Below are positions 1 through 64,000 of a DNA stretch of 64,000 bases, piece by piece. The stretch covers positions 2,688,001 to 2,752,000 of the forward strand of contig OZ244905.1 of assembly GCA_965221695.1 (NCBI GenBank). Reading direction: 5' to 3'. The translations under genes were made by a program, and so were the position numbers. Below the pieces are notes generated by a model. It was not told where the DNA came from and made no database searches. It was given only the letters and a program-made list of their open reading frames with translations. The DNA comes from Gammaproteobacteria bacterium. Its GTDB lineage: Bacteria; Pseudomonadota; Gammaproteobacteria; Eutrophobiales; Eutrophobiaceae. Position 1 is the first letter of the stretch. Each line of letters begins with the position of its first letter.

Positions 1-4
1 GGAT

Positions 5-1069
5 ATGTCCTTGGGACCGATCATGCTGGACCTGCGCGGCGTCGAGTTGCAGGCGGACGAGCGGGATATGCTGCTGCATCCGCTGGTGGGTGGGGTTATC
101 CTGTTTGCGCGCAACTACCGTGACCCGGAAACATTAATCGCTCTCACCACCCATATCCACGAAGTGCGCAATCCTCCGCTGCTGATCGCTGTGGATCACG
201 AGGGAGGTCGGGTGCAACGTTTTCGCGAAGGATTCACCCGACTGCCTCCCAGCCGCTGTTTCGGCGATCTCTACGGACTGGATGCGACAAGAGCTTTGTC
301 ATTGGTGGAAGACGCCGGCTGGCTGCTGGCCAGCGAACTGCTTGCCGCTGGTGTCGATATCAGTTTTACCCCAGTGCTTGATCTGGATTCCGGAATCAGC
401 TCCTTCCTTGGCGATCGCGCCTACCATCGCTCCCCGGACGTGGTGGCGCGCCTGGGACAATTCCTGGTGAAAGGCATGCGCAGCGCCGGCATGATGGCAG
501 TGGGCAAACACTTCCCTGGTCACGGTCATGTGAAAGGCGATTCCCATCATGAGATACCGGTAGACGAGCGAGATTACGGCGCTATTTTAATGACGGACAT
601 GGCGCCGTTCGAGAGCCTTGTCAACGCAGGCCTGGCGGCCATCATGCCAGCCCATGTCGTTTATTCTCGGGTGGATGATAAGCCTGCCGGCTTCTCCAGC
701 ATCTGGCTAAGACAGATTTTGCGGGGGAGATTGAATTTCCAGGGCGCTATCTTCAGCGACGATATCAGCATGGCCGGCGCGGAGTTCGCCGGAAGTTATC
801 CGGAACGCGCGTCCCGCGCAATGGAGGCCGGTTGTGACATGGTTCTGGTATGTAATAACCAGGCGGCTGTTCTGGAACTGCTGGATGAGTTACAGGTCAG
901 CCCTGACCCGGCCTCCCAACTCAGGCTGATGCGCATGCGCGGCGCCGATCCTGGATTGTCTTTTAATGAATTTTGCACAAGCGAAAGACGGCTGCGGATC
1001 GGCGCGGAAATTTCCGGGTTGGACAAGACGCCGGAATTGGAGTTGGATGATGACAACCTTATGTCGTAA
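5..1069 (+). CDS. nagZ: beta-N-acetylhexosaminidase (GH3)
   Basis: Motifs GGVILFARN, AVDHEGGRVQRF, KHFPGHG...DSH, IFSDD. Confidence 0.95.
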   Translation: MSLGPIMLDLRGVELQADERDMLLHPLVGGVILFARNYRDPETLIALTTHIHEVRNPPLLIAVDHEGGRVQRFREGFTRLPPSRCFGDLYGLDATRALSLVEDAGWLLASELLAAGVDISFTPVLDLDSGISSFLGDRAYHRSPDVVARLGQFLVKGMRSAGMMAVGKHFPGHGHVKGDSHHEIPVDERDYGAILMTDMAPFESLVNAGLAAIMPAHVVYSRVDDKPAGFSSIWLRQILRGRLNFQGAIFSDDISMAGAEFAGSYPERASRAMEAGCDMVLVCNNQAAVLELLDELQVSPDPASQLRLMRMRGADPGLSFNEFCTSERRLRIGAEISGLDKTPELELDDDNLMS

Positions 1070-1970
1070 TTTTTTTCTGGCCTTACTGTTACTATTCTGG
1101 TCTGTCACAGTCCCGGCAGACAGCATTGAATGCCGCCCGTTGCAGATCAATGAAATTCCCTATTCCGGCCCGGATGAGTACGGGCATGGTCTGTTATGGC
1201 GGGTAACTCATCAAGCTGGTCCACCGAGCTACCTGTTTGGTTCCATCCATGTTGCAGAGCGTCATGTCAGCGCGCAACTGGAGAAGGTCAGGGACATTCT
1301 GGCCGGCAGCAGGATTTTTATCATGGAAGCGATATTTGACCCGGACGGGATTGAAGCATTGCGCAATATGATGTTCTTCACAGATGGAACGCGACTTCGG
1401 GATATCATTTCATCCGACCTGTATGCCGAGACGCTTGCGATATTGAGCGCGTATCACCTGACAGAGACCGACCTTACTGCAATGAAGCCCTGGGCTGCGT
1501 ATCTGACGATGAGTTATCCTGCCGATCTGGGCGTGATACTGGACCAGCGTTTGCTGCAGTTGGCCCGGGAGGCGGGGATAGGCATCATGGGACTTGAATC
1601 TCTGGTAGAACAAGGTGGTCTGTTCAATAGTTTTTCACTTGACGATCAGGTACGATTATTGACGGACGCCGTGTGCCACCGCGAGATACTGGAGGGCGAT
1701 TTTGCGAAAATGATCTCGCTGTACGCAGACGGGGACCTTGCGGGCCTGTCTTCCTACGGGCAGCGGTATTCATTCGGTGATAATACATTGTACGAGACCT
1801 TGACGGAAAAGCTGCTTAACAGGAGAAACCGCCTGATGGTGGAAAGAATGCAGACGGCGCTGGAAGCGGGCAGCGCGTTTATTGCCGTAGGCGCGTTACA
1901 TCTGCCGGGCAAAGATGGCATCCTGGCATTGCTGGAACGGCGCGGTTTCGGCATAACCCGGGTTTTCTGA
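1047..1970 (+). CDS. TraB/GumN family protein, signal peptide
   Basis: LLWRV...SYLFGSIH, GLE..EQ, RN..M, FIAVGALHL.G..G.L.LL..G motifs; start moved to ATG 1047, ahead of a hydrophobic leader. Confidence 0.85.
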   Translation: MMTTLCRNFFLALLLLFWSVTVPADSIECRPLQINEIPYSGPDEYGHGLLWRVTHQAGPPSYLFGSIHVAERHVSAQLEKVRDILAGSRIFIMEAIFDPDGIEALRNMMFFTDGTRLRDIISSDLYAETLAILSAYHLTETDLTAMKPWAAYLTMSYPADLGVILDQRLLQLAREAGIGIMGLESLVEQGGLFNSFSLDDQVRLLTDAVCHREILEGDFAKMISLYADGDLAGLSSYGQRYSFGDNTLYETLTEKLLNRRNRLMVERMQTALEAGSAFIAVGALHLPGKDGILALLERRGFGITRVF

Positions 1971-1981
1971 TTGGAGCGCAA

Positions 1982-3082
1982 GTGGAAATAGAACATTATT
2001 TGAACAATGTCTGGAACCACCTCATACATGAAGCGTGGATAGCGCAGATCTTGGTCATTCTCCTTGTGGTCTTGTCTTTGGACTGGCTACAGAAGCGAGT
2101 GATAGCAAAGTTGCTGACCCAGGTTCGCAAGACAAGGATTCCCTGGGATACCGCCTTGTTCGAAGCTGTCGGCAAGCCGTTGGCTGTTTTGATCTGGTTG
2201 TTGGGCATCACATTCGCCGCCGATATTGTCAGCAAGGAACACGACGCGGCCATTTTTGAGGTTATTGATCCGCTGCGCTATATGGGAGTAATAGTTGTCT
2301 TCTCCTGGTTTCTGGTCAGGTTTATTAATCGGGGTGAAATGTATTATCTCCAGTCACGATCAGAGGCCGGCGCGCCGCTTGACCGCACCACTGCCGATGC
2401 GATTGCCAAGTTATTGCGCATTTCGGTTTTCGTTATTGCATTTCTGATCCTGTTGCAGACCCTGGGTTTCAGTGTGGCCGGGGTACTGGCCTTCGGCGGT
2501 GTGGGAGGCATTGTGGTCGGATTTGCGGCTAAAGATTTACTGGCCAATTTTTTTGGCGGACTGATGATCTACCTGGACCGGCCATTCGAGGTCGGCGACT
2601 GGATCCGTTCGCCGGATAAAGAGATAGAGGGAACGGTAGAGAATATCGGTTGGAGGCTGACCCGGATCCGCACTTTCGACAAAAGACCGCTTTATGTTCC
2701 CAATTCCGTGTTTGCCAATATTGCCGTGGAGAACCCGCAGCGGATGACCAACCGGCGCATCTATGAAACCATTGGCATACGCTATGAGGATGCGGGCAAG
2801 ATGGCCGCAATTACCCGTGACGTGAAGCAGATGCTAACAGACCATCCCGAGATTGACACGAACCTGACCATGATAGTCAATTTTGTCAAGTTCGCGCCTT
2901 CATCGCTGGACTTTTTTATCTATACGTTTACCAAAACCACGAACTGGGTCAGATTCCACGAAATCAAGGAGGATGTCATGCTGAAGATCATTGAAATAAT
3001 TGAGCGGCACGGCGCGCAGAGCGCGTTCCCCACTTCGACAATACACTTGATGCGTGAGCAGGCCGGCGCGACGGAAAGCTAA
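1982..3082 (+). CDS. MscS-family mechanosensitive channel (YnaI-like)
   Basis: Multiple TMs; GFAAKDLLANFFGG, RPFEVGDWI, GTVENIGWRLTRIRTFD. Confidence 0.93.
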   Translation: MEIEHYLNNVWNHLIHEAWIAQILVILLVVLSLDWLQKRVIAKLLTQVRKTRIPWDTALFEAVGKPLAVLIWLLGITFAADIVSKEHDAAIFEVIDPLRYMGVIVVFSWFLVRFINRGEMYYLQSRSEAGAPLDRTTADAIAKLLRISVFVIAFLILLQTLGFSVAGVLAFGGVGGIVVGFAAKDLLANFFGGLMIYLDRPFEVGDWIRSPDKEIEGTVENIGWRLTRIRTFDKRPLYVPNSVFANIAVENPQRMTNRRIYETIGIRYEDAGKMAAITRDVKQMLTDHPEIDTNLTMIVNFVKFAPSSLDFFIYTFTKTTNWVRFHEIKEDVMLKIIEIIERHGAQSAFPTSTIHLMREQAGATES

Positions 3083-3086
3083 GCCT

Positions 3087-3911
3087 TTGTTGAAGTTCAC
3101 CAAAATGCACGGTCTGGGTAATGACTTCGTGGTCATCAATGCCTTGGAACAAGCCGTTGAATTGAACCCTGAACAGGCGCGCAGAATTGCTCACCGCCGT
3201 TTGGGCATTGGATGCGACCAGATCCTGGTGATTCGCCCGAGTCGTAACGATGAAGCGGATTTTCTTTACGGCATTTATAATTCCGATGGCAGTGAGGCCG
3301 AACATTGCGGCAATGGCATACGTTGTGTAGCCAGCTATCTGCGAGAGAACAACATCATTTGCAAGGACGAACTGGTGGCCGATTCCGGCGCCGGATTGAT
3401 TAAACTCTATTTTGAGGACGGTTTGGTCAGAGTAAATATGGGGCGCCCCGATTTCATGCCTGAGCGCATACCGCTTGCCGTAACCGGGCAAAGACAGTTA
3501 TACAAGGTCCAAGTGAATGGGGCGGACATTGAGTTTGCAGCCCTGTCCTTGGGCAACCCCCATGCGGTTATATTGGTCGAAGACCTTGACAGCGCTCCGG
3601 TAAGCGTCATCGGTCCGCAGCTTCAAGGCAATGCCTTGTTTCCCAACAGCGTCAATGTTGGATTCATGCAGATCCTGGACAGTTCGCATATCGGTCTGCG
3701 GGTCTACGAACGCGGCGCAGGTGAAACCCTCGCCTGCGGCACCGGGGCCTGCGCTGCCGTGGTCGCGGGAATTAATGTGTATAATCTTGAGAGCAAAGTC
3801 GAGGTGTCACTGCCAGGTGGCAGCTTGACGGTATCATGGCATGGTGATAATGAACCGATTTGGATGACAGGACCAAGCGCAACCGTATACGAGGGAAGCA
3901 TCAACCTATGA
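3087..3911 (+). CDS. dapF: diaminopimelate epimerase
   Basis: FTKMHGLGNDF, CGNGIRC, GNPH, ERGAGETLACGTGAC; exact start (TTG 3087/3090) uncertain. Confidence 0.96.
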   Translation: MLKFTKMHGLGNDFVVINALEQAVELNPEQARRIAHRRLGIGCDQILVIRPSRNDEADFLYGIYNSDGSEAEHCGNGIRCVASYLRENNIICKDELVADSGAGLIKLYFEDGLVRVNMGRPDFMPERIPLAVTGQRQLYKVQVNGADIEFAALSLGNPHAVILVEDLDSAPVSVIGPQLQGNALFPNSVNVGFMQILDSSHIGLRVYERGAGETLACGTGACAAVVAGINVYNLESKVEVSLPGGSLTVSWHGDNEPIWMTGPSATVYEGSINL

Positions 3912-4609
3912 AAACAAAACAAAATAAATCGGAAAACTCCTCAATCAGCGCGGTAGAGGTTGAGACTTATATGAGAAACAACCCGGATTTTTTTCTCACC
4001 CGCCCTGATCTTCTGGCCGATATGGCCGTGCCTCATGTTACCGGCGCCGCAGTTTCCCTGGTAGAAAAGCAGGTCAAGGCGTTGCGTGAACAGAATGAAC
4101 AGGCCCGCAAACGTTTGCATGAATTGATTGAAATCGCCAAGTTCAATGAAGATCTGGCGCACCGGATGCACCACCTTGTGCTGACCCTGATAGATGCGGG
4201 CGACCCGCAGGAGATATTTAAAACACTCTATGAAAATCTGAAACGCAATTTCAGGGCGGAGCAGGTGGTCGTAAGACTGTTTGCTGAACCATCGGGGAGC
4301 ACAGGTACAGCGCTGGCTGAGTTTGTCGGAAAAGAGTTAAGAGAAGCAGGCTTATTCGAATCATTAATAGAGAAGCGGTTGCCGGTCGTAGGCGCGCCGA
4401 CCATGGAACAACAAGCTTTTTTATTCGGTCCGGACGGCGTAGATATCAAATCCGTTGTGTTGGCGCCGCTGCGCGGGAACGATTGGGGTGGCGTACTGGC
4501 CATAGGTAGCCGCGACCCGGAACGATTCCAGCAAGGTATGGGCGTTGAGTTACTGGCAAACCTGGGCGAAGCGCTGAGCTTTATCTTGAAACCCTGGATA
4601 GTGACATAA
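3908..4609 (+). CDS. DUF484 (YigA-like) protein
   Basis: NPDFF..PDLL, AVSLVEKQ, LAIGSRDPERF; conserved dapF-yigA-xerC position. Confidence 0.88.
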   Translation: MKTKQNKSENSSISAVEVETYMRNNPDFFLTRPDLLADMAVPHVTGAAVSLVEKQVKALREQNEQARKRLHELIEIAKFNEDLAHRMHHLVLTLIDAGDPQEIFKTLYENLKRNFRAEQVVVRLFAEPSGSTGTALAEFVGKELREAGLFESLIEKRLPVVGAPTMEQQAFLFGPDGVDIKSVVLAPLRGNDWGGVLAIGSRDPERFQQGMGVELLANLGEALSFILKPWIVT

Positions 4610-4618
4610 CATACTATC

Positions 4619-5509
4619 GTGAGAGATTCTGAAATAGCCAGGATAGATGCGTTTCTGGGAACCCTGCAACATCTCTCAGTCCATACGCGCAAGGCCTATG
4701 CCGGCGATCTGGCGTTTTTTCTGGATTTCTGCAAACAGCTTGATATAGAGGAATGGCAGGAGCTGGACGGCCGCCAGATACGTGGGTATGTCACACAAAG
4801 ACACCGGCAGGGAACCAGCGGCAGGAGTCTGCGGCGCCACCTGTCCTCCATCAGGGCATTCTACAAATATCTTTTAGCCAGGGGAGAGGTAACAAAGAAC
4901 CCGGCGGAAGGGATTACGACGCCGAAGACTGAAAAACGATTGCCAAAAACGTTGGATGTAGACCAGACGGCCCGGCTGGTCGAGCTAAAGGGCAATGAGG
5001 CGCTTACGCTGCGCGACCGGGCCATCATGGAACTGATGTATTCTTCCGGACTGCGGCTTGCGGAATGCGTTAGCCTGGATCTTTACAGTGTAGACATCCG
5101 CGACGGGCTGGTAACGGTAACCGGAAAGGGCAACAAAACACGTAAGGCGCCGGTGGGCAATTATGCCCTGAATGCAGTCAGCTCATGGTTGAAGGTCAGG
5201 CCGAAAATAGCGGCATTGGATGAGACCGCGTTGTTTGTCAGCGCCCGCGGCACGCGCATAAGCGCCCGCTCAGTGCAGCAGCGTTTGCGCCACTGGGGAT
5301 TGAAACAGGGCTTGGATACCAATGTGCACCCGCACATGCTGCGCCACTCATTTGCCACCCACCTATTGGAATCCAGTGGCGATCTCAGAGCAGTTCAGGA
5401 GTTGCTGGGACATGCGGACATCAGTACCACACAAATTTATACCAGCCTGGATTTCCAGCATCTGGCGAGCGTGTACGACCAGACCCATCCGAGAGCCAGG
5501 AAGAACTAG
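4619..5509 (+). CDS. xerC: tyrosine recombinase XerC
   Basis: [43 protein letters not shown]; follows dapF-yigA. Confidence 0.95.
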
Positions 5510-5979
5510 CCGGACTTCAGCAGCCGCTGCTTTTGCAACTGCCAGTCACGGTCGCGTTCAGCCTGACGTTTGTCATGGGTTTTCTTTCCTTTGGCAACGC
5601 CGATAGACAGTTTGGCGCGGCTGTTTTTCCAGTACATCGTCAGCGGAATCACCGTATACCCTTGCCGCTCCACTGCGCTTGCCATACGGTTTATCTCGGC
5701 CCGGTTCAACAGTAGTTTACGAGTCCTTTGCGGGTCAGGCTTGATATGTGTGGAAGCCGTCGGAAGTGGTGTAATCAAGGCGCCGAACAGGAAAGCTTCT
5801 CGATCTTTCAGCAGGATATAACTGTCGTTGATCTGTATTTTTCCGGCGCGCAGGCTTTTTACTTCCCACCCTTCCAAGGCCAAGCCGGCCTCGAACCGGT
5901 CTTCTATGTGATATTCAAACCGCGCCTTTTTATTGAGGGTGATCGTATTGTCAGGGATTTTGGCTTTCTTCTTCGTCAC
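5506..5979 (-). CDS. smpB: SsrA-binding protein
   Basis: [39 protein letters not shown]. Confidence 0.97.
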
Positions 5980-6181
5980 TGGTCATACTGCGGGAAGCAT
6001 TCATCTGAAGTATATCATTCGATTCAAATACCGTGTCGCCAGTCCGTTGAAACCGGCATGATCACGCATCTGAGACGCCAAAGTTCCCAGGAACTTGCAG
6101 ATGATAGCCGGAGTGGGCATCGTTGGCTTGTATAAAAGAACGAATTACCGCAGAATCGAAAAAAAACAATAGAGAGAAGAA

Positions 6182-7549
6182 ATGGCTTCCAATCGCACAT
6201 CCGTTCATGGTCAATGGTCATCAAGGTGGATATTCATCCTGGCGGCTACCGGCTCGGCCGTAGGGCTGGGCAATATCTGGCGATTTCCCTATATCACCGC
6301 AGAAAACGGCGGCGGCGCGTTTGTGCTTATGTACCTGGTATGTATCGTCCTGGTTGGGCTGCCGATCATGATGTCCGAAATCATGCTGGGGCGGCGTGGC
6401 CGCCGCAGCCCCATCCATACCATGGAAGACCTGGCCGTGGAAGAAGGACGCAACAGGCATTGGCGACTGGTAGGCGTTATGGGAGTATTGGCCGGTTTCT
6501 TAATTCTGACTTTCTACAGCATTGTGGCCGGTTGGACCCTGGCTTATATCATGCGCGCCGTATCGGGCATGTTTCAGGGCGCGAGCGCAGAGGAGACCCA
6601 GGTTATTTTCAACGCGCTGGTGTCCGACCCGGAGCGCTTGCTGGCCTGGCATACCTTGTTCATGATAATGACTGTATTTGTAGTTGCGAGGGGTATCGAA
6701 CATGGGTTGGAGCGCGCAGTGCGTTACCTGATGCCGGCCCTGTTCCTGATGTTGCTGTTTCTGGTGGGTTATTCGTTCACCACCCCCGGTTTTACCGAAG
6801 CCCTGTCATACCTGTTCAAACCTGATTTCAGCCAGGTTGGACCATCCACGATACTGGTTGCCCTGGGACAGGCATTTTTCAGTTTGAGCCTGGGCATGGG
6901 CGCCATCATGGCCTATGGCTCATATCTTTCCGATAAAGCCTCCATCCCCGGCACGACCGTGTCGATTGGCATCATGGACACCGGCGTCGCGCTGTTGGCG
7001 GGCCTGGCCATCTTTCCCATTATGTTCAGCTTCGGACTGCAGCCGGAAGAAGGCGGACCGGGCCTGATCTTCAAGATATTGCCCATCGCCTTCGGCCAGA
7101 TGGCCTATGGCAGCGCCCTGGCCGTGGTGTTCTTTACCCTGCTGATGTTTGCCGCCTGGACATCGGCCTTGTCCATTCTTGAACCCGTTACCGCATGGAT
7201 GGTTGAAAAAACGGGCCATAGCAGGGTGCGCGCGGCAGTTACCACCGGCTTGGTTGCGTGGGCGCTGGGGCTTGGTTCACTGCTGTCCCTGAATCTCTGG
7301 TCTGAGGTCAAACTGTTCGGAATGACGTTCTTCGGTTTGATGGAATACCTGTCCGTCAATATCATGTTGCCGGTTGGAGGGTTGTTGATAGCCGTTTTTG
7401 CGGGCTGGTTCATGTCCGAATCCTCCTCTTTAGCCGAACTGAAGCTGGGCAAATATACGTACCTGGCCTGGAAAGTAGCAGCGAGATTCATTGCGCCTGC
7501 CGGGGTGATTTTAATACTTTTGCAGGAAGTATTCGGCTTTCTGGGCTGA
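6182..7549 (+). CDS. sodium-dependent transporter (NSS/SNF family)
   Basis: GSAVGLGNIWRFPY, ENGGGAF, GQAFFSLSLG; many TMs. Confidence 0.93.
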   Translation: MASNRTSVHGQWSSRWIFILAATGSAVGLGNIWRFPYITAENGGGAFVLMYLVCIVLVGLPIMMSEIMLGRRGRRSPIHTMEDLAVEEGRNRHWRLVGVMGVLAGFLILTFYSIVAGWTLAYIMRAVSGMFQGASAEETQVIFNALVSDPERLLAWHTLFMIMTVFVVARGIEHGLERAVRYLMPALFLMLLFLVGYSFTTPGFTEALSYLFKPDFSQVGPSTILVALGQAFFSLSLGMGAIMAYGSYLSDKASIPGTTVSIGIMDTGVALLAGLAIFPIMFSFGLQPEEGGPGLIFKILPIAFGQMAYGSALAVVFFTLLMFAAWTSALSILEPVTAWMVEKTGHSRVRAAVTTGLVAWALGLGSLLSLNLWSEVKLFGMTFFGLMEYLSVNIMLPVGGLLIAVFAGWFMSESSSLAELKLGKYTYLAWKVAARFIAPAGVILILLQEVFGFLG

Positions 7550-7550
7550 C

Positions 7551-7874
7551 GTGGGACAACAGGCCGCAGCGCCGCGGGTAGAGGTTGAGATTGTCTATGG
7601 CGTGACCGGCGCGCAAGTAATCAGACAGGAAGTTCCGGTCAACGCGACATTAAGAGAAGCTATTAAGCAATCGGGGATACTGGAAATGTATCCGGAAATC
7701 GACCTGGACAAGAATAAGGTGGGGGTATTTAGCAGGAAAAAGGAATTGCATACCCCGGTCCATGCCGGCGACCGCATTGAGATTTATCAAACGTTGAAAG
7801 TGGACCCCAAAGAGGCGCGCCGCCGCCGCGCAACAAAAAATCCTCAGCGATCATCGCATCAATTGATGAGATAG
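7551..7874 (+). CDS. ratB: RnfH/RatB ubiquitin-like protein
   Basis: SGIL...PEIDL, VGVFS, GDRIEIY..L.VDPKEARRRRA. Confidence 0.88.
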   Translation: MGQQAAAPRVEVEIVYGVTGAQVIRQEVPVNATLREAIKQSGILEMYPEIDLDKNKVGVFSRKKELHTPVHAGDRIEIYQTLKVDPKEARRRRATKNPQRSSHQLMR

Positions 7875-7894
7875 TCGGGCTAGAAAAGTCATCC

Positions 7895-8914
7895 ATGGCT
7901 TTGCTGAATGTCAACCTGCATTCCACGCCTCGTTACAAGATAGCGCTGCTTTTTTGCGCATTGATTGTCATCGCGCTCAGCGTCGGGCTGGTTTCACTAG
8001 CAAGCGGTTCAGCTCCGCTGCCGTTGCCGGAAATCATCAGTATCCTGCTCGAACAAACCCCGGGGCTCAATTCACAGATCGTATTTGAATTACGCCTGCC
8101 CAGGGTTATTTCCGGTTTTATTGTGGGCGGGATGCTGGCGCTGGCCGGCGCGCTGATGCAGATACTGCTCCGCAATCCGTTGGCGGAACCTTATATCCTG
8201 GGTGTGTCAGGTGGCGCTTCGGTGTTCGCGCTACTTGCCATCAGCATGGGTCTGGCCGGCGCCTGGCTTACATTAGGCGCCTGTTTCGGCGCGTTGCTGA
8301 CTATGTTCATGGTATTCATATTTTCAGGCTCGCGCGCCGGCTGGAACCCGCTGAAAACGCTTCTGACGGGAGTGGTTATCGCTGCCGGTTGGGGCGCAGT
8401 GATCAGTTTTCTTCTGGCCCTCAGTCCAGCCGCCAAGTTGCATAACATGTTGTTCTGGTTGATGGGCGACCTCAGCTTCAGCCAGCCCGGCGGACATTAT
8501 TTTCTGGTATTGGTCCTGGCATTAGCCTTGGCGATGTATTACGCGCGAGCCTTGAACCTGTTAGCGGTTGGCGACCTGCAAGCTGCCGCGTTAGGCGTGT
8601 CCGTGAATCGCCTGCGCACTATCATTTACTTTCTGGCATCGATACTGACGGCAACAGCAGTGGTGCAGGCCGGGAGCATCGGTTTTATCGGGCTGATTAT
8701 CCCCCACGCAGTCAGGTTGTTGATTGGTAACGACAACCGGTTGCTGCTACCAGCTTCCGTGCTGGCGGGCGGCATACTGCTGGTGTTTGCCGATATGCTG
8801 GCGCGCACCTTGCTGGCGCCCAGGCAACTGCCCGTTGGAGTTCTGACCGCGTTCATCGGTGTGCCTGTCTTTCTGTTGCTGTTGCAATCCAGCCTGGCGA
8901 GACAGAGGCCATGA
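7895..8914 (+). CDS. FecCD/BtuC-family ABC permease (probably cobalamin)
   Basis: LRLPR, LRNPLAEPYILGVSGGA, IGFIGLIIPH, PVGVLTAFIGVP; btuF/btuB nearby. Confidence 0.88.
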   Translation: MALLNVNLHSTPRYKIALLFCALIVIALSVGLVSLASGSAPLPLPEIISILLEQTPGLNSQIVFELRLPRVISGFIVGGMLALAGALMQILLRNPLAEPYILGVSGGASVFALLAISMGLAGAWLTLGACFGALLTMFMVFIFSGSRAGWNPLKTLLTGVVIAAGWGAVISFLLALSPAAKLHNMLFWLMGDLSFSQPGGHYFLVLVLALALAMYYARALNLLAVGDLQAAALGVSVNRLRTIIYFLASILTATAVVQAGSIGFIGLIIPHAVRLLIGNDNRLLLPASVLAGGILLVFADMLARTLLAPRQLPVGVLTAFIGVPVFLLLLQSSLARQRP

Positions 8915-9711
8915 TGCAGGTTAACAACAGACCGGACCGGAATATATTGACGGTAAATACCGAAGCATTGACCGTAAACATCGGGCAGACACTTATATGC
9001 CGGGATTTTGACCTGGAAATCAGGGTTGGGGAGCGCTGGGGCATGCTGGGCGGCAACGGGGTCGGAAAAACCACCTTGCTGCATACGCTCGCCGGGTTGA
9101 GAGAGCCGGCCGGTGGGAAGGTCATGTTGGATAATGTCGACCTGCGTGATTACCGGCGTCTGAGCCTGGCCCGGAAGGTGGGTGTCCTGTTTCAGGACAG
9201 TCAGGACACTTTTCCGGCCACGGTAAAGGAAACCGTTTTGACCGGACGGTTTCCTTACCAGTCTTTCTGGCCGGGGGGAGAGCGTGAGGATGCTATCCTG
9301 GCGGACGCCGCGCTGGCGCAACTGAACCTGAAGTCGATGCAGGACCGGCAAGTCGACACCTTGTCCGGTGGGGAACGGCGCCGCCTGGCAATCGCCACCT
9401 TGTTGTTGCAGGACCCGGGGCTGTGGCTGCTGGATGAACCGACCAACCACCTGGATTTTCACCACCAGATACAGGTTCTCGATCTGATCCGTCAGCGGGT
9501 CAGAGACAGGAACGGAGCCTTATTGATGGTGTTGCACGATGTCAACCTGATCACCAGGTATTGCACTCACGTCATCCTGATGCCGGGCGGAGCACAACTA
9601 CTATGTGGCGAGGTGGCGGAGGTGGTTAACAAGTCCAGCCTGGAGAACCTCTATCAGCGCCCCATCCACGAAATTACAAGCGCAGACAGAAACTATTACT
9701 TCCCCGCCTGA
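8911..9711 (+). CDS. ABC ATP-binding subunit (BtuD/FecE-like)
   Basis: Walker A GGNGVGKT, LSGGE, LLDEPTNHLD; coupled to the permease. Confidence 0.9.
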   Translation: MMQVNNRPDRNILTVNTEALTVNIGQTLICRDFDLEIRVGERWGMLGGNGVGKTTLLHTLAGLREPAGGKVMLDNVDLRDYRRLSLARKVGVLFQDSQDTFPATVKETVLTGRFPYQSFWPGGEREDAILADAALAQLNLKSMQDRQVDTLSGGERRRLAIATLLLQDPGLWLLDEPTNHLDFHHQIQVLDLIRQRVRDRNGALLMVLHDVNLITRYCTHVILMPGGAQLLCGEVAEVVNKSSLENLYQRPIHEITSADRNYYFPA

Positions 9712-9741
9712 ATTACCATCATCCCCACTGCAATATACGGG

Positions 9742-10269
9742 TTATGGGCTTTGGTCAACCTGGGCGTCGGGTTCGGCAGTATCCTGCTTTTGTTCCTGCT
9801 CCGGTGGCTCCTCCCCGACGCCGTCACCGGGAAGCGGCAGTTTGCCGATCAGTTTGCTAAAAAAGCCGCGTTGTTTGTGCTCTCTTAGTGGAACATCGAC
9901 GATCCGGGTGGGTTTGTTTGCCAAATCCTCCGGCCTTTCCGGCCCCCGCGCCACGTCGCCGTCTATATAGGCAAGTTTATCGTCCTCGAAGTGCAGCGTG
10001 ACATGGCGCTGTTTGCGCTTGCGGCCGCCTTTTGAAAACGTGTAGATATATTCCCAGCGATTGGTGTGAAAAGGGTCGACCAGAGTAGGCGTTCCCATAA
10101 TGAATTGCACCTGGTTCTTATCCATGCCAGGCTTCAACCGGGATAACATTTTGCTGTCGATGATACTTCCTTGCTGGATATCTATCCGATACACCCCGGG
10201 CAGTTTGAAAGTTCCCTCGTGGGCGCAGGCGACGAGTAAAAAAACCGATAACAGCAATATATATCTCAT
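9742..10269 (-). CDS. bamE: outer membrane assembly lipoprotein BamE
   Basis: Lipobox LVAC; YRIDIQQG, GM.K.QV.FIMGTP.L.DPFH..RWEY; divergent from fur. Confidence 0.93.
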   Translation of the reverse strand: MRYILLLSVFLLVACAHEGTFKLPGVYRIDIQQGSIIDSKMLSRLKPGMDKNQVQFIMGTPTLVDPFHTNRWEYIYTFSKGGRKRKQRHVTLHFEDDKLAYIDGDVARGPERPEDLANKPTRIVDVPLREHKQRGFFSKLIGKLPLPGDGVGEEPPEQEQKQDTAEPDAQVDQSP

Positions 10270-10497
10270 AAGACAGCAACTCCGGGCCTAAAACTACAAT
10301 TTTTTTCTCCATATGCAGTATACTTGACTTTAATCCGCATTTCTCACCAGATGATGAGTTCAACGTATCAAGCGCAGCGTGTTATATCGAAAAGTGTGAG
10401 AATGACCATAACTTGTAGATAGTAAAAACTTAGTGGTAGCAATAGGCGGCCTGGCGAGCGATCCGGGCTATTATTTATTCAAGTCAGGAAACATCTT

Positions 10498-10908
10498 ATG
10501 GACAGCAAGTCTCTGAAAGAGGCAGGTTTAAAAGCAACACTGCCGCGCATCCGGATACTGGAGATCCTGGAGGCGTCGGCGCAAAAACATCTGAGCGCGG
10601 AAGACGTGTATAAAGCCCTGCTCGATGCTGGCGAAGATGTGGGCCTGGCGACGGTGTACCGGGTGCTTACGCAATTTGAAGGCGCCGGACTGGTCATTCG
10701 CCACCATTTCGACGCCGGTCATTCCGTATTCGAACTGGACCGCGGTAATCACCATGACCACATGGTCTGCATCAAGACCGGTAAGGTGATCGAATTCGAA
10801 AATGACAAAATCGAAATGCTGCAACGGGAGATTGCAGAAGAACATGGTTACGAGCTGCACGACCACAGCCTCGTGCTCTATGTAAAACCGAAACAGCATG
10901 AAGCTTGA
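10498..10908 (+). CDS. fur: ferric uptake regulator
   Basis: GLKATLPRIRIL, GLATVYRVLTQFE, HHDHMVC. Confidence 0.96.
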   Translation: MDSKSLKEAGLKATLPRIRILEILEASAQKHLSAEDVYKALLDAGEDVGLATVYRVLTQFEGAGLVIRHHFDAGHSVFELDRGNHHDHMVCIKTGKVIEFENDKIEMLQREIAEEHGYELHDHSLVLYVKPKQHEA

Positions 10909-11037
10909 AGTTCTGACCCCGAGATCATAGTTGACCCCATAGTTGGCCCCGGAGTTGATAGGTCTCCGACCACTGCGCCGTCGAACAGCGTGCCGGCGGC
11001 TACCCGTCACGATCCGGCCGGTCATCACATCCTGTTG

Positions 11038-11306
11038 CTAGTACTCTTTCAACTTAATTTTGACATATTCAGCGGGTCGGGAAGCGGTTGAGCGCAAGGC
11101 GCGGCGCGCAGGGAATGGCGCGCCCTTCGCAAGCGGCGTAACGCAGCGGGCGACCGCTTCCCGGCCCGCCCGCAGGGAGCCCCACAGCGACGCCAATACG
11201 GCGTTGCAGCCCTTGGCAAGGACTCGCCATTCCCGGCGGGCTGCGCCTTGTCTTGTCGTCGCTGTGTGGCTCTGAACATGTCAAAATTAAGTTGAAAGAG
11301 TACTAG
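11038..11306. mobile_element. MITE-like element with 35-bp terminal inverted repeats bounded by CTAG
   Basis: ctagtactctttcaacttaattttgacatattcag (11038-11072) vs ctgaacatgtcaaaattaagttgaaagagtactag (11272-11306): one mismatch; GC-rich hairpin interior; no transposase. Confidence 0.8.
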
Positions 11307-11331
11307 ACTGTCTGACAGATACTGAAATCTG

Positions 11332-12282
11332 TCACCTCCCGGCCTGACTGATATTCTGTCTTGCCTGTTCCAGTATTTCACAGAGTTGCCGCGTTCCCTG
11401 CAGAATCCGGGGAGTATGGCGCTGGATAATGTCAGGGTCTATGAAAAACAGGTTGCCGTACCTTACAGCGTTGACGAAAGACCATTGCTTCCAGTCATCC
11501 AGCCAGTCCGGTCTCGCTTCGTTCATCCCGCTGACGATGATGGTGTCGGGATTTTCCGCCAACACAGCCTCCTTGCCCACCGCCGGCGTAGGGCTGCCCA
11601 GGCCGGCAAATATATTGGAACCGCCGCATAACCGGATCACATTACCGATGATCTGCCTGTCCGTAACGGTGATCAGCGGACTGGGCCAGACCTGGTAGAA
11701 AACGGTAACTTTCTCCAGTCCCGAGTACCTGTTGCGCAACCCCGAGAGCCTGTCAATATAAGCCTGGGCAACGGCCCGGGCTCCGGCTTCCCGCCCTCCG
11801 AGGATTCCGAACCGGATGATATCCGCGGCAACATCTTCAAGCTCGCTAGGCTCATTCACATAGACGGTCAGACCCAGTTTCATTAGTCTCTCAACCTGTT
11901 GGTATTGATTCCCCTCTTTCCAGGCAACCACCAGGTCGGGTTGCAGGGCCAGTATCGTTTCTATATCGATATTGTTATACCCGCCCACCGTCGGAATCCT
12001 GCGCGCCGCCGCCGGGTAGTCACTGTAAGCGACTGCCCCAATGACCCTGTCACCGATGCCCGCGGCAAACAGGTTCTCAGTGATGTGCGGCGCCAGGCTG
12101 ACGATGCGCGTGGCCGGTTGTTCCAACGTTACCGTCCGCCCGATATCGTCGACCGCGGTGATCACTCGGGCGCCGTATGCGCTATCAGGGGTCAGCGTAA
12201 CCATACCCAGCAACAGCGCTGCGCAAGTTACCAGCGACCGGTTTTTTTCTTTGGCCCGGGATATCTGCTCTATACTGTCCAT
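11332..12282 (-). CDS. btuF: cobalamin-binding periplasmic protein BtuF
   Basis: [51 protein letters not shown]; start trimmed to avoid overlap with cobQ. Confidence 0.88.
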
Positions 12283-12304
12283 CTCAAATTTATCTCCGAT
12301 AGCA

Positions 12305-13786
12305 ATGCCTGCTGAAACCATAATGATACAAGGCACGACCTCCGATGCCGGCAAAAGCATACTGGTCACAGGGCTATGCCGGGTCCTGGCTCGTGCGGGA
12401 TTATCCGTCACGCCATTCAAACCACAGAATATGGCATTGAATTCCGCTGTTACCGTGGATGGCGGAGAAATCGGCCGCGCCCAGGCTCTGCAGGCCCGGG
12501 CCTGCGGCCTGGAACCCATGATCGATATGAATCCGGTGCTGCTGAAACCCAATACCGATATCGGCGCACAGGTAATCGTACACGGCAGGGTCGACTCAAC
12601 CCTGGATGCACAAGCATACCATGAAAGAAAACCTGCTTTGCTGCACGCCGTGATGGAATCCTATCGGCGTTTGCAGGACAGTTATCAGTATATCGTGGTA
12701 GAAGGCGCCGGCAGCCCGGCGGAGATTAACCTGCGGGATCGGGATATTGCCAACATGGGTTTCGCCGAAGTGGCCGATTGCCCGGTTGTCCTGATCGCTG
12801 ATATCGACAAGGGCGGCGTGTTCGCGCACCTGGTCGGGACGCTAGCCCTGCTCAGCGACAGCGAACGGCAACGGGTGAGCGGATTTGTGATCAACAAGTT
12901 CCGCGGTGATATTGAATTGTTACGCCCGGGGTTGTCTTGGCTGGAACAGAACACGGACAAGAAGGTATTGGGGGTGTTGCCTTACTTGCACGGGTTACAC
13001 CTGGACGCGGAAGACGCGATCTCGCCGAATGCGGATGTTCTGCCGCAACAACACGCGCTCAAAGTCATCGCCCCGGTATTTCCCCGCATCAGCAACCATA
13101 CCGATTTCGACCCATTACGCTTGCACCCACAGGTGGATTTCAGGTTTATCGGTCCCGGGCAGGCAATCCCACCCGCTGACTTGATCATATTACCGGGCAC
13201 CAAGAACGTGCGCAATGACCTGCAATGGATGCAAGACAACCACTGGTTCCCGGCCATCTATCGGCACCTGCGTTATGGAGGAAAACTCATCGGTATCTGC
13301 GGTGGCTACCAGATGCTGGGATCGGTTATCGCCGACCCTTTGGGCATAGAAGGCAAACCTGGCAGCAGCGAGGGCCTTGGCTTGCTGCAGATGGAAACGG
13401 AGTTGCGCCCGCAAAAACAGTTGAAACGGCTACGCGCTCGCCTGGCGTTCGATGATACCCCGGTCGAGGGTTACGAGATACATGCCGGGATCACGCGAGG
13501 TAAAGCTCTGCAAAGGCCGGCAGTGCTGTTACCGGACAGGCAGGATGGCGCGATCTCCGAAGACAACAGCATCCTGGGGTGTTACCTGCATGGCCTGTTC
13601 GATGACGACGCGGCTTGTTCAGCTTTACTGCAATGGGCGGGCCTGGAACGGCCACAGGCAACGGATTACCGCGCCATCAGAGAGCAGCAGATCGACCGCC
13701 TGGCCGATGTGATAGAAGAAGAGATCGATTTAACAAGATTATTCCCGCTGCCCCATACCATTCCCGCGAAAGCGGGAATCTACTGA
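12305..13786 (+). CDS. cobQ: cobyric acid synthase
   Basis: [59 protein letters not shown]. Confidence 0.95.
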
Positions 13787-13972
13787 GACAAGGGGTCGCC
13801 CTGCGGGCGACACTGAATTTGACTGGACTCCCGCTTTCGCGGGAGTGGTATGGTGGCGGTGTTCACGGACATGCCCCCTATCCCATTCCCGTGAAAACGG
13901 GAATCCAGTGAGACAAAGAGTCGCCTTTCGGGCGACACTGTATTGACTGGACTCCTGCTCTTGGGGGAGTGA
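13755..13972. repeat. two tandem REP/dRS3-like palindromic units (ATTCCCGCGAAAGCGGGAAT type)
   Basis: cattcccgcgaaagcgggaatc...gtcgccctgcgggcgac...gactcccgctttcgcgggagtg, then a degenerate second unit. Confidence 0.8.
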
Positions 13973-14061
13973 TACGAGGGAATGCCTTGGCCTTAGGCAA
14001 CAGTTACGTGCAATCGGGGCGTTCGGATCACTGAAAAATGGTTTATAATCGCCGCTGTATG

Positions 14062-14251
14062 CAGGTTTCCACCGGGCAGGTCTGCCGGGTGGATTAACGG
14101 GAAGCCTGGTGAGCTTTCACAAGTGATTCCAGCACTGCCCCCGCAACGGTGATCAGCCTTGGTCCCGGACGTTACCACTGTGCATCGCATGGGAAGGTGT
14201 TCGGGACGTTGACTGGCGACAGTCAGCGCTGTCAGTCCGGAGACCGACCTG
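14062..14251 (+). ncRNA. cobalamin (AdoCbl) riboswitch
   Basis: caggt...aacgggaagcctggtg...attccagcactgcccccgcaacggtga...ccactg...gggaagg...agtccggagaccgacctg (B12-box features), directly upstream of btuB. Confidence 0.92.
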
Positions 14252-14416
14252 GATATGCCGGACCGGGACCAGCCCGCGTGACTCACCATCTGGTGTGAAA
14301 CACGTCTGAAGCCCGGCGCCGTTAATGACATGTTGCGGAGGGCGGCATAGGGCATTCACCTGCTCATTGTTCCCTCTTTGCTGCTGTCTGAGTTCGAATT
14401 CTACGGGAGTGAAGAT

Positions 14417-16237
14417 GTGAACAAAGCAGTTATCCGGGCGCTGCTGGTTTGCGCCGTTCTCTACGGGCCGGTGATCCAGGCAGCCCAGCAGGAAGAAATT
14501 ATCGTAACCGGGACGCGCGCGCCCATTGAAGCAAACAGGTTGCCGGCTGCTGTTACCGTGATTGATCGGGCGGAGATCGAGAAGCGGCAAGTACAGTCCC
14601 TGCCTGATCTGTTGCGCGGCATCGCCGGGATAGACGTGGCGGTCAGCGGCGGCTACGGCAAAGCGGCGGCGGTCCGCCTGCGCGGCACCGAGAACCATCA
14701 CGCGCTGGTCGTTGTTGATGGCGTCAGGGTTGGCTCGGCAACCCTTGGCTATGCACCCCTTCACCATACCCCCCTGGCGCATGTGGACCGTATCGAAATC
14801 CTGCGCGGTCCCCGTTCCAGTCTCTGGGGGTCTGAGGCGTTGGGCGGCGTGATTCTGATATCCACCCGCAGGGGTTCAGGAGAAAAGCCCCGTTACAGCC
14901 TGGATGCGGGTGGCGGGTCTTACGGCGCCTTCGAAGTTACCGGCGGCGTCAGCGGCGCATACCGGGATTTTGACTACAGCGCTGCCGTTTCTCGATTTGA
15001 TACCCGCGGTATCGATGCGAGACAACCTATCAGCGGCCTGTTTGGTGTCGACCAGCCGGATAAAGACGGTTATGACAATCTTTCCATGCAGTTGCGCGCG
15101 GGCTATGAATTCAGCGCTGACGGCAGGATCGAGGCCTTCCTCCTGAGGACGGAAGGTACTACAGAATACGACGGTAACTTCCAGGATGAGACCGACTACC
15201 TGCAACAGGTCGCAGGTGGTTCGCTTTCAATCAGCCCGCTCGAGCGCTGGAACATGTCTTTGCAGTTGTCTGAGTCCCGGGATGAAGCAGATAATTTCTC
15301 CCCGTCGGGTGGGCGCTCTTCACGCTTCGACAGCCGGCTCCGGCAGTTGTCATGGCAAAACCATATCGCGTTGTTGAATGATAATTCATTGACATTCGGT
15401 GTGGATTACCGGGAAGACAAGGTCAGCAGTTCCAGCGGCTACGACCGCACCCGTCGAAACAACACTGGCCTGTTCGGACAGTACGGCGTGGATTTTCACG
15501 GCCACCAGTTACTGGCATCGGTTCGCTGGGACGATGATGGGGTATTTGGCGACAAGACGACAGGGGGAGTGGGTTGGAATTACGCCTGGGGTGACGCGCT
15601 GCGTGTGTATGCCGCATACGGTACCGCTTACCGGACGCCCACTTTTAATGAGCTGTTTTTTCCTTTTTTCGGTAATCCGGACCTGCGGCCGGAGACCGCC
15701 GATTCCTGGGAAGCGGGACTGGAGGGCCGGCATGCGCGTTTCCGCTGGCATTTGCGGGCGTATCACATGCAGGCGGAGGACCTCATCGTTACCGTCTGTG
15801 ACCAGTTTTTCAACTGTGCCCCGGAAAACGCCAACGAGGCTGAAATAACCGGTGTGGAGGGCGAGCTTTACGCGCAATGGAATAATTGGGATGCCGTGCT
15901 GGCTGTGGAATATCTCGATCCCGAGGATAAAAACACGGGGAACAGGCTGGCACGCCGGGTGAAGCAGCGGTTATCGATTGACCTCAGACGGGATTTGGGC
16001 AGATTCAGCTTCGGCACACGACTGCTTGCCGAAGGGAATCGGTTCGATAATGCCGCCAACACGATCAGGGTCGGCGGGTTCGTGACGCTGGATTTATCGG
16101 CAGAGTACCGTCTAAATGAGCGCCTGACATTACGCGCAAAGGCGGCAAACCTGCTGGACAAGTCGTACCAGACTGTCAATACCTACAACTCCTTCGATCG
16201 GAACTTCTTCTTGTCGTTCCATTATCGAAGCCGATGA
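14417..16237 (+). CDS. btuB: TonB-dependent cobalamin receptor
   Basis: TonB box EEIIVTGTR, plug RIEILRGPRSSLWGSEALGGVI, NPDLRPE, NLLDK.Y; riboswitch upstream; GTG start at 14417 assumed. Confidence 0.9.
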   Translation: MNKAVIRALLVCAVLYGPVIQAAQQEEIIVTGTRAPIEANRLPAAVTVIDRAEIEKRQVQSLPDLLRGIAGIDVAVSGGYGKAAAVRLRGTENHHALVVVDGVRVGSATLGYAPLHHTPLAHVDRIEILRGPRSSLWGSEALGGVILISTRRGSGEKPRYSLDAGGGSYGAFEVTGGVSGAYRDFDYSAAVSRFDTRGIDARQPISGLFGVDQPDKDGYDNLSMQLRAGYEFSADGRIEAFLLRTEGTTEYDGNFQDETDYLQQVAGGSLSISPLERWNMSLQLSESRDEADNFSPSGGRSSRFDSRLRQLSWQNHIALLNDNSLTFGVDYREDKVSSSSGYDRTRRNNTGLFGQYGVDFHGHQLLASVRWDDDGVFGDKTTGGVGWNYAWGDALRVYAAYGTAYRTPTFNELFFPFFGNPDLRPETADSWEAGLEGRHARFRWHLRAYHMQAEDLIVTVCDQFFNCAPENANEAEITGVEGELYAQWNNWDAVLAVEYLDPEDKNTGNRLARRVKQRLSIDLRRDLGRFSFGTRLLAEGNRFDNAANTIRVGGFVTLDLSAEYRLNERLTLRAKAANLLDKSYQTVNTYNSFDRNFFLSFHYRSR

Positions 16238-16306
16238 ACTGACAAGGGCGCCGGGCGCGCTGGCGCTCTTTCAACCTGGGATTGCCGCATGAATACTTGG
16301 GCAAGC

Positions 16307-16495
16307 TAAGGAACCTCTGGATTAAGTCAGAGTTTCCCTAAGGAAACTCTGAACAAGTCCATCCTGGACTTGTCAGAGTACGGAAAGCAAAAATGCGATT
16401 TTTGTTTTCCTCACAAAATCAATGTCTTACAGTCATTGATATTGACGATACATCCTTGTATCGTAGGAACCTCTGACTTAATCAGAGGTTCCCTA
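16307..16495. mobile_element. IS5-like MITE family (GGAACCTCTG...CAGAGGTTCC ends): a ~30-bp solo end pair plus a ~155-bp full copy
   Basis: taa-ggaacctctggattaagtcagagtttccc-taa-ggaaactctgaacaagtccatcctggactt...ggaacctctgacttaatcagaggttccc-taa; near-identical inverted copy at 35923-36079. Confidence 0.8.
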
Positions 16496-16594
16496 ATATT
16501 ACAAAGAGTTTTGTTGTCCACTGGATTCCTGCTGTTGCGGTAATGGTATAGATTGGCGGACAATATCAGGTTGAATAACCCATGAGATTGAAAG

Positions 16595-17200
16595 ATGACC
16601 GACAAGACAATCAGCGCTGACGAGCACAAGCAGAAGATGCAGGAGCAGCAACGCCAGGTGCGCGCCAAGATCGCGGCGGCGAAAACAAGGCGCGGGATCA
16701 TCCTCTACCTGTACGGCAACGGCAAGGGAAAAAGCAGTTCGGCATTCGGCACCCTGGCCAGAAGCATTGGTCACGGTAAAAAAGGCGCGGTGGTGCAATT
16801 CATCAAGGGTAAATGGAAGACCGGGGAGCAAGCGATTTTCAAACAACTGGGCGTGAAACACCTGGTTATGGCAACTGGGTTTACCTGGGACACCCAGGAC
16901 CGGGAGAAGGACATCGCCGCCGCGGCAGCGGTCTGGAACGACGCGCTCCCGTTGTTCCGGGACCCTGCTTACGATATTGTGGTCCTCGATGAAATAACCT
17001 ACATGTTCAAGTATGGCTACCTGCCGGCAGACGCCGTCTGCGAAGTCCTGCTGGCCCGGCCGGAGAAACAGAACGTGATTATCACCGGCAGGGACCCGAT
17101 CCCGGAATTGCTGGAGATTGCCGATACCATCAGCGAGGTCAAGGAAATCCGCCATGCCTTCCACCAGGGCATCAAGGCACAGAAAGGCATAGAGTATTAA
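16595..17200 (+). CDS. cobO: cob(I)yrinic acid a,c-diamide adenosyltransferase (CobO/BtuR)
   Basis: GNGKGKSSSAFG, VVQFIKG, GFTWDTQ, VVLDEI, ITGR, HAF..GIKAQKGIEY. Confidence 0.94.
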   Translation: MTDKTISADEHKQKMQEQQRQVRAKIAAAKTRRGIILYLYGNGKGKSSSAFGTLARSIGHGKKGAVVQFIKGKWKTGEQAIFKQLGVKHLVMATGFTWDTQDREKDIAAAAAVWNDALPLFRDPAYDIVVLDEITYMFKYGYLPADAVCEVLLARPEKQNVIITGRDPIPELLEIADTISEVKEIRHAFHQGIKAQKGIEY

Positions 17201-17360
17201 AGAAGCTCTGAACAAGTCCATCCTGGACTTGCCAGAGCACGCACAACAAAAATGCGATTTTGTTGTGCTCACATATTCAATAACTTGCAGTCATTGAATA
17301 TGGCGATACATCCTTGAATCGCAAGAAGCTCTGAACAAGTCCATCCTGGACTTGACAGAG
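17201..17360. mobile_element. diverged copy of the same IS5-like MITE
   Basis: gaagctctgaacaagtccatcctggactt...aaaaatgcgatttt...cagtcattga...gatacatccttg, with the left end repeated internally. Confidence 0.75.
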
Positions 17361-17365
17361 ATTAC

Positions 17366-19036
17366 TTAACCGGAACCTGCGAGCATTTCCCGCGCATGAT
17401 CACGGGACTGTTGCGATATCCTGATGCCGCCCAGCATGCGGGCGATTTCTTCCACCCGTTGTTCATCCGTCAGCACATCGACCCGGGTTTCAGTGGTTAT
17501 ACTGTCGGAGGTTTTCGTTACCCTGAAGTGGTTATCGCCCTGCGAGGCTACCTGCGGCAAATGGGTAACGCACAGTACCTGCCGGCGTTCCGCTAAGCTG
17601 TGTAACCGGTTGCCGACGATTTCCGCGATCCCGCCGGCAATTCCCGCGTCCACTTCGTCGAAAATCAACGTCGACGCGCCGCTGTCCCGGTTTGCGCTGA
17701 CCTGCAGCGCAAGGCCGATGCGCGACAGTTCACCGCCGGAGGCGACTTTTCTCAGCGGTAACAACGCTTGCCCGGGATTGGTGGAAACGAGGAATTCCAC
17801 CTGGTTGTTCCCGTTTCTGTGGGGTTTCAGGTCCGCACCCGGGGTGACATTGATTTGAAATCTCCCTTCAGGCATACCCAGGGTACGTATTCTGTCGCTG
17901 ATGTCCGTAGCCATGTCTGCCGCGCACCGGCGCCGGCATTCACCCAGTTCATCTGCGGCCGATCGGTATTCCTCCAGCGCCCGTTGTTGTTCCTGTTCGA
18001 GTTCCGCCTGGCGCGTGCGATTGTGCTCCAGCGTACCCAGTTGCTGCGTTATCAATTGCTGGTGCGCGTAAAGCTGTTGCGGCTGTACCCGGTGTTTGCG
18101 GGCCAAATCGTGCAACTTCCCCATGCGTTGTTCCACCTCACCCAGGCGCGCAGGGTCCTGGTCCAGCTTGCCCAGGTAAGAGCGCAGTTCGTCGCTGGCC
18201 TCGGCAATGTGCAGAGACGCATTCTCCAGCAGTCCGGTTATGGTTGCCAGGGTTGAATCGAAGCGTTCCAGGTCAGCGAGATCCTTTTTGATGTGGTTGA
18301 TCCTGTCGTTTGCCGACTTTTCGCCGGTATATAATCCGTCCAGGGCCTGTTGTGCCGTTTCCAGCAAGCTGTGCATGTTGACCAGACGCTTGTAATCATG
18401 TTCCAGCCGTTCCACTTCGTTCTCTTCCACTTCAAGCGCCTGCAGTTCCTCCACCTGGTACCTGAGCAGGGATAATCGTTCACCTGCATCTCCGTCAGGT
18501 TCGGTGAGTGCACGCAAGGCCCTGTCTATTTCGTCCCAGTGTTCGTATGCCCGACTGACCCGCGCCAGGACCTCGTCATAGTCCCCGAAGCCGTCCAGCA
18601 ATTCCCTTTGCGCATCTCTTTTCAACAACTTCTGGTGTTCGTGTTGCCCATGGATATCTATCAGCAGCGCGCCGATGTCGCGCAGTAACTGCAAGGGGAC
18701 GGGAGTGGTATCGATATAAGCGCGCGAAGGGCCTTCCCTGTTAACCGCCCGGCGCAACAGCAATTCGTTTTCTGCGCAGGTGATGGACTGTTCGTCCAGT
18801 AATTGCATCAGCGACTCATTTCCACCCACATCGAACAGCGCGCTGATCTCGGCGCGTGCGCACCCGGTTCGTATCACTGTGGTATCCGCCCGGTCGCCCA
18901 GCACCAGCCCCAGGGCATCGATCAAAATGGATTTGCCGGCGCCGGTCTCGCCGGTAAGCACCGTCAGGCCCTCACAGAACGACAGCTCGAGATTTTCAAT
19001 TACCGCCAGATTGTTAATACAAAGATGTTTCAGCAT
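17366..19036 (-). CDS. recN: DNA repair protein RecN
   Basis: LTGETGAGKS, IHGQHEHQ, ASGGELSR, FDEVDAGI, QVLCVTHLPQVA. Confidence 0.97.
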   Translation of the reverse strand: MLKHLCINNLAVIENLELSFCEGLTVLTGETGAGKSILIDALGLVLGDRADTTVIRTGCARAEISALFDVGGNESLMQLLDEQSITCAENELLLRRAVNREGPSRAYIDTTPVPLQLLRDIGALLIDIHGQHEHQKLLKRDAQRELLDGFGDYDEVLARVSRAYEHWDEIDRALRALTEPDGDAGERLSLLRYQVEELQALEVEENEVERLEHDYKRLVNMHSLLETAQQALDGLYTGEKSANDRINHIKKDLADLERFDSTLATITGLLENASLHIAEASDELRSYLGKLDQDPARLGEVEQRMGKLHDLARKHRVQPQQLYAHQQLITQQLGTLEHNRTRQAELEQEQQRALEEYRSAADELGECRRRCAADMATDISDRIRTLGMPEGRFQINVTPGADLKPHRNGNNQVEFLVSTNPGQALLPLRKVASGGELSRIGLALQVSANRDSGASTLIFDEVDAGIAGGIAEIVGNRLHSLAERRQVLCVTHLPQVASQGDNHFRVTKTSDSITTETRVDVLTDEQRVEEIARMLGGIRISQQSRDHAREMLAGSG

Positions 19037-19048
19037 CGGGTAACCGGC

Positions 19049-19915
19049 TCAACCCCAATTCAGTTTATCCCTGAGGATCTTGAAGTGATCATGGTCCGCA
19101 GGATGGATCAGCCGTATTTTCTTGTCCTTCTTCTGTATGTTCACCTTGTCGCCGGTAACCAGTTCACAGACGATTTCTCCGTCGCAGGTCAGGTAAGCGC
19201 GATCAATTTGCGGCGTACCGATGATGACTTCCACTACGTTGTTGCCGTCAATGACCACCGGGCGGTTACTCAGGGTATGCGGGCAGATGGGGACCAGCAC
19301 CAGCGCGTTCAGCGCGGGATGCAATATCGGGCCTCCACCTGCCAGCGCGTAAGCGGTTGACCCGGTGGGAGAGGAGATGATCATGCCGTCGGAACGTTGC
19401 CGGTGAAGAAAATTACCGTCAACAAAGGTCTCGAGTTCTATCAGCTTGGCGATATTGCCTTTTTGTATGATGACATCGTTGAAAGCGTGGCTTTCCATCA
19501 GGGTCTTGCTCTGGCTTTCGATTTCGCAGTGTAATTGAAAGCGTTCATCCTCGATGAAGTTACCGCGCAGGATTTCGTCCAGCCGGCGGACCACCGCATT
19601 CGCGGGAATATCTGCCAGGAATCCCAGGCGTCCGCGGTTGATGCCCAGTAACGGCACGTTGTAATCGGCCAACAGGTGAGCGGCCCGCAACATGGTGCCA
19701 TCGCCACCTATGGCTATCGCGAGATCGCAGTTCATGCCGAAATATTCCGCATTTCCCTGCGGCAGATTCAGGTTGGGCACCAGCGTGGTGGAGAACTCAT
19801 CTAAGATAACTTCCTTTTTATGTTCCTGGAGGTAGTCTATAACTGTCTGTAAAGTATAAATTATTTCAGAAGTGCTATTATTTGTAATGATAGCTATGGT
19901 GTTGAACATGGTCAT
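19049..19915 (-). CDS. nadK: NAD kinase
   Basis: GGDGT, GINRGRLGFL, ND, DG.IISSPTGSTAY..A.GGPI. Confidence 0.95.
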   Translation of the reverse strand: MTMFNTIAIITNNSTSEIIYTLQTVIDYLQEHKKEVILDEFSTTLVPNLNLPQGNAEYFGMNCDLAIAIGGDGTMLRAAHLLADYNVPLLGINRGRLGFLADIPANAVVRRLDEILRGNFIEDERFQLHCEIESQSKTLMESHAFNDVIIQKGNIAKLIELETFVDGNFLHRQRSDGMIISSPTGSTAYALAGGGPILHPALNALVLVPICPHTLSNRPVVIDGNNVVEVIIGTPQIDRAYLTCDGEIVCELVTGDKVNIQKKDKKIRLIHPADHDHFKILRDKLNWG

Positions 19916-19996
19916 GGTTTATATTGGCCGGTGTCTTGACTCATCATGACTTAGCCGGTGATTTACCCGGTAATTTACCCAGTAACCGGGCAGGAT

Positions 19997-20023
19997 TTTG
20001 CACTGCCATGAATAGAGTGTTAA
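19997..20023 (+). promoter_or_regulatory. CIRCE-like operator (HrcA site)
   Basis: TTTGCACTG-N9(ccatgaata)-GAGTGTTAA vs consensus TTAGCACTC-N9-GAGTGCTAA; ~40 nt upstream of hrcA. Confidence 0.7.
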
Positions 20024-20061
20024 ATTTTCCATTGAGAAACTTTGCCACATTACACTGAACA

Positions 20062-21120
20062 ATGCCAAAAAATCGTCTGGAATCCGTACAGGATTTGAAT
20101 GAACGCAGTCTGCTTTTGTTCAAATCACTGGTGGAGCATTTCATCCACGATGGTCATCCGGTCGGTTCGCGTACCCTGTCCAGGGACTCGAACCTGGATC
20201 TGAGCCCGGCTACCATCCGCAATGTGATGGCCGACCTGGAGGACATGGGGCTATTGCGTTCTCCCCATACTTCGGCCGGACGCGTCCCCACGGCGCGCGG
20301 CTTCCGCCTGTTCGTTGACAGTCTGCTCAGCGTTGAACAACTGGAAGAACGAACGGTGGAGCGTATGGCGCGGGAGATGGAAGCGGAAGCCGATCTGCAG
20401 CACCTGGTTGTGCGCACGTCAAGCCTGCTGTCCGATATTACCAAGCTGGCCGCTGTGGTCATGCTGCCGCGCGTCAGGCGGAATTCGCTCGAACATATCG
20501 AATTCATCCCCCTGTCTGAGAATCGAATCCTGGTCATACTGGTGTTGAGTAACAAGGAGATCCAGAACCGGATCATACATACAGCAAAATCCTACCCGCA
20601 ATCTGAGTTGCAAAGAACCGCAAACTATCTCAACTCCACCTTTCGCGGCAAGGATCTGGAGACGATTCGCAGCGAGATGCTCACCGAGCTGAGAAGGCTT
20701 AAGAAAGACGTTAACGATCTGATGCAGACCGCCATCGAAATGGCACAAAAAGCGTTTGTGTCGCCAACCGCGGAGGATGACGTGGTGATTTCAGGGCATA
20801 CCAACCTGATGGGAGTGGCGGAACTGGGCGACCTGGAAAAATTGAAACGATTGTTCGAGAGCTTCAACCAGAAACGCGACATTCTTCACCTGCTGGAGAA
20901 CGCAATCAGCGCCAAGGGCGTGCAGATATTCATTGGCGAAGAATCCGGCTACGAGGTGCTGGATGATTGCAGTATTGTTACCTCTCCGTACCAGCGCGAA
21001 GGCCAGGTCCTCGGTGTGCTGGGTGTCATCGGGCCCACCCGTATGGATTACGAAAGAGTCATCCCGGTCGTGGATGTGACCGCAAGAATTCTGGGCTCGG
21101 TCTTGAATTCTACGAATTAG
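20062..21120 (+). CDS. hrcA: heat-inducible repressor HrcA
   Basis: PVGSRTL, SPATIRNVMADLE, PHTSAGRVPT, GVIGPTRMDY. Confidence 0.96.
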   Translation: MPKNRLESVQDLNERSLLLFKSLVEHFIHDGHPVGSRTLSRDSNLDLSPATIRNVMADLEDMGLLRSPHTSAGRVPTARGFRLFVDSLLSVEQLEERTVERMAREMEAEADLQHLVVRTSSLLSDITKLAAVVMLPRVRRNSLEHIEFIPLSENRILVILVLSNKEIQNRIIHTAKSYPQSELQRTANYLNSTFRGKDLETIRSEMLTELRRLKKDVNDLMQTAIEMAQKAFVSPTAEDDVVISGHTNLMGVAELGDLEKLKRLFESFNQKRDILHLLENAISAKGVQIFIGEESGYEVLDDCSIVTSPYQREGQVLGVLGVIGPTRMDYERVIPVVDVTARILGSVLNSTN

Positions 21121-21127
21121 TCCATAT
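21102..21127 (+). promoter_or_regulatory. sigma32-type promoter for grpE
   Basis: CTTGAA (21102-21107)-N14-CCATAT. Confidence 0.65.
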
Positions 21128-21205
21128 CTTCTTCTACGGGTAACAGGGCGCCGGTTGCGCGCGCCCGGAATTCATTATTATCGATCAGGACATAATGGTC
21201 TAATC

Positions 21206-21826
21206 ATGATGGTTGAAGAAAAACAAAATGCCGGCAACGGGGCAGAGCCTGTAACAAACGGGGGATCTTCCCCGGCTGAAGCACGGTCAGAAGAGGAGAT
21301 AACCGGAGCGGTACCCCTGGGTCAGGAGGAGGCCGGTGACGACCCGGACAAGATTTCTGAAGAGATTGCCGAACTCCAGCAGGAAAACGAACGGCTGAAC
21401 CTGGAAGTCCGGGAACATGCCGACAACGCGTTGCGCGCCTCGGCGGAACTGGAGAATATCCGTAAACGCACTGCGCGCGATGTTGAGAATGCCCATAAGT
21501 ACGCGCTGGAGCGCTTCCTTAATGAATTACTGCCGGTTATCGACAGTATGGAATTGGGCATGAACGCATCGCAGTCGGCGGAAGACATCGAGAGTTTGCG
21601 CGAAGGGATGGACCTTACCCTGAAGATGCTGCTCGACTGCCTGGAGAAGTTCGGGGTTAAAGCCATTGATCCGGCCGGTGATAAATTCGACCCCGAGTGG
21701 CATGAGGCCGTCTCCATGCAGGAACTGGAGGGCGCTGATTCAGGCAAGGTCATCAGCGTAATGCAAAAAGGCTATGAACTGAACGGGCGACTGGTCAGAC
21801 CGGCGATGGTAGTGGTTGCGAAATAG
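21206..21826 (+). CDS. grpE: nucleotide exchange factor GrpE
   Basis: LRA.AELENIRKR, FDP..HEA, QKGYELNGRLVRPAMVVV. Confidence 0.95.
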   Translation: MMVEEKQNAGNGAEPVTNGGSSPAEARSEEEITGAVPLGQEEAGDDPDKISEEIAELQQENERLNLEVREHADNALRASAELENIRKRTARDVENAHKYALERFLNELLPVIDSMELGMNASQSAEDIESLREGMDLTLKMLLDCLEKFGVKAIDPAGDKFDPEWHEAVSMQELEGADSGKVISVMQKGYELNGRLVRPAMVVVAK

Positions 21827-21916
21827 TGGGGTCAGATTATGGGGCCTGGGCAATATCAGTTTGGTATTTCTGGCGATTTCAGCGTTTCACCGAACCTTGC
21901 TGTGTCCCGCGTAATC

Positions 21917-21945
21917 CTTGAATTTCGGGGTGATAACCCACACTT
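21917..21945 (+). promoter_or_regulatory. probable sigma32-type promoter for dnaK
   Basis: CTTGAA at 21917 followed at the expected spacing by a CCCACACT element; weaker -10 match. Confidence 0.5.
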
Positions 21946-21996
21946 ATATCTCTGGTAAGACAATAAAATTCTGAGCAATATACAAGAGGCTTGAAC

Positions 21997-23925
21997 ATGA
22001 GCAAAATTATCGGCATAGACCTGGGCACGACCAATTCCTGCGTTGCCGTTCTGGAAGGCGGCCAGGCCAGGGTTATTGAGAACAGCGAAGGCGGCAGAAC
22101 CACGCCGTCCATCGTCGCATTTTCCGACGACGATGAAGTTCTGGTAGGGCAGTCGGCCAAGCGCCAGGCGGTCACCAACCCCAACAACACCTTGTTTGCG
22201 GTCAAACGTTTGATCGGCCGGCGCTATGATGACAATGTTGTGCAGAAGGATATCAACATGGTTCCGTATAAAATCGTCAAGGCTGACAACGGCGATGCCT
22301 GGGTTGATGTAAAAGGTAAGAAGATGGCCCCCCCGGAGGTCTCGGCGCGCGTGCTGATGAAAATGAAGCAGACGGCTGAGGATTACCTGGGTGAAAAAGT
22401 GACCGAGGCGGTGATTACCGTTCCGGCCTATTTCAATGATTCGCAACGCCAGGCGACCAAGGATGCAGGCAAGATCGCGGGGCTGGAAGTTCGGCGCATC
22501 ATCAATGAGCCTACGGCCGCGGCGCTGGCCTATGGCATGGACAAGAAACAGGGCGACTCCAGGATTGCCGTCTATGACCTGGGCGGCGGCACGTTCGATG
22601 TATCCATCATTGAAATTGCCGAAGTGGACGGTGAGCACCAGTTCGAAGTACTCTCCACCAACGGCGATACGTTCCTGGGCGGCGAGGATTTTGACCTGCG
22701 TATCATCGATTTTCTGTGCGACGAATTCAAGAAGGACCAGGGTATCGACCTGCACAATGACCCGCTGGCCTTGCAGCGTTTGAAAGAGGCTGCGGAAAAG
22801 GCCAAGATCGAACTGTCATCCAGCCAGCAGACCGATATCAACCTGCCGTATATCACCGCGGATGCCGGCGGTCCGAAGCATCTCAACATAAAGATGAGCC
22901 GTTCCAAACTTGAATCACTGGTGGAAGACCTCGTTGATCGTACCATAGAGCCTTGCCGCGTAGCCCTGGAGGATGCCGGCTATGCTGCAGCGGATATCAC
23001 TGACGTCATCCTGGTAGGCGGACAGACCCGCATGCCCAAGGTACAGGAGAAGGTCAAGCAGTTTTTCAATAAAGAACCGCGCAAGGATGTCAACCCGGAT
23101 GAAGCTGTTGCGGTGGGCGCGGCCATCCAGGCCGGTGTACTCGGCGGTGACGTGAAGGATGTGTTGCTGCTCGATGTCACGCCTCTCTCGCTGGGCATTG
23201 AAACTCTGGGCGGCGTGATGACCCGTCTCATCGAGAAGAATACGACGATCCCGACCAAGGCACAGCAAGTGTTCTCCACCGCGGATGATAACCAGACAGC
23301 GGTGACCGTGCACGTGTTGCAGGGCGAGCGCGAGATGGTCGCGGGCAACAAGTCCCTGGGCCGCTTCGACTTGTCGGACATACCGCCTGCGCCCCGCGGC
23401 ATACCCCAGATCGAGGTAACTTTTGATATCGACGCCAACGGCATCATGAATGTTTCGGCCAAGGACAAGGCCACCGGCAAGGAACAATCCATCGTTATCA
23501 AGGCTTCCAGCGGGTTGTCGGATGAGGAAATCGAGAACATGGTCAAAGACGCGGAAGCCCATGCCGAGGAAGACCGGCAGGCAAAGGAATTGGTCGAGGC
23601 CCGCAACCTGGCGGAGAACCTGGTGCATTCAACGAAAAAATCCATGGAGGAACTGGGCGACAAGGTTGAAGAACAGGAGAAAAAAGACATCGAATCTGCA
23701 ATAGCCGAGGTAGAGGAAACCGTTAAAGGGAATGACAAGGAGGCCATAGAGGAGAAAACCCGGAAACTGACCGAGATCGCGGGCAAACTTGCGGAGCGTG
23801 CATACCAGCAGGCCGCAGCGGCGGGCGCCAACGGTGAGGGCAAGCCCGCGGGCACGGATAACGGACCCGGCGATGAAAATGTCGTCGATGCAGAATTCGA
23901 GGAAGTGGATGACAACAAGAAGTAA
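21997..23925 (+). CDS. dnaK: chaperone DnaK
   Basis: [32 protein letters not shown]. Confidence 0.99.
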
Positions 23926-23945
23926 ATCGGCGAGAAATGCAGGTT

Positions 23946-25076
23946 ATGGCCGCAAAACGAGATTACTATGACGTTCTTGGCGTATCAAAAAATGCGTCTG
24001 ACGCCGATATAAAAAAAGCCTTCCGCCGCCTGGCGATGAAGTACCATCCGGATCGCAATCCGGATGACCAGGAAGCGGAGGAAAAATTCAAGGAGGCCAA
24101 GGAGGCAAATGACATCCTCAGCGACCAGCAGAAACGGGCGGCTTACGACCAGTTTGGCCATGCCGGGGTCAGCACTTCGGCCGGTGGCGCGGACGGCCAG
24201 GGTTTCAGCGGCTTCGGCGATATATTCGACAGTGTGTTCGGAGACATATTCGGCGCGCAAGGACGCGGCGGCCAACGCACCCAGTCCGGCGCTAACCTCC
24301 GTTACGACCTGGAATTGAACCTGGAGGAAGCCATTGCCGGCTCCACCATCAAGATACGGGTACCCAGGCTGATAAGCTGTAATGACTGTTCAGGCAGCGG
24401 CGCCAAACGGGGATCGAGTCCGTCCCAGTGCCCTACCTGCAACGGCGCCGGACAGATCCGTATGCAACAGGGATTTTTCTCGGTGCAGCAGACCTGTCCC
24501 AAATGCCGCGGCAAAGGAAGCATCATCAATGATCCATGCCGCACGTGCAATGGGCAGGGCAGGGTCCGCGACAGCAAGACTATTTCCGTAAAAGTCCCGC
24601 CCGGTGTCAATACCGGCGACCGGATACGCCTCACCGGCGAGGGTGAAGCCGGCGAGTACGGCGCCCCACCCGGCGATCTTTACGTACATGTCATCGTCAA
24701 GGATCACGAGATATTTACCCGCGACGGTTCGGACCTGTACTGTGAAGTGCCAATCAGTTTTGCCGCCGCCGCCCTGGGCCGGGATATAGAAATACCCACG
24801 CTGGACGGCAAAATCAAACTGCGCATCCCGCCGGAAACCCAGAGCGGCAGGTTGTTCCGCCTGCGCGGCAAGGGCGTGCGCTCGGTGCGTTCGGCTGCAA
24901 GAGGCGACCTGTTATGCCGCGTCGCGGTTGAGACTCCGGTAAACCTGAGCAAACAACAGAAAGACATCCTGGAATCCCTTGAGGATTCCATGGAGAACGA
25001 TGAATCACGCTTCCGCCCTAAGGCCAGCAAGTGGTTCGACAGCGTGAAGAAATTTTTCGAAAACGCCAACCGCTGA
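23946..25076 (+). CDS. dnaJ: chaperone DnaJ
   Basis: J domain HPD, G/F region, four CxxCxGxG repeats. Confidence 0.98.
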
Positions 25077-25220
25077 CCCGCATGCTCAAAGCACTGCATG
25101 CCCGGGCAACAGCAGGAGTCCAGTCATATTACAGTGTAGTCCGGAGAGCTTACCCATATAGAACGTGGGGCAATCCTTTGTTTCACCGGTTGAAATAGTT
25201 GCCACAGACCAGGGCATTCT

Positions 25221-25340
25221 CCCGTACCACTCCCGCGAAAGCGGGAGTCCAGTAAAATACTATGTCGCCTGAAAGGCGACCCTTTGTTCCACCGGCCGGA
25301 AAAGCTGTATTCCCACCCAAGCGGGAATCCAGTAAAATAA
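25221..25340. repeat. REP/dRS3-like palindromic element
   Basis: accactcccgcgaaagcgggagtccag...gtcgcctgaaaggcgac...attcccacccaagcgggaatccag. Confidence 0.75.
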
Positions 25341-25368
25341 CCGTCTCAAAGAGACACCTTATTCACCC

Positions 25369-26172
25369 ATGATCAAAACAGCAATATGCGGCGCCGCGGG
25401 CAGGATGGGAAAAACCATCCTGGAAGTTGTCAGCGAGAGCGAAGGGATCACGGCGGGCGCGGCCATTGAACAACGCGGCTCACCGGCGCTAGGCCGGGAC
25501 GCGGGCGAACAGGCCGGCATCGGCAATCTCGGAGTCAGCGTGACCGATGATATCGAAACCGTCCTGGATGACTTCGATGTGCTGATAGACTTCACCCGGG
25601 CCGATGCGGTGCTCAAAAACCTGGAAGTTTGCCGTGCAGGCAATAAAAAAGTGGTGATCGGTACCACCGGCCTGACCGGTGAGCAACAACAGACACTGCA
25701 CAGGGCCAGCGAAGATATCGCGATCGTATTTGCCCCCAACATGAGCGTCGGTGTTAACCTGTGTTTCAAACTGACGGAACTGGCCGCAAGCATAGTCGGT
25801 GACAGCACGGATATCGAGATTATAGAAGCTCACCATAACCGCAAAATCGATGCGCCGTCAGGCACTGCGGTGCGCCTGGGAGAAATCATCGCGGCGCAAT
25901 TGGGGCGCGACCTGGCAGAATGCGCGGTTTACGGGCGAGAGGGTATTACCGGCCCGCGCGATCGCAAGACCATCGGCTTTGAGACCATACGCGCCGGTGA
26001 TATTGTGGGTGAGCACACCGTTATGTTCGCCGGCGAGGGCGAACGGGTGGAGATCAAGCATGTCGCCGGCAACCGCAAGACATTTGCCGGCGGTGCAGTG
26101 CGCGCCGCGCAATGGGTCATGAGCAAGAAAACCGGCCTGTACAGTATGCAGGACGTGCTGGGGTTGCATTGA
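25369..26172 (+). CDS. dapB: 4-hydroxy-tetrahydrodipicolinate reductase
   Basis: GAAGRMG, IDFT, GTTG, EAHH..K.DAPSGTA, GEH.V.F. Confidence 0.97.
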   Translation: MIKTAICGAAGRMGKTILEVVSESEGITAGAAIEQRGSPALGRDAGEQAGIGNLGVSVTDDIETVLDDFDVLIDFTRADAVLKNLEVCRAGNKKVVIGTTGLTGEQQQTLHRASEDIAIVFAPNMSVGVNLCFKLTELAASIVGDSTDIEIIEAHHNRKIDAPSGTAVRLGEIIAAQLGRDLAECAVYGREGITGPRDRKTIGFETIRAGDIVGEHTVMFAGEGERVEIKHVAGNRKTFAGGAVRAAQWVMSKKTGLYSMQDVLGLH

Positions 26173-26174
26173 TT

Positions 26175-26684
26175 ATGCCGATAGAAGCGCCATTCCGGGC
26201 AAACAGGCAACTGATCGTCCCCGAATGGATCGACTACAACGGCCACATGAACGTGACCTACTATGTCCTCGTGTTTGACCGCGCCACCGACGATTTTTTC
26301 GACTTCATGGGGTTGACCGCCGAATACAGGGCCGCCAGCAATCTCTCGGCCTTCACGGCGGAAATGCATGTGAATTATCTCCGTGAGGTGAAGGAAGGTG
26401 ACGAAGTATCCGTAACCACCCAATTGCTGGGTTACGATGCCAAACGCTTCCATTATTTTCACCACATGTACCACGCCGAACAAGGCTACCTGGCCGCCAC
26501 CAGTGAACTGCTGTGCCTGTTCATGGACATGAACCAGCGACGGGTAACGCAAATTCCACCCCCGATCCAGGACAGACTGGCCGAAATCAAGCAAAGCCAC
26601 GCCGCTTTGCCGTTGCCCGAACAGGTCGGCAGCGTGATGCGAGTGAAACCTGCCGCACCAGCCGATAACGCAGATAATCGATAA
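26175..26684 (+). CDS. hot-dog fold thioesterase (4HBT-like)
   Basis: PEWIDYNGHMN..YY...FD.A; YL.EV. Confidence 0.85.
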   Translation: MPIEAPFRANRQLIVPEWIDYNGHMNVTYYVLVFDRATDDFFDFMGLTAEYRAASNLSAFTAEMHVNYLREVKEGDEVSVTTQLLGYDAKRFHYFHHMYHAEQGYLAATSELLCLFMDMNQRRVTQIPPPIQDRLAEIKQSHAALPLPEQVGSVMRVKPAAPADNADNR

Positions 26685-26695
26685 GAAACCTGTGA
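26607..26695 (+). repeat. direct repeat A (thioesterase 3' end); second copy at 28943-29031
   Basis: 89 bp with 4 mismatches; last ~50 bp identical (aaacctgccgcaccagccgataacgcagataatcgataagaaacctgtga). Confidence 0.9.
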
Positions 26696-26700
26696 GCTAC

Positions 26701-26789
26701 CTTCAACAGAGGGTATGCACAAGGAATGCGCCATCAACTGTGAGCATATCCAGACGGTTTCCAAAGGTGGATTAAGCGGATGGTGAATT
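26701..26789 (+). pseudogene. PemK/MazF toxin fragment (repeat B); second copy at 28720-28808
   Basis: Translates STEGMHKECAINCEHIQTVSKG here and STEGMPKECAINSDHIQTVSKG in the second copy; resembles the PemK C-terminal core. Confidence 0.6.
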
Positions 26790-26842
26790 CTGCATATATA
26801 CTGGATTTTTGCGACCTAAGCGCTTAGACTATGATTATACCC

Positions 26843-26896
26843 CCTGCGGCTTCGACCGCAGGCCGCGGGGCCTCTACGGAGGCCCCTGCTTTTTTT
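26843..26896 (+). terminator. two GC-rich hairpins plus U-tract just upstream of the NYN gene
   Basis: cctgcgg-cttcga-ccgcagg; ggggcctc-tacg-gaggcccc-tgc-ttttttt; ATG follows at 26905. Confidence 0.75.
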
Positions 26897-26904
26897 GGTG
26901 AGAA

Positions 26905-27528
26905 ATGCGCACATACATCTATGTCGATGGTTTTAACCTCTACTATGGCGCGCTGAAAGACACGGCCTGGAAGTGGCTGGATCTGACCGCTCTATTCGAG
27001 AAAGTCCTCCAACCCAAACACGACATCCTGGCCATAAAGTACTTCACGGCTCACGTTTCAAGCACGCCTGCGGACCCGTTGAAACCACAACGGCAAGAGG
27101 CCTATCTGCGCGCACTTCGGCATTTCCGACCTGAAGTCGACGTGTATTTCGGGCATTTTCTGAGTCATAAAGTCAGGGCGCCGCTTGCACATCCTGTGGG
27201 AAAACAGCGTTCTGCCAAAGTAATCCGAACCGAGGAGAAAGGTTCGGATGTTAACCTTGCCGTACACTTGCTAAATGATAGCTGGTTGAATGTCTATGAT
27301 TGTGCAGTTGTCGTTAGCAATGATAGCGATATCGCCGAGGCAATGCGCCTTGTGAGGGAGCATCAAGGCAAGAGGATTGGATTGGTGACACCGGGAACTG
27401 GCCGCCCGTCCAGCCAACTCATGTTACACGCGGATTTTGCGAGACACATCCGACCGAATGCTTTGAGACAATCACAACTTCCGGACCAAATTCCCAACAC
27501 CAACATCAGAAAGCCAGCGCGCTGGTAG
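26905..27528 (+). CDS. NYN-domain (PIN-like) ribonuclease
   Basis: YVDGFNLYYG, EEKGSDVNLA, VVSNDSDI acidic motifs intact. Confidence 0.9.
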   Translation: MRTYIYVDGFNLYYGALKDTAWKWLDLTALFEKVLQPKHDILAIKYFTAHVSSTPADPLKPQRQEAYLRALRHFRPEVDVYFGHFLSHKVRAPLAHPVGKQRSAKVIRTEEKGSDVNLAVHLLNDSWLNVYDCAVVVSNDSDIAEAMRLVREHQGKRIGLVTPGTGRPSSQLMLHADFARHIRPNALRQSQLPDQIPNTNIRKPARW

Positions 27529-27572
27529 GACTATGACATAAGATTCGAGGAACAACCGTTTCAATCAAGAAA

Positions 27573-27713
27573 ATGTCCTCTAAAGGCCAGATTGTCATCC
27601 CTGAGCAAATACGCACGCAAATAGACCTAGAAGCGGGTTTCCAGTTACAGTACGTAGCCTCACCAATGCGCGTTTGCGGGAGATTCTATTACAATCACAG
27701 TATCAAAGGTTAA
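27573..27713 (+). pseudogene. AbrB/MazE-type antitoxin fragment
   Basis: MSSKGQIVIPEQIRTQIDLEAG, then the sequence degenerates. Confidence 0.65.
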
Positions 27714-27898
27714 ATCCTTAAAGCGGGATTCGCTTACGCCTCCAGATTCTAAGGTTTCCCAAAATTAAGGCTGGATATGGGTGCCCCAGGACGCTCGTGC
27801 TCAGGATACCATGTCATTGAGAAGCACATAACGCTGCAGGGATCGCGTCGAATGTGTATTCCCAAGGGTATTCGAAGGTGTGTCCTCTGATCACGGCA

Positions 27899-28354
27899 TC
27901 AGGTCAATTCTGCGTGGATACTACGCGCGTCCAGAAGTGGCATATCCAACACAGTTTGAACAAAGCCCGGGCCTTTCTCGTGCTGTTTAAGGTATCGGCG
28001 CAAAATGCCAAAGAATGGCGTCTCAAAGGTTTTCTCGACCGTAGTGATATACTCCCGCGCGTCAGGCTTTGCGCGGCTATCGCCCCTGAAGTTGCCAAAC
28101 AGCGCTGCGCTGAGGTTGGGATATGCTTTATTGAAATTTGTCACGGCGCCGGGAAATCCCCTGCCAAGGGAGAGTTTTGGTTTGTTTATCTGCGCCGCAT
28201 AGTTGTTGACTTGCTTTTCAACTGTATAGGGCGAAATCTTAACTTCGTCTGCCAGAGTGAGAATACGCTCAATTCTCGCTGCGTTGGTTGATTGCCGGTT
28301 GAGAATGGCATAAGCCCGTTTTGCCAATTCATGCGGATACAACAGGTTCGTCAA
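27899..28354 (-). pseudogene. hypothetical protein, probably a 5'-truncated remnant
   Basis: 151-aa ORF with a weak start; overlaps a short downstream ORF (MPVIRGHTFEYPW...) that stops early. Confidence 0.4.
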
Positions 28355-28456
28355 GTTACCAGTTTACTTGCACCTGACACCAATGCGTATAAATTTGACC
28401 TAAACTGAATATACTCTTACAGTCTGACCAGACAGATCAGAATTGGGTAGACCGCA

Positions 28457-28762
28457 TTGATAAGAGAAACAAAATGGCAATTACAGGAAGCCAAGGCGGA
28501 CCTGAGTGAGCTGGTAAAGTCCGCTCAGAATAACGGACCGCAACAAATCACTGTACACGGCAAGCCTGCCGCTGTTGTCCTTTCCTGTTACGACTATACC
28601 CGGCTTGCCAGGAGTAAGCCGTCATTCGTCGGTCTGATGCGGCAATCTCCGCTCATAGGCGTAGACCTGCAACTTGAGCGGGACCAATCGCTGGCACGCG
28701 AACAAACCCTGTGTACTATCTTCAACAGAGGGTATGCCGAAGGAATGCGCCATCAACTCTGA
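28457..28762 (+). CDS. Phd/YefM antitoxin (orphan; C-terminus runs into repeat B')
   Basis: WQLQEAKA.LSELV..A...GPQ.ITVHGKPAAVVLS..DY. Confidence 0.82.
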   Translation: MIRETKWQLQEAKADLSELVKSAQNNGPQQITVHGKPAAVVLSCYDYTRLARSKPSFVGLMRQSPLIGVDLQLERDQSLAREQTLCTIFNRGYAEGMRHQL

Positions 28763-28798
28763 TCACATCCAGACGGTTTCCAAAGGTAGATTAATCGG

Positions 28799-29020
28799 AT
28801 GGTAAATTATTATCACGCTATACACCTGGAAGAAAAACACCGCAAAGGTTACGAATTACAGCCTGTGGGTAATAACGAGTTCGCTATGTGGGAAGCAGAA
28901 CAGGATTGGGGAGACAGTTTAACAAGGGAAAGCCAAGCAGAGTTGCCGTTGCCCAAACAAGTCGGCAGCGTGATGCAAGTTAAACCTGCCGCACCAGCCG
29001 ATAACGCAGATAATCGATAA
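28799..29020 (+). pseudogene. chimeric ORF: antitoxin-like fragment fused to the duplicated thioesterase tail
   Basis: LEEKHRKGY...PV...EF..WE.EQDWGD resembles RHH/CopG antitoxins found with PemK genes (recalled, unverified); ends LPLPKQVGSVMQVKPAAPADNADNR. Confidence 0.5.
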
Positions 29021-29106
29021 GAAACCTGTGATGATTAAGTATTTCTGAGATTCCAACTGTCACTTTTCACTTGTTCGGAATATCCGGAGATTGCTATACT
29101 TTCTAC

Positions 29107-29346
29107 ATGTCTTATCATGAACGAATTACGGTGGAACCAGGCAAACGGGGAGGCAAACCCTGTATTCGAAGGTTGCGAATTACTGTCAATGACGTACTGG
29201 AATATCTTGCTTCCGGAATGACAGAGCAAGAAATCCTAGCTGATTTTCCTGATTTAGAACCAGAAGATATCAAAGCATGTTTGGCATTTGCTGCCGAGCG
29301 AAAACGGAAATTCGTATTGGCGCAAAAAAGTGAAACTGCTTGTTGA
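29107..29346 (+). CDS. DUF433 antitoxin (VapB45-like)
   Basis: RIT..PG.RGGKPCIR.LRITV.DVLEYLASGM...EIL.DFPDL..EDI.ACL.FAA. Confidence 0.9.
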   Translation: MSYHERITVEPGKRGGKPCIRRLRITVNDVLEYLASGMTEQEILADFPDLEPEDIKACLAFAAERKRKFVLAQKSETAC

Positions 29347-29662
29347 CGAAAACCTGTCACCCCGTCTAACTGGCTTTCTTTCGACCAACTTTCCCGGTTC
29401 CGCACATGTGCGCGATGTTGGACTGGCCAGAGCCGATGATGAAACTATCTGGGCCTATGCGAAAAACCATGGATTTGTAATTGTTTCCAAGGGTTCGGAT
29501 TTTTTCCTCAAAGCAGTCAAGTCAATGCCTCATCCCAAACTGATTTGGATTCAACGTGGTAACTGTAGTACGAGGGAAGTAAGGACTCTGTTTGAAGATT
29601 ACCTGCCTGTTCTTCAAAGCTTTGAAAAAAGTACGGATGTATCCTTTCTTAAAATGGTATGA
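29330..29662 (+). CDS. DUF5615 PIN-like toxin (VapC45-like)
   Basis: KLLVDENLSP, HV..VGL..ADD..IW.YA, IVSK.SDF, KLIW...GN; overlaps DUF433. Confidence 0.87.
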   Translation: MKLLVDENLSPRLTGFLSTNFPGSAHVRDVGLARADDETIWAYAKNHGFVIVSKGSDFFLKAVKSMPHPKLIWIQRGNCSTREVRTLFEDYLPVLQSFEKSTDVSFLKMV

Positions 29663-29664
29663 CT

Positions 29665-29961
29665 TCAACGGTTGATATCATGCCTGGCTTCAAACTCAGC
29701 TGTGAACTCATCAAGTGGCCGGCCTTGTTCAGACAGGGCATGTCTGATAATCCGCACGCTCTCGGCATAGTTTGCCAATACCGCTATTTTTTCGTAGGTT
29801 TCAGAATCCTGGACTACCACAGCAGCGTTGCCATTGACCGTTAGAAGCTCTGGACGTTTGCTTTTGTTCGGTCGTGTAATATGCGTCGCCGGTTTCCGGC
29901 TGAAGTCAGTGACCGATTGTTGTTCAAACGTGAGCGGAGATTTCGTGTAGGCTTCTGCCAC
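29665..29961 (-). CDS. chimeric ORF: Abi-family N-terminal peptide fused to a Phd-like antitoxin body
   Basis: AYTKSPLTFEQQ, then SVTDFSR...P.LLTVNG.A.VVVQD.E.YE; GTG start after a GAGG RBS. Confidence 0.6.
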   Translation of the reverse strand: MAEAYTKSPLTFEQQSVTDFSRKPATHITRPNKSKRPELLTVNGNAAVVVQDSETYEKIAVLANYAESVRIIRHALSEQGRPLDEFTAEFEARHDINR

Positions 29962-30040
29962 TGGAGATCCTCGGTACGCAGGCAAAAAAAAGCCGCCAAG
30001 GTTGCGCATTGTTAAGAGGCGTGACGGCTATGTTACTCAT

Positions 30041-30069
30041 ATTATAGTTCCTGCTGGAAACAGATTCAA
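30041..30069 (-). promoter_or_regulatory. sigma70 promoter driving a short structured leader
   Basis: Minus strand TTGAAT-N17-TATAAT, followed by agccgtca...tggcggct stem and T8 (29984-30030). Confidence 0.75.
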
Positions 30070-30507
30070 GAGAGAGATAGTGTTTTCCATATTAGCGGGA
30101 GATTCTGTTAGCAACAAATTGATTTGTCCGCTTTTGTAACAAATCAATTCCTCTTTTATCTTTACACTGACACCGTCAAGATGTTAGCGGGAGCTTCTTG
30201 TAAATCCCTGATATGGTTGTTAAAGTATTTTGCATGGAAAAATTGATCGAAAGAATAAAACTAGGTCTTGAGAAAGGGCATTATTCACGCGAAGAACAAG
30301 TATGGGGTAGTGGCGCCGAAGTGGAATTTGAAATACCTACACGCACTTAGAGTTCAACAGCCAGTTGACACAGTCGGCTAACCTGACAAAAAAGCAAACC
30401 AACCGTTATCGGTTGAAAAACTAATCTCTGGTTTAGACAGTTGTGAAACCACAATGGAGGGATCGTTGTCCGAGACCGAATGAATCATAACGTGGAATAC
30501 AAGCCGT

Positions 30508-31164
30508 TTGACAGCGCGTAAAGAAATGACTCCCGGACAACAATTTGTCGAAGCATTGAGCGAACTCGATTTTGAGAATACGTTTAACCCTTATTCGGAT
30601 CAATGTTTTGTTCACGACCTGGATGGTGCGCCAGTCTTTCGGTCACACGCATTGCAGGCTATGCTGGATGCGGCAACTGAGCAGGAAATTGATTCCCTCT
30701 GGATTGGGAGAGACCTTGGCTATCGTGGAGGCAGGCGGACTGGATTGGCCCTGACAGATGACGCCCATATTCAGGCCCATGCCAAACGCTGGAAGCTGTC
30801 GATTCAACGGCCAACAAAAGGCGCTCCGGTTACTGAACAAACAGCAGCGGTAACCTGGCGCGTGCTTGCGCAAATTGAATTATCCGTTTTCCTGTGGAAT
30901 GTCTTCCCACTGCATCCTCATGAACCCGATAATCCTTTCAGTAATCGCTCGCATAACGCGCGCGAACGCAGGGCCGGGGAAGAATTTCTCTCTGAGCTTA
31001 TCCTGCTTCTGAAGCCTCGTCGGCTTGTTGCAATCGGCAATGACGCGGCGCAGACGGTAAACCGTCTGAGACATGGGCATGAAGCCATCAAAATACGGCA
31101 TCCTGGCCATGGTGGACAAACCCGGTTCCTTGACCAAGTCAGCGCGCTGTACAACCTGCACTGA
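30508..31164 (+). CDS. uracil-DNA glycosylase superfamily protein
   Basis: FNPY, IGRDLGYRGGRRTG.ALTD, WNVFPLHPH, SNR, AIGN.A, IRHP..GG. Confidence 0.75.
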   Translation: MTARKEMTPGQQFVEALSELDFENTFNPYSDQCFVHDLDGAPVFRSHALQAMLDAATEQEIDSLWIGRDLGYRGGRRTGLALTDDAHIQAHAKRWKLSIQRPTKGAPVTEQTAAVTWRVLAQIELSVFLWNVFPLHPHEPDNPFSNRSHNARERRAGEEFLSELILLLKPRRLVAIGNDAAQTVNRLRHGHEAIKIRHPGHGGQTRFLDQVSALYNLH

Positions 31165-31180
31165 GATTTTGCTGATATAT

Positions 31181-31355
31181 GCTGTGTAAATTTTACTAAC
31201 TGTCCTGCACCCCGAACATTCCGGTACGTACAGGAATTCAGTGAAACAAAGGGTCGCCCTCCGGGCGACACAGAATTTGACTGGACTCCCGCTTTCGCGG
31301 GAGTGGTACGGGGGAATACCTTGTTCTGTGCCAACAGTTACATGTAATCGGGGTG
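31181..31355. repeat. composite REP/dRS3-like element
   Basis: gtcgccctccgggcgac...gactcccgctttcgcgggagtggtac...gaataccttg...caacagttacatgtaatcgggg; flanks shared with 13975-14020 and, inverted, with 37424-37575. Confidence 0.75.
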
Positions 31356-31507
31356 TGCAGAGAGCTGATCATAAGGGTTTAGAGTTTGCAAACAACGTCT
31401 CGGATGAGATGACGTAATCAGGTCATGCCTGCTGGCGGTTTCTCCACATAACCGGCAGGGTTGCGACGGCGGGCCAGTAGTTTGTCAATTTCCCAGCGGG
31501 CGGCTGG

Positions 31508-34500
31508 TTAGACATCGGTGAGGCAGGTAGTCACTCCATTCAATTGTTTTGCGACCGGCAAGCCGTTTTTGAACAATATCCTGTTGGTATGCAAGGCCGG
31601 GATGCGGTCGCCGGGCAATATCACGCCTACCAGGTTCAGCGGATCGGTGGCGGAGATGACGACTGGAGGCAGCTCCTGCGTGGCGTTTTTCTGTTTCCTC
31701 AACAAGGCAATCGCCTCCGGTCGGGCAAATTGTTCGCCGGAGCAGCCTTCGACAAAATAACCGCCACGGATCTCGCCTCGCGCCTCCATGCGCCGGCACA
31801 TATACAGCAGCTCTCTCCACGGCGGTAAGTCGGGTTCGCGTTCCAGTACCTTGCGGAACAGCACACCATAACGCTTCAGCAGGGTATCGACAACCGCGCT
31901 CAGCGTGTTTTCGTCCGTGCCCGGCCAGGCGCGCTGTTCCGGGGTTTCGGGGTCTTCCGTTGAACTGACAATGGCCGACCAGCGCCCTGCGGCATCGACG
32001 CTGTTCATGCTCGACGCTCGCCGGCGTCGCCTCCCATGGCCGTAGCCGGGGCGCTTGCTCTCCGGTGTGATCAGTGCCCGGAGCCCTGCGTAGCTGTCTG
32101 AGGTGACGGCGCCGCCAGCGGCCAGTTCAGCCAGCGCCGTTTCCACCTGGGTGCGCAGTAAACCGGTCTGTTGCGCCAGGTCCATGAAAAATGATGCGCC
32201 CTGGCGCCGCAGGGTGTCCAGGGTTTTTGCTGCTGCGGACGATAACTTCCTGCCCTGGATCGCATCCGGCAGCAGAAGTTTCTGCCACAGGTCAAGGCGT
32301 TCACGGTCCAGCAGGGTGATGGGCGTGTTCCTCAGCAATACCGCTTTGCCCGCAGACATTTCATCCGCTGCAGCCCTGTGCCTGGCAGAACGCAGGCGCG
32401 ACCAGACGATGCGGCCACTACTGCACAAGCGGTCCAGGGCCGCGCTGGAGTAGTCGTTCAGGCGGGCAGGCAGGATATCCTTTTCCCACGCAGCCGCGGC
32501 AATGGCGTAACCCTCCAGTTTTTCCAGCGCCGCCAGCAGCGCGGCGTCACCCTCGGGTCGTATTTCACCCATACCGTGCCACGCAAACAGGAAACGCATA
32601 TAGCCGGCGGCTGTTACCGGTTTGATTTCCTGCCGTAACGATTGAATGGTATAGCGGTGCATCCTGGCGAGCAGGCCGCGCTCGCACCACTCTGTCTCCA
32701 CGGCGTCAGGGCTGTACCGGCCCTGCATCGCATAGCCCTCGTTCTGCAATGCCAGCAGGGACGCGTTAACCTCGGTGGCGCTTGCGTCAAACAGTTCAGC
32801 CAACTCGGCTTCGGTCACGGGTCCGCAGCATTCGAGCCGGGCGCGCACAAGTTCGATCAGCGCGGACTCTCTGGCAGGTCTTCCTGTACCAAGGGCTGCC
32901 TCTGGCGGCATCTCGGATAACTGGATTTTTGCTTCCGCCGTGATGGCGGCAGAGGAGCGCCGGGATGGTGGGGAGGCAGCAGTATCGATAGAAGAAGCAG
33001 GCGCTGGGGGCAAGCCGGCAGCCGCAGTGGTTGGCCCGCCGGCATATACTGCCTGAGCCTGGGGAAGCCGTTCGGCGCAAACCCATAGGGTCTGTTTGCC
33101 GGCGCGCAGCACGGTTGCGCGTTTCTCCTCCATAAGCCGAGGCAACCAGGGGCGACCGTCTGCCAGCGCCGGGTTATCGCCGCTGCCTTCGCGTGCACTC
33201 ATCACGCCGGTAAGCATCAGCGCATCATGCAGTTCATCTGCGTCACGGAATGCCGGCCAGGCTTCACTGCGTACCTGGGCGATGGCTTCCGGACTCAAGC
33301 GGGCAAGGTTTGCGGCGTCGGCCGGGTCCAGGAAGCGCCTGGCAATGACCGCGTTGGTGCGGCGTTCTTCCGCCGGCGCATCATCCAGGAATGCATACGG
33401 CCGGGCGTTCAGGATTTCCTGTGCCAGCGGAGAGGGCCCGCCCAGGTCGCGGCAATGGAAGCGGATCCGGCCGTTCTCGTATGCCCGAAGAATTTCTTCC
33501 AGTCCGGCAATGTCCATCAGGTCGTTCAGGCAGTCGTTGACGGTCTGTTCTACCAGCGGATGCCGTGGTATTTCCCTTTCTCCGATGAGATTGTCCTGGC
33601 AGGCCAGTTGGTCGGGGAAGACCACCGCCATCAGGTCCTCGGCATCGCTGCGCTGGAACTGTGCGGGCACTTTCTGCCCGCCGCTGTTGCGCCTGACGGC
33701 CAGGGCCGTGGTGGCATTCCAGCGCCAGTGTGTGGGGAACATCGGCGTCGCCAGCAGCGCCTGGGTGACCGCGTCCCTGACGCTCGCGGAATTAAGGTAG
33801 CGGGTCACATCCTCCAGGGGAAAGCTGTGGATCGCGCCCAGGGATATGACAATGCTGTCGTCCAGGGCTGCGGCCTGCAACTCAAAATTGAACTGCCGGC
33901 AGAAGCGCTTGCGCAGGCCCAGGCCCCAGGCGCGGTTGATGCGGGAGCCGTAAGGGCTGTGCAGCACCAGGTGCTGGTCTCCTGCCTCGTCAAAAAAGCG
34001 CTCGAACACGACATCCTGCCGGGTCGGGACGCGTCCCAGGGCGGCGCGCGCGCCGGCCAGGTGATCGGTCAACTGGCGTGCAGCCGCCTCGTTCAGATTT
34101 AATTCGCCAACCAGCCAGTGATATGCGGTATCCCCGCCCTGCGCCAGTTTTTCATCCATGACGCTGCGCAGGCGTGAGACCGCACGACTCAGTTCATCGG
34201 ACCGGCCCGGCGCCTCGCCGAACCAGAACGGAATGTTCGGAGGCTGGCCTTGTGCGTCCGCAACCCGCACTTTGCTCTGTTCGACCTTGAGGATGCGATA
34301 CGAGGTATTGCCCAGTTGGAAGATGTCGCCAGGCAGGCTCTCGAATGCAAAATCTTCGTTCAATGTCCCGATAAAATGGCCCTCCGGTTCCAACACCACA
34401 TCGTAATCGAACTGGTCCGGTATCACCCCGCCGTTGGTAACGGCAGTCAGCCTCGCGCTCTTCCTGGGCCGGATGCGCTTGTTGACGCTGTCATGGTGGA

Positions 34501-35899
34501 TGTACCGGCTGCGCCGGCCGCGGCGCGTGGAAAACCCCTGCGCCAGCATGCCCAATACCTCCGTGAATTTCTGCCGCGTCAGTTCCCGGTACGGGTAAGC
34601 GTGCGTCACTTGCCGGAACAATTCATCTTCCTGCAACTCCGCGCAGGCAGCCTCCGCGACCAGGTGCTGCGCGAGCACATCCAGGTGGCCCTCAGGTATG
34701 GCGAGCCGGTCCAGCTCGTCACGCCGCGCCGCGTCCAGCAACGCCGCGCATTCCACCAGGTCATCCCGGCTCAGCGGGAACAGTCGTCCCTTTGGAGTCG
34801 CACCCAGGTGGTGGCCGGAACGTCCAACCCGTTGCAGGAACACGGCAATGGATCGGGGCGAGCCAAGCTGGCACACCAGGTCCACATCTCCGATGTCGAT
34901 GCCCAGTTCCAGCGATGCAGTCGCGACCAGCGCCTTGAGTTCTCCCCGTTTCAGCCGTTGTTCCGCATTCAGGCGATGTTCTTTTGCCAGGCTGCCGTGA
35001 TGGGCGGTCACATTTTCTTCACCTACCCGTTCCGCCAGCGCGCGCGCGGCCCGTTCGGCCAGGCGGCGGGTATTGACGAAGATCAGCGTGGTCCTGTGCT
35101 GCCCAATCAGGTCAGCCAGCCGAGCGTACAATTCCAGCCATACCTCGCCGGCCATCACGGCTTCCAAGGGTGAGTCGGTAAGCGCCAGCGCGATGTCCAT
35201 ACGCCTGGCATGGCCGCGATCCAGGATGTTGCACTGTTGCTCCCGGTTACCGATCAGGAACCGGGCAATCTCTTCTATCGGCCGTTGAGTCGCAGACAGG
35301 CCGATACGCGCGAACGGGCGTCCGGTGAGCGCCTCCAGCCGTTCCAGTGAAAGCGCCAGGTGCGCCCCCCGTTTGTTTGGCGCCAGGGCATGAATCTCGT
35401 CAATGATCACGTTGCGCACGGTTTGCAGCATATTTCTACCGGAACTGCTGGTGAGCAGGATATAAAGGGATTCCGGGGTGGTGACCAGGATATGGGGTGG
35501 CGTGCGCCGCATACGCTCGCGCGCTGCCTGCGTGGTATCACCGGTTCGCACCAGGGCGCGGATGTCCGCCGTCGCCAAGCCCTGTGCCTGCATCCTGTCG
35601 CGGATGCCTTGCAGCGGTCCCTGCAGGTTCTTCTGTATATCGTTGGACAAGGCCTTCAGAGGAGAGACATACAGGATATACGTCTCATCAGCAAGCCGGC
35701 CGGCCACAGCTTCCCGCACCAGGTCGTCAATGGCCGCGAGGAACGCGGCCAAGGTCTTGCCGCTACCGGTCGGGGCGGCAATCAGGGCATGTTTGCCCTG
35801 TTTTATCGCAGGCCAGGCGTCCTCCTGTACCGGCGTCGGTCCGGCAAATTCACTGTTAAACCAGGACGCGGTCACCGGGTGAAAAATATCGGTTGACAT
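31508..35899 (-). CDS. lhr: ATP-dependent helicase Lhr (long form)
   Basis: APTGSGKT, SPLKAL, DEIH, GLSAT, HHGSL, SLELGIDIG, QRVGRSGH; C-terminal E..G.IRGG.FV.G.SGEQF, ATDPLNL. Confidence 0.92.
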   Translation of the reverse strand: MSTDIFHPVTASWFNSEFAGPTPVQEDAWPAIKQGKHALIAAPTGSGKTLAAFLAAIDDLVREAVAGRLADETYILYVSPLKALSNDIQKNLQGPLQGIRDRMQAQGLATADIRALVRTGDTTQAARERMRRTPPHILVTTPESLYILLTSSSGRNMLQTVRNVIIDEIHALAPNKRGAHLALSLERLEALTGRPFARIGLSATQRPIEEIARFLIGNREQQCNILDRGHARRMDIALALTDSPLEAVMAGEVWLELYARLADLIGQHRTTLIFVNTRRLAERAARALAERVGEENVTAHHGSLAKEHRLNAEQRLKRGELKALVATASLELGIDIGDVDLVCQLGSPRSIAVFLQRVGRSGHHLGATPKGRLFPLSRDDLVECAALLDAARRDELDRLAIPEGHLDVLAQHLVAEAACAELQEDELFRQVTHAYPYRELTRQKFTEVLGMLAQGFSTRRGRRSRYIHHDSVNKRIRPRKSARLTAVTNGGVIPDQFDYDVVLEPEGHFIGTLNEDFAFESLPGDIFQLGNTSYRILKVEQSKVRVADAQGQPPNIPFWFGEAPGRSDELSRAVSRLRSVMDEKLAQGGDTAYHWLVGELNLNEAAARQLTDHLAGARAALGRVPTRQDVVFERFFDEAGDQHLVLHSPYGSRINRAWGLGLRKRFCRQFNFELQAAALDDSIVISLGAIHSFPLEDVTRYLNSASVRDAVTQALLATPMFPTHWRWNATTALAVRRNSGGQKVPAQFQRSDAEDLMAVVFPDQLACQDNLIGEREIPRHPLVEQTVNDCLNDLMDIAGLEEILRAYENGRIRFHCRDLGGPSPLAQEILNARPYAFLDDAPAEERRTNAVIARRFLDPADAANLARLSPEAIAQVRSEAWPAFRDADELHDALMLTGVMSAREGSGDNPALADGRPWLPRLMEEKRATVLRAGKQTLWVCAERLPQAQAVYAGGPTTAAAGLPPAPASSIDTAASPPSRRSSAAITAEAKIQLSEMPPEAALGTGRPARESALIELVRARLECCGPVTEAELAELFDASATEVNASLLALQNEGYAMQGRYSPDAVETEWCERGLLARMHRYTIQSLRQEIKPVTAAGYMRFLFAWHGMGEIRPEGDAALLAALEKLEGYAIAAAAWEKDILPARLNDYSSAALDRLCSSGRIVWSRLRSARHRAAADEMSAGKAVLLRNTPITLLDRERLDLWQKLLLPDAIQGRKLSSAAAKTLDTLRRQGASFFMDLAQQTGLLRTQVETALAELAAGGAVTSDSYAGLRALITPESKRPGYGHGRRRRRASSMNSVDAAGRWSAIVSSTEDPETPEQRAWPGTDENTLSAVVDTLLKRYGVLFRKVLEREPDLPPWRELLYMCRRMEARGEIRGGYFVEGCSGEQFARPEAIALLRKQKNATQELPPVVISATDPLNLVGVILPGDRIPALHTNRILFKNGLPVAKQLNGVTTCLTDV

Positions 35900-35922
35900 A
35901 AGAGAACAGTTTATCCGAAACT

Positions 35923-36079
35923 TAAGGAACCTCTGATTAAGTCAGAGGTTCCTACGATACAAGGATGTATCGTCAATATCAATGACTGTAAGGCATTGAT
36001 ATTGTGAGGAAAACAAAAATCGCATTTTTGTTTTCCGTACTCTGACAAGTCCTGGATGGACTTGTTCAGAGTTTTCTTA
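35923..36079. mobile_element. IS5-like MITE copy (inverted relative to 16340-16495)
   Basis: taa-ggaacctctgattaagtcagaggttcc...gacttgttcagagttttc-tta. Confidence 0.8.
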
Positions 36080-36228
36080 AGTTCCAGGGGGACGGATTTC
36101 AAGCATGCCCTGTATGTTGTAAACAGTACGCCGTCCCTGTACATCAAACAGAAACTTAAAAAATTGCCCAAAGGCAGGCTTAAGCGCAAACATAAGGGCT
36201 TGCCGTTGGCAGCGTGAGGATACCTTGA

Positions 36229-36627
36229 ATGAGCGAAGAGCTGCTGACACATAAAGGCGGCTGCCATTGCGGCGCGGTGAAGTTCGAGGTGGATGCCCCC
36301 GCTGCGATCACCGTGATGGACTGTAACTGCTCCATCTGCCGGATGAGCGGCTACTTGCACCTGCAGGTCCCGAGGTCGCGCTTCCGGCTGCTGCGAGGCA
36401 AGGATGCGCTGTCGACCTACACTTTCAATACCGGTGTCGCGCAACACTATTTCTGCGGCGCTTGCGGCGTCAAGTCATTCTACGTGCCGCGCTCATTCCC
36501 CGAGGGCTACAGCGTCAACCTCAACTGCCTCGACCGGTCACAGGTAATAAACGTTACGGTGGAAAAGTTTGACGGTGACAACTGGGAAGCGGCATATAAC
36601 AGAAAAAAACACACGCCGGTTGATTAA
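36229..36627 (+). CDS. GFA/CENP-V family Zn-binding protein
   Basis: GGCHCG, CNCSIC, HYFC..CG, SVN..CLD. Confidence 0.92.
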   Translation: MSEELLTHKGGCHCGAVKFEVDAPAAITVMDCNCSICRMSGYLHLQVPRSRFRLLRGKDALSTYTFNTGVAQHYFCGACGVKSFYVPRSFPEGYSVNLNCLDRSQVINVTVEKFDGDNWEAAYNRKKHTPVD

Positions 36628-36659
36628 GAGAACCTCTGAGATTAAGTCAGAGGTTCCTG
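36628..36659. repeat. solo MITE end pair between converging genes
   Basis: gaacctctgagattaagtcagaggttc palindrome. Confidence 0.7.
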
Positions 36660-37249
36660 AGCTTCTCCAGGTCGGCGGGCACATCAAGGTCAAATTCGGC
36701 TTCGGCAAGAGGGAGTGTGCTGACCCGGTCGGCGTTGTTTTTCAGCATTAATTTTGCCCCAGTATCGCCTTTCAGCGCCAGCAATTGCGGGTAAAACTCT
36801 GCGGGAATGATGGCCGGTGTGCCGATGACGCCGGCGTAGCGGGCGGCTGCTATATCGGACGGGCTGGCAAGCCAAAGGTTGAGCAGGCTGTTCAGGTGCT
36901 GCTGAGTAACCAGCGCCTGGTCGCACAAGGTAATCATCACGGCCGGACAGTCCGGCTCAAGACTGCGCACTCCTGCTTGAACAGAGGATGCCAGCCCCTG
37001 GCGCCAATCCTTGTTGAGCGCTATGTTGACTCCCAGGTCGTCGACAGCTTGTGCGACGGCCTCCGAGTTGGCGCCGACGACCACATTGATCCGGCCGGGC
37101 GCGAACAGCGCCAGGAGCTTGTTCACGGCAAGCCGCACCAGGCTGGAACCCTTTATTTCAACCAGTTGTTTACACTGGCCGTACCTGCTTGAACCTCCCG
37201 CCGCCAGAACTACCGCGGCCGCATTTTGCTCCAGGTTTGACGTCTTCAC
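36647..37249 (-). CDS. MocA-like nucleotidyltransferase (NTP_transf_3)
   Basis: LAAGGSSRYG..KQL, N.DW..G.ASS, LCDQ, GD.GA, DLD.P.D. Confidence 0.85.
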   Translation of the reverse strand: MKTSNLEQNAAAVVLAAGGSSRYGQCKQLVEIKGSSLVRLAVNKLLALFAPGRINVVVGANSEAVAQAVDDLGVNIALNKDWRQGLASSVQAGVRSLEPDCPAVMITLCDQALVTQQHLNSLLNLWLASPSDIAAARYAGVIGTPAIIPAEFYPQLLALKGDTGAKLMLKNNADRVSTLPLAEAEFDLDVPADLEKLRNL

Positions 37250-37423
37250 GGTTTCAGCCTCTACTGGACTCGCTTAAGGTTAATTTGCAAGCGCTGTGCC
37301 GGAAAGTTATTGGTGTTAAGCTTACATTGCGCTCCCAGGCTAATGCCGCGCTATGCAGGCCGGAAGCCGACCTCAGCCGTCAGAGCCAGTGCGGGGAGGC
37401 TCAGCGGTGGTAGGCGTCAGTAT

Positions 37424-37575
37424 AGCACAGGCCAAGGTATTGCCCCGTACCACTCCCGCAACAGCGGGAGTCCAGTCAAATAAGTGTCGCCCGCAGGGCG
37501 ACTCATCTGTTTACTGGATTCCCGTTTTCACGGGAATGGTACGGAGCGCACGTCAGTTAGTAAAACGTACACAAA
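37424..37575. repeat. composite REP/dRS3-like element, inverted relative to 31181-31355
   Basis: caaggtattgccccgtaccactcccgcaacagcgggagtccagtcaaa...gtcgcccgcagggcgac...tggattcccgttttcacgggaatgg...cagttagtaaaa. Confidence 0.78.
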
Positions 37576-37726
37576 AAACCAATCGACACCGAAGCCCTTG
37601 ATTTAGTACACTGTACCATGTTGGTAGACGGGAGTAATCGGAAGATTGCTCCCGTTTTATATGTGTATTGCTATAGCCTGAATTTTCTATCAGTTGATGC
37701 GAAGTTCGGGTGAATGGAGGAATTTG

Positions 37727-38857
37727 TTGGGTCATACGGCTTTACTTGCGCTGGCGGATGGCAGTCTCTTCTACGGCGATTCCATCGGCGTTGACGGTGC
37801 GGCCGTGGGGGAAGTGGTGTTCAATACCTCAATGACGGGCTACCAGGAGATTCTGACGGACCCATCCTACTGCCGCCAAATCATTACGTTTACCCAACCG
37901 CAGATCGGCAATGTGGGCGTCAATTCGGAAGATATGGAGTCCGCCCGGGTATACGCGTCCGGCATGATCATCAAGCAGGCGCCCTATCTGCCGAGCAACT
38001 GGCGCAACGAGCAATCCCTCACCGACTACCTGGTTGCCAACGAAGTCGTCGCTATTGCGAATATCGATACCCGGCGCCTGACCCGGCTGTTGCGGGACCA
38101 GGGCGCACAAAGCGGTTGCATTGTAGCCGGCGAGCGGCCGGAGGCCGAGCGCGCGCTGGCGCTGGCCCGGGACTTCCCCGGACTCAAAGGCATGGACCTC
38201 GCCCGTGAAGTCACGACTGCGCAAAACTACCGCTGGCAAGAGGGTGTCTGGTCGTTGGGAGAAGGCCACCGGCGACCGGAGACGGCGCGCAAGAAAAAGG
38301 TTGTCGCCTATGATTTCGGTGTGAAAAAGAACATCTTGCGCATTCTCTGCGACCTGGGCTGTGAACTGGACGTGGCGCCGGCGACCACGAGCGCGCAACA
38401 GACGTTGTCCAGTGCGCCTGACGGCGTATTTTTATCCAACGGTCCCGGCGACCCCGAGCCTTGTGATTATGCGATAAACGCGATCAGGGAGATTGTGGAC
38501 GCGGGAATCCCCACCTTCGGTATTTGCCTGGGACACCAGTTGCTGGGGTTGGCCTGCGGCGCGGAAACGGTGAAAATGAAGTTCGGCCATCATGGCGGTA
38601 ACCACCCGGTGCAGGAACTGGCGACCGGCAGGGTGATGATCACCAGCCAGAACCACGGTTTTACCGTTGCGGAAGATTCCATCCCGGACACTTTGACGGT
38701 CACGCACCGGTCATTGTTCGACGATACGGTACAGGGCATCCATCACCGGGAACTCCCGGCGTTCGGTTTCCAGGGCCACCCTGAAGCCAGCCCCGGTCCC
38801 CATGACCTCAAGCCGTTGTTCGACCACTTCATGGACCTGATGGAAGCAAACAAATGA
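37727..38857 (+). CDS. carA: carbamoyl-phosphate synthase small subunit
   Basis: [43 protein letters not shown]; TTG start after GGAGG assumed. Confidence 0.97.
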
Positions 38858-38888
38858 AATCGCTGTGTCCTCTGTGGCTGACAGATAC

Positions 38889-42098
<3,210 letters not shown>

Positions 42099-42105
42099 CA
42101 ACAAA

Positions 42106-42582
42106 ATGAACAGAATGCCAATGACAGCTATAGGCGCCGAGCGTTTACGCCGCCAGTTGCACACATTGAAAACGGTAGAGCGCCCCGGAATCATCCAGTC
42201 CCTGGCGGAGGCCAGGGCGCATGGAGACCTTAGCGAAAATGCCGAATATCATGCCGCGCGCGAACGTCAGAGTTTTATTGAAGGTCGCATCGCGACCATA
42301 GAAGAGGCGCTAGCCGTCGCGGAAATCATTGACGTGACGAAAATCGACGCGGACGGTAAAATCGTTTTCGGCGCAACGGCAGAATTACTTAATCTTGATA
42401 CAGAACAAGAAGCCCGTTACCAGATTGTGGGGGAGATGGAAGCGGATATTGACCAGGGACTGCTGTCCGTAAATGCCCCGATAGCCCGGGCCATGATTGG
42501 CAAGGAAGAGGGTGATATCATTCAGGTCGATGCGCCTGGAGGTGTGGTCGAATACGAGATCCTGTCGGTTGCGTATATTTGA
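42106..42582 (+). CDS. greA: transcription elongation factor GreA
   Basis: [18 protein letters not shown]. Confidence 0.96.
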
Positions 42583-42634
42583 CGTCACAGGGACGGTATG
42601 CGGCGCGCTTCCCGCGCGCTAATAATGTCGAGAT

Positions 42635-43249
42635 ATGTCTAAAAGTTCCAAACGCTGGCTGCAGGAACATAACCGGGATAGGTACGTTAACCTGGCCCGG
42701 AGCCGGCGACTGCGTTCTCGCGCGGTGTTCAAACTTGAGGAGTTGGACCGGCGTCACAGACTGTTCCGCCCGGGACAGACGGTGCTTGACCTGGGCGCGG
42801 CGCCGGGTAGCTGGTCAGCCTACGTGGCTGAAAAGGTTAGGCCCGACGGCAAAGTCATCGCGGTCGACTTGCTGGCGATGCGGCCTATTGCCGATGTGAT
42901 CTTCCTGCAAGCTGACCTGAGCAATGCAGCCAACCTGCAGAATTGTATCGCCCGGCTGAGCGAATACCGCGTTGACCTTGTAATTTCTGATATGGCCCCC
43001 AATTTATCAGGCATAGCTGCCGCGGATCAGGCCAACAGTCTGAAACTGGCGGAAACCGCTCTCCGAATAGCCTGTTCGGCGCTGCGCGGTAACGGGCATT
43101 TTCTGGTCAAGCTGTTTCAAGGAGCTGACAGCGACGCATTCAGAAAGCAATTGACGGAGAAATTTGCTAAAGTATCAGTGAGCAAGCCGAAGGCGTCGAG
43201 GACGAACTCCAGTGAGGTATACATCCTGGCAAAAGGTTATGAGGTTTAA
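42635..43249 (+). CDS. rlmE: 23S rRNA Um2552 methyltransferase
   Basis: RSRA.FKL.E, DLGAAPGSWS, SDMAPN, KP.ASR..SSE.Y. Confidence 0.95.
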   Translation: MSKSSKRWLQEHNRDRYVNLARSRRLRSRAVFKLEELDRRHRLFRPGQTVLDLGAAPGSWSAYVAEKVRPDGKVIAVDLLAMRPIADVIFLQADLSNAANLQNCIARLSEYRVDLVISDMAPNLSGIAAADQANSLKLAETALRIACSALRGNGHFLVKLFQGADSDAFRKQLTEKFAKVSVSKPKASRTNSSEVYILAKGYEV

Positions 43250-43367
43250 GAAAGCTTTGAACAAGTCCATCGTTGATCTGTCAGGTGATGCAAACAATGT
43301 AAGTGATAGGATGTATGCTGGCAGGCGCTCGTCCGTTTGTTGAGATAAAGCTCAGGCATAAGGCGTT

Positions 43368-45293
43368 ATGATAAAAAGTATATTATTGTGGGTAGTCATC
43401 GCCCTGGTCATGATGATGGTATTTCAGAATTTTGGGGCCCGGCCCATCGATACCACCATTCCCTATTCGCAGTTTATTCTGGATGTAAAAACAGGCAAAG
43501 TGCTCTCCGTCATTATCGAGGGCAACACCATCTCCGGCAACCTGGCGGATGGGTCCCGGTTCAACACGTACAGTCCGGAAACCAGCAATGATGCCCTGAT
43601 TGGCACCCTGCTGGATAATAACGTGGAGGTGCTGGGCGCCGAGCCCAATAAGAATTCGTTTTGGGCGCACGCTTTTATCTCCTGGTTTCCTATCTTACTG
43701 TTACTGGGCATTTGGATTTACTTCATGCGCCAGATGCAGGGTGGCGGCGGCCGCGGCGCGCTATCGTTTGGCAAGAGCCGGGCGCGACTGTTGAATGAAG
43801 ACCAGGTGAAGATTACATTTAACGATGTTGCCGGCGTTGAGGAGGCGAAAGAAGAAGTCGTCGAGCTGGTTGAATTCCTGCGCGATCCGGGCAAGTTCCA
43901 GAAACTGGGAGGTAAGATTCCACGGGGCGTATTGATGGTAGGCTCACCGGGCACAGGCAAGACCCTACTGGCGAAAGCGATAGCCGGTGAGGCGCAGGTT
44001 CCGTTTTTTACCATTTCCGGTTCGGATTTCGTGGAAATGTTCGTCGGCGTAGGCGCCTCGAGGGTGCGCGACATGTTTGAACAGGCGAAAAAACACGCGC
44101 CCTGTATCATCTTCATTGATGAAATCGATGCGGTAGGACGCCACCGCGGCGCTGGTCTTGGCGGCGGTCATGATGAACGTGAACAGACACTCAACCAGCT
44201 TCTGGTTGAAATGGATGGGTTTGAAGGCAACGAAGGCATTATCGTCATAGCCGCGACCAACCGGCCCGATGTGCTGGATCCGGCTTTGCTGCGCCCTGGG
44301 CGGTTTGACCGGCAAGTGGTCGTCCCATTGCCGGATATCCGGGGGCGTGAACAGATTCTCAAGGTGCATTTGCGCAAGGTCGCATTAGCCGATGATGTTG
44401 ATCCCTCTATCATCGCGCGCGGCACGCCCGGGTTTTCCGGAGCGGACCTGGCCAACCTGATTAACGAAGCGGCGCTGTTCGCGGCGCGGGCCAACAAGGA
44501 ACAGGTTGACATGGAGGAGTTTGAACGGGCTAAGGATAAGGTGATGATGGGCGCCGAGCGGCGTTCCATGGTGATGACTGATGAGGAAAAGAAACTCACT
44601 GCCTACCACGAAGCTGGTCATGCCATTGTCGGACGGCTTGTTCCCAATCATGATCCAGTCTACAAGGTTACTATTATTCCGCGCGGACGCGCCCTGGGTG
44701 TCACCATGTTCCTGCCGGAACAGGACAGGTTGAGCTATTCCCGAGAGTTTTTGCAGAGCCAAATCTGTTCCCTGTTCGGCGGCCGTATCGCCGAGAGCCT
44801 GATTTTCGGAGAAGATGCCGTCACAACAGGGGCGAGCAACGATATAGAGCGCGCCACGCTGCTGGCAAGAAACATGGTAACCAAATGGGGGCTGTCCGAA
44901 AAAATGGGACCGCTCGCCTACCAGGAGGATGAAGGAGAAGTCTTCCTGGGACATTCCGTGACCAAGCACTCAACTGTTTCCGCTGCCACACAGAATGATA
45001 TTGACGCAGAGGTAAGGCGCATCATTGATTTGAACTATCAGCGCGCAAAAGAGTTGCTTGAAGCAAACATGGAGAAGCTGCACATGATGGCGGAGGCCCT
45101 GGTCAAGTATGAAACCATCGATACCGGTCAGATTGACAGCATCATGGAAGGCAAGGAGCCCGGACCGCCGGCTGATTGGCGCAATAATCATAAGACGCGT
45201 GGCACACAGTCCGGACCTGATGAAACACAGCAGAAAACCGATGATGAGCCAGTTGAAGGCCCTGCCATGGACGGGCCGGCCCGTCCAGCCTGA
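43368..45293 (+). CDS. ftsH: ATP-dependent metalloprotease FtsH
   Basis: Two TMs, [20 protein letters not shown]. Confidence 0.98.
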
Positions 45294-45362
45294 AGTATAA
45301 CCTCTCAGCCACGGAACAGGTTGTCCCGGGTTTTCTTGCCGCCAGCAACAATTCTCTATCGT

Positions 45363-46700
45363 ATGCAGGTTAATTCACGCAAATACTTCGGCACCGACGG
45401 CATTCGCGGCAAGGTGGGCGAGGAACCCGTCACGCCCGATTTTGTCATGAAATTGGGCTGGGCTATTGGCAAGGCGCTGCATAAAAACAACGCAGGGCCC
45501 ATTCTTATCGGCAAAGATACTCGGGTGTCCGGTTATATGTTTGAATCGGCGCTGGAAGCGGGACTGTCTGCCGCAGGCGTTGATATTCGCCTGCTTGGCC
45601 CAACGCCGACGCCGGCCGTAGCCTACCTGACAAAAAATACCCGCGCCGAGGCAGGTATAGTGATCAGCGCTTCCCACAACCCCTATTTTGACAATGGCAT
45701 CAAGATCTTTTCCAGAAACGGCAGGAAACTGCCGGATGCTGTCGAATTATTGATAGAAGAGCATCTGGCGAGTTCCATTGAGGTTGTGGAACCGAACAAG
45801 CTGGGCAAGGCGCGCCGGATTACGGACGCGGCGCGCAGGTATATAGAGTACTGCAAAAGCAGGATCGACTGTGACCTGAACGGTATTCGTATGGTGGTCG
45901 ATTGCGCTAACGGCGCAGCCTACAGGATTGCGCCCAAGGTGTTTGAGGAATTGGGCGCCACGGTCAATGCGATAGGTGTGGAACCGGATGGCTTAAATAT
46001 AAACAACGGCTGCGGCGCCACCAAACCGGCAGTTTTGCAACAGACCGTGCTGGAATGCCAGGCGGATGTCGGCATCTCGCTGGATGGTGATGGCGACCGC
46101 TTGATTATGGTCGATCATAAGGGCCAACTGGTGGATGGCGACGAGTTGCTCTACATCATTGCAAATCACCAACGAAAGACGCTCAATGGGGGCGTTGTGG
46201 GCACGCAGATGAGCAACCTGGGACTGGAGCAAGCGCTGAGGGATATGGGATTTGAGTTTTACCGGTCGCAGGTGGGAGACCGATATGTCGCGGAAATGCT
46301 GGATGAAAAAAATCTGACGCTGGGAGGTGAACAATCGGGCCATATCGTAAACAGGAATTTTTCGGATACGGGTGATGGCATCATTTCCGCGCTACAAGTA
46401 TTGAAAGCTATGTTGGACACCGGAGAGAATTTGTGTGCCTTAAAAAGTGGCATGAAAAAATTTCCACAGGCGTTATTGAATATAGTCCTGCGCAAACCTG
46501 TGCGGCTTCAGGATTATCCGGAGATCGACGGCATGGTGAGAGAAGTTGAAAAACAGCTCGATGACCTGGGACGGGTGTTGTTGCGCTGTTCGGGTACCGA
46601 GCCTGTGTTGCGGGTAATGGTGGAAGGCCGGGATGCCGGTAAAGTGCACAAGCTGACGCGCAAACTGGCCGGGGACATTGATGAGTTGATCAGTGGTTAA
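45363..46700 (+). CDS. glmM: phosphoglucosamine mutase
   Basis: FGTDGIRG, ISASHNP, DGDGDR, GGEQSGH, SGTEP. Confidence 0.96.
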   Translation: MQVNSRKYFGTDGIRGKVGEEPVTPDFVMKLGWAIGKALHKNNAGPILIGKDTRVSGYMFESALEAGLSAAGVDIRLLGPTPTPAVAYLTKNTRAEAGIVISASHNPYFDNGIKIFSRNGRKLPDAVELLIEEHLASSIEVVEPNKLGKARRITDAARRYIEYCKSRIDCDLNGIRMVVDCANGAAYRIAPKVFEELGATVNAIGVEPDGLNINNGCGATKPAVLQQTVLECQADVGISLDGDGDRLIMVDHKGQLVDGDELLYIIANHQRKTLNGGVVGTQMSNLGLEQALRDMGFEFYRSQVGDRYVAEMLDEKNLTLGGEQSGHIVNRNFSDTGDGIISALQVLKAMLDTGENLCALKSGMKKFPQALLNIVLRKPVRLQDYPEIDGMVREVEKQLDDLGRVLLRCSGTEPVLRVMVEGRDAGKVHKLTRKLAGDIDELISG

Positions 46701-48294
46701 AGAGAACCGGCAGAAACGCATACTGGTAGCCGACAGGATTTCGCCTGAAGGCAAGGAATTCCTTGACGGCCAGGAGAATTTCATCACAGATCATATCACC
46801 GGACTTGATGAGGCCGGGTTATGTGAGAAAATCGGCGCGTACCATGCGGTAATCGTGCGCAGCGCCACGACGATATCGGCGCCAGTCCTGGACGCGGCCG
46901 GCAGGCTTGAAGTAATCGGCAGGGCCGGCATTGGTGTCGATAATATTGACGTCAACCATGCCACGGGCAAAGGCGTTGTGGTGCTCAACACCCCGGACGC
47001 GAACGTAACGACAACGGCGGAACTGACGTTGGCGCATCTTTTTTCCCTGAGTCGAAACCTGCCCCAGGCCGACTCTTCAGTGAAAGCAGGAGAATGGAAG
47101 CGCGCCCGCTTCATGGGTGTGGAACTGAGCGGCAAGACCCTGGGCATCATCGGCTACGGGCATATCGGCAGGATTGTGGCAGCCAAGGCGCTGGCCCTGG
47201 AAATGCTGGTAATCGCCCATGATCCGTTTGTTACCGAAGAAAAGTTTCTCGCCGACGGCGTTACCGGCGTCGGTCTCGATGAACTGCTCAGCGAGGCGGA
47301 TTTTGTCAGCGTGCATTGCCCGTTGAATGACAAGACCCGTAACATCATCAATGCCGACCGGCTCAAGACAATGAAACGCGGCGCGCGGCTGATCAACTGC
47401 GCCCGCGGCGGGCTCGTCGACGAAACCGCGTTATATGAAGCGCTCAAGAGCGGGCAATTGTCCGGCGCGGCGCTGGATGTATTTTCCCGCGAGCCTCCGG
47501 ATGGTTCTCCCCTGTTGGAACTCGATAACGTATTGCTGACGCCGCACCTTGGCGCATCGACCCGGGAAGCACAGGCTGCGGCCGGCATCGAGATAGCACA
47601 GCAGGTCAGCATTTACCTGAAGACCGGTGAACCCATTAACGCGATCAACCTGCCGGCGGTATCATCGGAGGAACTGGTGAAGCTGCAGCCGTACATGGCG
47701 CTGGCGAGACGCCTGGGAAACCTGCTCGGTCTTATGATTCCGGACTCCATACACCGGCTGGAAGTGTCCCTGTTTGGCGAAGCCGCAGAGCGGGACATGA
47801 GCAGCATCGCCACGGAGGGGTTGGTGGGGTTATTGGGTGTCCATATGTCAACCGAGGTAAACCGGGTGAACGCAAAACATATCGCCGAGCAACAGGGTTT
47901 GAGCCTGGTGGAGGCCCGTGGTGGCGAACATCCGGATTACCATTCAGCGGTCAGCCTTTCGGTGCATAACGGTGAAGGCGAAACGCGGGTTGTCGGGACA
48001 CTGTTCCAAAGAAGATACCCGCGCCTGATCAGGATCAACGATTACGAGATAGAAGCCGTGCTGGAAGGACACCTGCTGGTTACCAGGCATAATGATCAAC
48101 CCGGCGTGATCGCCGCCATCAGCAACCTGCTGGCAGGTGAAAAGATCAACATTTCGCGTATGCAACTGGGGATCGTATCCGGCAGCGACAAAGCGGTCGC
48201 GGTGATTGGCGTGTCGACCCCGCTGAACAATGAACTGATGAAGGAACTGGCTCAAATCGAGGCGATAAACAAGGTGATACAGGTCAGCCTGTAA
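46693..48294 (+). CDS. serA: D-3-phosphoglycerate dehydrogenase (long form with ASB and ACT domains)
   Basis: VRSAT, GRAGIGVDNID, GYGHIG, NCARGG, TPHLGAST.EAQ, C-terminal D.PGVI..I ACT. Confidence 0.93.
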   Translation: MVKENRQKRILVADRISPEGKEFLDGQENFITDHITGLDEAGLCEKIGAYHAVIVRSATTISAPVLDAAGRLEVIGRAGIGVDNIDVNHATGKGVVVLNTPDANVTTTAELTLAHLFSLSRNLPQADSSVKAGEWKRARFMGVELSGKTLGIIGYGHIGRIVAAKALALEMLVIAHDPFVTEEKFLADGVTGVGLDELLSEADFVSVHCPLNDKTRNIINADRLKTMKRGARLINCARGGLVDETALYEALKSGQLSGAALDVFSREPPDGSPLLELDNVLLTPHLGASTREAQAAAGIEIAQQVSIYLKTGEPINAINLPAVSSEELVKLQPYMALARRLGNLLGLMIPDSIHRLEVSLFGEAAERDMSSIATEGLVGLLGVHMSTEVNRVNAKHIAEQQGLSLVEARGGEHPDYHSAVSLSVHNGEGETRVVGTLFQRRYPRLIRINDYEIEAVLEGHLLVTRHNDQPGVIAAISNLLAGEKINISRMQLGIVSGSDKAVAVIGVSTPLNNELMKELAQIEAINKVIQVSL

Positions 48295-48304
48295 ATTCCC
48301 AATA

Positions 48305-49549
48305 ATGTTAATCAAGGCTTTCAGAGGTTATCGCCCCGACAGGGACAGGGTTGCCAGGGTTGCATCAAGACCGTATGACGTGATCACAACGGAAGAAGCC
48401 AGGGAGGAAGCAGCCGGCAACCCGTATTCCTTCCTGAACATCGTCAAACCGGAGATCGGTTATCCCGCCGGCACAGAACCCGGTGACCCGGAAATGTACC
48501 GTGCCGCGGCGGCAAACTTCCAAGCCTTGGTCGATAGCGGGACATTTGTCCGGGATGAACAGGAATGCCTGTATATCTATGAACTAAGTGTGAACCGGCG
48601 TCCGAGGACGGGCATTGTCGCCGCCGCCGCTGTGGACGATTACCTGGACGGCCGTATCAGGAAACACGAATTGACCCGGTTTGACAAGGAGGCGGACCGG
48701 GCGAACCATATTCGTACAACAATGCTCAACGTGGAGCCGGTGATGTTTGCCTATCGCGATGACCGGCGAATGGGCGATCTTGTAGATTCAATCAAATCGG
48801 GGCAACCGGAGTACGACTTCGTTGACGAGGACTCGGTGCAGCACAGGTTCTGGATCGTCAATGAGCCTGGGACCGTTGCTGCGATTATCCGCGCATTTGC
48901 CGGCATCCCCGCAACTTACGTGGCTGACGGTCACCACCGCACCGCTGCTGCCGCGATCGTCAGCCAGCAACTGGACAGTGAAGGCCAAAAGAGCAATGCG
49001 GATCAGGGACATCATTTCTTTCTGGCTGTACATTTTCCCGACAGCGAACTGGAAATTCTCGATTACAACCGGCTGGTCACCGACCTCAACGCTCTTGAAC
49101 AAGATGAATTCCTGCGCGAGTTGGGGCTGGCGTTCGTAGTTGAGAGGACTGGAGGGCGGCCCGTAAGACCGAAGCAACCCGGCGTCATGGGCATGTACCT
49201 CGCAGGCAGTTGGTACCGCCTGAGCGCGCGGCCCGGTACGTATAATCCCGATGATGTGATGTCGGCGCTGGGCGTCAGCATCCTGTCCGACCTGATCCTG
49301 GCGCCCATACTGGGCATTCACGACCAGAGGACCGACCCGCGCATAATCTATGTCGGTGGCGTGAGCGGCACAGAGAAGCTCCAGGAGAGGGTGGACAGCG
49401 GCGAAATGGCTGTTGCCTTCACTCTGCACCCGGTATCGATACAGGAACTGATGGCCATCGCTGACTCCGGCAGGATTATGCCACCCAAGGCCACCTGGTT
49501 TGAACCGAAACTGCGCAGCGGCCTTGTAGTCTACAGTCTTAAGGACTAA
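48305..49549 (+). CDS. DUF1015 family protein
   Basis: PYDVI, IRKHELTR..KE.DR, YVADGHHR, YNRLV, MPPKATWFEPKLRSGL. Confidence 0.9.
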   Translation: MLIKAFRGYRPDRDRVARVASRPYDVITTEEAREEAAGNPYSFLNIVKPEIGYPAGTEPGDPEMYRAAAANFQALVDSGTFVRDEQECLYIYELSVNRRPRTGIVAAAAVDDYLDGRIRKHELTRFDKEADRANHIRTTMLNVEPVMFAYRDDRRMGDLVDSIKSGQPEYDFVDEDSVQHRFWIVNEPGTVAAIIRAFAGIPATYVADGHHRTAAAAIVSQQLDSEGQKSNADQGHHFFLAVHFPDSELEILDYNRLVTDLNALEQDEFLRELGLAFVVERTGGRPVRPKQPGVMGMYLAGSWYRLSARPGTYNPDDVMSALGVSILSDLILAPILGIHDQRTDPRIIYVGGVSGTEKLQERVDSGEMAVAFTLHPVSIQELMAIADSGRIMPPKATWFEPKLRSGLVVYSLKD

Positions 49550-49643
49550 TTCCGCAGCTTTGCCAACCGTTCTATGCGGTTGCCCTGCGCAGCGATGCAG
49601 GGATAATGTGCTGTACCGCATAATCAGCTACAATAACCAGCCC

Positions 49644-49730
49644 GGAGAGGTGCCAGAGTGGTTGAATGGGGCAGACTCGAAATCTGTTGTACGCGTCAGC
49701 GTACCGTGGGTTCGAATCCCACCCTCTCCG
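49644..49730 (+). tRNA. tRNA-Ser(CGA)
   Basis: GGAGAGG acceptor, GAGTGG D loop, anticodon loop CT-CGA-AA, long variable arm, GTTCGAATCCC; CCA not encoded directly. Confidence 0.95.
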
Positions 49731-50087
49731 TAACATTCATGCCACAGGCGCATCTGGCGCCTGTGGCATGAATGTTGATGCAATGGGGTTCGAACCCACG
49801 GTAATTAAATACGGGTTCGACAAATTCGCTGGGAGCGAATTTGAACAGCGTAGCTGGCCCCGGAGGGGCAAACTACATGGATGTAGTTTGTAATCCCACC
49901 CTCTCCGTAACATTCATGGCACAGGCGCTTCTGTCGCCTGTGCCATGAATGTTGATGCAATGGGGTTCGAACCCACGGTAATTAAATACGGGTTCGACAA
50001 ATTCGCTGGGAGCGAATTTGAACAGCGTAGCTGGCCCCGGAGGGGCAAACTACATGGATGTAGTTTGTAATCCCACCCTCTCCGCCA
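49731..50087 (+). repeat. two 177-bp tandem tRNA-linked repeats, each ending in the tRNA 3' end
   Basis: aatcccaccctctccg ends at 49730, 49907 and 50084 (the last followed by CCA); units near-identical with internal hairpins. Confidence 0.92.
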
Positions 50088-50088
50088 T

Positions 50089-51279
50089 CTAATAGTCCGG
50101 TAAAGTCCGGAGTCTTCCAAGCGCTTCAATGAAATGTGCTAGTGACAGGATGGTTGTGTCCTGGCTGCCGGGGAATGTATCTTCGCCAGTGTAAACAACA
50201 AATTTCTGTTTTACCTTTAAGTCTTCACAGGCCATGTGAAAGCCTTTTTTCAAGGTTGGAGTTCGGCTTGCTTTGATCTCAACGGCCCAGTATTCATCAA
50301 GACCAAACTCAATTACCAAATCAATTTCTGCCCCAGCAGATGTGCGATAGAAAAACGGATGAGCGCTTGAAGGTAAGGCGTTAATAATGGTCTCAATGAC
50401 AAACCCCTCCCAGCTTTTTCCGAATATAGGATGCCCCAACAAAGCTTCATAATTCGGAATTTGCAGCAAGGCATGCACAAGACCGCTATCGCGTACATAG
50501 GTACGTGGTGATTTCACCAGCCGTTTTTTGACGTTCCCATGCCAAGGCTCTAGCCTGCGAACCAATAACAAATCAACCATGAGGTCCAGATATCGACTAA
50601 CGGTGACACTCTCTACGCCAAGAGAGCTTGCGAGTTTTGACGCGTTCAGTAGTTCACCTTGTGTATGGGCAAGCATGGTCCAAAAGCGCATCAAGGTCGT
50701 TGCTGGAATTCTTGGTCCTAGCTGAGGGATGTCTCGTTCCAGATAGGTGCGAATAAAATTCTGCCGCCACTGGTGACTGGCCGCATCATCTTCAGCGGCA
50801 TAGCTGTCGGGAAACCCACCACGTATCCAGAGCTTTTGTAAGGGCTCTCCGGATGTTTCTTCAATTTCAAAAAGGTTTAAGCCAGTCAGTTCAGAGTAAT
50901 GAATGCGGCCAGCAAGGCTCTCAGAGCTTTGTTTTAGCAACTCATTGGTTGCCGATCCTAAAACAAGAAAGCGTCCGTTTCCGCGCCCCTCACGACGTCT
51001 GGCATCAATGATTCCGCGCAGTGACATAAACAAATCAGGGTAGCGTTGGACCTCATCGAGAATGACCAGCTTATCTGCATGTAGTTCTAGATAGTGGGCA
51101 GGGTCTTTGAGCTTTTGGAAATCCTCTGGGTTCTCGAGATCCAAATAAACAGATGGTTGCCCTTTGGCGATCTCATGGGCAAGCGTTGTCTTGCCAATCT
51201 GGCGCGGGCCAAGAATGGCAACAGCCGGATTTTGACTGAGACTTTTGATGATTTTCTGTGTAAGCTCTCTTTCATACAT
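50089..51279 (-). CDS. AAA_14 ATPase + DUF4143 protein
   Basis: LGPRQIGKTTL, ILDEVQ, LGS, ESLAGRI, RGGFP, KRLVKSP..Y.RDSG, YRT..GAEIDLV, EIK. Confidence 0.9.
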   Translation of the reverse strand: MYERELTQKIIKSLSQNPAVAILGPRQIGKTTLAHEIAKGQPSVYLDLENPEDFQKLKDPAHYLELHADKLVILDEVQRYPDLFMSLRGIIDARRREGRGNGRFLVLGSATNELLKQSSESLAGRIHYSELTGLNLFEIEETSGEPLQKLWIRGGFPDSYAAEDDAASHQWRQNFIRTYLERDIPQLGPRIPATTLMRFWTMLAHTQGELLNASKLASSLGVESVTVSRYLDLMVDLLLVRRLEPWHGNVKKRLVKSPRTYVRDSGLVHALLQIPNYEALLGHPIFGKSWEGFVIETIINALPSSAHPFFYRTSAGAEIDLVIEFGLDEYWAVEIKASRTPTLKKGFHMACEDLKVKQKFVVYTGEDTFPGSQDTTILSLAHFIEALGRLRTLPDY

Positions 51280-51659
51280 GCTAGCAATACTAACACAAAA
51301 TATTAAATATGCAAGGTAAATGTTTTTGTGGTGATCTGTTTCCAATGAAGGCAAAGCGGGATTAGAACCCGCGATACGGTACCGTGTTCACAACAAAAAC
51401 CGGCGCTTGGCGAGGAAGGTGTACAGGCGGGTGGTGAACAAGTCGCCGGTACGGCGAACTTTGCGAGGCACAAACCTCTTATCACCCAATGTAATTCGGT
51501 TTGTATAGTCCGCAACATCCGTAATTGGTTTTGAAAATCCTGTGTCTATGGACAACCCCCCCATACTTGATTAGCATAAGTCATAAGGAGGACCTATCGT
51601 GAACGTTGATTTCGTGACAAAGCGCCAGTCTGACAATCTCATGCAAATGCCGACCATCC

Positions 51660-52067
51660 ATGTCCAGGATTCGTTGTTATAGTATCGGTCGAGACCCCTC
51701 CGCATCCATCGTACTGCGTCATGAGACGGTGTCGCGCAGGCATGCAGAGTTGATTCCCGTATCCGGCGGGCAGGTATACGTCACGGATTGCGCCAGCGCC
51801 TGCGGGACTTTCATCGATAAGGGCAGGCGCTGGGAGAGGCTTACCCAGGATTTCGTCGGCGCAGGCGGCAGGGTGCGTTTCGGCGAGGTTGAGGTCAGCG
51901 TGCAGAGTCTGCTGGCGGACATTGCCCGCTTGCCTGCCGGCGGTGGAACGGGTCCCGGCGGTTCGGCGGAGCCCGGCGGTACCCCAGGCGCCGATAAGAA
52001 GAAACATGTGGATGCCGGCCGCGGGGTCATGCGCGACCCGGAAACGGGCGAGCCGATTCCCATGTAA
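51660..52067 (+). CDS. small soluble FHA-domain protein
   Basis: IGRD...VSRRHAEL...D..S..GT; Gly/Pro-rich tail. Confidence 0.85.
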   Translation: MSRIRCYSIGRDPSASIVLRHETVSRRHAELIPVSGGQVYVTDCASACGTFIDKGRRWERLTQDFVGAGGRVRFGEVEVSVQSLLADIARLPAGGGTGPGGSAEPGGTPGADKKKHVDAGRGVMRDPETGEPIPM

Positions 52068-52082
52068 TCGGACAGACAGACC

Positions 52083-52856
52083 ATGAACCAGAGAATGAGG
52101 ATATTCATAGGGGCGCTGGGCGCGGGCGTGATCTTCATCGGCCTGCTCAGCCTGTTTTTCTCCGAAGGTTTCTTCGCCGACTTCCTGCTGGACCGGAATT
52201 CGAAGTTCATGCCCTACCCGGTCACGATACAGAATATCATGTGGCTGGTGTTCTTCATCGGGGCGGGAGAATTGCTGTCGCGCTACCTGCAGACGGACCG
52301 GGAAATCAGCCAGATCCGCCTGGGACTGTTGCCGGAGGACAGCACAACCCTATTGCGCAAGCAAGATCTGGGCGGCGTGTACCAGCGCGTCAAGGAAACC
52401 ATGCACCCGGCGCCGGGCGCTGCGGAGGATTCCTATTTCCTGCAACGCCTGCTGTCCCGTTGTATCCTGCAGTTCCAGGTCAGCGGCGCCATTGATAAGG
52501 CAAACAACATGTTCAACTCCAGCCTGGAGTTGTTCCAGCACGAGGTCGAGCTGAGGTACAATGCCATTCGCTATATCGTCTGGCTGATCCCGACCCTGGG
52601 GTTCATCGGCACCGTGGTCGGCATCGCGCTGGCGCTCAGCAACGCCGGCAGCGTCGACAACTTCCAGGACCCCACCTTGCTGAAACAGCTTACCCAGAGT
52701 CTCGGCGTAGCGTTCTTTACCACCTTGCTGGCCTTGCTGCAATCCGCGGCGCTGATGTTCGCGCTGCATGTCGTACAAGGACAGGAGGAAGCGTCGCTGA
52801 ACCGGATAGGGCAGTATTGCCTGGATAACCTGATTAACCGGTTGTACGAGACTTGA
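52083..52856 (+). CDS. MotA/TolQ/ExbB proton-channel family protein
   Basis: N-terminal TMs; WLIPTLGFIGTVVG and LGVAFFTTLLAL match the ExbB/TolQ TM motifs. Confidence 0.88.
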   Translation: MNQRMRIFIGALGAGVIFIGLLSLFFSEGFFADFLLDRNSKFMPYPVTIQNIMWLVFFIGAGELLSRYLQTDREISQIRLGLLPEDSTTLLRKQDLGGVYQRVKETMHPAPGAAEDSYFLQRLLSRCILQFQVSGAIDKANNMFNSSLELFQHEVELRYNAIRYIVWLIPTLGFIGTVVGIALALSNAGSVDNFQDPTLLKQLTQSLGVAFFTTLLALLQSAALMFALHVVQGQEEASLNRIGQYCLDNLINRLYET

Positions 52857-53098
52857 TGGGGGTCGCCTGCGCGAGACAAATCGGCAGGACAGCCGATTTG
52901 CGCAGCGACTGCTGCCCGCAGGGTTGTATCCAGGGAAGGATGCAATGAGTGACGGAAGGAGAGAGGAATGACGGGTGGGTTCAAGAATGACGGTTAAGGG
53001 GCGAAGGGAGGTGTCGGCAAGTGGGTGTCGGCAAGTTGAACGCAGGGTGGTTTTCTGTTAAATTTTCATCAACCGCAACACCAGAAGGGGAGGACATC

Positions 53099-53758
53099 AT
53101 GCCGGTAAAACGCGATGCGGACGGGAACATCATAAAGGAACAGACAAGAACTACCGGAGTGGGTGATCCGGTGTTGCCGACCTTGGGGCGCTCCACTGTC
53201 GGCGCCACGGTCGGCCCCGGCAGGTCTCCCGAGACCAACCCCGGCCAGTCATCGGGTTATGAGGCCCAGACGGTGCTGGCAGGTTCGCCCCGTGTCGCGG
53301 AAGGGGAAGCCAGGACCCGGATCTACCGGCCCGGCAGGACGGGGCGGCAACAGCCGGAGACACCGGCTCCAGGTACGGGCGCTGAGGACGCGACGTCCTC
53401 TGCCATGGACGACCCGCCCGTAGGCTGGCTGGTCGTCGTCAGTGGGCCGGGACAGGGGAACTACATGGCCGTCGGCAACGGTTCGAATTCAGTCGGACGC
53501 GATGAGCGCGAGCGAGTGCGCGTGGATTTCGGTGACGAGTTGATCTCCCGCAGCGACCATTCAACGATCACCTACGATCCCAGGGGTAAGAAGTTTTACC
53601 TGCAGCACGGCGCCGGAAAAAACCTCACTTACCTGGAAGGCAAACCTGTCCTGGCGCCGACCGAACTGCCCGGGTTTTCCCGGATCACGATTGGGAACAC
53701 CGAATTGCTGTTCATCCCGCTCTGTTGCGATCAGTTTGACTGGGACGACTACACGTAA
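53099..53758 (+). CDS. FHA-domain protein with disordered Thr-rich N-terminus
   Basis: PVGWLVVVSGPG.G, N.VGR, D..ISR..H..I.YD, N.TY; RBS ggggagg before ATG 53099. Confidence 0.85.
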   Translation: MPVKRDADGNIIKEQTRTTGVGDPVLPTLGRSTVGATVGPGRSPETNPGQSSGYEAQTVLAGSPRVAEGEARTRIYRPGRTGRQQPETPAPGTGAEDATSSAMDDPPVGWLVVVSGPGQGNYMAVGNGSNSVGRDERERVRVDFGDELISRSDHSTITYDPRGKKFYLQHGAGKNLTYLEGKPVLAPTELPGFSRITIGNTELLFIPLCCDQFDWDDYT

Positions 53759-53767
53759 CAGGTCGTT

Positions 53768-54751
53768 ATGAATGCCCTCAAGCAGTGGGTGTCGGGAGAG
53801 CAGATCCAGGGAGACCGAAATTACCAGGAAGACTATTTCTCGCTCAGCCTGCTTTCCCAGGGCCGGGAACCTCCGGATGAAGACTGCCTGCTGCTCGTGC
53901 TGGCCGACGGCATGGGCGGACATGCCGGCGGCGCCGTTGCCAGCGAGACGGTAGTCAAGGCATTCCAGGAGGGCTTCAACCGCGATGCAACCGGGATCGC
54001 AGAGCGTTTCAGCGCCGGCATCGACACCGCCAACAACGCCGTCAGGGAAAAACAACAGGCCGATCCGGAACTGTCCGAGATGGGTTGCACCCTGGTGGCC
54101 GCGCTGGTGGTCGGGTCGACCCTTTACTGGACCAGCGTCGGCGATTCCATACTGTGGCTGTGCCGGCAGGGACATTTGCAGAGATTGAATGCGGACCATT
54201 CCATGAAACCGCTGTTGCTGGACCTGGTCGAATTGGGCAGGATGACCGAAGAAGAGGCGCTGAGCGATTACCGGATCAACCAGCTACGCTCGGCCATTTT
54301 CGGCGAGGAGGTTCAGCTGATTGACATGAACGCGGACGGTTTCCAACTGGAGAGTGGTGATCTCGTTTTACTGGCCAGCGACGGCCTGGAAACCCTGTCC
54401 GGGCAAAGCATGACAGATGTCATCGAGGCCCGCGCGGACGATGCCGATGAGATAGTGAACGCCCTGCTTGACGCAGTTGCCATGGCGGGGGTGCGCGGGC
54501 AGGACAATACTACGGCGCTGGCGTACCGGGTCGGCCAGGGGCATGATTCACTGCACGGCGTACTGGCGGGCATCAGCACAGATGACAAGGATGCCGTATT
54601 CGAGCAGCAAGTGAAACCCTCCCGAACCTGCGAGTTGCGCCCGGCACAGGAACAGGAAGCGCCGGCAAAGCGGCCCGGCATCTTCGCCCGAGCCATACAT
54701 GCCTTCTCCGGTAGACCGGCGCGTCAAGACACTCGTGACGGGAAGCAATGA
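53768..54751 (+). CDS. PP2C/PPM Ser/Thr protein phosphatase
   Basis: G.R.YQED, LADGMGGH, MGCTL, VGDS, DHS, LASDGL, DNTT. Confidence 0.93.
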   Translation: MNALKQWVSGEQIQGDRNYQEDYFSLSLLSQGREPPDEDCLLLVLADGMGGHAGGAVASETVVKAFQEGFNRDATGIAERFSAGIDTANNAVREKQQADPELSEMGCTLVAALVVGSTLYWTSVGDSILWLCRQGHLQRLNADHSMKPLLLDLVELGRMTEEEALSDYRINQLRSAIFGEEVQLIDMNADGFQLESGDLVLLASDGLETLSGQSMTDVIEARADDADEIVNALLDAVAMAGVRGQDNTTALAYRVGQGHDSLHGVLAGISTDDKDAVFEQQVKPSRTCELRPAQEQEAPAKRPGIFARAIHAFSGRPARQDTRDGKQ

Positions 54752-56487
54752 CAGCAATACGAGCATTGATGTTGTGTGCGCTTCTGGTGTACCTGCCGGC
54801 AGGCAACAGCCAGACGACCGGTGATGACGCAGAAGCGCCGGCTGTTTCCTCTGCCACTGCACCCGCTGTGCCTGCTGATACGCCCGTGACAACGGAGGAC
54901 CCAGCGCAAATAGCCGCCCCCTCAGCGGATACAGCCACGGCGATTGCCGCGGTTGTGCAGGTTCCCGAACCCGTAGATTTCAGTGCGGTGCGGCCCCACC
55001 TGGTGGTCATAAGAGAAGGGATGGACGCCGCCGCACGTCGCACGCCGGGATTCAGCATCAGCGACCAGGGCCATATCCTGACTTATTCCGGAGAATTACG
55101 CGCCCGGGAGTACTACCTTGTCTCGGTTGCAGGCGGTCAGGTCTTTACTGCTGCGCTGCTTGATGAAGATGAAGACACCGGCCTCATGCTACTGAGGATC
55201 GCAGGAGAAGGGCACGGCCTCACCGCCCTGAAGTTTGCCAGAACGACGCTGGAAGCCGCGGTGCCGCTCTATGCAGTACGGTTCGACCCGGTGCGGGCGG
55301 AGCCGTTCGTGCCCGTTCCCGGCACGGTCACGCGGTTGCCTGCAACGGATGAGGAGACACCGGCAATCGTGCATAATGCCCTGTTCAATACGGCGGCCGC
55401 CGGGACGCCCTTGTTCAACCGTTGTTACCAGGCGGTCGGTGTCAGCGTGCTGCAAAGGAAGGGCTTCCCGCCGAGAACTCTCGATCCCCAACAACAGGGT
55501 AGCGCCATCTCCCTGGCGGCCTACTCGTTGAGCGTGATCCTGGCGTCGGCCAACCTGACCCTGCCCATCGCTGAGGCGGAGTGCCAGAGTGCGGAGGAGG
55601 AGGCGCGACTGCGGCTGGAACAACTTCAGCAGGAAAAAGAGGCGGAGCGGGCAAATGCCGAAGCCCTGGCCCTTGCCGCCGCGGAGGAAGCGCTGCGCAG
55701 GGAGGCGGTAATGAACCTGGAGCGGGAAGCAGCGCAACAGCAGCTTGAACAGGCGCGCCAAGAGAAAGAAGCGGCCCTGCAGGCGGAGCGGGCAAGTGCC
55801 GAAGCCGATAAGCGCCGTTTGGAAGAAGAAGCGCAGCAACAACTTGAACAGGCGCAGCAGGAGAAGGAACAGGCCCTGCAGGCACAACAGCAGGAGAATG
55901 AACAGGCTCTGCAGGTGGAGCGGCAGGAGACCGAACAGGCCCGGCGGGAAGCCCGGCAGGCGACGCATACGGGGAAACAGATCCTGCTGTTATCGCTAGC
56001 GGTCGTCTTCGTCCTGGCGCTGGTCTTCTTCCTGGTCCTGCGCGCCAGGCGTAAACACCTGCAACGCGTGGAACAGGAAAAACAGCAGTTCGCCCAGGAC
56101 CTGGACAGGGCAGAGGCAGACCTGTCAGACGCCTCCGAGAGGGAGCAGCTACGCGCCGGCGCCCCCGACGTGTTTATCGAGGGTGTCACGCCGCAGAACG
56201 AGCGCATCGCCCTGAAAATACCCGGCGCCTCACTGGTCAAACCCTCAGGTGTCACGGTAGGCAGGAGTCCCTCCGAATCCGAGTTCGTCATCAATCACGA
56301 ACAGGTCTCCCGCCGCCATTTCCGCCTCATGCTGGTGTCTGGGCAGGTGATGATCGAAGATATGGGCTCGACCAATGGGACCGTCGTGAACGGCGTGCCC
56401 CTCAGTCCCGGCGCCCGGCAGACGCTGGGCGACGGCAGCCGCATGCAGGTCGGGCGCGTGACGATGACGGTGCGGATAGGTCTCTGA
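54748..56487 (+). CDS. membrane protein: signal peptide, degenerate trypsin-like domain, coiled coil, TM, FHA
   Basis: GF.IS..GHILT, LLRI, H.A..N....G.PLFNRC..AVGV; Q/E-rich coil; TM ILLLSLAVVFVLALVFFLV; VGR...VSRRH...DMGSTNGT. Confidence 0.82.
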   Translation: MTAIRALMLCALLVYLPAGNSQTTGDDAEAPAVSSATAPAVPADTPVTTEDPAQIAAPSADTATAIAAVVQVPEPVDFSAVRPHLVVIREGMDAAARRTPGFSISDQGHILTYSGELRAREYYLVSVAGGQVFTAALLDEDEDTGLMLLRIAGEGHGLTALKFARTTLEAAVPLYAVRFDPVRAEPFVPVPGTVTRLPATDEETPAIVHNALFNTAAAGTPLFNRCYQAVGVSVLQRKGFPPRTLDPQQQGSAISLAAYSLSVILASANLTLPIAEAECQSAEEEARLRLEQLQQEKEAERANAEALALAAAEEALRREAVMNLEREAAQQQLEQARQEKEAALQAERASAEADKRRLEEEAQQQLEQAQQEKEQALQAQQQENEQALQVERQETEQARREARQATHTGKQILLLSLAVVFVLALVFFLVLRARRKHLQRVEQEKQQFAQDLDRAEADLSDASEREQLRAGAPDVFIEGVTPQNERIALKIPGASLVKPSGVTVGRSPSESEFVINHEQVSRRHFRLMLVSGQVMIEDMGSTNGTVVNGVPLSPGARQTLGDGSRMQVGRVTMTVRIGL

Positions 56488-57201
56488 ATGAACCGTTCAT
56501 TGTGGTGCGGTTTGATATTTCTCAGCCTCTGGGGTCTGAGTTACCAGGGTGGCGCGGATATTGATGACCAGGAAGAACATTTCAGGGAGGAGCAGGGGGC
56601 GCAACAGGATCAGGAAGCCGCGCGACGGGAACGCAAGCGTGCCCGACAGGCAGAACAGGAGGCGCTCCGGCAACAGGAAGCGGCGCGCCAGCGCGTGGTT
56701 CAGCAAAATCTGTTCGTAACCTTGCTGGCTCTGTTGACCCTGCTGGCCTTGATACTGGCCTTGAGAAAACCCCGGCAGGCCATTGTTTGGGCCGCCGGCC
56801 ACGCAATCGAACCACTCAGTCGGCGCTTCAAACCGGCAGGGCGCTTGCCCGCGCCGGGCGCAGCCCGCGCCGGGACGGCAAACGTCGTACTTACGGGCTT
56901 TGACAGCCGGGGCAAACCGGTGAATATCCCGTTGCCGGAGGAGGAACTGGATCGGAAACGGGGCGGTTTCACCCTGGGGCGCCATCACCTGCTGGTCGAT
57001 ACGGCGCTGGACGATGACCGGATATCGAAGCGCCATGCCCGGTTCACCCGCAACGGTCACGGCTATTTTATCGAAGACCTCAATTCGAGAAACGGCACTG
57101 TGATCAACGGTGAGCAACCCTGCGCGCCGTTCAAACCCATGCGAATCAGGCCCGGCGACACGGTGCGGCTAGGCGGCATGGAGTTGCTCGTATCGGCCTG
57201 A
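56488..57201 (+). CDS. membrane protein: signal peptide, short coil, TM, FHA
   Basis: TM LFVTLLALLTLLALILAL; LGR...ISKRHARF...EDLNSRNGT. Confidence 0.85.
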   Translation: MNRSLWCGLIFLSLWGLSYQGGADIDDQEEHFREEQGAQQDQEAARRERKRARQAEQEALRQQEAARQRVVQQNLFVTLLALLTLLALILALRKPRQAIVWAAGHAIEPLSRRFKPAGRLPAPGAARAGTANVVLTGFDSRGKPVNIPLPEEELDRKRGGFTLGRHHLLVDTALDDDRISKRHARFTRNGHGYFIEDLNSRNGTVINGEQPCAPFKPMRIRPGDTVRLGGMELLVSA

Positions 57202-57214
57202 TTCGGAAGCGCCC

Positions 57215-58018
57215 GTGAGGCTACGCAGCAAGGAGATCAATGTCTTCAACATGTCCGCGCTGGACCTGTTCGCCTCCGCGCTGGGTGCGTTTATCCTTAT
57301 TTCCGTGGTCTTGTTTCCCTATTTTCCCAACACCGGCGATTCCCAGGAACGGGTGGACGAGGTCAAGGCGCAACTGGCTGAGGCCAATGCGCGATTGGAG
57401 GAAACCAGCGCCGAACTGGAGCAGGTCCGCGCCCGGTTGAACCCCGCCCTGGAACAAGAACTGCAGGTCGCACGAGAACAACTCGGCGCGTGCCAGGCCC
57501 GACTCCGGGAGGCAGAGGCCGCGCTAAACGCCTGCCAGGTTGAACAGCGAGAAGTTGCATCATTGGATTCCGCGCTGGGCGCCTGCGAGAACCGCAACCG
57601 GCAGATGCAACAGGAACTGCAATCCTGCGAGAATGAATTGCGCAAGAAATTCGTGCTGGTCGTGATCAGCTGGGGCACGCCGGACGATATCGACCTGCAC
57701 GTGATCGATCCGCAAGGCCGGGAGTTCTTCTACGGGCGCAAACACATCCCCGGTTCCCTGGCAAAACTGGAAGAGGACAACACCAGAGGTCCCGGCAATG
57801 AGATCTGGCTGCACCCGGCCGCGGAGCCGGGCGCCTACGAGGTTTACTACAAATATTACGATGGATCAACCGGCAACGTGCAGGTGCGCGGCGCGGCGCT
57901 GACGCCCCGCGGCAGGACGGAGTTGCCGGACATCACTCTGCGGTACGTGGGTGAGAAGCCCCTGGTGGCAACCATTTTCGTCAATGAGGATGGCAACGCT
58001 GAGGTGAGGGCATGGTAA
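57215..58018 (+). CDS. single-pass ExbD/MotB-like partner with Cys-containing coiled coil and DUF2135/YfaP-like C-terminal domain
   Basis: EINVFNMSALDLFASALGAFILI (Asp in TM); LxxC heptads; ISW...DDIDLHVIDP, D.TRGPG.E. Confidence 0.65.
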   Translation: MRLRSKEINVFNMSALDLFASALGAFILISVVLFPYFPNTGDSQERVDEVKAQLAEANARLEETSAELEQVRARLNPALEQELQVAREQLGACQARLREAEAALNACQVEQREVASLDSALGACENRNRQMQQELQSCENELRKKFVLVVISWGTPDDIDLHVIDPQGREFFYGRKHIPGSLAKLEEDNTRGPGNEIWLHPAAEPGAYEVYYKYYDGSTGNVQVRGAALTPRGRTELPDITLRYVGEKPLVATIFVNEDGNAEVRAW

Positions 58019-58149
58019 CGCGGCGGGAGGGGAATTTTCCGCATTGACACGATTTCCCAGGCCCCCTTAGAATACGGTTTAACCGGTGACACAATTTAAT
58101 TCTGTCACCGGATTTACGGGGCAAACATAACAAACAAAGACGGCCTTCC

Positions 58150-60756
58150 ATGAACTCCGACCACCTGCATGCCCTACCGCCCGGCACGCGCCTTGAAGAA
58201 TTTCGGCTGGAGGCGCAGGTGGGCGCCGGCGGGTTCAGCATCACCTATCGGGCCTATGACGAATTACTGGACAAGGTGGTGGCCGTCAAGGAATACCTGC
58301 CGCGGGATTTCGCCACCCGCACCGCCGGCAATACAGTGGCGCCCATATCCGATGCGGACGCCCGGGATTACCAGTGGGGCCTGACCCGGTTCCTGGACGA
58401 GGCCCGCACGCTGGCCAGGTTCGACCATCCGCATCTCAACAAGGTGCGTCGTTTCTTCGAGGCCAACGGCACGGCCTACATGGCGCTGGAGCATATCCAT
58501 GGCGAGACCCTGGCTACCCGGTTAAGCCGCGAGCGGCGCTTGCCGGAAACGGACCTGCTGCGCCTGCTGGAGGAAGTGTTATCGGGACTTGCTGTGATTC
58601 ACGAGGCTGGCTACGTGCACCGGGACATCAAACCGGGCAACCTGATGCTGCGCGAGGAAGACGACAGCATAGTGCTGCTGGACTTCGGCGCCGCGCGCCA
58701 GGCAGTGGGCCAGAGTTCCAAGTCAATCACCAGCATCCTGACACCGGGCTATGCCCCGATAGAGCAGTACGAAAGCAAAGCGGACGCCGTCGGACCGTGG
58801 AGTGATATCTATGCATTGGGGATGGTGGCGTACAAGTGCATCAGCGGCGCGGGTGACGGGGAGTTGCCCGATGCCGTGACCCGGGCCCGCTCCCAACGCA
58901 AAGGGGGTAAGGACCTGGCGATGGCGGCGGAGGTGGGCCAGAGCAGGTACAGTGCGAAGCTGCTGGCGGCGATAGACTGGGCCATCGAGGTGGATGAGGA
59001 GTCCCGGCCGCAGGGGGTGGGTGAGTGGAGTGAGGCGCTGGTGGGGAGCGGGAGCAAGCAACGAGCCGCCAAACCGGCGCCTAATACAACGGCACGGTCT
59101 GCAAAGGCTCCGGCCACCGAGCGCCAGGGTATGAATTGGTACAGCATGGCCCTGACCGCGGTGATAGTGGTGTTACTGGGAGCGAGCGCCTGGCAGGGCT
59201 GGCGGCTGTATCAGGGGATGCCCGGGCTTGGCGTAGACGGCGCCGCCACGGCAGTTGAGTCGCAGGCAAACGCACAGGGCAAAGCAGAGTTAGCAGCAGA
59301 ACCCTATGCACAAACACCAACGGTAACGCCAGAACAAGGCTCCGGGCCTGACGCGCCCACACTGGCCGCGCCGGTTGAGGAAGACGAAGTCGCCCGGCTG
59401 CTGGCTGCAGCCGAAGCCGACTTGGAGGCAAGACGCCTGACCAGTCCGCAGGGGAACAACGCCTGGGAGAAGTACCGGCGGGTATTGGGTTTATCCTCCG
59501 CGCACCCCGAGGCCATAGCGGGGATGGAGCGGGTGATCGGGAGTTACATGGACCTGTTCGGCGCTGTTCTGGAGCAGGAGGATTTTGACCAGGCGGAGGG
59601 GTATCTCTCACGCATCCGCGACCTGCACCCGGATTCGCCACTCTTGTTGACGGGGAAAGAACGTTTGGAACAAGCCCGGCAGGCTCATGTCGAGCGGTTG
59701 GCGGAAGAAGAGCGCCTGCGCCAGGCCGAGGAAGCGGCGCGCCAGGCGGAACAGGAGCGCCAGCGAATAGCACAGGAAATCGAGAGACACTGGCAGTCCT
59801 TTGAGACGGCAATGCAGCAAGACAAATTGGACCGGGCGGAAGACAGTCTCAACCTCGTGCGGGAGTTGGACTCGGACGCGCCGGGGTTAGCGGATGCGGA
59901 ACGACGCCTGTCACAGGCGCGGGAAGCATCCCGGCAGAAGGCGCTGCAGTATGCCGGTGAGATGGTCTCCATCCCTGCCGGCAGTTTCCGCATGGGGGAC
60001 CTGACAGGCGCTGACGCTGAGAAACCGGTCCACAGTGTGCGAGTCGCGGCCTTCAGCATGGGCAAGTATGAGGTAACGGTGGGCCAGTTCCAGCGGTTTG
60101 TGGAGGCGACGGGGTACCTCACGGATGCGGAGCGTTATACGGACGGCAAAGCAGGTTGTTCTGTCTATACAACAAAAAGATGGAAGTACACCGAGGGCAA
60201 GAGTTGGCGCAATCCGGGGTTTTCAGTCGGAGACAAGCACCCGGTGGTGTGCGTGAACTGGAATGATGTGCAGGCGTTCGTGAAGTGGCTGAACGGCAAT
60301 ACCGATGGGGATTTCCGCTTGCCGACCGAGGCGGAGTGGGAGTATGCGGTGCGCGCCGGGAGCAGTACGAAGTATCATTTCGGCAATGATGAGTCACAAC
60401 TGTGCCGGTTTGCCAGCCATGCGGACAGCGGGACGGATATTGATTGGAAAAACAAGTCCTGCTCGGACGGTGTGGGCGAACGCACCGCCGAAGTGGGCCG
60501 TTACCAGCCGAACAGTTTCGGGCTGTATGACATGCACGGCAATGTCTGGGAGTGGGTGACAGATTGCTGGAATGAGAGTTATGTGGGCGCCCCGACAGAC
60601 GGTAGCGCCTGGACGAATGGGGACTGCAGCCGGCGCGTCATTCGGGGCGGGGCCTGGGACAGCTCACCGTGGAACCTGCGTTCCGCGCACCGTTACGGGA
60701 GCTCCCGTTCGAATCACAGCTCTTATCTGGGCTTTCGCTTGGCCCGGGACAACTGA
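58150..60756 (+). CDS. Ser/Thr kinase-TM-helical linker-FGE-sulfatase (SUMF1) domain fusion
   Basis: GAGGFS, VAVKEY, HRDIKPGN, DFG, TPGYAPIEQ; TM; F.MG, EVT..QF, HPVV.V.W.D, RLPTEAEWEYA.RAG, GLYDMHGNVWEW, RGGAW, GFR. Confidence 0.93.
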   Translation: MNSDHLHALPPGTRLEEFRLEAQVGAGGFSITYRAYDELLDKVVAVKEYLPRDFATRTAGNTVAPISDADARDYQWGLTRFLDEARTLARFDHPHLNKVRRFFEANGTAYMALEHIHGETLATRLSRERRLPETDLLRLLEEVLSGLAVIHEAGYVHRDIKPGNLMLREEDDSIVLLDFGAARQAVGQSSKSITSILTPGYAPIEQYESKADAVGPWSDIYALGMVAYKCISGAGDGELPDAVTRARSQRKGGKDLAMAAEVGQSRYSAKLLAAIDWAIEVDEESRPQGVGEWSEALVGSGSKQRAAKPAPNTTARSAKAPATERQGMNWYSMALTAVIVVLLGASAWQGWRLYQGMPGLGVDGAATAVESQANAQGKAELAAEPYAQTPTVTPEQGSGPDAPTLAAPVEEDEVARLLAAAEADLEARRLTSPQGNNAWEKYRRVLGLSSAHPEAIAGMERVIGSYMDLFGAVLEQEDFDQAEGYLSRIRDLHPDSPLLLTGKERLEQARQAHVERLAEEERLRQAEEAARQAEQERQRIAQEIERHWQSFETAMQQDKLDRAEDSLNLVRELDSDAPGLADAERRLSQAREASRQKALQYAGEMVSIPAGSFRMGDLTGADAEKPVHSVRVAAFSMGKYEVTVGQFQRFVEATGYLTDAERYTDGKAGCSVYTTKRWKYTEGKSWRNPGFSVGDKHPVVCVNWNDVQAFVKWLNGNTDGDFRLPTEAEWEYAVRAGSSTKYHFGNDESQLCRFASHADSGTDIDWKNKSCSDGVGERTAEVGRYQPNSFGLYDMHGNVWEWVTDCWNESYVGAPTDGSAWTNGDCSRRVIRGGAWDSSPWNLRSAHRYGSSRSNHSSYLGFRLARDN

Positions 60757-60846
60757 AACGAAGGCATTATAAAGACTCTATACACAGGACTATCCGGCTG
60801 GATTCCCTTTTCCCCTTCTATCTCATCGGCAATCGCCTGGCGAACT

Positions 60847-62472
60847 TCACCGCATCGATTTTTGCAGTACCGAGAAGTTTCTTACCCAAGGCTCTAGTTT
60901 GCGTATTTCATCGGGCAAATCATCTATAGCTCTTTCGGCAAGCTCATAGTCATGGTACAGACCATAAAACACGCGATAGTAAGTTATCTGCTCGATCTCG
61001 ATCCTGATATAGGCAATCTGCTGTGTCAGGTTATTCTGTTTGAGGAAATTTAGCACACGTTCTTCACTGGAAAAGCTGGCCAGTTGCAAAGTGTAGTGAT
61101 ACGGAGATTGTGCGGCGACCCAGTCTTCCCGCCTGATAGCGGTCTCACCGGCGTCAGAGGCATCCTCGCCAGCCAACTCATCTTCATCGGAAATGACCTC
61201 GCTGGTGGTCGCAACCAGATCGGAAATGGCCTCTGGTACAGCCGCAATGTATTCCGCTGTCGCTGGTACAGGGCTGGTGTCCGCGGTCTCTGCAACAGTC
61301 TCCGGCGTTTCCTCCTCCGCGGCGTTCAGCGCGATCTCGGCGGTGTCCTCATCCGTCTGAGCAGCTACGATGGTCGGCGTTTCTTCGACAGCAGGCGCTG
61401 TGTCTTCTGCTTCAGTTGCCTCAGCAGCAGTTTGAGCAAGGCTGGTCTCCGCGGTCTCTGCAACGATCTCCGGCGCTTCCTTCTCCGCATCGAACAGTGC
61501 GGTCTCGGCTGTGTCTTCGTCCGACTGAGCGGCTATGGTCGGCGCTTCCTCCTGCGTGACGCTCAGTGCGGTCTCGGCAGCGTCCTCATCCGGCTGAGCA
61601 GCTATAATCGGTGTTTCCTCGACGGCAGGTACCGTATCTTCTTCAGTTGCCTGCGCAAAGGGTTCTGTTGTTTCCTGCATTGCAGGCGCTTGCGATACGG
61701 TCGTGTCCTCTTCAATATCGACATAAGCAAGTCTTTGTAAGCTTTCTTCTGCCTGTTGCAGACCCCCGGCGGCCGCGCGTTGATACCATTTTTTCGCCTC
61801 CACCAGGTCCTTTTCTACCGCGTAACCATTTTCATAGTACACGCCCATGTTGAATTGCGCCTGTGGGACATCGGCGTCAGCGGCTTTTCTGAACCAGAGT
61901 AGCGCTACATCATAGTCCTGGTCGACGCTGTAACCGAAGGCGTACATGACAGCCAGGCTGTATTGCGCATTTCCGTTTCCCTGCTCTGCTGCTTGGCGGA
62001 AAAGCCGGGTGGCTGTTTCATAATCCCGGGTAATCTGCTCACTGCCGTTGAAGTACAAAAGGCCAAGGTTGAACAGCGCATCCGATTGCCCGGCCGCCGC
62101 GGCCAGCTTCCACCATTGCATGACTTTAGACGGGTCTTTTGTGACACCATCACCGTGCAAGTACTTGACGCCGAGCTCGAATTGGGCGTCGGGGTGCCCT
62201 TGATCCGCCGCAAGCAAGTACCATTTTACTGCTTCGGCAGAATCTGCGTTAACGCCATGGCCATAGTCATACATGAGGCCAAGCATTCTTTGCGCATCCG
62301 AGTTGCCGTCCTCAGCCAGTGGTTGCAGTATTTCGTAGGCTTTTTCGTAGTCTTTGGCCAGGTAGGCCTGTCTCGCCGTTTCAAAAGATTGCGCCAGCAC
62401 AGGGCCGGAAAATACCAACCCCAATAACAGGAAAGGAATTAACTTGGTCAGCATAAACCGTATCTTTGACAT
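60847..62472 (-). CDS. exported SEL1-repeat protein with acidic repeat linker and SPOR domain
   Basis: Signal peptide; about five A..LG..Y..G...D...A..W...AA..G repeats; E/A/T-rich repeats; YTLQLAS...YRVFYG.Y...A..A...LP...PWVR. Confidence 0.85.
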   Translation of the reverse strand: MSKIRFMLTKLIPFLLLGLVFSGPVLAQSFETARQAYLAKDYEKAYEILQPLAEDGNSDAQRMLGLMYDYGHGVNADSAEAVKWYLLAADQGHPDAQFELGVKYLHGDGVTKDPSKVMQWWKLAAAAGQSDALFNLGLLYFNGSEQITRDYETATRLFRQAAEQGNGNAQYSLAVMYAFGYSVDQDYDVALLWFRKAADADVPQAQFNMGVYYENGYAVEKDLVEAKKWYQRAAAGGLQQAEESLQRLAYVDIEEDTTVSQAPAMQETTEPFAQATEEDTVPAVEETPIIAAQPDEDAAETALSVTQEEAPTIAAQSDEDTAETALFDAEKEAPEIVAETAETSLAQTAAEATEAEDTAPAVEETPTIVAAQTDEDTAEIALNAAEEETPETVAETADTSPVPATAEYIAAVPEAISDLVATTSEVISDEDELAGEDASDAGETAIRREDWVAAQSPYHYTLQLASFSSEERVLNFLKQNNLTQQIAYIRIEIEQITYYRVFYGLYHDYELAERAIDDLPDEIRKLEPWVRNFSVLQKSMR

Positions 62473-62644
62473 TGTTTATCTCACAGTCATTCTACCTGCT
62501 TCACCATTATGGCAAGGATTTTATAACACGCTACAACAGGTGAATACGTTGCATAGCATATCATTTCTTAGAATAAATGACACTCTCGTCAGGACTGAAA
62601 AATATTCAATCCGTTGAATACCTGACAGCCTCCAAACTCAAATA

Positions 62645-62696
62645 CTGGGAGCGCGGGCGTTCCGCCCGCAGGCAGGCGAGACGCCCGCGCTCCCAG
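62645..62696. repeat. GC-rich palindrome (REP-like/terminator) just after the stop of the minus-strand gene
   Basis: ctgggagcgcgggcgt...acgcccgcgctcccag perfect 16-bp stem. Confidence 0.7.
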
Positions 62697-62697
62697 G

Positions 62698-63903
62698 CTA
62701 GGCCTTGGAAACCCGCACGCTGGCATCGTCCCGTTTGTGCAGGTCCGGCAGCAGGTCAATACCGATCCCCGGGTCCGGGTCCAGCGTGACCATGCCGTTT
62801 TCCACGACCGGCAGTTTGGTCGTCACGTCCTTGTACCAGCCGGTGTACAAGGCCCGGACCGATTCCTGGAATATCGCGTTAACCGCGTTAAGCGACAGGT
62901 GTACGGATGCCGCCCATACCACGGGGCCGGTGCAGTCGTGCGGCGCCACCGGAAGTCCGTAAACCTCGGCCAGGCTGGCAATGTGTTTGGCTTCGGTTAT
63001 GCCGCCGACCCAGCCGATATCCGGCATCGCAAAATCGGTGGCGCGCTGCTCAAACAGGTCCCGATAACCCCAGCGCGTTGCCACCGTCTCACTCGCACAA
63101 ACAGGGATGGATGCGCGCGCGCGAAACTCGGCCAGGTTTTCCAGGCTGTCCGACTTCACGGGGTCTTCAATGAAATAAGGCTGGTACGGTTCCAGCGCAT
63201 GGGAAATAGCGATTGCGGTGGTCAGGTTCCAGAGCGAGTGGCACTCGACCATGATGTCCATCCGGTCGCCCGCGGCGGCGCGGATTTTCTCAAATGGCTC
63301 CAACGCCGCGTCAAGTTCCGCGGCGCTTATTCTGTTGCCCAGGTTGCGTTCTGCGGCGAAGTCGAAAGGCCAGATTTTCATCGCGCTAATGCCTTCCTCC
63401 AGCAGGCTGAGCGCCAGTTCGTCAGCGCGGTTCAGGAACGCGTCCAGGTCTTCATAGGGTCCGTGTTCCGTGCCTATGCCCCAGTTCGATGTCTTCTGCC
63501 CTTCGGTGGAACGGATGTAGGTATAACCGGCGCAGGTATTGTAAACCCGGATGGCATCCCGCGACCTGCCGCCCAGCAAGTCATACAGCGGCTGTCCTGT
63601 AAGCCGGCCCCAGAGGTCCCATAGCGCCATGTCAATCGCGGACAGCGCCCGCATCTCTGCGCCCGTGCTTCTGAAGCCCAGGTAGCCCCGCAGTTGCTTC
63701 CAGTGCAAGTCCCGTTGCAACGGGTTTTTCCCCAGCAGGTATGGCGCAATGGTTTCGTGGATATGCGCCTCGACGGACTCGGCGCCCAGAAAAGTCTCGC
63801 CCAGGCCGTAGACGCCCTGGTCCGAATGTACCTTGACCCAGACCAGGTTGCCGTAGGAACTGAGGCGCAGGGTTTCTATGCGGGTAATTGTGATGTTGTT
63901 CAT
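62698..63903 (-). CDS. mandelate racemase/muconate lactonizing enzyme family (DgoD/RspA-like dehydratase)
   Basis: G.YGLGE, ALSAIDMALWDL.G...GQP.Y.LLGG, K.WPFD, E.H, EDP, SE, PHDCTGPV. Confidence 0.9.
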   Translation of the reverse strand: MNNITITRIETLRLSSYGNLVWVKVHSDQGVYGLGETFLGAESVEAHIHETIAPYLLGKNPLQRDLHWKQLRGYLGFRSTGAEMRALSAIDMALWDLWGRLTGQPLYDLLGGRSRDAIRVYNTCAGYTYIRSTEGQKTSNWGIGTEHGPYEDLDAFLNRADELALSLLEEGISAMKIWPFDFAAERNLGNRISAAELDAALEPFEKIRAAAGDRMDIMVECHSLWNLTTAIAISHALEPYQPYFIEDPVKSDSLENLAEFRARASIPVCASETVATRWGYRDLFEQRATDFAMPDIGWVGGITEAKHIASLAEVYGLPVAPHDCTGPVVWAASVHLSLNAVNAIFQESVRALYTGWYKDVTTKLPVVENGMVTLDPDPGIGIDLLPDLHKRDDASVRVSKA

Positions 63904-63945
63904 AGCGTCGGGTTTCCTTTAATTCAGGTAGGGACGGTTTTACGC

Positions 63946-63984
63946 GCTCTGACAAGTCCAGGATGGACGTGTTCAGAGTTTCCC
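63946..63984. repeat. partial IS5-like MITE end
   Basis: ctctgacaagtccaggatggacgtgttcagagtttccc matches the family end; a more degenerate end also follows rlmE (43250-43285). Confidence 0.65.
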
Positions 63985-64000
63985 AAAATCATAAAATGTT

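Follow-up and report, generated by a model that had tools for sequence, protein, structure and literature searches.

The window analysed here is a stretch of 64,000 nucleotides from a gammaproteobacterial genome assembled as a single contig (3.54 Mb, 96.85% complete). At 51660-60756 it carries eight ORFs on the + strand, in the order FHA, MotA/TolQ/ExbB, FHA, PP2C, dead-protease-TM-FHA, TM-FHA, g7 and kinase-TM-FGE. An earlier, sequence-only reading of this DNA had proposed eight co-directional genes in this order, and both the coordinates of the ORF list and the Pfam domains agree with it. The tight spacing that it pointed out is also real: g4 and g5 share 4 nt (54748/54751), and g5 and g6 abut (56487/56488). 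The features are as follows.

49643-49731: tRNA-Ser(cga)
50089-51354, minus strand: DUF4143/AAA_14 gene
51660-52067, + strand: g1, small soluble FHA protein of 135 aa (Pfam FHA, E 3.2e-13)
52083-52856, + strand: g2, divergent TolQ/ExbB-type channel subunit of 257 aa (PF01618 MotA_ExbB, 41.7 bits; cut-off 22.9)
53021-53758, + strand: g3, FHA protein (Pfam FHA, E 4.4e-6)
53768-54751, + strand: g4, PP2C Ser/Thr phosphatase of 327 aa (PP2C_2, E 2.7e-13)
54748-56487, + strand: g5, 579 aa (Trypsin_2, 28.4 bits, cut-off 27.6; FHA, E 2e-16)
56488-57201, + strand: g6, 237 aa (FHA, E 3.2e-17)
57215-58018, + strand: g7, predicted 'B' subunit of 267 aa (Pfam, coiled-coil noise only)
58150-60756, + strand: g8, 868 aa (Pkinase, E 1.7e-31; FGE-sulfatase, E 1.1e-67)

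A TolQ-like subunit and its predicted Asp-helix partner

The host genome has 8 PF01618 matches, and the product of g2 ranks among the bottom two; a sequence-profile search of the PDB with it returns, at E <= 1, one unrelated chain and nothing else. When its AF2 model (pLDDT 83.2) is compared with the PDB by Foldseek, the matches listed are all TolQ, ExbB, ZorA or MotA chains, every E-value being above 1e-3, with TolQ 8vlw_B at the top (TMq 0.62, TMt 0.71). At the level of the model, g2 is shown to have a TolQ/ExbB fold, the PDB matches listed being 'A' subunits of 5:2 complexes throughout. P170, T171, T177, T213 and T214 are invariant in 15 sequences, and g2 has an additional N-terminal helix (H3-25) with respect to TolQR, ExbBD and MotAB. 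We predict that g2 is the pentameric 'A' subunit of a 5:2 motor.

The g7 protein consists of an N-terminal transpore-type TM helix, a coiled-coil stalk of about 100 residues (44-143) and a TerD-like beta-sandwich head (145-267). D17 in the TM helix is invariant, and the helix motif ..LDLFASA(L/M)GAF.., with its near-invariant Asp, is present in 72 of the 72 ORFs listed, which come from Gammaproteobacteria, Alphaproteobacteria, Binatia, Latescibacterota, Gemmatimonadota and Acidobacteriota. The pattern of this helix resembles that of the MotB/TolR helix. The protein had been called ExbD/MotB-like; at E <= 0.01, however, Pfam gives no match to ExbD, MotB or OmpA, and a weak match to PADLOC ZorB1 (E 3.8e-4) is limited to residues 6-70. 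The label therefore fits the membrane helix only, and we reject g7 as a member of the ExbD or MotB family.

The head is modelled by AF2 with pLDDT above 87 across residues 150-267. Structure comparison aligns it with TerD 2qz7_B (Z 10.5, rmsd 3.3 Å, 121 residues) and TerD 2kxt (Z 9.1), the sole rows at Z >= 8, and Foldseek matches g7 to TerD 3ibz with an E-value of 1.6e-4. The TerD-like head probably binds Ca2+. Most g7 relatives carry a vWA head instead, so that the head is swapped (TerD-like or vWA) while the helix stays constant. Weak DUF2135 leads were also seen for g7.

FHA proteins, phosphatase and kinase

The small FHA protein g1 ends in a conserved tail motif, R-x-P-x-T-G-E-(I/P)-I. 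An FHA gene lies immediately 5' of the TolQ-like gene in 53 loci, the window included, and 52 of the 53 FHA proteins encoded directly upstream of a g2-type gene keep the tail motif [T/S]-G-x-[I/V/L/P]. FHA domains prefer pT with Ile or Leu at +3, and N-terminal phospho-switches of the GarA/OdhI type are known. Judging from its conservation, we would guess that T129 in the T-G-E-I tail of g1 is a candidate phospho-site. In the second soluble FHA protein, g3, a disordered linker joins the conserved N-terminal motif M-P-V-x-R-x-x-D-G-x-I-I to an FHA domain at the C-terminus; D-G-x-[I/V] is found in 42 of 47 orthologues. In the alignment of these 47, conservation starts at M27, and the true start of g3 is probably the ATG at 53099, which encodes this residue.

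The other two FHA proteins span the membrane. The layout of g5 is a signal peptide, a trypsin-like domain without catalysis, a coiled coil, a TM helix and a cytoplasmic FHA domain; its triad columns read G, G and A, so that all three catalytic residues are missing and the trypsin domain is dead, as had been claimed. Where loci have two or three protease-FHA genes, the first copy is dead in 34 of 34. The g6 protein has a signal peptide, a short periplasmic stretch, a TM helix and a cytoplasmic FHA domain. Its orthologues in the 34 multi-gene loci, 398-538 aa in length, bear Trypsin_2 with an HDS triad (the orthologue in G009, with 454 aa, retains the protease domain), and this intact His-Asp-Ser domain has been lost in the window's g6. 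With g5 dead and g6 truncated, the window's copy has no active protease, which means that it is decaying or that the output is something other than proteolysis. The FHA pThr-binding motif, GR...SxxH...NG, is seen in the sequences of both g5 and g6.

Kinase and phosphatase motifs, reported as intact by the sequence-only reading, are indeed so. The metal-binding motifs DGMGG47, GDS125, SDG204 and DN246 are present in g4, which scores 140 bits against NCBIfam Stp1_PP2C, under the cut-off of 230. The g8 protein is laid out as a Hanks-type Ser/Thr kinase with VAVK (K47), HRD (157) and DFG (178), a TM helix, a periplasmic helical region and an FGE-sulfatase-fold domain; its top NCBIfam match is PvdO, with 194.8 bits, under the cut-off of 500. 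Kinases in relatives have Sel1, ankyrin, PG-binding, PEGA, PPC or RDD sensor domains in place of FGE.

Conservation and genomic setting

We examined 80 loci, the best 80 of 255 matches; many of these are close kin, and the counts that follow therefore overstate independence. Genes of the g2 type and genes with the g7 helix lie within 10 kb of each other in 69 of these best 80 loci, across at least five phyla. In the other 11 a g7-type gene is missing within 10 kb, 7 of them being on contigs cut short and 4 full-length. FHA, PP2C, STK, protease-FHA and the g7 helix occur together in 40 of the best 80. Hence homologues of the genes at 52083 and 57215, whose co-occurrence had been proposed as a check, do stay in each other's vicinity in different phyla, and half of the loci also have FHA, PP2C and kinase genes beside them. 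The bare pair without other system genes makes up 18 of the best 80, the pair with a kinase alone 4 further ones, and the bare pair is also found in locus L085. Gene order is shuffled between phyla while membership is retained, the signalling set and the pair being associated in Gammaproteobacteria, Alphaproteobacteria, Binatia, Latescibacterota and Acidobacteriota. No other gene family was found to recur across phyla in the examined loci. The system thus recurs in several bacterial phyla.

Among 23 genomes of the genus, 9 have both the g2 and g7 genes and 12 have neither (21/23 concordant); the assemblies of the two discordant genomes are fragmented, into 270 and 760 contigs. Tight operon linkage is not universal: relatives of the vWA type within this genus have 9-30 kb between the motor gene and the gene for the B subunit.

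The family is found in 10 of the 23 genus genomes and in 8 of 400 sampled genomes of the class Gammaproteobacteria, and phyla are intermixed in the family tree, which indicates horizontal transfer. The slot after tRNA-Ser varies between genomes: it is filled by PIN-HTH and Fic genes in G001, contains metabolic genes in G014 and includes the PDC-S01 candidate defence gene in the window. In G008, a relative that is 98-99% identical, the DUF4143 gene is absent and the cluster lies 686 nt after a DUF1015 gene, among flanks of housekeeping type (serA-like, DUF1015, enolase-family). The DUF4143 gene is a separate insertion. The proposal that the cluster is accessory DNA is upheld by the patchy occurrence, the phylum-mixing tree and the variable slot, and the conclusion that the cluster is accessory and horizontally mobile is supported.

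Comparison with known systems

With TolQR, ExbBD and MotAB the operon shares PF01618 and the TolQ-like fold in g2 and the Asp helix pattern in g7; unlike them, it lacks the periplasmic domain of ExbD/TolR, an OmpA-like domain for peptidoglycan binding and a TonB or TolA partner. The threonine phosphorylation pathway of the T6SS consists of PpkA, PppA, Fha1 and TagR. Its signalling layer resembles the one described here: both combine a Hanks kinase in the membrane with a PP2C, an FHA reader and, in the periplasm, FGE-fold and vWA domains. Here, however, FGE is part of the kinase protein, the motor axle bears the vWA or TerD-like domain, four FHA proteins accompany a TolQ-like motor, and no T6SS sheath gene was found in the genome. 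Zorya ZorAB, too, lies in accessory DNA and is a MotAB-like pair of non-flagellar type that contains a long coiled coil, but this coiled coil is a cytoplasmic ZorA tail in Zorya and a periplasmic B-subunit stalk here. As the sequence-only reading had stated, Zorya effectors are lacking: ZorC, D, E, F and G are absent, and ZorA/ZorB scores are far under the family thresholds (18.2 bits versus 500). Membership of Zorya was rejected.

The bare pair has a precedent. In section 8 of PMC12204202 (Mol Biol Evol 2025), TolQ-like pentamers are modelled by AF3 together with dimers of Asp-helix-vWA proteins, TolR being absent, and the pair is already predicted there to be a 5:2 force transducer. As that section describes them, these transducers share with our loci a TolQ/ExbB-type gene tightly linked to a single-pass protein, a conserved Asp in the TM helix, the absence of a tolR, exbD or motB gene, and a periplasmic head that is fused in one protein with the axle helix; the likeness extends to the vWA heads carried by most of the relatives that we found, and to tandem heterologous B genes in loci L031 and L033. 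Unlike the transducers of section 8, the window has a TerD-like beta-sandwich head on a long coiled coil, and half of the best 80 of 255 loci have a kinase, a PP2C and four FHA genes of their own. In the main text of PMC12204202 'kinase' and 'phosphatase' are absent and 'FHA' appears inside 'FhaC' only; its family is Idiomarina-seeded, and no Idiomarina name occurs among our 120 best TM-vWA matches. The claim of an undescribed system accordingly holds only in part for the motor core, predicted there in vWA-headed form, and holds for the coupling: in the literature, in so far as these sources cover it, we found no description of a TolQ-like/Asp-helix pair coupled to a set of FHA proteins with a PP2C and a Ser/Thr kinase, of a TerD-like head on a motor B subunit, or of the eight-gene set as a unit.

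A related combination is the TerY-P triad, in which vWA TerY, a PP2C and a Ser/Thr kinase are proposed to form a metal-sensing phospho-switch (PMC10542128, account of the triad). A metal-binding vWA (relatives) or TerD-fold domain (window) with PP2C and kinase is common to both; the TerY-P proteins, as given in that account, are cytoplasmic and the kinase has a zinc ribbon or OB fold, whereas our operon is membrane-anchored and has FHA readers and a motor. PADLOC gives no TerY-P match, and membership of TerY-P was rejected as well. In the Agl-Glt machinery of Myxococcus, the FHA domain of GltG is predicted to lie against the AglR pentamer from the cytoplasmic side (PMC11761067, passages on GltG), and FHA is attached to a TolQR-like motor via bitopic membrane proteins, as here. 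The topology is reversed relative to those passages, with the FHA domain C-terminal and the periplasmic part N-terminal here; in addition, kinase and PP2C are present and Glt outer-membrane components absent.

Alternative explanations

The accessory character of the cluster would suit a Zorya-type anti-phage or conflict system, in which the motor would detect envelope damage or invasion, and the kinases, with the periplasmic protease in relatives, would respond, for instance by arresting growth through mass phosphorylation. Zorya is reportedly a precedent for a MotAB-like defence motor, and patchy occurrence in class and genus, horizontal transfer and the tRNA-Ser slot with PIN-HTH, Fic and PDC-S01 genes all fit, as do the kinase arrays of some loci, with as many as 7 ORFs and differing sensor domains. 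The kinase domain is also similar to the defence kinases PD-T4-6 and MAD6, although these matches reflect the generic Hanks fold. Against defence, the conserved set is without a nuclease, NTPase or other typical effector, PADLOC has no family for g1, g3, g4, g5 and g6, the resemblance to ZorA/ZorB stays below threshold, the flanks in near-identical G008 are of housekeeping type, the G014 slot holds metabolic genes, and many chromosomes have two copies, which is unusual for defence systems. We consider this explanation unlikely, if worth keeping in mind. That the parts overlap with PpkA, PppA, Fha1 and TagR, and that g6 scores 38 bits against TIGR03354 TagH (under the cut-off of 120), could suggest the phosphorylation arm of a T6SS encoded elsewhere in the genome. 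A genome-wide search for the sheath gene TssC/VipB (PF05943) found none while the E. coli control was positive; the cluster is thus not a T6SS regulatory arm, in line with the sequence-only reading, and this explanation is barely tenable.

An Agl-Glt-like machine for adhesion or surface motility, which we judge distinctly unlikely, would have the motor drag a vWA or TerD-like adhesive head, with the FHA proteins as static scaffold rather than phospho-switch readers. GltG offers a model for this, with its FHA domain joined to a TolQR-like motor (PMC11761067, same passages), vWA heads are adhesion modules, and PMC12204202 suggests gliding for vWA transducers; the FHA domains give NCBIfam GltG matches, albeit at 15-24 bits, where the cut-off is 650. 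Genes for outer-membrane or periplasmic components of Glt type, however, do not recur in the examined loci, g5 and g6 have the pThr-binding residues, and intact kinase and PP2C lie beside FHA genes in at least 50 of the best 80 of 255 loci, which favours real phospho-signalling. It is also quite improbable that two unrelated modules are adjacent by chance, the kinase, PP2C and FHA proteins regulating envelope growth as PknB, PstP, FhaA and FhaB do. The top NCBIfam matches of the FHA proteins are FhaB/FipA and OdhI, all under cut-offs, and the 18 bare pairs among the best 80 loci indicate that the motor can work alone. Yet the association repeats across phyla in differing gene orders, the g1-type gene is fixed to g2 in 53 loci, the B-subunit gene is placed between FHA and kinase genes, and cell-division or peptidoglycan-synthesis genes do not recur in the examined loci.

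Proposed model

We favour, with moderate confidence, a phospho-threonine-regulated 5:2 envelope motor operon that has spread horizontally, its mechanism being inferential throughout. For the g2/g7 complex we infer 5:2 stoichiometry and ion flow: g2 would form a pentameric channel, a g7 dimer would be the axle of the ion-driven motor, and the g7 coiled coil would carry the TerD-like head into the periplasm. TolR, ExbD, TonB and TolA would be dispensable, since the axle and the arm that transmits force are fused. In the other half of the system, the membrane kinase g8 would sense the periplasm via its non-catalytic FGE-fold domain, and the four FHA proteins would be phospho-threonine readers, g1 and g3 soluble, g5 and g6 bitopic, with a protease-like domain in the periplasm linked to an FHA domain in the cytoplasm. 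An envelope cue would activate the kinase and lead to phosphorylation of Thr sites, the T-G-E-I tail of g1 (pT, Ile at +3) being the best candidate. Docking of FHA domains would then cause the motor and the membrane FHA proteins to assemble or to be released, switching the force or rotation that the g7 head exerts on an outer-envelope partner and, in relatives, periplasmic proteolysis too. The PP2C g4 would reset the phospho-switch and bring the system back to rest. Adhesion or envelope surveillance, or defence, are candidates for the physiological output.

Composition of the cluster

All eight plus-strand ORFs that the sequence-only reading had proposed between 51660 and 60756, hereafter g1 to g8, were found at the places it gave, together with the 4-nt overlap 54748/54751 and the abutment 56487/56488. 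Their Pfam assignments are listed here with the flanking features.

Features of the cluster and its flanks
49643-49731, tRNA-Ser(cga)
50089-51354, minus strand, AAA_14/DUF4143 ATPase, matching PDC-S01, a candidate defence family in PADLOC (E 3.1e-95)
51660-60756, plus strand, the cluster, comprising:
g1, FHA
g2, MotA_ExbB (41.7 bits; cut-off 22.9)
g3, FHA
g4, PP2C
g5, Trypsin_2 and FHA
g6, FHA
g7, no real Pfam family
g8, Pkinase and FGE-sulfatase
60847-62472, minus strand, Sel1-repeat and SPOR protein with internal 108-nt direct repeats, converging on the kinase gene

The kinase and phosphatase motifs had been called intact, and indeed K47, HRD157 and DFG178 are kept in g8, and DGMGG, GDS, SDG and DN in g4. 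Judging from their sequences, g5 and g6 have a signal-peptide-like start and one hydrophobic helix ahead of the C-terminal FHA domain, and in g8 a single helix separates the kinase from the periplasmic part. The G+C content is 0.58-0.64 in the cluster and 0.54-0.59 in the flanks, and falls to 0.48-0.50 in the adjacent upstream DUF4143 gene. A near-consensus sigma-70-like site (TTGACA, 18 nt, TAGAAT; 11/12) lies at 58044-58073, within the 131 nt that separate g7 from the kinase gene; in a promoter and terminator scan of the region, site counts were at chance level, sigma-70-like sites included.

The motor subunits

Within the TolQ/ExbB/MotA family, the g2 product is highly divergent. Residues 132-238 match PF01618 above the curated Pfam cut-off (E 1.1e-10), and the AF2 model (pLDDT 83.2) predicts a TolQ/ExbB-type helical fold: every row listed by Foldseek for this model is the A subunit of a 5:2 motor, headed by TolQ (TM 0.62/0.71) and followed by ExbB, ZorA and MotA, all with E-values of 1.5e-3 or weaker. 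A PDB sequence-profile search with 15 g2 orthologues brought up, at E <= 1, a single unrelated chain and no motor protein. The invariant residues P170, T171, T177, T213 and T214 sit in the last two TM helices. The genome carries seven other PF01618 genes, so that its canonical Tol and Ton motors have genes of their own outside the cluster.

For g7, formerly described as ExbD/MotB-like, the Asp-bearing TM helix stands and the family assignment falls, as Pfam and NCBIfam gave no PF02472, MotB-plug or OmpA-like match at E <= 0.01. Residues 1-43 form the helix (..S-A-L-D-L-F-A-S-A-L-G-A-F-I-L-I..), whose motif LDLFASA(L/M)GAF is near-unchanged in all 72 listed ORFs from six taxonomic groups, with D17 invariant; this region also has a weak PADLOC match to ZorB1 (E 3.8e-4). 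The periplasmic part consists of a coiled coil, modelled as a single long helix over residues 44-143, and a TerD-like sandwich, a confident beta-sandwich over residues 147-267 (block pLDDT 87-97). In an all-against-all structural search, TerD ranks top with Z 10.5 (rmsd 3.3 Å over 121 residues) and Z 9.1; the TerD rows alone reach Z >= 8, the rest being coiled coils aligned on the stalk at Z <= 7.8. Foldseek likewise supports TerD (E 1.6e-4), and the model thus predicts a TerD beta-sandwich fold for the g7 head. The conserved acidic/Gly motif D-x-D ... E-D-N-T-x-G-P-G-N-E-I may be akin to the Ca2+ motif of TerD. By sequence, Pfam gave no TerD match to the head at E <= 10 and weak DUF2135 matches in 6 of 18 head members (best E 0.015); DUF2135 leads from the ESM Atlas score 0.87-0.88, under the 0.9 trust level, and a PDB profile search gave weak rows, among them a subtilisin C-terminal jelly-roll (E 0.22).

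A complex prediction for g2(120-257) x4 with g7(1-60) x2 scored 0.04 against a mark of 0.32, for a 4:2 stoichiometry that is not the expected one and with the controls not folded; this score counts neither for nor against the assembly.

The signalling components

The classic ligand of an FHA domain is a Thr followed by a hydrophobic residue at +3. The g1 gene adjoins g2 on its upstream side in 53 loci, and its C-terminus reads R-x-P-x-T-G-E-I-I, with [T/S]-G-x-[I/V/L/P] kept in 52 of the 53. The g3 protein starts, from M27, with M-P-V-x-R-x-x-D-G-x-I-I (42 of 47 orthologues), which is the pattern of the g1 tail with Asp replacing Thr; a low-complexity linker and then the FHA domain follow, a layout that we take to resemble GarA/OdhI.

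Protease-FHA genes usually come as two per locus. In all 34 loci that have two or three of them, the catalytic triad is missing from the first, and His-Asp-Ser persists in one or more of the later ones. In the window, g5 is the dead copy, and g6 no longer has the protease domain of its orthologues.

The number of kinase ORFs per full locus has a median of 1 and a maximum of 7, and the periplasmic domains of the kinases vary (FGE, Sel1, ankyrin, PG_binding_1, PPC, PEGA, RDD). FGE-bearing genes occur in 14 of 21 full loci with a TerD-type head versus 7 of 26 with a vWA-type head, counts that are descriptive only, because many of the loci are close kin. The C-terminus of g8 itself has the FGE-sulfatase fold (PF03781, E 1.1e-67); its best NCBIfam match is PvdO, under the cut-off of that model. 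The stretch after R-G-G-A-W, where the catalytic cysteine pair of FGE would presumably lie, contains no Cys, as read directly from the sequence. In four loci (L045, L040, L036 and L095), kinase arrays of up to 7 ORFs adjoin the system; their extracytoplasmic parts carry ankyrin or Sel1 repeats.

Conservation and linkage across genomes

At E <= 0.001 the g2 family has 2323 members and the g7 family 941, none of the best 120 of the latter being named. Scanning a single genome for each species yielded 255 loci with a g2 homologue, of which the best 80 were annotated over 10-kb flanks with profiles built from the window's domains. Co-occurrence of homologues of the ORFs at 52083 and 57215, which the sequence-only reading had named as the point to look at, is borne out: in 69 of the 80 loci, the g2 homologue has a gene with the g7-type helix no more than 10 kb away, 7 of the 11 misses being truncated contigs, and 40 loci have the complete complement of FHA, PP2C, kinase, protease-FHA and g7-helix genes. 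A bare pair of g2 and g7-helix genes makes up 18 loci, all from Gemmatimonadota, and in 4 more only a kinase is added. The constant helix bears a TerD-like head in 22 loci and a vWA head in the remaining ones, including three Latescibacterota examples that the vWA profile missed and Pfam confirmed. Gene order varies by phylum, with the protease-FHA and g7-type (B subunit) genes preceding g1/g2 in Latescibacterota and following them in Gammaproteobacteria; membership is kept. No other gene family was found to recur across phyla in the annotated loci.

Among the 23 genomes of the window's genus, the g2 and g7-helix genes are both present in 9 and both absent from 12; the remaining two are discordant, and their assemblies are broken into 270 and 760 contigs.

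Mobility and genomic slot

The g2 family was found in 8 of 400 genomes drawn evenly from the class. In the g2 tree, the window clusters with three same-genus and three Binatia-titled sequences (support 99), same-genus systems of the vWA type fall within a clade dominated by Latescibacterota, and the bare-pair loci form one clade (support 100). Within the genus, a serA-like gene and a DUF1015 gene (with tRNA-Ser where found) are syntenic, and the content downstream differs: this slot holds the cluster in the window's genome and in G008, its 98-99% identical relative, and metabolic genes in another congener (G014). In a further congener, G001, which carries its copy of the cluster on a different contig, the slot after tRNA-Ser (L106, 4701-7530) holds a PIN-domain gene and an HTH_17 gene, which look like a toxin-antitoxin pair, and a DUF4172-Fic gene. 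Overall, this is a genuine cluster, conserved and mobile.

The tRNA-Ser and DUF4143 surroundings had been taken as a sign of accessory DNA. Mobility holds; the DUF4143 gene does not form one piece with the cluster, as it is absent from G008 and thus represents a separate insertion. Directly after tRNA-Ser, at 49706-50084, a 177-nt unit stands in two tandem copies (95% identity). The 3' end of the tRNA, AATCCCACCCTCTCCG, recurs at the end of each unit, which makes three copies of it altogether; the arrangement looks like scars of repeated integration at tRNA-Ser. These copies are confined to 49706-50084 and none was found past the far end of the cluster, which is therefore without recognisable bounding att repeats. 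The Sel1/SPOR gene is native flank, outside the system, since genomes that lack the cluster have homologues of its product (37-45% identity) encoded a few kb downstream of tRNA-Ser or DUF1015.

Comparison with known systems

A close published counterpart is the set of predicted transducers in PMC12204202 (Mol Biol Evol 2025, section 8), in which TolQ-like genes are tightly linked to genes for TM-tethered vWA proteins, without tolR or exbD, and the helix of the vWA protein has a conserved Asp and is placed by AF3 within the pentamer. These transducers match our bare pairs, and the window's cluster likewise links TolQ-like and Asp-helix genes without an ExbD-type gene; their head is a vWA domain, whereas that of g7 is TerD-like, with vWA in its relatives. 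The motor core is already known as a prediction of 2025. The main text of that paper contains neither kinase nor phosphatase, and 'FHA' appears in it only within 'FhaC'. Among the best 120 matches of a TM-vWA relative, the names Halioxenophilus, Sphingomonadales and Rhodospirillaceae occur; Idiomarina, the seed of the published family, does not.

Several described systems share parts with the cluster, and membership in T6SS signalling, Zorya and TerY-P is rejected because features that define them are missing here. The threonine phosphorylation pathway of T6SS, whose structural genes had already been reported as missing here, finds no support, since PF05943 (TssC/VipB) has no match in the window's genome and the E. 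coli control was positive. Zorya is approached by partial PADLOC matches to ZorA2 (E 7.5e-6) and ZorB1 (E 3.8e-4); NCBIfam ZorA_4 reaches 18.2 bits versus a cut-off of 500, and ZorC/D and ZorE/F/G are absent from the PADLOC matches, in agreement with the earlier statement that no Zorya effectors are present. In the TerY-P triad, described in PMC10542128, the kinase bears a zinc ribbon or an OB fold, unlike the TM and FGE parts of the g8 C-terminus; moreover, the window's cluster has no vWA domain in Pfam and no PADLOC match to TerY-P. A Deinococcus operon of vWA, kinase, FHA and PP2C genes is reported in the abstract of 10.64898/2026.01.23.701218.

In the largely open-access literature searched, nothing but Agl-Glt joins FHA/PP2C/kinase genes with a TolQ/MotA-type motor; the sole FHA-motor link found is in PMC11761067, where the FHA domain of GltG is modelled on the AglR pentamer. 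A survey of non-flagellar MotAB relatives (PMC12505986) mentions neither FHA nor vWA in its accessible part. As far as our searches reach, the coupling to a phospho-switch and the TerD-like head are undescribed.

Proposed mode of action

The composition, linkage and folds that we observed suggest that the cluster probably encodes a 5:2 motor without TolR, whose axle carries a stalked TerD-like or vWA head, under a dedicated Ser/Thr kinase/PP2C/FHA switch; we infer its stoichiometry and ion flow, its phospho-sites, the direction in which it signals and its physiological role. More tentatively, and with the balance leaning against it, the system could be a new class of 5:2 rotary motor set by reversible Thr phosphorylation, acting as a two-way mechano-chemical relay. 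Membrane kinase arrays with interchangeable periplasmic sensor domains would then write pThr marks, and FHA proteins would read them and engage the motor, which would pull or rotate a Ca2+-binding head (TerD-like or vWA) at the outer envelope. Most lineages would couple motor action to a periplasmic protease, and the system would be exchanged among phyla with a common habitat. It may serve in attachment to a host or matrix, or in defence.

If true, the system would be the first case of an ion-driven stator unit under a dedicated phospho-switch of eukaryote-like type; to our knowledge, no dedicated Ser/Thr kinase/phosphatase/FHA control is known for MotAB, ExbBD, TolQR, GldLM, ZorAB or AglRQS. 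A conserved operon of motor and phospho-switch would offer a tractable case for the on/off switching of 5:2 motors, and it would extend the very recent idea of TolR-less motors with a force-transmitting head on the axle. The family is large, unannotated, cross-phylum and almost without names.

Carriers and additional loci

Two carriers are named and apparently cultured, so that experiments are possible: LSUCC0112 (L050), in which the full set is present, and Halioxenophilus sp. WMMB6, in which a TM-vWA relative of g7 is the one component known. Carrier names include Spongiihabitans and Poriferihabitaceae (L085, L095 and others); Latescibacterota, Gemmatimonadota, Binatia and Acidobacteriota are typical sponge-associated phyla.

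In about 20 closely related Gemmatimonadota bare-pair loci (within L052-L099), ORF families of ~383 aa and ~589 aa lie upstream of the TolQ-like gene, the latter with a PG-binding-like stretch; they may reflect lineage synteny or be extra parts of a minimal system. On several chromosomes the whole system is present twice (L029/L067, L046/L061, L062/L065), with the copies ~30 kb apart in one record and, near-identical to each other, ~200 kb apart in another.
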